Source of the DNA: a virus
Lineage: Duplodnaviria; Heunggongvirae; Uroviricota; Caudoviricetes
Virus record (IMG/VR): IMGVR_UViG_2534681674_000010
DNA length: 25,404 nt
Strand: one strand, 5' to 3'
Part shown: in pieces, positions 1 to 25,404 of the stretch
Layout: each line of letters opens with the position of its first letter
Position numbering within the stretch: the first letter of the stretch is position 1
Notes under the pieces: model-generated
The model's database searches: none
What the model was told of the DNA's origin: nothing
Seen by the model: only the letters and a program-made list of their open reading frames with translations
Program-made: the position numbers and the translations under genes

Positions 1-149
1 GTTGCGTTTGCCAGCTCCAGCTCTCTGGCTTTTTTATCGCGCTGCGCTTTGTAGGTGATGGCGTTATCACGGTAATGATTCAGCCCCAGACTAAGCGCAC
101 CACAGGCCACCAGCAGGGCAATGATGACCACACACAGTACGCGGTTCAT
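1..149 (-). CDS. Rz: Rz-like spanin, N-terminal 49 codons; gene continues beyond window start
   Basis: Minus-strand ATG at 149; translation MNRVLCVVIIALLVACGALSLGLNHYRDNAITYKAQRDKKARELELANA closely matches recalled lambda Rz N-terminus. Confidence 0.8.
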   Translation of the reverse strand, partial: MNRVLCVVIIALLVACGALSLGLNHYRDNAITYKAQRDKKARELELANA

Positions 150-150
150 T

Positions 151-249
151 TCACCACCAGCGTATCTGACCGATGAAATAACCGGAGACCATAATCACAA
201 ACACCAGCCAGATAAGAATGAACTTCCAGGTAGATAATTTTTCAGCCAT
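151..249 (-). CDS. hypothetical 32-aa hydrophobic peptide immediately upstream of Rz
   Basis: ATG at 249, GGGAG about 9 nt upstream, translation MAEKLSTWKFILIWLVFVIMVSGYFIGQIRWW, stop 2 nt before Rz ATG; below ORF-track size cutoff. Confidence 0.3.
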   Translation of the reverse strand: MAEKLSTWKFILIWLVFVIMVSGYFIGQIRWW

Positions 250-324
250 CACTCAAATCTCCCGAATCAGTTTGCTAAAATCAAACACACTTTCTCCTTT
301 GACTTTTCCGGAGTCAGGAAACAC

Positions 325-358
325 AAAACCCCACCTGCTGCTAACAAACGGGGTTTTT
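325..358. terminator. hairpin AAAACCCC-N17-GGGGTTTT between endolysin and Rz; possible bidirectional terminator
   Basis: 8-bp perfect inverted repeat with 17-nt loop, A/T runs on both sides. Confidence 0.3.
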
Positions 359-447
359 ACTTTTATTCACTCAGGTTTTGCCAGTTCGCAGGATTTCGTG
401 TTATCCGTCCGCGTTGGCCAACGTCATTTTTCAGCAAAATATTCTGC

Positions 448-982
448 TTATCTGTCGATACCCCAGCACGCCAGCGCGCTCTCCTGGTCACGACGGGATA
501 CCTGACCATAGCAATTATTTGAGCGGATACGGCAGTCTCTGCCTCCGTCCTTAATCCACCAGCGAATCGCTTCACACGCTCCCCTGCGATCGCCTGCATT
601 AATTCGTTTATAAAACGTCGACGGGAAACACTTACCGGGGCCAATGTTATACGGGCAGAATGACGCGATCCCCGCTTTCTGGGGTTCAGTCAGTGGCACT
701 TTGATTGTTTTTCTCCACCCATGCCAGCGCCTTATCACGCTCAATGGCGTTAACCCGGTCGCATTTCCCCTTCGACAGCTTCATGCCAGGAATAACAGGC
801 TTACCATCCACCCGGGTGGCTCCACGGCAGATGGTCCAGATACCCGCACCATCACGGTATGCCGTGGTGTGGTTACCTTCTTTTTCGTCAAGAAACTGGT
901 CGAGAATTTCAGGCGCAGAAGCACCTGCGGCAATCAGCGCCAGAACGGCAGCCGACAGGCCGTATTTGATTTTTGTGTTCAT
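448..982 (-). pseudogene. R: SAR-type endolysin (lysozyme) split over two frames by an apparent 1-nt insertion near 705-706
   Basis: ORF 686..982 gives signal-anchor N-terminus MNTKIKYGLSAAVLALIAAGASAP...WVEKN; ORF 448..744 continues IKVPLTEPQKAGIASFCPYNIGPGK...RDQESALACWGIDR in another frame; 535 nt span is not a multiple of 3. Confidence 0.65.
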
Positions 983-1018
983 GGATATATTAAATATTCA
1001 GCCGCTGTCCCAGGCCCA

Positions 1019-1579
1019 CTAAATACGCACTTTCAGATAAGTCAGTCCGGGATGAAGCCAGTAAGCCGGCACTTTTTTAAAGGGTGGAGTATTAAAATTA
1101 CGAAGAAGAGCCTCCCGCACAATTGCATCCTTATCAGCACCACTGGCCAGCGCTTCAATCTCAGCGGCTACCTGCAGATACCCCATGCAACGACCAATGC
1201 GCTGCATCAGCCCCTGTTTTTTATTGTTCTTCAGGTAATCAATGGCAAATTCAATGAGCGTCTCACTGTGCTGGTGCGATGGCAGTGTTACTTTTCCATT
1301 TTCTGATATGGTGATTTTCCCGTCATCACCGGATACAACAAAGGATGGCCGGTTACACTCCCATTCCAGCTCACTGCAATTATCATTATGAATACTGAAA
1401 CACTCTGCGAGATTTCTGCTCATCACTTTCCGACAATAATCGTCAAACGCAGCAAACTGCTCATCGCGGCGTTTTTTTTCATCTTCAGAAGGCATCAGCG
1501 CCGACAGTTTTTTATTCAGTTCAGCAATTTCATTTTCCAGACGACTGAAGCGCTGATTCATTTCTTCATGGTTCATCAC
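1019..1579 (-). CDS. hypothetical 186-aa protein between holin and endolysin (coiled-coil N-terminus, Cys-containing, no TM segment)
   Basis: Intact ORF; ATG directly abuts holin stop (1580-1582); no recognisable family. Confidence 0.6.
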   Translation of the reverse strand: MMNHEEMNQRFSRLENEIAELNKKLSALMPSEDEKKRRDEQFAAFDDYCRKVMSRNLAECFSIHNDNCSELEWECNRPSFVVSGDDGKITISENGKVTLPSHQHSETLIEFAIDYLKNNKKQGLMQRIGRCMGYLQVAAEIEALASGADKDAIVREALLRNFNTPPFKKVPAYWLHPGLTYLKVRI

Positions 1580-1796
1580 CTACTCTCCCCGTGCCGCCTT
1601 ACGCCGGTCTTCTTTAATCTTGAAATACAGGTTCGTCAGGTACGTCAGCAGACCAAACAGCAGACTCCCCAGCACGCCTATTGCCGCCCACTGAGACGGG
1701 GAAACCCCTGTCCAGCAACTGCAGGAACCAGTAGCCCGTTCCCACCGCTGACGTGGTGTATGACACACCTGTTGTGATTTTTTCCATCTGGTACAT
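1580..1796 (-). pseudogene. S: class II pinholin (phage 21 S21-like) with apparent +1 frameshift in a G4 run (plus 1705-1708)
   Basis: ORF 1614..1796 N-terminus [29 protein letters not shown] then out of frame; ORF 1580..1825 C-terminus [41 protein letters not shown] matches recalled S21; removing one G restores a ~72-aa holin. Confidence 0.65.
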
Positions 1797-1872
1797 ACCC
1801 CGTCTCCCGCAATCCGGAAGCTCACAACATGAAAAAGGCCAGCAGCTGTTTACTGATGGCCCTGACTCCCCG

Positions 1873-2145
1873 TTACAGCATCATGACCGATTCGGGTTGA
1901 GGTTCAGTCGCATCGGCGACCGGTGATTCAGGCTGAACTTCACCGCTCTCTGCGGTGGTATCTCCCGCTTCAGTCGGTGGCTCTGCCTGTACACCAAGCA
2001 GTTCATCCAGAATGGCATCCACTTCTGCATCAAGACGCGCTTCCAGGTTATGGCGAAGTTTCTGTTTCAGTGCGCTCCGGACTTCTTCAGAGCGCAGGAC
2101 GTCCTTCACTGCCTCTGCAGTGACCAGGGATGTAATTTCTGACAT
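1873..2145 (-). CDS. hypothetical acidic protein (90 aa)
   Basis: ORF from internal ATG at 2145 ([23 protein letters not shown]...); weak RBS. Confidence 0.45.
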
Positions 2146-2185
2146 GGGATTTTCTCGTCGAAAGGTGTGATTAAGAAAGTTGCCG

Positions 2186-2365
2186 CTAAATGAGCGGCTC
2201 TTCGGGTTTGCTTCCGGCTGACTGACTGGCGCTGATTTTCTCAGCGGCCCTTTTGTCAATCTGTCTGCGCCAGAAGTCACGCATGGCCCTGTACCCACCC
2301 GAAAGGAGATACAGCACACAGACCACCGTACAGAAGTACAGCATTAACTGGTTCAGAAATGTCAT
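2186..2365 (-). CDS. hypothetical small membrane protein (59 aa)
   Basis: ATG at 2365 with GGAAAG 5 nt upstream; MTFLNQLMLYFCTVVCVLYLLSGGY hydrophobic segment then charged tail; below ORF-track cutoff. Confidence 0.35.
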   Translation of the reverse strand: MTFLNQLMLYFCTVVCVLYLLSGGYRAMRDFWRRQIDKRAAEKISASQSAGSKPEEPLI

Positions 2366-2462
2366 AATTTCTTTCCGTTATTGTTGACAATAAGAACTGT
2401 TTTCATTAAAAACCAGAGTACGAAAGTATCGTTCCTTTATTTTTTCTCCATAGGTATCACCA

Positions 2463-2498
2463 CCGCCAGCGTCCATTCCTGTCGCTGGCGGTTTTTTT
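2463..2498 (+). terminator. intrinsic terminator hairpin with T7 tract on plus strand, abutting the nanS-p stop
   Basis: CCGCCAGCG-N11-CGCTGGCGG followed by TTTTTTT on plus strand; on minus strand no U tract follows the stem. Confidence 0.4.
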
Positions 2499-2499
2499 A

Positions 2500-4446
2500 T
2501 CATGCCGCAGTGTCTGTGCTGTTCACTTCCACCGCAATGCTGTCTATCAGTACCGGGTAAGTCGCACCTCTGGTAATGTCTGTCACATGCAGTTTATCCG
2601 CCGCAAAGGCACTGACCGGTGACTGCGTCAGCGTGAACGGTGTGCCATCCTGACCATCAATAACCGGCGTCACCTGCAGGCTGTTATTCCCGGCAAAGCG
2701 GAAAGCCAGCGTATGCCATTCGTTATCAAATGCGCCAAAGGTTCCCAGTTTCAGGTTGTTTGTCGCCACTTTCGCATTGTGGTACATCACATTCAGGTCT
2801 TTTGCATCTGTCTGGATGTAGAACGCTGCCAGCAGGTTATTCCCCCCATCTCCGGTCAGGGCAACGCCCTGTGGCAGTGAAGATACCGGCCAGTAAAACG
2901 CCATAACATACTGGTTCGCAGCCAGCGCTCCCGAAACCTTAAAGCGGCAGCGAATCTGCCCCCCTTTCTGTAACAGAGCCGCACCGTTGCCCGCGGCGTA
3001 CTCCAGCACCCAGCTGCTTTTACCGGCTTCCTTGGTCAGCTTCACTGCCTTACCTCCGGTTCCCTCCGCATCGCTGACCACTTCTGCCCTGCCGCCACTG
3101 GCTGACCATCCCTGTACTTTCAGGCTTCCCTCTGACTCGCTGGCAAGGTAAGAGAGCAGTGTTGTGACGCCTGTGGCTTCTGCACCGGAAGGCGATGACG
3201 GGCGCACCTCTGATACTGTCGATGATGCCCCCGCGTTTAGCGCCACTCCTCCCGCATGGCGCAAAATCGCCGTTGCCAGACGGTCGGAAATAATCCCGCG
3301 GCGAGCCCATGAACTGAAATGGCTCGCCCTGTCCTGTGACGTCCAGGTGGCTGAGCTGTCACGCCATTTCGAACCGTAATATCCGATACCCGGAATGTCC
3401 GGGTCTTCTTCCGGTTTGTTCGTCGGCACATTCACCCCGTTCTCATCCGTCATGAACGGTACGAAATGGATATTCTTTTCCGTTTTGTTTTTGTAGCTGC
3501 CGTACACCGTCTGGTACGTGGATTCGTTCTTCTGCTTCCAGAAATACGTCGTATCTCCACATATCCAGGGAACACCGCCAGCAGAGCCACCGACGCACTG
3601 ACCTGCCATATCCGCCAGGTCTGCACGGAATTTATCAACCAGCGCACCAAACTGTGCTGCGTGATTTACCGGCGTACCGCCAAAATCAAATTCCCCCTGC
3701 ATCCACACCACGGCAAGCAGCACATTTTTCGGGTTCTTCTTCAGTGCTGCTTTTGTTCGACCGATAAGGTGCTTATACAGCGGCTTGTCCACACCCCAGC
3801 GGGTTGAATTCTCCGAGGCACCACTCGCGTCACTGTATGTGCCATCGGCTCCGGTGGTGAACGCTGAACCACCACGACAGCACGGAACCAGCAGAATGCC
3901 CGCATTCGCCGGTATAAACGGCAGCAGTTTTTTGGCGATATGCAGCCCTTGCCCCACGGTTCCGTACTGCCCCTTTGACAGGTCCGCTTTCGGATGGTTA
4001 AGGCGGCTCATGTCCTGCACATCATGCAGACAATGGTCCGCCGGAATGATGTCGTTATATTTGCATGCTGCACCGCCCGGTGTCACCGTACTGCGGCGCG
4101 CCAGCTGCTTAATACGCGGGTCCGGACGGTCATATGTCTCCGGCAGCGGAAGGCCTTCACCATATGCCATGCTGTTTGACTGCCCCGCCAGAACCACAAC
4201 AAAGTAATACTCCGGGTCTCTGGTGGCGCTGATTACTGCACCTTCTCCACCTGTCGGCTTCACCACAACAGGTGTGCTCACATCACCTTCTGCGACAATC
4301 GCCTGAATAAGTGCTGCGCCATCATCCGTATACGAAGAAAACGGCCCACCATATGGTTGCCATCCTTCACGAATTTTTTGCGCAAGTGCATCAGCAAGGT
4401 CTGACGGCGACGCCGCCCTGACAACATCATAATGTTTAAATGTCAT
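2500..4446 (-). CDS. nanS-p: NanS-p-like prophage sialate O-acetylesterase (648 aa)
   Basis: Intact ORF; N-terminus MTFKHYDVVRAASPSDLADALAQKIREGW and size match recalled EHEC prophage NanS-p/Z1466-type esterases; position between Q region and lysis genes as in Stx phages. Confidence 0.75.
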   Translation of the reverse strand: MTFKHYDVVRAASPSDLADALAQKIREGWQPYGGPFSSYTDDGAALIQAIVAEGDVSTPVVVKPTGGEGAVISATRDPEYYFVVVLAGQSNSMAYGEGLPLPETYDRPDPRIKQLARRSTVTPGGAACKYNDIIPADHCLHDVQDMSRLNHPKADLSKGQYGTVGQGLHIAKKLLPFIPANAGILLVPCCRGGSAFTTGADGTYSDASGASENSTRWGVDKPLYKHLIGRTKAALKKNPKNVLLAVVWMQGEFDFGGTPVNHAAQFGALVDKFRADLADMAGQCVGGSAGGVPWICGDTTYFWKQKNESTYQTVYGSYKNKTEKNIHFVPFMTDENGVNVPTNKPEEDPDIPGIGYYGSKWRDSSATWTSQDRASHFSSWARRGIISDRLATAILRHAGGVALNAGASSTVSEVRPSSPSGAEATGVTTLLSYLASESEGSLKVQGWSASGGRAEVVSDAEGTGGKAVKLTKEAGKSSWVLEYAAGNGAALLQKGGQIRCRFKVSGALAANQYVMAFYWPVSSLPQGVALTGDGGNNLLAAFYIQTDAKDLNVMYHNAKVATNNLKLGTFGAFDNEWHTLAFRFAGNNSLQVTPVIDGQDGTPFTLTQSPVSAFAADKLHVTDITRGATYPVLIDSIAVEVNSTDTAA

Positions 4447-4489
4447 TATTCCTCCCGGCCGGGATAGTGTATTAAATCAGATATGGAGT

Positions 4490-4534
4490 GGGCTGTAGTC
4501 CGGAAGCCTGAATGACACACGGGGACTACAGCCC
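4490..4534. repeat. 12-bp perfect inverted repeat GGGCTGTAGTCC-N21-GGACTACAGCCC in nanS-p upstream region
   Basis: Read directly; 44 nt upstream of nanS-p start. Confidence 0.5.
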
Positions 4535-4630
4535 AAGAAATGAAAAAAGGCCACGCAGTTGCGCAGCCTGATAAACCCTGGTTAAAATCCACACGATAAC
4601 AACACAACAATATCAGTATCTCATGCTATT

Positions 4631-4657
4631 GCCCGAACCCATTCGGGCATTTTTTTA
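4631..4657 (+). terminator. intrinsic terminator (plus orientation)
   Basis: GCCCGAA-ccc-a-TTCGGGC followed by TTTTTTT. Confidence 0.45.
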
Positions 4658-4662
4658 CCCAT

Positions 4663-4686
4663 AAAAAAGCCCCTCCGGAGAGGGGC
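4663..4686 (-). terminator. intrinsic terminator (minus orientation), back-to-back with the previous one
   Basis: GCCCCTC-cgga-GAGGGGC; on minus strand followed by TTTTTTAT. Confidence 0.5.
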
Positions 4687-4924
4687 ATGTTTGCATGCAC
4701 ATTCTTTTTCTTGCATGGTGCCGGGTGCCTCCCGGTGAATTCAGTACCAGCACCTGAATCCGCGATTACCCCATATACCTGGTTGCTGATTGCCCCTCCG
4801 CACAGGGGGATTCACCATGCCAGTTTCTTTTAACAAACTCCCCGCAAACCAGACAACAGTCAACCGCCTGAATTGTGAGACATTTAAAAAAAGGCCCGCA
4901 AAAGCGAGCCAGGGAAAATAAGTG

Positions 4925-5000
4925 TGGCGCGTTGTACTGGATTCGAACCAGCGACCTGGCGACTATGCGTCGCTCGCTCTCACCACTGAGCTAAAGGGCC
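4925..5000 (-). tRNA. tRNA-like gene, CAU anticodon (Ile2/Met-like), probably degenerate
   Basis: Minus strand GGCCCTTTAGCTCAGTGGTGAGAGC...GCTGGTTCGAATCCAGT...GCGCCA; D, anticodon and T arms fold, T-loop TTCGAAT, 5' half resembles recalled tRNA-Ile2; 3' acceptor strand ACAACGC cannot pair with 5' GGCCCTT and position 33 is G. Confidence 0.5.
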
Positions 5001-5040
5001 GGGCGCAGGATAATAACGGTACGTAACTAATCCTGCAATA

Positions 5041-6099
5041 TCATCCGTTCTGACTGACTAAATCCTGTACTTCCCTGACCGTCTGCTCAAAACGTTCAGT
5101 CTCCAGCTCAACGCCAGTTGCACGACGCCCCAGCGCCATCGCGGCTTTGACTGTCGAACCCGACCCCATGAAGAAATCTGCAACCAGGTCACCCGGACGA
5201 CTGCTCGCACTGATTATCTGCTGCAGCATTTCTGCCGGTTTTTCGCACGGATGTTTCCCGGGATAGTACTGCACCGGTTTATGCGTCCACACATCCGTGT
5301 ACGGCACCTGCGCCGTCACGCCAAAATACCGCCGCAGATGTTTATATTCACTCTGCAGTTCCGCATACTGCCGGTTCAGTGAAGTATACGTCTCCAGCAG
5401 CTGGTGGTGGGGCTTTTCCAGTTCACCGCGCTGATGCTTCTCTTCTGCCACCCGGGCAAACAGCGCCTGTAATTTCAGATAATCGCTTTCGTTCGGTAGC
5501 TGCCACTGACTGGCACTGAACCAGTGCGACACCATGTTTTTCTTTCCTGTGGCATCCACTATCTGTTTTGCCGTTATCCCCAGGGCAGCACGCGCATCAC
5601 GAAAGTAAGAAATCAGCGGAGCCATCACATGCTGTTTCAGTGCCCTGCCCTTCGCCTCATACCCGGCATCTTTCGGACGATACGGCCCCTGATAATGTTC
5701 CGCGAACAGAATGCGCTCTGTGGCGGGGAAATACGCCCTCAGGCTTTCCTTGTTGCACCCGTTCCAGCGTCCGGACGGCTTCGCCCAGATAATATGGTTC
5801 AGCACACTGAAGCGTTCACGCATCATGATTTCAATGTCAGATGCCAGGCGATGGCCACAGAACAGGTAAAGACTTCCGGCAGGTTTCAGCACCCGCCAGA
5901 ACTGCGCCAGACACTGGTCCAGCCATTTCAGGTAATCCTCATCACCCGTCCACTGGTTATCCCAGCCCTCAGGCTTCACTTTAAAGTACGGCGGGTCCGT
6001 GACTATCAGGTCAACAGAATTTTCGGGTAACGACCGGATAAATTCCAGGCAGTCGGCGTTGATTAACTCACAACTGGATATTTTTACAGTATTAAACAT
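5041..6099 (-). CDS. DNA N6-adenine (amino) methyltransferase, beta-class, orphan
   Basis: 352 aa; motif IV DPPY near N-terminus (VDLIVTDPPYF), AdoMet motif I FFMGSGST near C-terminus; no restriction enzyme partner adjacent. Confidence 0.85.
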   Translation of the reverse strand: MFNTVKISSCELINADCLEFIRSLPENSVDLIVTDPPYFKVKPEGWDNQWTGDEDYLKWLDQCLAQFWRVLKPAGSLYLFCGHRLASDIEIMMRERFSVLNHIIWAKPSGRWNGCNKESLRAYFPATERILFAEHYQGPYRPKDAGYEAKGRALKQHVMAPLISYFRDARAALGITAKQIVDATGKKNMVSHWFSASQWQLPNESDYLKLQALFARVAEEKHQRGELEKPHHQLLETYTSLNRQYAELQSEYKHLRRYFGVTAQVPYTDVWTHKPVQYYPGKHPCEKPAEMLQQIISASSRPGDLVADFFMGSGSTVKAAMALGRRATGVELETERFEQTVREVQDLVSQNG

Positions 6100-6236
6100 G
6101 GATCATTAAGCCTGTCTCTGATAGGCTCATACCGCTTTTGCGCAAAGCAGATGGGCCTGAGGTTTGCTTGTGACCCCAACGCATGAGCAGATGGCTGGTG
6201 AGTGCCCCTAACACCCACCAGCCGCCCATTTACCAC

Positions 6237-6265
6237 AAATAAAAAAGCCTTCAGGACTGAAGGCG
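6237..6265 (-). terminator. intrinsic terminator (minus orientation)
   Basis: GCCTTCAG-gac-TGAAGGC; on minus strand followed by TTTTTTATTT; overlaps last codons of the 65-aa ORF. Confidence 0.5.
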
Positions 6266-6448
6266 TCTGTAACAACCAAACTGATAGTCTGCCAGACCCG
6301 CCATAACAAGCTGGGTCAGTATTAGCTGGCAGCGTTCGCGTGAAAGGTACGTATTCTGTGCAATCTCCCCGACTGTCGCCGGTTCGGTGGCACTTAATTC
6401 ATTAAAAACTGCTCTGGCGGTTTCTGTCATATCCTGCTGTTTCAGCAT
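6251..6448 (-). CDS. hypothetical 65-aa protein, first ORF downstream of Q/tR'
   Basis: Start chosen at MLKQQDMTETARAVF (ATG 6448, AGGG upstream); possible helix-turn-helix. Confidence 0.4.
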   Translation of the reverse strand: MLKQQDMTETARAVFNELSATEPATVGEIAQNTYLSRERCQLILTQLVMAGLADYQFGCYRRLQS

Positions 6449-6560
6449 GTCTTTTTCCCTTTTTCGGTTAACGTGACACACCAATAACTCTTGTCGAAAA
6501 AGCCAGCAAGCTGAAAGACCGGTATTCACCGCCACCAGCGCGTTTACTGTACTGGCGTGA

Positions 6561-6583
6561 TTTCAGTCATAAAAAAACCCGCC
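6561..6583 (-). terminator. tR'-like intrinsic terminator downstream of Q
   Basis: Minus strand CCCGTCGCCAGGCGGG followed by TTTTTTT, about 90 nt downstream of Q stop. Confidence 0.5.
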
Positions 6584-6631
6584 TGGCGACGGGTGTAAAA
6601 AATCTTCTAACGTCAGGCATAAAACGCCCAT

Positions 6632-6659
6632 CGTTAGGGCAAATTTACCACAGATTCGG
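6632..6659 (-). promoter_or_regulatory. candidate late promoter pR'-like (TTGATT-16-TAAATT), presumed Q loading region
   Basis: Sigma70-like hexamers on minus strand just downstream of Q stop. Confidence 0.3.
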
Positions 6660-6674
6660 GAAAAATCAACAAAG

Positions 6675-7496
6675 CTATCTGGTCACCTTTTTCAGTTGTT
6701 GTTCTGCCCATGCTTCTTCAATATCAAACTGCACCACCAGCGTATCGTAAAAACGTTTAACTGTTTTTTTCCATGTATCAAGAGATATGGCATCGGTTAC
6801 ATTACATATGGCATTAAATGCCTCCGTTGAAGGTAATCTTTCATAGCCACGCCCACCACAACGCTGACAGTTTCTGAAAACCGGCACACCCTGTTTTTCC
6901 GACTCTTCACGATGAATGGCAACACCGCGCCCACGACAATCTTTACAGGCAGTGGATACCTCTCCCTTCCCTCCACACTCCGGACAGGCAACTTTTACCA
7001 CCTCCCTGACTTTTTTCCATTCCTCCCAGTAAGACGGATACACGCCTTTTGTGCACTTTGCCCACACTGGCGGCTTACCATCCGGATACTGGATCTTGTT
7101 TGTAAAAACCTCGCTTTCAATAAATTTTTTTCCGTGACAGCAGGGGCACTGTTTTTTGCTCGCCGCGCTACGGGCATAATCTTCAAACGCATACGAAGCC
7201 ATAATACGCATCACTGCCGGTTTTATTTCTGCCGGGAGTTTTCTTAACGCCGCCACGCGATCACACCGACTGAGTGCATATTCTGTCAGCAATTCTGTTG
7301 CCCGCTCTCTGTCATTCATACTAATGCCCATTTTCCCAAGGAACGCAGAAAACCCCATCTCAGCCCGATTCTGTGTCATGCCCTGCGCGGCCATCACATC
7401 AGTGATACTCAGCGCATCTTTTGACGTTGAGGCCGATGCATCGGTCAGGCCAGGGGATTTTGGGGAGTAGTATTTCGGTAAATCTTCCAGTTTCAT
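6675..7496 (-). CDS. late-gene antiterminator Q-like protein (QuuQ-type, Cys-rich zinc motifs)
   Basis: 273 aa with CPCC...CPECGGKG...CKDCRGRG...CQRCGGRG; position after rusA and before pR'/tR' and late genes. Confidence 0.6.
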   Translation of the reverse strand: MKLEDLPKYYSPKSPGLTDASASTSKDALSITDVMAAQGMTQNRAEMGFSAFLGKMGISMNDRERATELLTEYALSRCDRVAALRKLPAEIKPAVMRIMASYAFEDYARSAASKKQCPCCHGKKFIESEVFTNKIQYPDGKPPVWAKCTKGVYPSYWEEWKKVREVVKVACPECGGKGEVSTACKDCRGRGVAIHREESEKQGVPVFRNCQRCGGRGYERLPSTEAFNAICNVTDAISLDTWKKTVKRFYDTLVVQFDIEEAWAEQQLKKVTR

Positions 7497-7867
7497 TTTT
7501 TGACCTGCCCTTCAAGCATTATGGGGTAAATCTTCACCCCCAGACGTCCACCAGATACTGGCTTTCCACGTACAATATTGATTTCATCAAACTGCTCATC
7601 GTCCATTAACAACCCCGCGTGCGTCAGCGCATCCAGCGGTGCTTTCAGAATATTGTCCAGGTCACGGCGGCGCTTATCCGGTGGCTCTGCAATAATTTTT
7701 ATTGCCAGCCGTCCGGACAGGCTTAATTTCAGTCGCTGCTGGCGAACAATAAGCGCCACTGCCCGGCGATAACGCTTCCCGGCTTTTGATACAAAATATG
7801 TGCTGCCACGGCGTCGCCAGTAAGTGTTCACCGTCGGCGGGTAAGGTAAAACCAAATCTATGAGCAT
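7493..7867 (-). CDS. rusA: RusA Holliday junction resolvase
   Basis: 124 aa; motifs PPTVNTYWRRRG and DKRRRDLDNILKAPLDALTHAGLLMDDEQ match recalled E. coli RusA. Confidence 0.85.
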   Translation of the reverse strand: MLIDLVLPYPPTVNTYWRRRGSTYFVSKAGKRYRRAVALIVRQQRLKLSLSGRLAIKIIAEPPDKRRRDLDNILKAPLDALTHAGLLMDDEQFDEINIVRGKPVSGGRLGVKIYPIMLEGQVKK

Positions 7868-7879
7868 CAGTCACCTCTT

Positions 7880-8929
7880 TTACCCGAGCACGCCAGTCGC
7901 AAAGGCGTGATCAAGAAAACGAAAAATTAACTCAATCTGAGAGCCGTACTTTTTCTCAAACTTCAGCGGGTCTGCATGAAGTTCGTTGTGGTGCTCCCGG
8001 CACAACGGTAGCGTGAAAATATCGTGGGCCTTTGTTCCCACTCCCCCCTGACCATGACCAATCAGGTGATGCGGATCGTCAGCTGGCTTACCACAACACG
8101 CACACGGCTGTGTCTTTACCCAGCGCGTGTATTTCTCATTAACCCAACGGCGACGTTTAGGCCGCCTCATGAACGATTCAGGAGACTCCGGATCAACGGC
8201 GATACTGACAACCGTTTTTTTCTGTGGTGGATTTTGTTGCTGGTGGACGTGAAGTGGCAGCGCAATATTTTTTGTGCGCTGCTTCAGTATGCTGATGGCT
8301 GTCTGTTCTCCCGGTACGATGTCACTCTCACGGTATACGGAGCGGATTTTTTCCGCTGGTAATCCCAGCGAACGACGCGCTACTGCCTCAGGTAGTGCAT
8401 CCACCACCTGATTGCAGGCCGCCCACCAGGATAATTCGGCCAGCGATAACTCCCTCTCCTGCGTACCGCTTATTGCGTGACGGATGACATCAATCATCCA
8501 GGCAACCAGATTCTGCTGAGCAAGTTGATCGAGTGATTCTGATGTCTGGTCGCGCAGCTGGTTGTCACAGTGCCAGCACAACACCATCGCGCCGGTACCA
8601 TAACGGTGAATGACTGTTTCGCTGTGATGATAATCGCCGTGTGGCCACTGGCAGGATTTCACGTGACGTAATAACCAGTCAGACAGTGCACCTGCACCAC
8701 CTGCTGCACGAATAACCCGCTCATCGCTGAAAAATGGCAGTAATGTTTTATCCTCTGCCAGCGGCTGGCGAACGGCAGGAACGACTCCGGACGGCAGACC
8801 ACGCATGTTTTTCGGTTCCGGCTCCACCAATATTCTGCCGTTATGGAATACTGACATTGATTCACGGCCTGGCTTAACGATAACCAGACCGAGTTCCGGT
8901 ACCAGAACAGGTCGAAGTAATACCCGCAC
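7880..8929 (-). CDS. YdfU-like DUF968 protein with C-terminal Cys/His (HNH-like) motif
   Basis: 349 aa, same length as recalled Qin YdfU; C-terminus CACCGKPADDPHHLIGHG...LCREHHNELH; GTG start at 8929 with GGAGG 5 nt upstream. Confidence 0.65.
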   Translation of the reverse strand: MRVLLRPVLVPELGLVIVKPGRESMSVFHNGRILVEPEPKNMRGLPSGVVPAVRQPLAEDKTLLPFFSDERVIRAAGGAGALSDWLLRHVKSCQWPHGDYHHSETVIHRYGTGAMVLCWHCDNQLRDQTSESLDQLAQQNLVAWMIDVIRHAISGTQERELSLAELSWWAACNQVVDALPEAVARRSLGLPAEKIRSVYRESDIVPGEQTAISILKQRTKNIALPLHVHQQQNPPQKKTVVSIAVDPESPESFMRRPKRRRWVNEKYTRWVKTQPCACCGKPADDPHHLIGHGQGGVGTKAHDIFTLPLCREHHNELHADPLKFEKKYGSQIELIFRFLDHAFATGVLG

Positions 8930-8930
8930 G

Positions 8931-9218
8931 TTACCTCCAGATGCGCTGCTGGAATGTGCGGGACGGACGCGGTGGGCGTTCGGAATAAGGGAGCCTGACG
9001 GAGATTATCCAGTGACGACGATCGAAGCTGAGGGTTTTCTCAAACTCATATCCGCGCCTGCGGTAACACTGGATCAGCCATTCGGCCTGTTCTTCAGTGC
9101 ATAGGGGATGCTGGAACCAGTCGGTTTTAAATACGTGCGAACACCGCCCTTGCCTACTGGCAAGGGCGGCAGAATTGTGCAATCTGCTATCGTGCGCCAT
9201 CGGGATCTCCGGTGGCAC
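8931..9218 (-). CDS. hypothetical protein
   Basis: 95-codon ORF, stop overlaps YdfU-like start. Confidence 0.45.
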   Translation of the reverse strand: MPPEIPMAHDSRLHNSAALASRQGRCSHVFKTDWFQHPLCTEEQAEWLIQCYRRRGYEFEKTLSFDRRHWIISVRLPYSERPPRPSRTFQQRIWR

Positions 9219-9253
9219 GGTGTTTCTCAGCGACGGTTCAAGTCAGCCTGATT

Positions 9254-9526
9254 TTATAGCTGCTTCTGAATATCATCAACAGGTAATCCTGCCAACTCTC
9301 TTACCTCAGAAAGAAGAGAAAGGCTTACAACAACCTCATTACTTCGCATAACAAAACCACATTGAAAAGAACCATCACTGTTTCTGTAAACAACAACCGG
9401 GCGCGTGCTCTCATAAAACCCCGGGATCAAACTGGCTGGGATTTTCACAACACCTCCTGACGTAAAGGAAATGAAATGCATTATCGCTTCTCTCGGACTA
9501 TAACCATGAAAAGAGACGCATTTCAC
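9254..9526 (-). CDS. hypothetical protein
   Basis: 90-codon ORF; true start may be internal (MHFISFTSGG). Confidence 0.4.
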   Translation of the reverse strand: MKCVSFHGYSPREAIMHFISFTSGGVVKIPASLIPGFYESTRPVVVYRNSDGSFQCGFVMRSNEVVVSLSLLSEVRELAGLPVDDIQKQL

Positions 9527-9704
9527 TCAGTAAATCTGAGGATTTTATGCGCAAGAACAATGACTTTTTCTGTCTGCCGTTTATACAATCTGAATTACGT
9601 CTATTTTTTGAACACCGATAAATCAGCAAGCATTCTCAAATAAAGATTGCCTCCATAGTCCACATGGTGTAACACTATGTGTTATATAAAATGCAGAGGC
9701 AGGT

Positions 9705-10076
9705 ATGCGAATTTTCAAAAACGCCTGGTTTGAACGTTTCGCCCGAAAACATCGGATTTCCGATAAATCGCTGCGCAAAATCGTGGAGCAGGCCGATAAG
9801 GGGATCATATCCGCAAATTTGGGTAGTGGTGTCATTAAACAAAGATTAGCCCGAAGTGGTGGCGGAAAATCAGGCGGTTACCGGACAATAATTTTTTACC
9901 GCGTTGCAGAAAAAGCCTTTTTCATCTACGCATACGCAAAGAATGAACGAGAGAATATCACTGCTATAGAGGAAAATGCTTTTCGAAAAGCCGCTCCCCA
10001 TGTCCTCAATCTTACTGATGAACAGCTGGCACAATTGATTCAACAAGGCCAGTTCACGGAGGTACCCAATGAGTAA
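9705..10076 (+). CDS. RelE/HigB-family type II toxin (HigB2/Gp49-like)
   Basis: 123 aa; GGYRTIIFYRVAEKAFFIYAYAKNEREN...AFRKA typical of RelE-fold toxins; 8-nt overlap with downstream HTH gene. Confidence 0.65.
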   Translation: MRIFKNAWFERFARKHRISDKSLRKIVEQADKGIISANLGSGVIKQRLARSGGGKSGGYRTIIFYRVAEKAFFIYAYAKNERENITAIEENAFRKAAPHVLNLTDEQLAQLIQQGQFTEVPNE

Positions 10077-10386
10077 AAATTACCGCAGTGATGCACTTGC
10101 ATCTGTACATGAAATGATGGAGTCACTCCATGATATCGGTGCAATCACAAAACAAACTATGCGCGAATTCGATGAAACTTGTCTTCAGCCTGCGCCGGTA
10201 ATGTCTCCGGAAAGGATCCGTGCACTGCGAGAACGAGAGCATCTGTCTCAACCTGTTTTTGCCAGATACCTCAACGTCAGTAAAAACCTGATATCAGACT
10301 GGGAACGAGGAGTGAAACGCCCGGGAGGTGCAGCTCTTCGGCTTCTTTCAGTTGTCGAGAAAAACGGGATCCAGGTAATATCCTGA
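10069..10386 (+). CDS. HTH (XRE-family) antitoxin, HigA2-like
   Basis: 105 aa, C-terminal HTH LSQPVFARYLNVSKNLISDWERGVKRPGGAALRLL; overlaps toxin. Confidence 0.7.
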   Translation: MSKNYRSDALASVHEMMESLHDIGAITKQTMREFDETCLQPAPVMSPERIRALREREHLSQPVFARYLNVSKNLISDWERGVKRPGGAALRLLSVVEKNGIQVIS

Positions 10387-10488
10387 TATTCTAATACAAC
10401 AAAACCCGCCGAAGCAGGTTAAGTGCGGGTGCGTTGAGGATGCCTGACACATCAGAGGTGGCGAGGGATTTCTCCCTCGCCAGGTCTC

Positions 10489-10644
10489 TTACTCCTCAGG
10501 TTCGTAAGCTGTGAAGACAGCGACCTCCGTCTGGCCGGTTCGGATTCGTACCTCGCAGAGGTCTTTCCTCGTTACCAGTGCCGTCACTATGACGGTTAAA
10601 CAGATGACAATCAGGGCGATTAACATCGCCTTTTGCTGCTTCAT
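10489..10644 (-). CDS. hok: Hok/Gef-family type I toxin
   Basis: MKQQKAMLIALIVICLTVIVTALVTRKDLCEVRIRTGQTEVAVFTAYEPEE matches recalled HokD/RelF; AAGGAG RBS; GC hairpin GGCGAGGGA-tttc-TCCCTCGCC in 3' UTR (10459-10480). Confidence 0.85.
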   Translation of the reverse strand: MKQQKAMLIALIVICLTVIVTALVTRKDLCEVRIRTGQTEVAVFTAYEPEE

Positions 10645-10878
10645 AGCCTGCTTCTCCTTGCCTTTCGGCACGTAAGAGGCTAACCTACATGTGCAAAGCA
10701 TGAAATTGGCCTCAGATTAATGTTAAGCGTCCTGCAAGACGCGTAATGTTAACTGGGGCTTTTCTCTGTCTGCCTTACGGCGGCATGCCCGAGGCAGACA
10801 GCCTCAAGCACCCGCAGCAATTCTACTTAACTCTTCTTTCCCCGCAAATCATTTTATCCCCGATGGTAATGTTCTCCC

Positions 10879-10898
10879 GATATGGGAATTCCCATATC
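10879..10898. repeat. perfect 20-bp palindrome GATATGGGAATTCCCATATC
   Basis: Read directly; 18 nt downstream of the antirepressor-like gene stop. Confidence 0.5.
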
Positions 10899-10915
10899 AA
10901 GGTTAACTCAATCGG

Positions 10916-11464
10916 TTAAAGCTCCATTAATTTTCCGGCCAGTTCATCTCGTGGCATTACCAGCCATCCGCGCGATTTAAGCAAAGCCAGGGCTTCTTCA
11001 ACCGTCACCAGCTGGCCAGGCGCATAACTTCGGATGAAGGCGGTTTTATCGTCACGGATCGCCAGGTGAAAATCGATATTCATTTTTCCCATAGCCCGCT
11101 CTTTCTCGTACTGGTTGAAGTAACTGTCTTCGAGTTTTTCGAATACTTCCCACGCCTGATCGGTTTCGAGCATTTTTGCATGACGGGCTGCTCCGCGTTC
11201 TGTCCAGAGGATGAGGGAACGAACGTTACGGGCGATTTTCACAGACCCACTTAAAGATGGTCTGTGCTTCAATTCACGTAACTCTTCACCTTCGATCTTA
11301 AAAAAGTGTTTTCCAATCTGAAAGCGCCCTACATTCCTTGCAAAGTTGTTTTGAATATTCTTAACGTCTGCACCATAAAGATGCGCCAACAACTCAGTGG
11401 TAATTACAGGGATTTGGTTGTAAGTAATAGCAACAAGAGTTTCAACAGAGATTTGAGTAGTCAT
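10916..11464 (-). CDS. phage antirepressor-like protein (ORF6N/KilA-N-type N-terminal domain)
   Basis: 182 aa; N-terminal TYNQIPVITTELLAHLYGADVKNIQNNFARNVGRFQIGKHFFKIEGEELRELK pattern. Confidence 0.5.
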   Translation of the reverse strand: MTTQISVETLVAITYNQIPVITTELLAHLYGADVKNIQNNFARNVGRFQIGKHFFKIEGEELRELKHRPSLSGSVKIARNVRSLILWTERGAARHAKMLETDQAWEVFEKLEDSYFNQYEKERAMGKMNIDFHLAIRDDKTAFIRSYAPGQLVTVEEALALLKSRGWLVMPRDELAGKLMEL

Positions 11465-11624
11465 AACGACACCCTAGGGTGGTTTCTAAACTATCACCAC
11501 CGTCAGGTCTCAATCGTCGGGTGGTGAGACGTACAGGGTTGAGACTACCGGGAAACCAACCGGCGAGCTTTTCAGCTCCCCTATACGCCCCACCATAATT
11601 CAGATGTGCGCGTGCATACGACAA

Positions 11625-11707
11625 TAAAAAACACGCTCGCGGCGTGTGTCTGTCGCGGTTTCTATCCGGGGTCTCAATCCCGACGGTCAACTCGACCGTG
11701 AGGTGAA
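11625..11707 (-). ncRNA. candidate small RNA (~80 nt) with its own promoter and terminator
   Basis: Minus strand TTGACG-18nt-TATATT (plus 11712-11741), then CGGUCGAGUUGACCG hairpin, then terminator ACACGC-cgcga-GCGTGT + TTTTTTATT; region 11465-11811 has no convincing ORF. Confidence 0.3.
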
Positions 11708-11811
11708 TATAGCCCCGGATTAGTAATTACGTCAACCCCAGCGGCAAATCGAATACACCACCAGCGCTACCGCCATTGCAACTCCTACCGTTACGAATGC
11801 CTCAGGCCAGG

Positions 11812-11997
11812 TCATCGTAAACTATCCTCAGCGCCAATCAGTCCGTTTCGCTTCAGGCAGTCCATCGCTTTATACGGTAATTTGGCTGACAGGCGAAAAT
11901 CCCCCCGCAGCATCAGGCTTATTCCCTTATCCCGGGCTTTCGCTCTGACCGCTGCCTCGCTACGACCAATCAGACTGCCGATACTTTCGACTGTCAT
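11812..11997 (-). CDS. hypothetical small protein (61 aa)
   Basis: ORF MTVESIGSLIGRSEAAVRAKARDKGISL...; weak RBS. Confidence 0.35.
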   Translation of the reverse strand: MTVESIGSLIGRSEAAVRAKARDKGISLMLRGDFRLSAKLPYKAMDCLKRNGLIGAEDSLR

Positions 11998-12056
11998 CGT
12001 TCCCGCACACTACCGGAGTATCAGGATTTCAGCCCGGCACCACGTCTTCCAGCCAC

Positions 12057-12815
12057 TCACTGCTGCTCTCTGGTGGCGGTAATATCCCGGAGAATATCCC
12101 TGTGTTTGTTCAGTTCCCGCAGAGCGGCACAGACTCGCCCCCACTTCTGCACATCACTTTTCGCCCGGCGCAGCTCTCGGTTAGCCACATGCAGCGATGG
12201 TAGAATCAGGTCATCTGCTTTCGTTTCGGTGACCGATGGCTGTAACTTCACAATGTCTTCCACGATTTCTGTTTTCATTTCTTCCTGTGTTTCCGCTTCC
12301 CGGACTGGTAACGCAACACCTGCTGGCTGAGGAAAGGCTTTACCATCATTTTCCGTTACCAGCGCGGCTTTCGGCTCTGCTGGTAAATTATCGCCCGGCA
12401 TGCAGTAACGAAATCTACCGTTCTGATTAACGCGTGCCAGCCGCCCCGTTGCGGTTACCACCGCCAGCGTGGAAGCAACCTTGCGAGTACTGACACCGAA
12501 CTTACCCGCTATTTCTTCACAGGTTTTAGCCCCCTCCTGAGCGATAAACTCAATCATCATGTCAGCGCTAACTTTTGGAGCGACCTCTTCGGTTACCACA
12601 TCCGGCGCTTCAGGTTGTAGTGCCTGCCCTTCGGTTACCCCGGATTCACCTTCGACAGCCAGAAACCAGGTGTGACCCGTTTTATCAACAACGCCATTTT
12701 TTTTGAGTTCCCACAGTTCGTTGAGAACTTCTTCACGGCTGATATCAAGCCGCGCCGCCAGTTCAACAGAATTGGCTTTACCCATCGCTTTCAGTGCATG
12801 CAATACGGTTCCCAT
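12057..12815 (-). CDS. hypothetical phage protein with winged-helix-like segments
   Basis: Start at ATG 12815 with GGAGG 8 nt upstream (MGTVLHALKAMGKANSVELAARLDISREEV...); 252 aa. Confidence 0.55.
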   Translation of the reverse strand: MGTVLHALKAMGKANSVELAARLDISREEVLNELWELKKNGVVDKTGHTWFLAVEGESGVTEGQALQPEAPDVVTEEVAPKVSADMMIEFIAQEGAKTCEEIAGKFGVSTRKVASTLAVVTATGRLARVNQNGRFRYCMPGDNLPAEPKAALVTENDGKAFPQPAGVALPVREAETQEEMKTEIVEDIVKLQPSVTETKADDLILPSLHVANRELRRAKSDVQKWGRVCAALRELNKHRDILRDITATREQQ

Positions 12816-12849
12816 TAAAATTTCCTCCGGATAAAAATTACTTCTCAAA

Positions 12850-13515
12850 TCAGACAAAACCAGCCGCTTTCCGGCGTTCATACTCCTGTTTCAGCAACTC
12901 AATTGGCGTTGGTCCCAACGGGCGTTTTGGTGCCGCCAGTTGTCGCCGTACTGGCGGAACGCTCAGGCCGTTACTAACATGCTTTGCCCATTTCGTCAGC
13001 TGCCGTTCTGCAAGCCGTTTTAATTCCCCTTCGGTCATCTGGCGTTCAATCCCCTTTGAACGCATCTCGAGGCAAATGTGATACAGCACAGGCTGAGGCC
13101 ACGGATATTTGTCGCTTCCGTTATATCGCCAGGACTCATTACGCCAGCGGCGATACTCCTCCATCACAGCATCCACCGTCAGGCCAAATGGATTGGCCCC
13201 GCTTTCCGAAATCAGCGCCACAAACTCAGCCAGGTCCGGAGGCCATGTTTCACCCGCCCGGCAGCGGTCCATGCACTGGCGGCAGACCTGCCGGATTTGC
13301 TGCTCAGTCATCGCGCCAATCTGTGCAATCCAGAGCTTCGAAGGTGCGGCCCCGTTCTTCTGGGTCCAGCGGTTCGAATAAACCTCCCCCATGAGTTCCC
13401 ACAGCTTCCAGGCCGTTTCCGTCGCTGATAAATCCGTTTTCACGTTCCCACTGCTCACGTGCTGCCCGAATTTCCTGAACTGCCCGTGATGCGGTGCCAC
13501 CTGGTGCTGCTGCAT
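12850..13515 (-). CDS. replication protein P-like helicase loader
   Basis: C-terminal two-thirds (YPWPQPVLYHICLEMRSKG...RQLAAPKRPLGPTPIELLKQEYERRKAAGF) aligns with recalled lambda P; start codon uncertain, ORF overlaps O-like gene by up to 212 nt. Confidence 0.65.
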   Translation of the reverse strand: MQQHQVAPHHGQFRKFGQHVSSGNVKTDLSATETAWKLWELMGEVYSNRWTQKNGAAPSKLWIAQIGAMTEQQIRQVCRQCMDRCRAGETWPPDLAEFVALISESGANPFGLTVDAVMEEYRRWRNESWRYNGSDKYPWPQPVLYHICLEMRSKGIERQMTEGELKRLAERQLTKWAKHVSNGLSVPPVRRQLAAPKRPLGPTPIELLKQEYERRKAAGFV

Positions 13516-14344
13516 GGTTTACCCCCTTGCTGACTGGTTTAACCTGCGCCCTGACGTGATTTACGTGACGGGCGAATTTCTGCTCCCACTGAATCTGCGT
13601 AAACACTTTCCCCTCCGCTGCCCAGTAGTCCCGGAATGCGGTAAGTTCAGCAGGTGTAAATTCTGTCTCCGGCAAAGCCATCCCCCACAACGCAGCCCGT
13701 CGTCGAAAATCCCGTGACGGATACCAGCTATCGGTCATCGGAAATTTTCCGATGGGTTCGCTCAGGCCATCCAGGAATACATGGGGGGCTGCCTGTAACG
13801 ACAAAACTTCCTGCTCACTGATCGGAGCACTCTCGCGTGCGTTATGTGTGGGGTTTAGATCTTTGGGTTCCTTTGGGTTCCGTGATCCGTTTTTGGGTGT
13901 CTTTGATGGAAAATTTGGGTGTCTTTGGTTATTTTCCATGCAACAAAGAGTTCCGTTTTTGGGGCTCTTTTGTGCTGAAACATAACCGTTTTCGGTACTG
14001 TTTTTATTAACAGCACCAATTTTACCCACCTTTAAAGACACCCGTTTTTGGGTGTATTCAGGCTCGGCAACACTTTCTTCTACACCGATAAGTCGGTACA
14101 CCACAATTTGCTTTGTTCTGCCTTTTCTCTCACCGGTATCAACAATTAACCCAATCTCCATCAGGTGTCGTAAGCTGTCCTGCACAGTCTTTTTGTTCAG
14201 TTCCGTTACTTCTGCCAGTGCAGATACAGACGGGTATGCACACAAATCGGCACCGCACATATCAGCAAGCCAGGTCAATACTGACTTACTGGATGAACTG
14301 CCGGTTTTCACCTTTTTAGCCCATCGTAGTGCATCGATACTCAT
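13304..14344 (-). CDS. replication initiation protein (O position), winged-helix N-terminus and DnaT-like C-terminal domain
   Basis: N-terminus MSIDALRWAKKV...VLTWLADMCGADLCAYPSVSALAEVTELNKKTV; C-terminal FPMTDSWYPSRDFRRRAALWGMALPE...YWAAEGKVFTQIQWEQKFARH resembles recalled DnaT; iterons inside gene. Confidence 0.65.
   Translation of the reverse strand: MSIDALRWAKKVKTGSSSSKSVLTWLADMCGADLCAYPSVSALAEVTELNKKTVQDSLRHLMEIGLIVDTGERKGRTKQIVVYRLIGVEESVAEPEYTQKRVSLKVGKIGAVNKNSTENGYVSAQKSPKNGTLCCMENNQRHPNFPSKTPKNGSRNPKEPKDLNPTHNARESAPISEQEVLSLQAAPHVFLDGLSEPIGKFPMTDSWYPSRDFRRRAALWGMALPETEFTPAELTAFRDYWAAEGKVFTQIQWEQKFARHVNHVRAQVKPVSKGVNHAAAPGGTASRAVQEIRAAREQWERENGFISDGNGLEAVGTHGGGLFEPLDPEERGRTFEALDCTDWRDD
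13855..14060. repeat. iteron-like repeats; candidate replication origin inside the O-like gene
   Basis: CTTTGGGTTC x2 tandem (13861-13880), TTTGGGTGTCTTTG x2 (about 13893-13928), related copy near 13955, inverted AAAGACACCC-gttttt-GGGTGT at 14034-14055. Confidence 0.45.
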
Positions 14345-14867
14345 ACGAACCCCAGACAGATATTTGTTTATCTGCAAAGTAATATTGATACTGCTGACGA
14401 TACGCATGCTTGAAAGCAATAGCTTTTTCTATAAGCTCGTCAGTCTCACGTTCCACAACAGATGGATCCGCAAAAAGCAGCCCGGACTCCACCACATCGC
14501 CATATTCTTTGTTTAATCCGGCGATCATGTACGTAATGCTTTTTCCATCACTGATCTCACGATACAACCTGAAATCACTAATTCGGATAGCCTCCATAAT
14601 TGCCGGAATCAGCGCCGTGAATTTTTTCCGCTTATCCCTGGTGTCGATAGCTTTCCAGCGTTCGAATATCTTCACCCGGTTAACGCCCAGTGCCCGTTGA
14701 TCAACCTCGCCATCATTAAACGTGATGCGTTGAACATCGATGTTCGGGCGTTCTTTCAGAGCCCAGAATGCTTCCGTGATTAATATCGTCGCCTGCTCCT
14801 GTGTCATTCCTGGTCGACATACCCAGGCATCCAGAGCCTCACAAACCTGTTCAGGGGTGATTTTCAT
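14316..14867 (-). CDS. hypothetical early protein at the cII position (183 aa)
   Basis: Intact ORF between dicC-like and O-like genes, overlapping both ends; family not recognised. Confidence 0.5.
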   Translation of the reverse strand: MKITPEQVCEALDAWVCRPGMTQEQATILITEAFWALKERPNIDVQRITFNDGEVDQRALGVNRVKIFERWKAIDTRDKRKKFTALIPAIMEAIRISDFRLYREISDGKSITYMIAGLNKEYGDVVESGLLFADPSVVERETDELIEKAIAFKHAYRQQYQYYFADKQISVWGSYEYRCTTMG

Positions 14868-15078
14868 TGTTCAACCGCCCCGCCCGCTTTGCCTTACGAT
14901 ATTCGTCATAAACTTTGGGGTCGTACTGAAGTTCCCCGCCGGATGCCTCTTGCAGGCGCATCGCGCGACCTTCAGGAACCAGTTCCCCCCATTGAGAAAC
15001 AGCAGATGGATCAACACCAGCAGCTTTCGCTACTTTGGCTTTCGTCCCATAAAAATTAATTACGTCTGATTTAAACAT
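14851..15078 (-). CDS. dicC: DicC-like Cro-type repressor
   Basis: 75 aa from ATG 15078 (GGAGG 6 nt upstream): ...LVPEGRAMRLQEASGGELQYDPKVYDEYRKAKRAGRLNNENHP; divergent from dicA. Confidence 0.75.
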   Translation of the reverse strand: MFKSDVINFYGTKAKVAKAAGVDPSAVSQWGELVPEGRAMRLQEASGGELQYDPKVYDEYRKAKRAGRLNNENHP

Positions 15079-15155
15079 CACCCCTCCAAAGTTGAGTTTT
15101 CTCAATAGTAATCACTCAAGGAATCTCAAGTCAAGGGTGATTAAGATATCTAAAT
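15079..15155. promoter_or_regulatory. dicA/dicC divergent promoter-operator region
   Basis: Palindrome TTGAG-tttt-CTCAA and repeated CTCAAG half-sites between divergent repressor genes. Confidence 0.5.
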
Positions 15156-15563
15156 ATGAACGAGAAAACTTTAGGTCAACGAATTAGAGAAAGACGCAAA
15201 CAGGTTGGTTTAAGTCAAAACGATTTAAGCAAAGCCGCTGGCGTATCTGGCTCATCAATTTCACTATGGGAAAGCGACCATACAGCCCCGCGCGGGCAAA
15301 ATTTGCATCGCCTGGCTGAGGTATTGCAATGTTCACCAACTTGGATACTGTTTGGTGACGAGGATAAAACACCAGATCCACCAGTTGCACTCAACAGCGC
15401 CTTAGACTTATCGGAAGATGAGTTGGAGATGTTGCGATTGTATCGCGCACTTCCAAAATCAGAGCAGCAAGCACAAATCAGCGAACTCCGTGCCCGCGTT
15501 GAGAATTTTAATCGCCTATTCACCGAGCTACTAGAAGCTCGCAAACGTAACAAACATCAGTAA
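15156..15563 (+). CDS. dicA: DicA-like HTH repressor (immunity repressor)
   Basis: 135 aa; GQRIRERRKQVGLSQNDLSKAAGVSGSSISLWE...VLQCSPTWILFGDEDK matches recalled DicA. Confidence 0.85.
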   Translation: MNEKTLGQRIRERRKQVGLSQNDLSKAAGVSGSSISLWESDHTAPRGQNLHRLAEVLQCSPTWILFGDEDKTPDPPVALNSALDLSEDELEMLRLYRALPKSEQQAQISELRARVENFNRLFTELLEARKRNKHQ

Positions 15564-15752
15564 CCCCCTTCACAAATTTTAAAGCCTTACATTTCAATGT
15601 ATTGGCTTTATTTTGCATTAAATATTGAGCTTTCTCATTAAAAATACTTGACCAACATTCATGAGAAAACTAAATTACCACCCATCAAGACACCGCACGG
15701 TGTTCTCAGCAAACAGTTCCGCTACCCGGCGTTAAGGGGAAATGAGGTCAGC

Positions 15753-15908
15753 ATGGATACTATCGATCTTGGCAACAGCGAATCTCTGGTATGTGGCGTG
15801 TTCCCCAACCAGGACGGCACGTTCACCGCGATGACGTATACCAAAAGCAAAACGTTTAAAACCGAAAATGGTGCCCGTCGCTGGCTGGAAAGAAACTCAG
15901 GTGAGTGA
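15753..15908 (+). CDS. ydfA: YdfA-like protein (51 aa)
   Basis: MDTIDLGNSESLVCGVFPNQDGTFTAMTYTKSKTFKTENGARRWLERNSGE; position after dicA as in Qin. Confidence 0.65.
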   Translation: MDTIDLGNSESLVCGVFPNQDGTFTAMTYTKSKTFKTENGARRWLERNSGE

Positions 15909-15909
15909 T

Positions 15910-16038
15910 ATGGATTTCGACACAATCATGGAAAAGGCTTATGAAGAATACTTCGAAGGTCTTGCCGACGGCGAAGAAGCTCTCAGCTTCAACGAATTTA
16001 AACAGGCGCTTTCCAGCTCGGCAAAATCTAACGGCTGA
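15910..16038 (+). CDS. ydfB: YdfB-like protein (42 aa)
   Basis: ATG 15910; MDFDTIMEKAYEEYFEGLADGEEALSFNEFKQALSSSAKSNG; below ORF-track cutoff. Confidence 0.55.
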   Translation: MDFDTIMEKAYEEYFEGLADGEEALSFNEFKQALSSSAKSNG

Positions 16039-16067
16039 TAAGCGAAACAGCACCGCGAGGAATCAGT

Positions 16068-16286
16068 ATGCAGAAACGAGAACCCGTCATCATCGCACCA
16101 GACTATACCGATGATGAACTTTATGAGTGGATGCGCCAGAAAATTAATGCAGCGCAGGATCTGAAATGGGCCAATGAAGCCAGGGCTAAGCAGGCTGAAA
16201 AACTGTCCGCTCTGGAGCAGGATATCACCAATCTGGAAAAAGCAGCGGCATTAAGCATTGCCAGAATGATTACATACCCGCGTTAA
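16068..16286 (+). CDS. ydfC: YdfC-like protein (72 aa)
   Basis: Intact ORF, Qin-like position. Confidence 0.65.
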   Translation: MQKREPVIIAPDYTDDELYEWMRQKINAAQDLKWANEARAKQAEKLSALEQDITNLEKAAALSIARMITYPR

Positions 16287-16626
16287 TAGCTAACCAACGA
16301 AGCTAAGGTTGGTAATTAAGTAGTTCTCCACGGGTGAGGTGGAGTGCGTGCGCCGGACGCGGGTGAGCATCCGGCACTGACAGTTTACTGAAAGGATATT
16401 TCCCTGAAAAGTCAGACCATAACGCGAAAGCGCACGGCGAGGTAGCTGGTTCATAGATAGCCTGTCGTTAAATTTTCGTCGACCGTGCGCTTCCGGTTGT
16501 GGCAACCCGCGAAATGGTGCGGCGGTAAGTATGGCGGGGTTATTTCTTCCCCGTTGAGGACACCGGGTTGTCAGGTTGACCATACGCTTAAGTGACAACC
16601 CCGCTGCAACGCCTTCTGTTATCAAT

Positions 16627-25404: not shown

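Follow-up and report, generated by a model that had tools for sequence, protein, structure and literature searches.

The closest described relatives of the open reading frame (ORF) analysed here are the long 'YdfR family' proteins (the label given by NCBI) from lambdoid prophages of E. coli and from Stx phages, many of which comprise 287–296 amino acids and carry PF07041 (DUF1327, 'YdfR family') ahead of a sequence that is 81–91% identical to the ORF. Like the ORF, they are encoded between a class II holin gene (S) and a lysozyme gene (R) and use the same ribosome-binding site embedded in S. The similarity extends over ORF residues ~20–185 and includes all motifs of the C-terminal domain. However, the ORF is devoid of the ~100-amino-acid N-terminal DUF1327, and its first ~19 codons are distinct. 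YdfR of the E. coli K-12 prophage Qin (103 amino acids, DUF1327 only) corresponds to the fusion partner in these long forms. Its gene is located in the same slot and behind the same upstream Shine-Dalgarno sequence as the ORF (gene order essQ-ydfR-rrrQ-rzpQ), but the two proteins have no domain in common. Two-hybrid screens with RNase E and RNase G picked up YdfR, which also co-purified with residues 1–598 of RNase E, i.e. its N-terminal catalytic half, and pulled down DNase-resistant nucleic acid, RNA being co-purified; the interaction with RNase E maps to YdfR residues 1–72 (PMC13232886). This binding, described for a related module, is the only functional lead (PMC13232886). A literature search for the ORF itself returned nothing, the YdfR–RNase E study being the sole relevant paper (PMC13232886).

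More distant relatives are 'hypothetical proteins' of Salmonella enterica prophages, whose C-terminal domain is homologous to that of the ORF (25–38% identity), is preceded by a coiled coil as in the ORF and keeps the motifs H-R-D, GR(C/S/A)MG(L/Y)LQVAAEIE, DNPPFK and W..PG..YLK. These proteins have a diverged DUF1327-like N-terminus and are encoded in the cargo region between Q and S, unlike the ORF, which lies in the S–R slot. With regard to genome position, the ORF can be compared with lambdoid morons such as bor and lom of lambda or stx in the Q–S interval, which likewise are patchy in their occurrence, deviate in base composition and are located at gene boundaries. Classical morons carry a promoter and a terminator themselves and are expressed in the prophage state, whereas a consensus scan revealed neither signal at the ORF. 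As for accessory lysis proteins, RIII of phage T4 is a soluble cytoplasmic antiholin and hence a precedent for a soluble lysis regulator, while releasin of phage Mu is a membrane-anchored accessory lysis regulator. Both are small non-enzymatic proteins encoded with the lysis genes, and they tune the holin or the SAR endolysin. In contrast to releasin, the ORF product is not membrane-anchored, and it has no sequence or fold match in the PDB and no fold match in BFVD.

The gene and its neighbours

The window, i.e. the whole stretch of DNA analysed (25,404 nucleotides), is a lambda-like prophage that lacks stx; its late genes are all located on the minus strand, in the order Q antiterminator, DNA methyltransferase, tRNA-like gene, NanS-p-type esterase, DUF1378, DUF826, holin, ORF, endolysin and Rz. 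The features used below, and the differences from the nearest relatives, are as follows.

2500–4446, minus strand: NanS-p-type esterase, 648 amino acids
1580–1796, minus strand: holin, class II phage-21-type, predicted pinholin with dual start M1/M4 (PF04971 on the C-terminal part, E = 2.5e-20)
1583–1588, minus strand: Shine-Dalgarno sequence GGAGAG within the last holin codons (from the sequence and the junction alignment)
1019–1576, minus strand: predicted accessory gene, 185 amino acids from the ATG (186 if GTG 1579 is used)
983–1018, minus strand: spacer of 36 nt between ORF stop and endolysin start, with two sequence versions conserved among relatives
448–982, minus strand: endolysin, T4-lysozyme-type with a Gly/Ala-rich SAR-like N-terminus, predicted SAR endolysin (PF00959 on both halves)
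1–149, minus strand: 5' part of an Rz-type 'lysis protein' (spanin), cut off by the left end of the window (annotation and coordinates transferred by alignment from two collinear relatives, L002 and L004)
705: additional T, endolysin split
1705: additional C, holin split
2408: missing A, intergenic
21029: missing C, integrase truncated

According to the open-reading-frame list, the ORF is intact and extends over 186 codons at 1019–1579. This agrees with the preliminary description, which had left the strand unstated; it is the minus strand. The same holds for the distance of 36 nt between the ORF stop (1021–1019) and the endolysin ATG at 982. The earlier statement that the ORF starts on the base after the holin stop is correct for the GTG at 1579–1577, which abuts the holin stop TAG (1582–1580), but the likely start is the next ATG (1576–1574), giving 185 amino acids. 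The GGAGAG sequence (1588–1583) is separated from this ATG by 6 nt, but from the GTG by just 3 nt. ATG 1576 was taken as the start because RefSeq relatives are annotated as the 185-amino-acid ATG form. Two plus-strand ORFs that overlap this region (644–1306 and 1388–1777) were rejected as mechanical, since they span gene boundaries and conservation tracks the minus-strand frame. No recognisable Shine-Dalgarno sequence was detected in the spacer at 983–1018, either in the sequence or in alignments of relatives, and no Rfam RNA families were found inside 1019–1579.

The ORF protein and RefSeq WP_001015158.1 ('hypothetical protein') are 100% identical, and the exact protein occurs on at least 999 contigs, the only names given being 'hypothetical protein' or 'Phage protein'. 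The premise that it is rare fails, and databases already contain this very protein. Pairwise comparison of six copies (Nei-Gojobori) yielded dN/dS values of 0.23–0.53 for the whole ORF and of 0.16–0.28 for residues 76–185, where the latter range leaves out one pair with an identical C-terminal domain and dS reaches up to 1.6. By this measure the N-terminal part evolves faster than the C-terminal domain. These values indicate that the ORF is a real gene under purifying selection; together with the database identity, the number of contigs, the intact state of the gene across hundreds of genomes and a confident AlphaFold2 model, they place it far beyond a chance ORF.

The nearest relatives are the ompW-adjacent prophages of O103:H2 FWSEC0007 and O157:H7 F6294, which are 99.9% identical to the window over 21 kb. 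Only the four indels listed above distinguish the window from them, and the ORF is identical to theirs. The holin gene is broken by the extra C in a C-run at 1705, which puts the N-terminal 30 and the C-terminal 41 codons into different frames, and the endolysin gene is broken by the extra T at 705 into two partial ORFs. A non-coding gap of ~300 nt follows between R and Rz. The flanking genes do belong to the predicted pinholin and SAR-endolysin families named earlier, but both are split by insertions of one nucleotide. The extra C was present in none of 3669 matching places in 2293 genomes (best identity 98.8%), and the extra T was absent among the matches listed (best identity 98.8%); one further record, at 99% identity or more, lies outside this listing. 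Because no matched genome listed shares them, the frameshifts appear to be private to the source of the window. The frameshifts in the holin, endolysin and integrase genes represent either very recent inactivation or sequencing errors. If those in holin and endolysin are real, the operon context is already decaying.

Family, modules and predicted structure

The preliminary description had recognised no family. The profile search it had proposed showed that the ORF matches PHROG 1085 (E = 2e-111), which is labelled 'unknown function', with residues 2–186 aligned to profile positions 117–296 of 296. Only this part of the profile is covered because the long forms carry the additional N-terminal DUF1327. 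Three modules can be distinguished in the family, namely DUF1327 (A), a coiled-coil hairpin (B) and a basic alpha/beta domain of ~110 amino acids (C). They occur in the following forms.

A alone: K-12 YdfR, 103 amino acids
A-B: ~181 amino acids
A-B-C: 287–296 amino acids; 329 amino acids in Stx2a phage Stx2_95 (BCI50300.1)
B-C: the ORF of the window
B-X-C: 209–217 amino acids, with an insert

PF07041 (DUF1327) gave no match to the ORF at E ≤ 0.1, the domain was missing in alignments, and a tblastn search with K-12 YdfR against the entire window gave no match. The ORF is a member of PHROG 1085 that corresponds to the C-terminal module of the long 'YdfR family' proteins and not to DUF1327/YdfR proper. 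By its architecture it is a DUF1327-less short form, a variant of a family that is catalogued but unstudied. A simple truncation of a long form does not account for it, since the short form possesses a conserved N-terminus of its own and its first ~19 codons differ in DNA; nucleotide similarity between short and long forms begins at base 57 of the ORF. The N-terminus MNHEEMNQR... is common to short variants of 185, 209, 213 and 217 amino acids, whose mutual identity is 50–95%.

Searches of Pfam and NCBIfam with the ORF gave nothing significant apart from chance-level coiled-coil matches, and the latter were also all that Pfam returned for 15 family members. None of the defence models of PADLOC-DB v2 matched the ORF at E ≤ 1, and no significant match was found among PDB sequences, whether they were searched by single sequence or by profile. 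When 1.84 billion representative proteins were searched by HMM without filters, only 41 matches emerged, and a scan of GTDB with one genome per species recovered only Escherichia and Shigella loci. Consequently, there is no wider family from which a function could be borrowed. Together with the Salmonella homologues, these searches indicate that the family is confined to prophages of Escherichia and Salmonella.

The highest mean Kyte-Doolittle value over 19 residues is 0.76, which leaves no membrane segment, and the product is predicted to be a soluble cytoplasmic protein of ~21 kDa. AlphaFold2 gave a model with a mean pLDDT of 58 when the alignment contained only E. coli sequences and of 80 once Salmonella homologues were added (112 sequences), with ~90 for the C-terminal domain. 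In the model, helices 3–27 and 31–60 form an acidic N-terminal hairpin (residues 1–60, pI 5.35), which is followed by an acidic linker (residues 61–75, pI 4.05; disordered stretch 56–71). Residues 76–185 (~110 amino acids) form the basic alpha/beta domain (pI of the C-terminal part 9.3), consisting of a three-stranded meander (79–97) and helices 101–117, 123–144, 151–161 and 178–184. Foldseek searches with this model against the PDB and BFVD gave no match at E ≤ 0.001. Thus, the protein is non-membrane, contains cysteines (five were counted) and has a coiled-coil N-terminus, here predicted as a helical hairpin, as had been noted from the sequence, and the structure prediction proposed at that time produced a confident model without a fold match in these two collections.

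Residues conserved in members from Escherichia and Salmonella are H103, G128-R129, L134-Q135, A137, E139, P164-P165-x-K167, W173, P176-G177 and Y180-L181. The corresponding motifs of the C-terminal domain, H103, GR.MG.LQ.A.E, PP.K and W..PG..YL, are all present in the ORF and are invariant or nearly so across both genera. A metal site formed by Cys and His was considered and rejected, as residue 130 may be S or A instead of C in Salmonella and H101 varies, which leaves H103 as the only conserved one. Because Cys130 is replaced in this way and the other cysteines are variable, the Cys content of the ORF carries no functional weight.

The holin–endolysin slot, transcription and distribution

For a survey of S–R junctions, as proposed in the preliminary description, we compared related loci. 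The end of S, with the GGAGAG sequence inside it, is conserved; it is followed by R in 933W, by ydfR in K-12 Qin, by the long form in Stx2_95 and by the short form in the window. The slot is thus filled by ydfR, the long form or the short form, and it is empty in 933W and VT2-Sakai, where S adjoins R and the ORF is absent. The expectation that S-R-Rz cassettes normally run without interruption does not hold for E. coli prophages. Interruption of S–R is common, because ydfR occupies the slot in K-12 Qin and ydfR-like DNA was detected in 3647 of 5426 complete E. coli genomes; close relatives of the window holin were found in 2435 genomes, and both counts refer to the presence of DNA, the slot position being confirmed only at inspected loci. 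On these grounds an occupied S–R slot is judged commonplace in E. coli, and the holin–endolysin junction can be viewed as a recurrent cargo slot rather than an invariant one. An insert that is ubiquitous and dispensable in a well-studied phage had been named earlier as evidence against a special role. One slot occupant, ydfR, is indeed ubiquitous; no domain of K-12 YdfR, however, recurs in the ORF.

As judged from the junction alignment, the insert takes over the S-embedded ribosome-binding site, which is that of R in 933W. Inserts in this slot thus capture a site on which the endolysin otherwise relies. Where an insert is present, R is located behind the 36-nt spacer, which has no recognisable Shine-Dalgarno sequence, and hence the insert may lower the translation of R or render it coupled. 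A crude consensus scan of the minus strand from 1 to 2600 found no sigma-70-like promoter, nor did such a scan find a terminator-like site flanking the ORF, and co-transcription of the ORF with the lysis genes late in infection is the arrangement this suggests. Its expression thus appears to depend on late transcription, as does that of stx. The GC content of the ORF is ~45% (44–47%) compared with 51–56% for the flanking lysis genes. With regard to presence and absence, the ORF behaves like a moron: it is missing from 933W and VT2-Sakai, and the insertion begins right after the S stop. The earlier suggestion of a moron cargo gene riding the late transcript agrees with its patchy presence, its low GC content, the lack of a promoter of its own and the borrowed ribosome-binding site; a classical, self-transcribed moron it is not.

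DNA homologous to the ORF was present in 1131 of the 5426 complete E. coli genomes. The precise junction between holin end and short-form start occurred at 407 places in 268 of these genomes, largely in STEC and bovine isolates. Among phages, any homologue was found in only 20 records, and the C-terminal module is rare among sequenced Stx phages. Decayed copies occur occasionally: the gene is annotated 'frameshifted' in strain 08_3418, and a variant with a frameshifted C-terminus is present in Shigella flexneri SFBU1023, E. coli ECMA0423 and E. coli RMDEC465.

The Salmonella relatives show a diverged A'-B-C architecture and comprise 190–340 amino acids (e.g. P0125, P0161). In six Salmonella contexts the homologue occupied the interval from the Q antiterminator to the holin and in no case the S–R slot, and it was often parted from the holin by a convergent gene. 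Five of these contexts had HicAB or ParE modules in that interval as well, and a faint match to an ArtA-like toxin was seen at one locus. A conserved convergent partner ORF (PHROG 1853) lies beside the homologue in some phages of E. coli and Salmonella; it is absent from the window. The neighbouring holin is a PF04971 (phage-21-type) protein in four loci and a PF16080 protein in the other two, so that there is no fixed partner holin. At the loci inspected in Escherichia and Salmonella, family members were never more than one or two genes away from a holin. It follows from these gene orders that the family stays near the lysis genes in the late operon and is tied neither to one holin type nor to translational coupling with S.

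Possible functions of the ORF

Overall, the ORF is best explained as an accessory, Q-dependent late-operon gene that encodes the short form of a modular family; we assign this reading a probability of about 0.6. Very likely, the ORF is a genuine gene that the late operon carries as a dispensable accessory rather than as a core lysis component; lysis itself appears not to require it. According to the preferred reading, the ORF would be transcribed together with the lysis genes in a Q-dependent manner and translated from ATG 1576 via the Shine-Dalgarno sequence in the last holin codons, the same site that serves the endolysin in insert-free phages. The product would have its host target in the cytoplasm, not in the envelope, and would act on it late in infection. 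This target might be akin to that bound by the frequent fusion partner YdfR/DUF1327, with effector or binding function residing in the basic C-terminal domain and assembly mediated by the coiled coil. A cytoplasmic role linked to that of YdfR, i.e. to RNA or RNase E, is conceivable but doubtful. As the contact with RNase E maps to DUF1327, which is missing from the ORF, the connection to RNA is one of guilt by fusion only. One could go further and regard the three shuffled modules as a phage system acting late on host RNA decay, in which DUF1327 docks to RNase E at its catalytic half, assembly, also across co-resident STEC prophages, is brought about by the coiled coil, and the C-terminal domain is the effector or binds RNA. 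The B-C form would then act in trans with DUF1327-coil proteins of other prophages. We consider this scheme highly speculative; if true, it would tie the lysis cassette to control over the stability of late mRNAs, among them those of stx and of the lysis genes.

The position of the ORF directly after S, its use of the ribosome-binding site within S and the lack of a recognisable Shine-Dalgarno sequence for R in insert-bearing cassettes would also suit a cytoplasmic regulator of lysis timing, one of the two roles suggested in the preliminary description. Its hairpin or C-terminal domain would bind the holin's basic C-terminal tail on the cytoplasmic side, or the supply of endolysin would be altered, thereby delaying or sharpening triggering; a pure cis effect on the S:R ratio without any protein function would belong here as well. 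The acidic N-terminus (pI 5.35; linker 4.05) facing a basic holin tail is in line with such binding, and the constant closeness to a holin, within one or two genes in both genera, could reflect a lysis-related role. On the other hand, the ORF has no transmembrane segment, and in phages of the 933W type an almost identical S–R pair functions in its absence. Moreover, the Salmonella homologue lies upstream of the holin and next to two holin families (PF04971 in four loci, PF16080 in two), and the PF16080 contexts weaken the case for a regulator specific to the phage-21-type holin. Since the Q-to-S interval is a general cargo hotspot, closeness to a holin is weak evidence in any case. A timing function is therefore regarded as unlikely.

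That interval also harbours genes of a different kind. Around the Salmonella homologues there are HicAB and ParE modules as well as a gene for an ArtA-like toxin, and a conflict gene carried as cargo, i.e. one for superinfection exclusion, abortive-infection defence or counter-defence, would be expected to show the patchy distribution, lower GC content, faster N-terminal evolution and strong modularity (A, A-B, A-B-C, B-C and B-X-C) that we observed. The convergent PHROG 1853 partner in some E. coli and Salmonella phages points in the same direction, but this partner is absent from the window, PADLOC gave no match, and the consensus scan found no promoter belonging to the ORF itself. A gene inside the late operon would be silent in the lysogen, hence expressed too late for counter-defence and in the wrong phase for a prophage-borne defence, which makes a conflict gene quite improbable. 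Finally, the decayed copies in 08_3418, SFBU1023, ECMA0423 and RMDEC465 and the frameshifts in the adjacent S and R and in int of the window might suggest a non-functional, drifting remnant of a long YdfR-family gene that had lost DUF1327. We give this very little credence in view of dN/dS values well below 1, the short form's own conserved N-terminus (MNHEEMNQR...) right after the S stop, the occurrence of this junction at 407 places in 268 complete genomes and the identity of the window ORF to intact copies.

With homologous DNA in about one-fifth of complete E. coli genomes and the exact junction mostly in Shiga-toxin-producing and cattle-associated strains, the C-terminal domain of the ORF is widespread, STEC-enriched and structurally novel. 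It is encoded in the operon that controls toxin release and lysis, and it has no recognisable fold or function. If the family modulates lysis timing or the stability of late mRNA, effects on Stx release and phage yield in EHEC would be expected. The long forms are split or mislabelled by automated annotation.

Translation signals and spacers of the lysis operon

In phage 933W, where the holin gene S and the endolysin gene R are adjacent, a Shine-Dalgarno sequence embedded in the end of S precedes R, whereas in the window it precedes the inserted family gene (PHROG 1085) instead. Alignments of relatives showed that the spacer before R exists in two versions, both of which are conserved. The position between the endolysin gene and the spanin gene Rz, which holds the ant gene in 933W, is non-coding in the window.

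Features of the lysis operon in the window
1583-1588 (-): Shine-Dalgarno sequence embedded in the end of S, captured by the inserted family gene
983-1018 (-): 36-nt spacer upstream of R, without a recognisable ribosome-binding site
150-447: non-coding gap of ~300 nt from endolysin to Rz
357-325 (-): hairpin of 15 pairs within this gap, with GTGTTTCCTG after it, on the late operon's coding strand

Integrity, annotation and neighbours of family-gene copies

Decay affects some family-gene copies (homologous loci L008/L009, 4001-4650; L016, 1501-2130; L014, 1504-2020). A frameshifted variant in Shigella flexneri SFBU1023 and E. coli ECMA0423 and RMDEC465 has the conserved W..PG..YLK end replaced, and the copy in strain 08_3418 carries the annotation 'frameshifted'. 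The long-form gene of E. coli DA33137 (L017, 1097-1990) is intact and encodes 296 aa; PGAP gives it a partial annotation, 'YdfR family protein, missing C-terminus', and leaves the remainder unannotated. The search of complete E. coli genomes returned 'none' as the annotation beneath the family-gene match in many genomes, pointing to a systematic annotation artefact.

Two prophages carry a small convergent ORF after the family gene.

Convergent ORFs after the family gene
L015, 2153-2509 (-): 118 aa, E. coli prophage (AUSMDU00014361)
L012, 4599-4916 (-): 105 aa, Salmonella prophage

The two products share 46% identity and both match PHROG 1853, which is labelled 'unknown function'; an ORF of this type is absent from the window. 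Together, the family gene and the convergent ORF may make up a module of two genes that sends antisense transcription into the late operon. The Salmonella family gene lies inside a cargo region between the late antiterminator gene Q and the holin gene, alongside either an ArtA-like toxin gene, whose Pertussis_S1 match is faint, or HicAB or ParE-HTH modules (L012, 2157-3469; also L020, L021 and L023).

Single-nucleotide indels and RNA elements in the window

Alignment with the 99.9%-identical prophages revealed four 1-nt indels in the window (705, 1705, 2408 and 21029), three of which cause frameshifts, in the endolysin (705), holin (1705) and integrase (21029) genes. The holin indel was found in no other complete E. 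coli genome by sequence search, and the endolysin indel was absent among the matches listed from such genomes. The endolysin and holin insertions are spaced exactly 1000 nt apart. The indels reflect either a very recent loss of excision and lysis or sequencing or assembly error.

Rfam matches in the window
4594-4655 (+): AgvB, an anti-GcvB sRNA
4657-4849 (-): STnc100, an sRNA
4935-4994 (-): weak tRNA match (33.9 bits)
10639-10813 (-), 11517-11699 (-), 16628-16679 (+): sok, C4 antisense RNA, isrK and DicF, early prophage region

The first three lie between the methyltransferase and nanS-p genes. Relatives have an annotated tRNA-Met in this interval, although ARAGORN called no tRNA across the window. 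In the early region, the sok match adjoins hokD.

Follow-up and report, generated by a model that had tools for sequence, protein, structure and literature searches.

Results

The minus strand of the window, a stretch of 25,404 nucleotides of viral DNA (Caudoviricetes; IMG/VR record IMGVR_UViG_2534681674_000010) to which all positions refer, carries Q, pR'/tR', a DNA methyltransferase gene, a tRNA-like gene, nanS-p and genes for a DUF1378 protein, a holin and a lysozyme in that order, the genes being recognised by Pfam domain search. Antiterminator Q (6675-7496, minus strand, 273 aa) matches PF03589 (Antiterm, E 5.3e-52), and RefSeq names the same protein 'antitermination protein' (WP_000762902). 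Directly after Q, a terminator scan places two tR'-like terminators (6641-6625 and 6594-6577, together spanning 6577-6641, minus strand), next to a putative late promoter (6642-6669, minus strand; TTGATT-N16-TAAATT, then TGCCCT-AACGAT) that we take to resemble lambda pR' in its -10 element TAAATT and its AACGAT pause element, with equal spacing. The consensus promoter scan left this site uncalled (8 of 12 positions match, threshold 9) and returned no sigma-70 sites in 4300-6800, so the pR' promoter and that of AgvB, described below, are by-eye assignments. The same interval is enriched in terminator-like sites (10, versus 3.1 +/- 1.8 in shuffles). The DNA encoding the N6/N4 DNA methyltransferase (5041-6099, minus strand, 352 aa; PF01555, E 6.7e-44) shares 96-98% identity with the gene annotated 'DNA methylase' in Stx2a phages, and that encoding the nanS-p type sialate O-acetylesterase (2500-4446, minus strand, 648 aa; Pfam SASA, DUF1737 and DUF6645) shares 94.9% with its homologue in Stx2a_1447. 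With the domains of Q, holin and lysozyme confirmed by Pfam, the region combines a Q-family antiterminator, a terminator and lysis genes on the same strand, the marks of a lambdoid Q-antitermination late region, with a promoter assigned by eye. The holin, endolysin and integrase genes carry apparent 1-bp frameshifts (positions 705, 1705, 2408 and 21029), so that read-through may no longer give productive lysis in this copy.

Upstream of nanS-p, the original prediction had seen an empty cargo site, the place of stxAB, in the whole 478-bp interval 4447-4924, holding only convergent terminators and a 12-bp inverted repeat. The convergent terminators are indeed present (4630-4649, plus strand; 4686-4669, minus strand), but they do not stand alone: Rfam places an STnc100 and an AgvB gene here, each of which has one of these terminators at its 3' end, and the terminator scan adds two more on the minus strand (4910-4893 and 4569-4548). 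The STnc100-family sRNA lies on the late-gene strand (4657-4849, minus) and matches the full RF02076 model (positions 1-206; 144.5 bits, gathering score 47). Homologues score 138-208 bits in 11 related loci, and the family is positionally conserved in 11 of 11 comparison loci, Sp5 (stx2) and Sp15 (stx1) included, lying downstream of cargo or tRNAs. For STnc100 homologues, reports are confined to Hfq binding and Northern bands. The published EcOnc06 of Sp17 (~177 nt) coincides with the STnc100 match if an offset of ~+137 nt holds at 3.48 Mb; its coordinates were published on an older Sakai version, and AgvB1 and AsxR are shifted by ~+137 nt. That the slot encodes a 48-aa protein (ORF 4687-4833, plus strand) and not RNAs has next to no probability, even though the ORF is present, RefSeq/PGAP has a partial hypothetical-protein CDS there and Sakai ECs_3499 is annotated from the homologous ATG: the ORF is antisense to the 144-bit STnc100 match and is unconserved, since the Sp9 and Sp10 alleles are without any ORF of at least 25 aa and those of Sp17 and Sp5 begin elsewhere with little or no sequence in common, and we dropped it as a coding gene.

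The anti-sRNA AgvB, a sponge of GcvB, occupies 4594-4655 on the plus strand (RF02702, model 1-62 of 62; 96.5 bits, gathering score 56) and is identical at 62 of 62 positions to Sakai AgvB1 (Sp10) and AgvB2 (Sp17). Its sequence (CGATAACAACACAACAATATC...) bears the GcvB R1 target consensus CACAACA, and both parts of the AgvB hallmark are present, namely a variable 5' region with CACAACA and a conserved 3' region of ~42 nt containing a Rho-independent terminator (4630-4649, followed by a T-run). AgvB is convergent with STnc100 and directly upstream of nanS-p, which matches the published placement, facing a second sRNA in the stretch from the pR' moron site to the nanS-p-type ORF. By eye, a promoter-like sequence (4559-4588, plus strand; TTGCGC-N18-TAAAAT) ends 6 nt 5' of AgvB; it is kept in the Sp5, Sp9, Sp10 and Sp17 alleles and was not called by a strict consensus promoter scan. 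The second late-strand terminator (4548-4569) overlaps this promoter region and is kept in all six aligned alleles. The inverted repeat, for its part, is perfect as claimed (4489-4501/4523-4535) and 13 nt long rather than 12, and gives the 5' leader of nanS-p a conserved hairpin (4489-4535, minus strand): across five alleles RNAalifold predicts 13 pairs, three of them with compensatory double changes, and the G-U wobbles pair on the late-gene strand only. The module is alignable across toxin-less, Stx1 and Stx2 prophages, and 4447-4886 is a conserved small-RNA module, found in Stx phages downstream of stxB as well, and not an empty cargo site.

At the other end of the interval, the tRNA-like gene (4925-5000, minus strand, 76 nt) is a chimeric pseudo-tRNA. 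Alignment to the ileZ-argN-argO array of Stx2a_1447 derives positions 1-49 from ileZ and 57-76 from argO, with the crossover inside a shared CTGGTTC (4951-4945) and argN deleted from the array. Because its two strands derive from different tRNAs, the acceptor stem pairs poorly, forming 2 of the 7 pairs of a functional tRNA, and two substitutions, U33->G (4968) and A38->G (4963), have removed the conserved U33. PGAP labels the gene tRNA-Met, and its D-arm, CAT anticodon and T-arm are kept, with an Rfam tRNA score of 33.9 bits that exceeds the gathering score of 29; this match covers model positions 7-64 only, leaving out the acceptor stem, while genuine phage tRNAs score 50-72 bits, and ARAGORN counts no tRNA in the whole window, the chimera included, so that a functional tRNA-Met/Ile2 is highly improbable. 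The gene is a dead ileZ/argO chimera that arose by deletion across the phage tRNA array. It is followed by a Rho-independent terminator (4893-4910, minus strand) that follows argO in Stx phages, and the argO/terminator segment immediately 5' of stx2A in Stx2a_1447 matches 4887-4956 at 97% identity.

The stxAB site of Stx2 phages corresponds not to the entire interval proposed but to an unoccupied cargo (moron) junction of ~0-4 bp (4883-4886), flanked by the terminator that follows the last tRNA and by the beginning of the sRNA module, as defined by homology boundaries: the left part of the homology to Stx2 phages stops at 4887 and the right part starts at 4882. In Stx2a_1447 the junction holds a 1,335-bp stx2AB cassette (L003, 4363-5697) that begins 54 bp before the stx2A ATG and ends 42 bp past the stx2B stop. 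Both stx flanks are present in the window and adjacent to each other, the cassette being absent between 4882 and 4887; the stxA and stxB genes downstream of Q/pR' that characterise a Stx-converting phage are missing. Short-word blastn with the Sp5 stx2 and Sp15 stx1 regions found chance-level matches and the shared argO terminator only, and tblastn of four Stx subunits against the window stayed at chance level. The junction is the same in phage Nil3 except for one T in a run, an empty junction of identical type occurs in PhiR49_2 and vB_EcoS-611R1, and a diverged empty allele in Sp9, Lahn2 and others (a literature search on Nil3 and Lahn2 returned unrelated papers only). The cassettes of stx2 end ~42 bp and those of stx1 ~40 bp past the stop codon, within ~10 nt of one point upstream of STnc100.

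In genomes 99.8% identical over window positions 1-21474 the integrase gene abuts a truncated ompW, and the window diverges just past the integrase gene, from 21351. Judged from this integrase-ompW junction in near-identical genomes and from the position of Sp9 adjoining ompW, the prophage probably belongs to the PPompW family, which includes Sakai Sp9, where PPompW is used as in Nakamura et al. (2021) for a lambda-like prophage integrated at ompW. The exact arrangement was found in 476 of 5,426 complete E. coli genomes, and the window is matched by 378 phage records, most of them Stx-converting phages. The Stx-phage-like order of Q, pR'/tR', methyltransferase, tRNA-like gene, nanS-p and lysis genes held up on alignment, being collinear with Stx2_EH1910 and Stx2a_1447 (WGPS2), in which the Q-MTase-tRNA and nanS-p-lysis flanks are 93-98% identical to the window; Q-MTase-ileZ is 98.4% identical to Stx2_EH1910. 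As in the window, these Stx2a phages and Sp5/933W have the argO terminator upstream of the cargo point and STnc100 downstream of it, but they differ from the window in having the 1,335-bp stx2AB cassette, an intact ileZ-argN-argO array and an STnc100 allele with ~68% identity to that of the window; in place of AgvB there is AsxR in Sp5 and an iraM-like gene in EH1910. Lack of synteny with Stx phages, or stx-derived sequence in the interval, had been named as the result that would speak against a toxin-less counterpart of the Stx-phage late region; synteny is present, the stx flanks are adjacent and stx similarity is undetectable, all of which bears out that description.

The toxin-less Sp9 of Sakai O157:H7 shares with the window what is probably the same integration site adjoining ompW, a collinear junction and the order Q, small ORF, DNA methylase, ileZ/argO, STnc100, anti-sRNA, nanS-p, S and R, with the cargo gene absent. 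Its module, however, is 72% identical to that of the window, with EcOnc03 in place of AgvB and 29 additional bp at the junction; where the window has the chimera, Sp9 retains ileZ and argO as distinct genes on either side of a decayed argN, its nanS-p is ~69% identical and Q differs. The AgvB loci of Sakai Sp10 and Sp17 show the same AgvB-STnc100 convergence upstream of nanS-p, in modules 92.9% and 97.3% identical to that of the window, respectively, yet their moron sites hold cargo (a TciA/TerB-like gene in Sp10, a membrane protein in Sp17) that takes the place of the first ~11 nt of the STnc100 region, their Q types differ and the methyltransferase is absent. Their cargo genes and other Q types rule out that the window is Sp10 or Sp17 itself. 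In Nil3 (AM051322, from bovine O157:H7) and PhiR49_2 (PV340570) the argO terminator is joined straight to STnc100, with 98.7% and 94.9% identity to the window, respectively, whereas the three-tRNA array is intact and the Q genes are different; PhiR49_2 is without nanS-p.

Discussion

Taken together, the region is very probably the leader of a late operon under Q control in a lambda-like prophage integrated at ompW, with Stx-phage architecture but without the stx cassette. After induction, Q-modified RNA polymerase would start from pR' and pass tR', then the tRNA, STnc100 and 4569-4548 terminators, and this read-through would lead to expression of nanS-p and the lysis genes. In the lysogen, AgvB would have a promoter of its own and its transcription would not depend on Q. 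Experiments on identical copies of AgvB have shown that they bind GcvB, a core sRNA, at its R1 seed and lift the repression of dppA, and in bovine rectal mucus AgvB confers a growth advantage on EHEC (Tree et al., 2014; PMC4104026). Given its sequence, the copy described here can be expected to bind GcvB in an Hfq-dependent manner and to derepress dppA. Convergent sRNAs were also reported at the pR' moron site of Sp3, 4, 5, 9, 10, 11, 15 and 17 (Tree et al., 2014), and such a moron site in toxin-less prophages has been known since that study. Our observation is therefore real but ordinary, concerning a common E. coli prophage whose sRNA genes have been described before.

As to how the toxin-less state arose, we infer either a moron site that was never occupied or a patch of ~0.5 kb replaced by homologous recombination between lambdoid prophages. 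The original prediction had offered an ancestral empty site or loss of cargo; the never-occupied site and a recombinational exchange both survive, and a recent clean deletion is improbable. The flanks are nearest to those of Stx2a phages (Q-MTase-ileZ 98%, nanS-p 95%), so the ancestor of the late region may well have carried stx, and the mosaic pattern of identity keeps recombinational replacement in contention. It is possible, if tentative, that a Stx2a-type ancestor underwent one double crossover with another lambdoid prophage, with one breakpoint in argO or its terminator and the other in the 5' part of nanS-p, and equally tentative that the block exchanged for the AgvB-type module comprised stx2AB, its STnc100 allele and the iraM-like gene. 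Positions 4937-7600 are 98.4% identical to Stx2_EH1910 and 1572-4446 are 95.1% identical to Stx2a_1447, whereas 4391-4838 is 97.3% identical to Sp17/PPyecE_EH1910 and just 68% to those Stx2a phages. The late region is, moreover, far nearer to Stx2a phages than to the Sakai PPompW Sp9 (69-93%), and it is known that PPompW can itself harbour integrated Stx2a prophages and that these recombine with other prophages. An Stx2a phage that took its flanks from a toxin-less phage would nevertheless yield an equal pattern, which thus fits either direction, and the 48 bp at 4839-4886 match, together with the junction, the toxin-less Nil3 (98.7%) and not Sp17. With this Nil3-like stretch beside a Sp17-like module, an exchange would need at least two donors. 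By sliding identity its right-hand breakpoint can be placed roughly in the hypervariable part of nanS-p (~4215-4396), a poor match to all comparison alleles.

A never-occupied site invites a further reading, which we consider doubtful: the empty junction common to this prophage, Nil3 and PhiR49_2 would represent the stx moron site as it was before insertion, and the STnc100 module a fixed 'landing pad' that also serves as 3'-UTR for upstream cargo. If this were true, there would be a functional link between the sRNA and cargo expression, and the cassette boundaries would be a trace of how stx was first captured.

A recent simple deletion of stx is unlikely. Excision of stxAB from an otherwise identical Stx phage would leave both flanks present and abutting, as they are here, and another deletion did occur ~40 bp away, across the tRNA array. 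Yet the downstream flank shares only 68-73% identity with Stx2 phages and 84.6% (67% coverage) with Stx1a phages, blastn and tblastn detected no stx remnant, and the identical junction is found in phages whose Q genes differ and whose tRNAs are intact. None of 50,697 records is a Stx phage with a >95% identical AgvB-type module that could have been the deletion parent, the best (84.6%) being Stx1a phages. The divergence of the module from Stx phages and the empty junction in unrelated phages with intact tRNAs thus leave a clean excision very little chance.

Outside annotation the importance of these findings is small. Two errors in RefSeq can be named, the dead ileZ/argO chimera labelled tRNA-Met and a spurious partial ORF antisense to STnc100, and comparison with a naturally empty site fixes the limits of the stx2 cassette to the base pair, a minor aid for studies of stx acquisition. 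What looked like an empty 'toxin slot' between genes is probably a functional module of sRNA genes, and strains with this PPompW allele carry one additional copy of agvB.

Results

The late region of this prophage proved to be the toxin-less counterpart of the Stx-phage late region, as the original prediction had it. The genes of interest all lie on the minus strand, where Pfam identifies Q as an antiterminator (6675-7496), 5041-6099 as an N6/N4 DNA methyltransferase and 2500-4446 as a nanS-p-type esterase (SASA, DUF1737 and DUF6645); 3' of the esterase gene lie DUF1378, a P21-type holin and a lysozyme. The Q stop is immediately followed by TTGATT-N16-TAAATT-TGCCCT-AACGAT, presumably pR', its -10 and the spacing to the AACGAT pause element being as in lambda pR'; a terminator scan placed two terminator-like hairpins after Q (6641-6625 and 6594-6577, both -). 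By megablast, 2400-7600 matched 378 phage records, mostly Stx-converting. The Stx2a phage Stx2_EH1910 is 98.4% identical to 4937-7600 (Q, methylase and the 5' part of ileZ), the nanS-p of Stx2a_1447 is 94.9% identical to ours, and both phages are annotated in the order Q, small ORF, DNA methylase, ileZ, argN, argO, stx2A, stx2B, nanS-p, holin, endolysin. Neither blastn nor tblastn detected stx-derived DNA or protein similarity anywhere in the window.

On the tRNA side, homology to Stx2 phages extends across argO and the argO terminator, ending within a T-run at 4887, and on the other side it resumes from 4882, so that the cargo point is a junction of about 4 bp (4883-4886) rather than a 478-bp interval. 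In Stx2a_1447 the insert between these flanks is 1,335 bp long; it begins 54 bp before the stx2A ATG and ends 42 bp beyond the stx2B stop. The same empty junction is found in Nil3 (98.7% identical over 4800-4956), PhiR49_2 and vB_EcoS-611R1 (both 94.9%), and a diverged empty allele (72%, with 29 extra bp) in Lahn2, TL-2011a, PPwrbA, three phi phages and Sp9, a toxin-less prophage of E. coli O157:H7 Sakai. The same point carries a TciA/TerB-like gene in Sakai Sp10 and PPyecE_EH1910, and a membrane protein in Sp17.

The interval 4447-4924 had been regarded as an empty slot, but Rfam finds two small-RNA genes inside it: an STnc100-family sRNA on the late-gene strand (4849-4657; 144.5 bits against a gathering score of 47) and, on the opposite strand, the anti-sRNA AgvB (4594-4655; 96.5 bits against 56). 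The convergent terminators predicted there are present (4630-4649, +; 4686-4669, -) and are those of AgvB and STnc100, respectively. The predicted inverted repeat is also present and perfect, although 13 rather than 12 nt long (4489-4501/4523-4535). It forms a hairpin of the nanS-p 5' leader (4489-4535, -), between a terminator at 4569-4548 and the ribosome-binding site; compensatory double changes affect 3 of its 13 pairs (five alleles), and its G-U wobbles are workable on the late-gene strand only. In near-identical genomes RefSeq/PGAP annotates the strand opposite STnc100 (4687-4833, +) as a partial 'hypothetical protein', which looks like an annotation artefact.

AgvB contains CACAACA, a mimic of GcvB targets, and is identical at 62/62 positions to Sakai AgvB1 (Sp10) and AgvB2 (Sp17). 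Those two copies base-pair with the GcvB R1 seed, relieve dppA repression and improve competitiveness in bovine rectal mucus (Tree et al. 2014, PMC4104026). The same study described the region 3' of pR' as a moron insertion site with convergent sRNA genes, as in the stx2 prophage Sp5, and the same organisation in Sp3, Sp4, Sp9, Sp10, Sp11, Sp15 and Sp17 (PMC4104026). STnc100 lies directly downstream of cargo or tRNAs in all 11 fetched comparison loci, which take in toxin-less, Stx1 and Stx2 prophages, and upstream of nanS-p wherever that gene exists; the module is alignable over its full length, starting at the cargo boundary and reaching the start codon of nanS-p. STnc100 has been placed 75 nt downstream of stx2 (2025 paper), and STnc100/PasD has been tied to the esterase gene (2026 preprint).

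Variants of this module were also seen. In the EH1910/1447 type of Stx2a phage, ~575 nt rather than ~210 separate STnc100 from nanS-p (positions concerned: L001 3741-4064; L003 of Stx2a_1447, ~3540-4113). EH1910 has an iraM-like gene annotated in this interval on the other strand, and no Rfam match to AgvB or AsxR attains the gathering score here, which suggests a second variable cargo position within the module. Many Stx1a phages (BP-4795, YYZ-2008 and others; matches H149-H187) have a module 84.6% identical to 4447-4742, spanning the AgvB position, so that lineage may, judging from this similarity, have an AgvB-like anti-sRNA linked to stx1.

The tRNA-like element at 5000-4925 (-) is a 76-nt chimera, of which positions 1-49 match ileZ and 57-76 match argO, with the crossover within the T-arm CTGGTTC common to both and argN absent. 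Because its acceptor strands derive from two different tRNAs, only 2 of 7 acceptor pairs form; U33 is changed to G, and a second anticodon-loop change, at 4963, is private to the window. ARAGORN did not accept the element as a tRNA, and Rfam matched it over model positions 7-64 only (33.9 bits, against 50-72 for intact phage tRNAs). The tRNA-Met label given by RefSeq/PGAP in near-identical genomes (4925-4995, -) was rejected on these grounds and looks like an annotation artefact on a dead chimera. In Sp9 and Sp10, which retain a degraded argN between ileZ and argO, the same decay is at a less advanced stage; in these spacers (L008 5656-5735 and L005 4282-4381, respectively) argN has kept both its ends, its anticodon arm being deleted or scrambled.

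Positions 1-21474 are 99.8% identical to O157:H7 strain F6294, whose integrase adjoins a truncated ompW, the site also occupied by Sp9, which probably places the prophage in the PPompW family (integrated at ompW). The exact arrangement, queried as the nanS-p 5' end, AgvB, STnc100, chimera and methylase 3' end with at least 80% of the query covered, occurs in 476 of 5,426 complete E. coli genomes, including O157:H7, O111 and O103 strains.

Compared with F6294, the window has single-base indels at 705, 1705, 2408 and 21029. They leave the endolysin as two ORFs (686-982 and 448-744), the holin likewise (1614-1796 and 1580-1825) and the integrase truncated (20053-21108). Since at least two of the indels, and arguably three, fall within short homopolymers, they may be sequencing errors or else real pseudogenisation; those at 705 and 1705 are exactly 1,000 bp apart. 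A RelE/ParE-family toxin and HTH antitoxin pair (9705-10386, +), so annotated in F6294, is part of a segment (9229-10398) that the PPompW of EC4115, though similar elsewhere, lacks. The early region holds, by Rfam, sok antitoxin RNA (10489-10813, -; 117 bits) with a hok-like ORF, DicF (16628-16679, +; 76.7 bits) near dicB, and C4 antisense RNA plus isrK (11517-11699, -; 70.5 and 52.4 bits) adjoining an ORF6N antirepressor-like gene.

Discussion

The toxin-less state had been attributed to either an ancestral empty site or cargo loss. By the nearest relatives of its segments the late region is a mosaic, with flanks nearest Stx2a phages (93-98%), 4391-4838 nearest Sp17 and PPyecE_EH1910 (97.3%) and the junction nearest Nil3 (98.7%). 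A site never occupied by stx fits these data, as does replacement of a patch by double crossover, and the data give no direction between them. PPompWs are known to have segments replaced by recombination among themselves, and Stx2a prophages can integrate inside them (Nakamura et al.). Recent clean excision of stx from an Stx phage is unlikely given the mosaic, since the module shares only 68-73% identity with those of Stx2 phages and 84.6% with those of Stx1a phages, and no Stx phage in the collection searched has one more than 95% identical.

In summary, the original prediction was largely right, its empty slot apart. The toxin-less-counterpart reading belongs to textbook knowledge of EHEC prophages and has been published explicitly; possibly the only details not yet reported are the ileZ/argO chimera and where, to the base, the stx cassette begins and ends. 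Together with the decayed argN of Sp9 and Sp10, the chimera suggests that the tRNA array is progressively eroded in toxin-less prophages.

Follow-up and report, generated by a model that had tools for sequence, protein, structure and literature searches.

The region from position 9668 to 10848 of the 25,404-nucleotide stretch of DNA analysed here (the window) very likely holds two self-contained, apparently intact toxin-antitoxin modules that converge on one another within a lambdoid prophage. This is the best explanation of the genes, family assignments, RNA elements and conserved motif that we observed, with toxicity, neutralization, repression and Sok action expected by analogy with HigBA2 of V. 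cholerae and A. baumannii, with hokW-sokW and with HokD/RelF. The original prediction had placed two toxin systems at 9705-10701; its elements stand at their coordinates, but position 10701 is the in-frame start of mok and not of hok, and the full feature extends over approximately 9668-10848.

The plus-strand toxin-antitoxin pair and its candidate operator

Module 1 (9668-10386, plus strand) would be a HigBA2-type type II system, made up of the following elements:

9668-9686, unstranded: imperfect palindrome of 19 bp, TGTAACAC-TAT-GTGTTATA, a candidate HigA2-like operator recognized from family-wide conservation
9685-9690, plus strand: candidate -10 of the type II operon (TATAAA), overlapping the right arm of the palindrome, inferred from the family consensus
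9696-9699, plus strand: toxin ribosome-binding site GAGG, 5 nt 5' of the ATG, read from the sequence
9705-10076, plus strand: toxin gene of the HigB2 type, RelE/ParE superfamily, 123 aa, assigned by Pfam PF06296
10069-10386, plus strand: antitoxin gene of the HigA2 type, 105 aa, with an N-terminal segment and a C-terminal XRE helix-turn-helix, assigned by HTH_3 and HigA-2 matches

Sequence and structure-model comparisons support the assignment of the plus-strand pair to the toxin-first HigB2/HigA2-type modules. The toxin matched Pfam RelE PF06296 over its full length (1-120/120, E=1.4e-47), a family listed under the name 'HigB2' as ribosome-dependent mRNases encoded toxin first (PMC11980606, Table 1), and its best match among PDB sequences was HigB-2 (E ~4e-4). 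When its AlphaFold model (pLDDT 82.5) was compared with the PDB by Foldseek, the top six matches were chains of V. cholerae HigB2 (E=2e-4, TM 0.5-0.57), followed by other RelE/ParE-superfamily toxins. Toxin residues R47, R60, Y77 and K79 align with R51, R64, Y82 and K84, the catalytic residues of V. cholerae HigB2 (PMC5416850). Across 30 toxin homologues, R60 and K79 were invariant and R47 nearly so; Y77 is the least certain of the catalytic assignments because the family mostly carries Phe at position 77, with Tyr at position 75. The antitoxin matched Pfam HTH_3 (E=1e-7), and the best PDB matches of its residues 45-99 were HigA-2 (E=6.7e-8), with no similarity to HigA2 detectable in the N-terminal 44 residues. 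The HigB2/HigA2-like identity proposed originally is thus upheld by PDB sequence matches for both proteins and by the fold of the toxin. PADLOC defence-system models matched neither the toxin nor Hok and gave only generic helix-turn-helix matches for the antitoxin; in NCBIfam, likewise, neither the toxin nor Hok reached the cut-off of any model, the Hok-family models scoring 48.5 bits where 73 are required.

Gene order was equally characteristic of the family. As predicted, the toxin precedes the antitoxin (9705-10076 and 10069-10386) with an overlap of exactly 8 nt (10069-10076), the commonest overlap among related loci (28/74); toxin and partner genes overlapped in 64 of these 74. Of 80 related loci, 78 carried an antitoxin homologue immediately 3' of the toxin and in the same orientation. 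With V. cholerae HigB2-HigA2 (PDB 5JA8, 5JAA, 8A0X) the pair shares the toxin-first order, the RelE-like fold and the aligned catalytic Arg, Arg, Tyr and Lys, together with an antitoxin of comparable size (~104 aa in HigA2) and a C-terminal XRE helix-turn-helix; the N-terminal segment, which neutralizes the toxin in HigA2, may do so here. Similarity is nonetheless low, at ~24% identity and a TM of ~0.5 to the solved HigB2 and ~35% identity in the helix-turn-helix; the window toxin also exceeds HigB2 by 13 residues and has an additional helical part at its C-terminus, and the pair is carried by a prophage, whereas HigB2-HigA2 of V. cholerae resides in a superintegron. A. baumannii HigBA2 shares the name and the gene order but is plasmid-borne; its toxin is an RNase and its antitoxin represses the operon promoter, with the toxin acting as co-repressor (PMC5906591). 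Growth arrest by the toxin and rescue by the antitoxin have been documented for the pairs of V. cholerae and A. baumannii (PMC5416850, PMC5906591). By analogy, the window toxin would be a RelE-fold, ribosome-dependent mRNA endonuclease, translation of the antitoxin gene would be coupled to that of the toxin gene, the toxin would be neutralized via the N-terminal segment of the antitoxin, and the operon would then be shut off.

The palindrome upstream of the pair occurs once in the window, and its arms are complementary at 7/8 positions. Palindromes of such quality are expected at ~0.2-0.4 per 60-nt stretch, so that chance suffices to explain one; the palindrome alone was therefore rejected as evidence and conservation was used instead. 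Its significance rests on conservation across the family: among 79 distant loci, 57 had a copy with ≤5 mismatches in the 90 nt 5' of the toxin start, as did 1 of 1,897 control segments. When the pattern was set strictly to TGTA-N11-TA(C/T)A, only 6 of 80 upstream regions matched; it was dropped as too narrow, after which a mismatch-tolerant search revealed the motif. The palindrome was also identical at 19/19 positions in an 83%-identity O104:H4 variant, despite an unrelated upstream flank, and its arms tend to co-vary (425 symmetric cells versus 404.8 +/- 6.7 in shuffles). A second, overlapping palindrome at 9662-9680 was not conserved in the O104:H4 variant and was discarded.

In the family consensus, a TTGAAG-like -35 lies directly 5' of the palindrome and a TAtata hexamer begins at palindrome position 18, giving a 17-nt spacer, so that the palindrome fills the space between the -35 position and a -10. 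At the -35 position of the window (9662-9667) the sequence is ACATGG, a poor match; the promoter is weak on paper and was not called by a consensus promoter scan, and the predicted leader comprises only ~8 nt. The operator of V. cholerae HigA2, defined by footprinting as TGTACGC-N5-GCGTACA, also lies between -35 and -10 (PMC11006873). Both are single 19-bp inverted repeats that reach from the -35 over the -10 and share the outer bases TGTA...TA(C/T)A, and they differ in sequence (TGTAACAC-TAT-GTGTTATA in the window). Conservation and this analogy make the palindrome a very probable operator of the type II operon, strengthening the earlier proposal of an autoregulatory site overlapping the likely -10.

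The minus-strand hok gene and its predicted Sok antisense RNA

Module 2 (10393-10848) would be a complete type I system made up of hok, mok and sok. The consensus promoter and terminator scan called neither the type II promoter nor those of hok and Sok, and it also missed the Sok terminator; promoters and Sok terminator were accordingly placed by homology to annotated or tested loci. The elements are:

10393-10420, minus strand: intrinsic terminator of the hok mRNA, AACCTGC-TTCG-GCGGGTT followed by UUUUGUUGUAUU, from terminator scan and mRNA fold
10425-10439, minus strand: fbi (fold-back inhibition) element CCTCAACGCACCCGC, with complementarity to the 5' end of the mRNA, from the mRNA fold
10460-10481, minus strand: hairpin in the hok 3' UTR, GGCGAGGGAGAAATCCCTCGCC, from the mRNA fold
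10489-10644, minus strand: hok, membrane toxin, 51 aa, by Pfam HOK_GEF (PF01848)
10489-10701, minus strand: mok, 70 aa, in-frame upstream extension of hok, from the open reading frame list and alignment to mokC
10658-10686, plus strand: putative Sok promoter, -35 TTGCCT (10658-10663), 17-nt spacer and -10 TAACCT (10681-10686), by identity to sokW
10693-10769, plus strand: predicted Sok RNA of ~77 nt, antisense to the start codon of mok and to its ribosome-binding site, by sokC/sokB alignment
10710-10713, minus strand: mok ribosome-binding site GAGG, read from the sequence
10802-10815, minus strand: tac element GCGGGTGCTTGAGG at the hok mRNA 5' end, from the Rfam model, conservation and fbi pairing
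10820-10848, minus strand: putative hok promoter, -10 TAGAAT (10820-10825) and -35 TTTGCG/TTGCGG (10842-10848), inferred from alignment

By sequence, the minus-strand gene is a Hok-family type I toxin, as originally predicted: it matched 42/42 positions of HOK_GEF (E=1.2e-23), and the protein is identical to K-12 HokD/RelF, whose toxicity is known. The mok start aligns with the annotated start of K-12 mokC. The 102-nt gap between the antitoxin and hok stop codons corresponds to the hok 3' UTR, with the hairpin at 10460-10481, fbi at 10425-10439 and the terminator hairpin and U-tract at 10393-10420, the terminator being common to K-12 hokD and O104:H4 hok. The predicted hok mRNA extends from ~10814 to 10393, with transcription starting at ~10813-10814 (the Rfam model begins at 10813), and in both minimum free energy and centroid folds of the full-length molecule fbi (10425-10439) paired with 10802-10815 (z = -8.6). 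The tac element is conserved in hokC, hokB and hokW, and in alignment the candidate hok -10 falls opposite TATAAT in hokC and TAGGAT in hokB, equally far from GGGTGC.

The Sok partner, which had not been located previously, lies at 10693-10769 on the plus strand, with ends placed by aligning it with the sokC and sokB RNAs annotated in K-12. The Sok-like promoter (10658-10686) and terminator for which a search had been suggested are both present, the terminator in the form of a hairpin and U-tract. In the predicted fold of the RNA (-30.2 kcal/mol, z = -4.8), a 5' tail precedes a long hairpin and the U-tract. Its promoter region is identical in sequence to that of sokW, and its -10, TAACCT, coincides with the element altered in the 'pro-less' sokW mutant of phage Sp5, in which a change of TAACCTA (primers YO-421 and YO-422) abolished antitoxin activity (PMC8621323). 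Rfam RF01794 gave a hit at 10639-10813 (117 bits) on the complementary strand, that of the hok leader; this 'sok' match was rejected as Sok itself, since it is on the minus strand, ends at the hok AUG and marks the hok leader.

Because the promoter, the tac-fbi pairing and the terminator are kept in the hok mRNA, and because a Sok with promoter and terminator is present, this hok copy is probably regulated rather than silent. The hok mRNA would be stable and held closed by pairing of its 5' and 3' ends, and translation of hok would require that of mok. Sok, by pairing over the mok ribosome-binding site and start codon, would block translation and trigger decay of the duplex; a fall in the level of Sok would then allow Hok to be made and to damage the inner membrane.

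The closest working relative is hokW-sokW of Sakai prophage 5 and 933W-type Stx2 phages, a functional type I pair of toxin and antitoxin RNA that speeds lysis after mitomycin C and in which antitoxin activity depends partly on RNase III and Hfq (PMC8621323). Killing by Hok once the unstable Sok is gone, with RNase III cleaving the duplex, has been shown for this relative. The two loci are ~91% identical in DNA over their whole length and share the 51-aa length of the Hok-family peptide, the identical Sok promoter region, an extended Sok hairpin (an 18-nt insertion relative to K-12 sokC) and a lambdoid prophage setting of the same kind. They differ in five C-terminal residues of Hok, in their other neighbouring genes and in the mRNA 3' end after fbi, where the window locus ends in the AACCTGC/GCGGGTT terminator. 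In the target-recognition tail of Sok, formed by its first 20 nt, approximately 7 positions also differ from sokW, and cross-talk is therefore probably limited.

K-12 hokD (relF), in the cryptic prophage Qin, encodes an identical Hok and is ~99% identical in DNA from the hok ribosome-binding site to the terminator. It occupies the same backbone slot, between immunity/replication genes and DUF968-Q, and in both prophages a RelE-superfamily type II pair adjoins hok. In Qin, the 3' end of relE replaces the hok promoter, tac, the mok start and Sok, whereas the window hok keeps its own regulation. The Qin pair has the RelB antitoxin first and a RelE of the Pfam ParE family, and lies upstream of hok in the same orientation; the window pair belongs to PF06296, has the toxin first and is downstream of hok and convergent with it. 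A relBEF-like cluster (relB-relE-hokD under the relB promoter) was consequently rejected on gene order, family and orientation, the window hok having its own promoter and Sok.

More distant counterparts are R1 hok/sok and K-12 hokC-sokC and hokB-sokB, which have in common with the window locus the promoter, the GGGTGC 5' end, mok and hok reading frames that overlap, a Sok encoded in cis and antisense to the start of mok, and a fold-back element at the 3' end. According to work of the Gerdes laboratory, promoter, GGGTGC 5' end, mok, Sok and fold-back reportedly define the hok/sok family. The window locus differs from R1, hokC and hokB in its diverged sequence, in its longer Sok hairpin and in its prophage setting, as opposed to the plasmid of R1; HokW, a close relative, is 44% identical to R1 Hok (PMC8621323).

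Prophage setting and alternative readings

The whole window is 100% identical to sequence in E. coli O157:H7 PV15-279 and in many other STEC-type strains, where the host element is a Qin-like lambdoid prophage integrated beside ompW in Shiga-toxin-producing-type E. coli. Its neighbours are annotated as prophage genes and its backbone matches that of K-12 Qin, in which hokD occupies the same slot. The modules sit in an accessory-gene slot with replication genes on one side and DUF968-RusA-Q genes on the other; hok shares the orientation of the early-right operon of the prophage and the type II pair is opposed to it. Of 5,426 E. coli genomes, 4,722 had hok alone, 217 had the type II pair and 169 had the two in this joint arrangement, the last nearly always at ≥99% identity. 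The adjacency of type II pair and hok is thus specific to essentially one near-identical prophage lineage. Among deposited phage genomes the type II pair was nearly absent, with PhiR12_3 the only close relative, and one distant relative (36% identity) was found in a Salmonella genome record.

Alternative readings of each module were weighed against these observations. The type II pair may not be a working poison-antidote system, the antitoxin being the selected part, for instance in DNA-binding regulation or in anti-addiction, and the toxin weak, inactive or in the process of being lost. In keeping with this, conservation was higher in the antitoxin than in the toxin at 73 of 74 related loci, and in a 30-genome sample of the 217 carriers a sizeable share of strains had a disrupted toxin beside a retained antitoxin. 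Frameshifts break the toxin in the O104:H4/PhiR12_3 variant, a 1-nt insertion splits it in another lineage and IS66 cuts it in a third, with the 105-aa antitoxin intact in all three; the toxin may therefore be dispensable or costly. We nevertheless regard a non-working pair as unlikely, since repeated loss of the toxin with the antitoxin kept is also what an active, costly toxin would produce, and in the window the toxin reading frame is full length, matches its Pfam model end to end and retains Arg, Arg, Tyr and Lys at the positions that align with the catalytic residues. Among hok loci decay is common, K-12 hokD being truncated of everything upstream of the hok ribosome-binding site and hokC being flanked by IS186, and the window copy could in principle be a silent relic of the kind formed by several K-12 chromosomal hok loci, giving no regulated Hok. 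Although its hok and Sok promoters fell under the consensus scan threshold, we consider such a relic highly improbable: the promoter, tac, mok with its ribosome-binding site, the Sok promoter and RNA, hok, fbi and the terminator are all undisrupted, and the Sok promoter and hok leader are nearly identical to those of the working hokW-sokW (PMC8621323).

The two modules could also be coupled by convergent transcription. Read-through of the type II operon past 10386 would yield a long antisense RNA on the Sok-sense strand, adding HigA2-controlled silencing of hok, or would interfere with the Sok and hok promoters; conversely, transcription from hok or from early phage genes would cross the type II operon in antisense. 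The opposed orientations of the pair and of hok with the early-right operon fit such coupling. The plus-strand hairpin after the antitoxin (AACCCGCCGAAGCAGGTTAAGT) contains an A-C mismatch and lacks a U-tract, whereas its counterpart beside the pair in O104:H4 is a perfect two-way terminator (AAAACCCGC-CGAA-GCGGGTTTT). The terminator scan called no plus-strand terminator from 10386 to the Sok terminator, which is weak evidence because the same scan missed the Sok terminator. With none evident after the antitoxin, some transcriptional interplay with hok could therefore occur. Against coupling, the pair and hok are found apart in other prophages: strain SLK172 carries the type II pair without an adjoining hok, and in O104:H4 a doc-type pair lies between them. 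The convergent, tail-to-tail layout described originally was confirmed, but it implies no functional coupling, and the confinement of the joint arrangement to a single lineage points the same way. Coupling by convergent transcription is accordingly doubtful in the extreme, and it is just as doubtful that read-through antisense transcription wires the modules into one induction- or stress-sensing prophage kill switch, in which derepression of the HigBA2-type operon, or opposing early-phage transcription at induction, might shift hok and Sok expression. In a weaker variant, the replication-Q slot might be a dedicated toxin-antitoxin island selected for defence or lysis timing. The O104:H4 slot holds HigBA2-type, doc-type and hok modules together. 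In all likelihood, the adjacency of the two modules is an accident of mosaic prophage evolution, and the only part they share is the junction at the hok terminator.

Both modules are ordinary members of well-known families, and the current understanding of neither family is altered. Their practical value lies mainly in annotation: public records of these prophages name the toxin and hokD, describe the antitoxin simply as a 'helix-turn-helix protein' and omit mok, Sok and the operator, and a literature search found the protein accessions of the type II pair mentioned in no paper. For the hok family, the locus represents the complete form of the truncated K-12 hokD (relF) locus. The PF06296 family keeps a 19-bp operator motif across distant phyla, and its antitoxin is more strongly conserved than the toxin. 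If the modules act like hokW-sokW, they could influence the timing of lysis, the release of phage or the retention of the prophage in pathogenic E. coli.

The type II pair and its predicted operator

Both toxin-antitoxin modules described in the original prediction were confirmed, its interpretation of them is supported, and the two modules are members of well-known families. Their features are as follows.

9668-9686: palindrome TGTAACAC-TAT-GTGTTATA, candidate operator
9685-9690, plus strand: candidate -10 of the type II promoter (TATAAA, good)
9705-10076, plus strand: toxin ORF, 123 aa
10069-10386, plus strand: antitoxin ORF, 105 aa, overlapping the toxin by 8 nt
10393-10420, minus strand: hok terminator
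10425-10439, minus strand: fold-back element (fbi)
10460-10481, minus strand: hok 3' UTR hairpin
10489-10644, minus strand: hok ORF, 51 aa
10489-10701, minus strand: mok ORF, 70 aa, in frame with hok
10658-10663 and 10681-10686, plus strand: Sok promoter (-35 TTGCCT, 17-nt spacer, -10 TAACCT)
10693-10769, plus strand: Sok RNA, 77 nt, where sokC and sokB both map
10820-10825, minus strand: predicted hok -10 (TAGAAT), aligning with the hokC and hokB -10

The plus-strand toxin and antitoxin ORFs lie in the order and with the overlap originally described, and their HigB2/HigA2-like assignment was borne out by protein comparisons. The toxin matched Pfam PF06296 over its whole length (E=1.4e-47), a family that a recent survey lists under 'HigB2', a toxin-first group of ribosome-dependent mRNases (PMC11980606). 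Among proteins of solved structure, V. cholerae HigB-2 was the best sequence match to the toxin (E about 4e-4), and HigA-2 was the best match to the antitoxin, with E=6.7e-8 across helix-turn-helix residues 45-99. The top PDB fold matches of an AlphaFold toxin model (30 homologues as input; pLDDT 82.5) were HigB2 chains (E=2e-4, TM 0.5-0.57), followed by other RelE/ParE-superfamily toxins. Toxin residues R47, R60, Y77 and K79 align with HigB2 R51, R64, Y82 and K84, found important by mutagenesis (PMC5416850), with R60 and K79 invariant across the homologue alignment. Of 80 related loci, drawn from many phyla, 78 carried an antitoxin homologue directly 3' of the toxin on the same strand. Both proteins had full-length matches in 74 loci; in 64 of these the genes overlapped, most commonly by 8 nt. 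Tested relatives suggest that the toxin would cut ribosome-bound mRNA and that the antitoxin would both neutralise it and repress the operon. Neither the type II toxin nor Hok matched the PADLOC defence models.

The palindrome proposed as an autoregulatory operator is present at 9668-9686; taken alone it could be a chance occurrence, as any 60 nt would be expected to hold 0.2-0.4 palindromes of this kind. Scanning the 90 nt before each toxin start revealed a 19-mer with at most five mismatches to it in 57 of 79 loci; of 1,897 control segments of 90 nt taken from those loci, 1 had such a match. Every upstream copy sat 26-61 nt before the start codon. In the family consensus (cTTgAag-TaTaAcAC-Taa-GTGTgATA-tata), the palindrome forms the 17-nt spacer after a -35-like TTGAAG and the -10 starts within the right arm, in agreement with the predicted overlap; this family-wide placement between -35 and -10 argues for the operator reading. 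The arms tend to co-vary (425 symmetric cells versus 404.8 +/- 6.7 when shuffled, a statistic that ignores the kinship of the loci), and positions 4 and 14 show paired switches from A-T to G-C. When the window is aligned with the 83%-identity E. coli variant, homology starts at the palindrome, which is identical at 19 of 19 positions, the left flank being unrelated and the right spacer diverged. The footprinted operator of V. cholerae HigA2 is likewise a single 19-bp inverted repeat (TGTACGC-N5-GCGTACA), which begins right behind the -35 and extends across the -10 (PMC11006873). In A. baumannii, HigA2 is a repressor of its promoter and the toxin serves as co-repressor (PMC5906591). Given family conservation, arm co-variation and these parallels, the palindrome is, by comparison, well supported as the predicted operator of the type II operon. 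The weak point of this case is the promoter in the window, with a poor -35 position (ACATGG) and a predicted leader of only about 8 nt. A second imperfect palindrome, ACATGGTG-TAA-CACTATGT (9662-9680), overlaps the left arm; the O104:H4 variant does not conserve it, so it is probably fortuitous.

Across carrier strains, the toxin has been lost repeatedly and the antitoxin kept. Compared with window 9705-10386, the 105-aa antitoxin was intact in the O104:H4/PhiR12_3 variant, where the toxin is frameshifted (O104:H4 2009EL-2050, locus L003, 2477-3219), in a second lineage, where a 1-nt insertion splits it, and in a third, where IS66 cuts it (further carrier loci compared: L006 2606-3288 and L005 2414-3028). 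The toxin was split or truncated in about 12 of 30 genomes sampled at even spacing from the 217 carriers. The antitoxin was also more conserved than the toxin in 73 of 74 related loci from other genomes (L010-L089 versus window 9705-10386), with mean identities to the window pair of 69.9% and 56.9%, respectively. This is the opposite of our expectation for type II pairs, and fits a deeply conserved operator.

The hok/mok/sok locus

The minus-strand hok is a Hok-family type I toxin gene as predicted, its product matching Pfam HOK_GEF (E=1.2e-23) and being identical to K-12 HokD/RelF. Position 10701, however, is the start of mok rather than of hok, since the 70-aa in-frame mok ORF extends to it. 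The 102 nt separating the two stop codons constitute the hok 3' UTR and contain the 3' hairpin that had been placed between the modules. The hok mRNA extends from about 10814 to 10393, and in its minimum-free-energy fold (z = -8.6) the 5' end (10802-10815) pairs with the fold-back element, the terminator hairpin forming the 3' end.

Sok, which the original prediction had not located, was placed by aligning the locus with K-12 hokC and hokB, which have annotated sokC and sokB RNAs. Its predicted fold (-30.2 kcal/mol, z = -4.8) has a short tail at the 5' end, then a long, terminator-like hairpin with a U-tract, and the RNA covers the start codon of mok (10699-10701) as well as its ribosome-binding site (10710-10713). 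Its promoter (10658-10686) lies on the plus strand, with seven bases from the -10 to 10693. The Rfam 'sok' model (RF01794, 'sok antitoxin') matched 10639-10813 on the minus strand (117 bits); this match marks the hok leader, because the model is written in the hok-leader sense and stops at the AUG of hok. Automated annotation based on RF01794 would therefore put Sok on the wrong strand. The parts that define a regulated hok locus are known from the general hok/sok literature, and all of them are present and undisrupted in this sequence. As in tested relatives, Hok should damage the inner membrane once Sok falls. In public annotation of these prophages, mok, Sok and the operator are missing and the antitoxin is not labelled as one, and a literature search by the protein accessions of the type II pair found no citing papers.

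Prophage setting and the junction between modules

The 1.6 kb around the modules was 100% identical to the E. coli O157:H7 PV15-279 chromosome and to many other O157, O103, O111, O145 and O26 strains. By annotation, the neighbours are lambdoid prophage genes, with cI/Cro-like regulators, replication genes and an ORF6N protein on one side and a DUF968 protein, RusA, Q antiterminator and lysis genes on the other, and the integrase adjoins ompW. The backbone is that of the K-12 cryptic prophage Qin, which holds hokD in the same slot; DicF RNA (16628-16679, plus) adjoins dicB, as in Qin. Rfam matches to C4 antisense RNA (11517-11600) and isrK (11626-11699) lie just upstream of the ORF6N-domain gene (10916-11464; whole layout 10916-11699, minus), which also had weak PADLOC PDC-S05 matches, and this layout resembles an sRNA-controlled anti-repressor module. 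A further RNA cluster at 4594-4994, comprising AgvB (4594-4655, plus), STnc100 (4657-4849, minus) and a tRNA (4935-4994, minus), lies between the lysis genes and the DNA-methyltransferase gene that comes after Q. In Stx phages, the toxin genes occupy the equivalent region.

Among 5,426 complete E. coli genomes, 4,722 carried hok-like loci (median two places per genome), 217 the type II pair and 169 the joint arrangement. Nearly all joint copies were at least 99% identical, pointing to one recently spread prophage lineage. Strain SLK172 carries the type II pair without hok beside it, and O104:H4 has two genes between the pair and hok, one for a doc-type toxin and a small one upstream of it. The terminator hairpin is native to hok, as it also occurs in K-12 and after the O104:H4 hok. 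A second, inverted copy in O104:H4 suggests that recombination took place at this hairpin, which looks like a joint between cargo modules. Coupling of the modules, with the type II transcript reading through hok in the Sok sense, is a low-probability hypothesis; it is based on the window hairpin being a good terminator on the minus strand only, as judged with a promoter and terminator scan of low sensitivity. In O104:H4, two oppositely oriented copies of the hairpin (window 10393-10420; L003 about 3225-3250 and L003 about 4060-4090) flank the doc-type and small upstream genes, with one copy after hok and one after the antitoxin gene. The inverted copy after the antitoxin gene is a perfect two-way terminator.

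Relation to K-12 hokD and hokW-sokW

Between the hok ribosome-binding site and the end of the terminator, K-12 hokD and the window share about 99% identity. All that lies upstream (hok promoter, tac, mok start and Sok) is replaced in K-12 by the relE 3' end. The hokD locus is therefore complete in the window, and K-12 keeps a truncated gene behind relBE. The hokW-sokW locus of Stx2 phages is about 91% identical to the window locus, with an identical Sok promoter region. Antitoxin activity was lost in its 'pro-less' mutant, in which, per the mutagenic primers, TAACCTA was altered (PMC8621323); exactly this stretch carries the Sok -10 in the window.

About 7 of the first 20 Sok nucleotides, the part expected to recognise the target, differ from sokW (10693-10715 versus L009, the hokW-sokW locus), whilst the promoter and hairpin stem are conserved. 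As these genomes hold up to 10 hok-like places each, such 5' divergence may limit cross-talk between paralogous hok/sok copies. Under mitomycin C, hokW-sokW shows lowered Sok, RecA-dependent elevation of Hok and an approximately two-fold increase in phage release (PMC8621323). By analogy, a similar response could also apply to the hok described here, since it is co-oriented with the early-right operon.

Follow-up and report, generated by a model that had tools for sequence, protein, structure and literature searches.

The coding gap at positions 11465-11811 of the DNA stretch analysed here (25,404 nucleotides, referred to as the window) is, with a probability of about 0.8, an RNA immunity module of the P1 immI and Gifsy-1 isrK type that controls the antirepressor gene downstream of it. 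The candidate small RNA that a sequence-only reading had placed in the gap is Salmonella IsrK in its E. coli prophage version. It falls in known families with published mechanisms and was therefore already known, not a new kind of element. The earlier observation is confirmed and its interpretation partly supported: the unit is not self-contained, as had been proposed, and forms the 5' end of the antirepressor operon, in which read-through would yield a C4 RNA and the ant mRNA. As read-through would make both, the choice that had been posed between a small RNA and a 5' UTR comes out as both.

Organization and distribution of the locus

All genes around the gap lie on the minus strand, in the order O-like, P (PF06992), a DUF1627 protein, a 61-aa ORF, a 27-codon ORF, the gap, the ORF6N gene and hokD/sok. 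Within the gap, a sigma-70 promoter (11735-11706) is followed by the IsrK-like small RNA that doubles as the a1/b1 leader (11699-11623), the C4-type antisense RNA (11600-11517) and the antirepressor leader with the C4 targets (11516-11470). The antirepressor gene (ant) follows at 11464-10916. The IsrK start lies 235 nt and the C4 start 136 nt upstream of ant; both isrK and C4 matches are above their gathering cut-offs, and their spacing to ant is as in Salmonella. The 182-aa product of the gene contains an ORF6N domain (Pfam, E = 3.7e-19) and matches PHROG 2379 'anti-repressor' over its full length (E = 4.5e-81).

When 118 loci with relatives of the antirepressor were gathered (38 from genomes and 80 from viral contigs), the same RNA leader was found upstream of the antirepressor relative in nearly all of them. 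In the genome loci, including a Salmonella locus (L012), isrK and C4 were found at window-like distances from the ant start, and a leader profile found the module in almost all of the 80 viral loci. The arrangement had been regarded as unusual. It is not: of 5426 complete E. coli genomes, 1357 (about 25%) have the leader, at up to five places per genome, and isrK (twice) and C4 are among the Rfam RNAs of EDL933 (PMC5331693). Moreover, near-identical modules occur in many Stx1- and Stx2-converting phages, beside genes annotated as antirepressor. RefSeq has no RNA annotated at the identical locus of O157:H7 PV15-279. The prophage in the window may be cryptic.

In some of the more distant genome loci (L003, L006, L007, L013-L015, L019, L023, L025, L027, L032 and L036), sRNA-Xcc1 (RF02221) was found in place of C4 at the same position, which suggests that Rfam has two names for one kind of antisense regulator.

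The IsrK-like RNA

A minus-strand promoter, TTGACG-18 nt-TATATT, had been placed at 11712-11741. It is present, and only its coordinates were off, by about 6 nt: the -35 hexamer TTGACG lies at 11735-11730 and, after the 18-nt spacer, the -10 hexamer TATATT at 11711-11706. The promoter matches the consensus at 10 of 12 positions, and TTGAC and TATAnT are invariant columns among 48 distinct homologous modules. Transcription would start at A11699. With +1 set 7 nt after the -10 element, Gifsy-1-type sequences (the L072 group) reproduce every numbered nucleotide of the published mutants (C18, G28, G31, A107, AUG119-121, C159, C162 and G173).

The Rfam isrK model (RF01394) matched 11699-11626 on the minus strand over 77/77 model positions, with 52.4 bits against a gathering cut-off of 50. 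The isrK and C4 matches had Rfam E values of about 1e-9 to 1e-12 (8.9e-09 for isrK over the whole window). The isrK homologues score 62-81 bits, and the score in the window is barely over the cut-off owing to a hairpin 1 loop that is 3 nt shorter than that of the other modules. The hairpin and the second GC-rich element that had been reported were both found, as hairpin 1 (ACGGUC-GAGUU-GACCGU, 11699-11683, minus strand) and hairpin 2 (CGGG-AUUGAGAC-CCCG, 11682-11667, minus strand; GGTCTCAATC in the plus-strand reading). The loop of hairpin 2 carries the a1 core UUGAGAC (11677-11671), and the linker after it carries b1, AGAAACCGC (11663-11655). The intrinsic terminator was also located as described, with the stem-loop ACACGC-CGCGA-GCGUGU at 11647-11631 and a U-run to about 11623. 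Pairing across the 48 modules amounts to 99.7% for hairpin 1, where 6 of 7 pairs have changed on both sides, to 100% for hairpin 2 and to 79.8% for the terminator, with compensating stems that vary in a part of the alignment that is gappy. The proposal of a small RNA with its own promoter and terminator therefore holds for an RNA of about 75 nt that scores above the Rfam isrK cut-off and whose Salmonella homologue is a detected sRNA (PMC4825925).

A second Rfam family, c4-a1b1 (RF03163), reached 26.2 bits at 11712-11663, under its gathering cut-off of 46.7 bits, and membership of the window in this family was dropped. That cut-off is passed by the homologues L001, L005, L009 and L010 (47-52 bits) and by P1 (51 bits). 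The c4-a1b1 model overlaps hairpins 1 and 2 of isrK, and both Rfam families therefore describe the same element.

Statistics of the gap taken by themselves were unremarkable. The IsrK fold alone had z = -1.46, the 10-mer GGTCTCAATC occurred twice against 1.31 expected (40 of 100 shuffles did equally well), and the counts of promoters and terminators equalled the shuffle expectation. Motif statistics as the sole proof were thus no better than chance and did not carry the case without the homologues; it is the Rfam matches and the covariation that lift these features beyond chance.

The promoter spacer contains AUCCGGGG (11713-11720), whose complement CCCCGGAU lies at the 3' side of hairpin 2 (11664-11671, minus strand). 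In the 48 modules this helix is 89.5% paired, with both sides conserved and little covariation; the signal is real and mostly one of conservation, and it was set aside as covariation evidence and kept as a side note. In P1 (L120, 18211-18218 and 18261-18268), UUCAGGCU and AGCCUGAA stand at the same places, with both partners altered at 4 of 8 positions. Such a helix could form only in transcripts from upstream starts (the early operon, or P2c4 in P1), in which it would compete with hairpin 2.

The C4-type RNA and its pairing sites

Downstream of the terminator lies a C4 RNA that the sequence-only reading missed. The Rfam C4 model (RF01695) matched 11600-11517 on the minus strand with 70.5 bits against a gathering cut-off of 45. 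The segment has a minimum free energy of -44.2 kcal/mol (z = -5.86), and its MFE structure is the Rfam three-helix fold, with a closing stem of 11595-11579 with 11538-11522, P2 at 11578-11565 and P3 at 11564-11547. By analogy with the ends of P1 c4, the mature RNA is predicted to span about 11594-11520. The loop of P3 is b' (UUGGUUUC, 11559-11552), the junction after P3 holds a' (GUCUCAA, 11545-11539), and the 3' strand of C4 is UCACCACC (11527-11520).

In the ant leader, a2 (UUGAGAC, 11513-11507) begins 4 nt past the C4 match. It is followed by GGUGGUGA (11501-11494), which pairs with the C4 3' strand UCACCACC, and by b2 (AGAAACCAC, 11487-11479), whose end is 14 nt before the ant ATG and 3 nt before the Shine-Dalgarno sequence (AGGGUG, 11475-11470), which lies directly 3' of b2. 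In many homologues b2 includes the Shine-Dalgarno sequence, whereas in the window it abuts this sequence and does not cover it; in nearly all modules b2 is located at the ant ribosome binding site. The a' sequence is complementary to both a1 in the loop of IsrK hairpin 2 and a2 in the ant leader, and b' is complementary to both b1 in the IsrK linker and b2 in the ant leader. The boxes of IsrK and C4 are arranged for one continuous duplex, with an uncorrected duplex energy of -52 kcal/mol.

These boxes account for the motif TTGAGAC/GTCTCAA, which had been reported to recur four times and had been taken for a protein-binding site or a duplicated RNA module. Three copies are exact (plus-strand GTCTCAA at 11507 and 11671, TTGAGAC at 11539), and they are a1, a' and a2, the complementary boxes of a C4-type antisense system. 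The fourth, at 11524, is the one-mismatch form GTGAGAC. On the RNA this is GUCUCAC in the C4 closing stem, and since it is constant in modules with other a-cores, its likeness to a' is coincidental.

Two other assignments were tried and rejected. The first choice for b' and b2 was UCACCACC and GGUGGUGA; comparison with the P1 annotation identified the P3 loop as the real b'. The second was a pairing predicted in the window leader between a2 and the ant Shine-Dalgarno sequence; in homologues the Shine-Dalgarno region does not follow the changes of the a-core.

The complementarity of UCACCACC with GGUGGUGA, a sequence between a2 and b2 that mimics the 5' strand of C4 itself, is a third one beside those of the a and b boxes. 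In L045 and L062 its three parts have changed together (GGCGG, UCGCC and GGUGGCGA), and the P1 equivalents are CCUGCCACC and GGUAGCAGG. It may lengthen the duplex once the loops have made contact, or allow the precursor to fold in another way.

Covariation of the pairing partners

A covariance search in related phages had been suggested, and in 48 modules the pairing partners were found to change together. In the alignment of these distinct homologous modules (A2), with 500 shuffles and slid pairings as controls, the intramolecular helices were 97.0% paired with 22 pairs changed on both sides, compared to 37-46% for slid pairings. The a1:a' duplex (14 pairs) was 99.7% paired with 86 compensatory cells (slid, 20-49%), and a':a2 together with UCACCACC:GGUGGUGA was 96.0% paired with 76 compensatory cells (slid, 26-53%). 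None of the 500 shuffles did as well in any of the three comparisons. Within C4, the closing stem, P2 and P3 were 99.8%, 99.2% and 97.5% paired, respectively, and 14 pairs had changed on both sides.

The a-core falls into at least nine classes among the 48 modules (GAGAC, GGCGU, GGUCU, CGAAC, GGAAC, UGCAC, CUCAC, AGCCU and CUGGCAU), each changed in all three places, a1, a' and a2. The b' loop of P3 falls into 20 classes. The b' duplex had a mean energy of -9.5 kcal/mol with its own b1 and -9.8 kcal/mol with its own b2, compared to -5.0 kcal/mol with non-cognate partners, and among all 20 targets the own one ranked first in 15 cases for b1 and in 13 for b2. These results show that at this locus family membership and RNA structures are accompanied by three-way covariation of all the pairing partners.

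The upstream flank of the window, from the end of the 27-codon ORF into TTGACG, is also found in L044, L048, L057 and L062, joined there to modules of other specificities, which indicates that the cassette is exchanged between otherwise similar prophages. In Mixta mediterraneensis (L009), two complete isrK-C4-ant modules stand in tandem about 1 kb apart (2210-2550 and 3214-3555), with different a-cores (GGAAC and UGCAC) and the same b loop, GUCCUUUUCAG. This pair is a natural test of whether one matching box suffices for cross-repression.

Proposed mechanism

The sigma-70 promoter would fire at about 11699, and most transcripts would end at the 11647-11623 terminator and give the IsrK-like RNA of about 75 nt, with a1 in a hairpin loop followed by b1. 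Transcripts that read through would carry the C4-type RNA and the ant mRNA. C4 would probably be cut out by RNase P, as in P1; the 5' end that this enzyme is presumed to make, between AU and GGUGGGG, and the 3' end at CCACC are conserved and match the annotated ends of P1 c4. C4 would then use a' and b' to bind a2 and b2 of the ant leader and, since b2 abuts the Shine-Dalgarno sequence, translation of the antirepressor would be blocked and the prophage repressor would stay active. Because IsrK carries the same two target boxes, it would compete for C4 and relieve the block, and a higher ratio of IsrK to C4 would release ant translation and shift the prophage towards induction. The most likely reading is thus that C4 blocks antirepressor translation and that the short IsrK is a relieving decoy. 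Judged by its position, the terminator may also stop early transcripts that come from the replication genes and are not antiterminated. Expression at this locus, the sign of the regulation and the repressor that Ant targets are presumed by analogy with Salmonella and P1, where the sRNA, read-through, pairing of a1 with a', ant activation by IsrK and C4-mediated repression have been shown. Binding of Hfq is known only for the Salmonella IsrK (PMC4825925).

Control could instead be transcriptional, as in P4: the C4-like RNA would act on nascent a1/b1 and a2/b2 and enforce termination at the IsrK terminator or by Rho, and ant expression would be set mainly by premature termination. In P1, C4 action also leads to Rho-dependent loss of ant transcription, and a1/b1 is immediately 5' of the intrinsic terminator. 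The Gifsy-1 data bear on this in both directions. There, the short form of IsrK, an experimentally detected sRNA, is made by termination at the corresponding hairpin, part of the transcripts read through into anrP, and the read-through mRNA is translationally silent (PMC4825925). Over-expression of IsrK raised a transcriptional fusion 8-fold, and the authors liken IsrK only to P4 SeqA/CI, which they name as its structural homologue (PMC4825925). However, IsrK in trans lifted an anrP translational fusion more than 100-fold, far above the 8-fold transcriptional effect, and constitutive STnc1160 (the C4 region) did not suppress or reduce IsrK toxicity (PMC4825925), a result that also does not fit a simple titration model. 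The location of b2 at the ant ribosome binding site in nearly all modules is what a translational block predicts. Premature termination is rather unlikely to be the main control, and it would be compatible with the C4 block on ant translation, not exclusive of it.

Closer to the sequence-only reading is a free-standing, Hfq-dependent sRNA that acts in trans on host mRNAs, like AgvB or DicF, and to which the antirepressor is incidental. The Rfam family name ('isrK Hfq binding RNA'), the RNA's own promoter and terminator with a U-tail, and the host targets of the other prophage sRNAs in the window are in its favour. It is nevertheless very improbable: unlike a host-directed seed, every variable position of the loop and linker co-varies in cis with C4 and the ant leader, the at least nine a-cores and 20 b-loops leave no constant seed, and the antirepressor gene always accompanies the module.

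Reading frames in and near the gap

The gap had been described as free of protein-like ORFs. This holds for 11465-11731, where there is no conserved ORF, and fails for 11732-11815, which contains a 27-codon ORF. A coding reading of the gap was rejected, as neither an 82-aa ORF with a TTG start (11442-11690) nor a 28-codon frame is conserved. This frame is the counterpart of Gifsy-1 'orf45' (11596-11510, minus strand). It starts with an ATG at 11596, at the 5' end of C4, and ends at a TGA (11512-11510) within a2, 48 nt before the ant ATG; the TGA is a product of the GAGAC a-core. The 45-codon frame that ends in ATGA on ant was found in only 6 of the 48 distinct modules, all of the Gifsy-1 type. 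Of the remaining modules, 33 have a stop at scattered positions 15-104 nt before the ant ATG, and 9 have a frame that extends past this ATG out of frame. The counterpart is probably not a conserved coding sequence, and the comparison of frames indicates that coupling to a leader ORF is not a conserved part of the module.

In Gifsy-1, activation has been attributed by the authors to translation of orf45 coupled to anrP (PMC4825925). The corresponding model for the window, in which ribosomes on the ORF from 11596 would unfold the structure and pass translation on to ant by coupling, can draw on the conserved ATG with a purine-rich stretch upstream of it and on the 5- to 7-fold loss of IsrK-dependent anrP expression after mutation of the first orf45 AUG or insertion of a stop (PMC4825925), but it is hardly credible here, since the frame stops in a2 and AUGA coupling to ant is impossible, so that this part of the Gifsy-1 mechanism is not transferable, the conserved AUGGUGG is accounted for by pairing with the C4 3' strand within the C4 stem, and Gifsy-1 itself keeps 20-fold activation without the AUGs (PMC4825925).

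The 27-codon ORF (11815-11732, minus strand; MTWPEAFVTVGVAMAVALVVYSICRWG) is hydrophobic and had no family match. Its start and the stop of the 61-aa ORF, which RefSeq gives as a pseudogene fragment, overlap as ATGA, and its own TGA falls inside the -35 hexamer of the IsrK promoter.

Implications and other RNAs of the prophage

It is somewhat more likely than not that IsrK sRNAs generally serve as the a1/b1 decoy arm of C4-type immunity modules, with Gifsy-1 'orf45'/STnc1160 being a C4 RNA and not a conserved coding gene. If so, two short boxes, with at least nine a-cores and 20 b-loops, would form a combinatorial code of heteroimmunity, and up to five modules per E. coli genome would gate antirepressors independently, or with cross-talk where boxes match. 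The stop in a2 of the window variant would mark leader-ORF coupling as a lineage-specific addition. Since the module would gate the antirepressor, it would be one switch able to induce lambdoid prophages of enterohaemorrhagic E. coli by a route independent of RecA cleavage of the repressor, and its presence in Stx1- and Stx2-converting phages would tie it to toxin release.

Rfam also identified, above the cut-offs, AgvB (anti-GcvB; 4594-4655, plus strand; 96.5 bits, identical to the consensus), STnc100 (4657-4849, minus strand; 144.5 bits), DicF (16628-16679, plus strand; 76.7 bits) and hok/sok (10639-10813, minus strand), the last of which adjoins the antirepressor gene. A weak, partial Rfam tRNA match was obtained at about 4925-4995 on the minus strand (33.9 bits, model positions 7-64). 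RefSeq has a tRNA-Met at the corresponding place in PV15-279, and ARAGORN found no tRNA in the whole window.

Comparison with known systems

In P4 immunity, as is proposed for the window, a small RNA processed from the leader of an operon pairs with complements upstream and downstream of it in the same transcript. The P4 CI RNA (seqA/seqC) acts by premature transcription termination of replication genes, in contrast to control at an antirepressor ribosome binding site, and no P4 family was recovered in Rfam scans of the window.

The P1/P7 immI region has the order P1c4/P2c4 - a1 b1 - c4 - a2 b2 - icd - ant1/2 (Citron and Schuster 1990; NC_005856 annotation). P1 c4 has the same fold as the C4 of the window, with a' after P3 and b' in the P3 loop. 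In both, targets lie on both sides of c4, b2 is at the ribosome binding site of the next cistron (10-18 nt before icd in the annotated P1 genome), and the gene under control encodes an antirepressor. Scores of 51 bits with c4-a1b1 and 35.1 bits with isrK were obtained for the P1 leader, which has a hairpin and U-run before c4. The window differs in having no icd between C4 and ant, as the 52 nt from the C4 match to the ant ATG leave no room for it; C4 would thus act directly on the ant ribosome binding site. The antirepressor (ORF6N, 182 aa) belongs to a different family from that of P1, no C1 operator or second annotated promoter was evident in the window by sequence comparison with P1, and the element is in a lambdoid prophage whereas that of P1 is in a plasmid prophage.

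The closest system is isrK-orf45(STnc1160)-anrP of Gifsy-1 (Hershko-Shalev et al. 2016, PMC4825925), which has the same order and spacing of promoter, hairpins 1 and 2, terminator, C4-like segment, leader and ORF6N-type antirepressor. The window shares its synteny with both the Salmonella locus L012 and the Gifsy-1-type L072 group. In the Salmonella locus L012, IsrK begins 240 nt and C4 137 nt before ant, compared to 235 and 136 nt in the window, hok/sok is downstream of the antirepressor in both, and the Ant proteins of the window and Salmonella are 52-61% identical. The two modules differ in the a-core (GAGAC in the window, GGCGU in Gifsy-1), in the b-loop (UUGGUUUC and UCGGUGAU, respectively), in the loop of hairpin 1, which is 3 nt shorter in the window, in the leader frame (28 codons with its stop in a2, compared to 45 codons with AUGA on anrP) and in position, after the replication genes in the window and after a Q-like gene in Gifsy-1. 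The compensatory Gifsy-1 mutants G28:C162 and G31:C159 (Table 1, PMC4825925) map exactly onto a1:a'; 'helix b-I' would therefore correspond to the a1/b1:a'/b' duplex, and orf45/STnc1160 to the C4 RNA. IsrK and C4 are given as separate RNAs in a 2025 review and in a paper on APSE phage, they were handled as separate systems in the open literature that was searched, and in Rfam isrK is not part of the C4 clan. The present comparison adds annotation, in that IsrK, c4-a1b1, STnc1160/orf45 and P1 C4 are joined by one co-varying set of base pairs, and it also adds the size of the specificity repertoire and the non-conservation of orf45.
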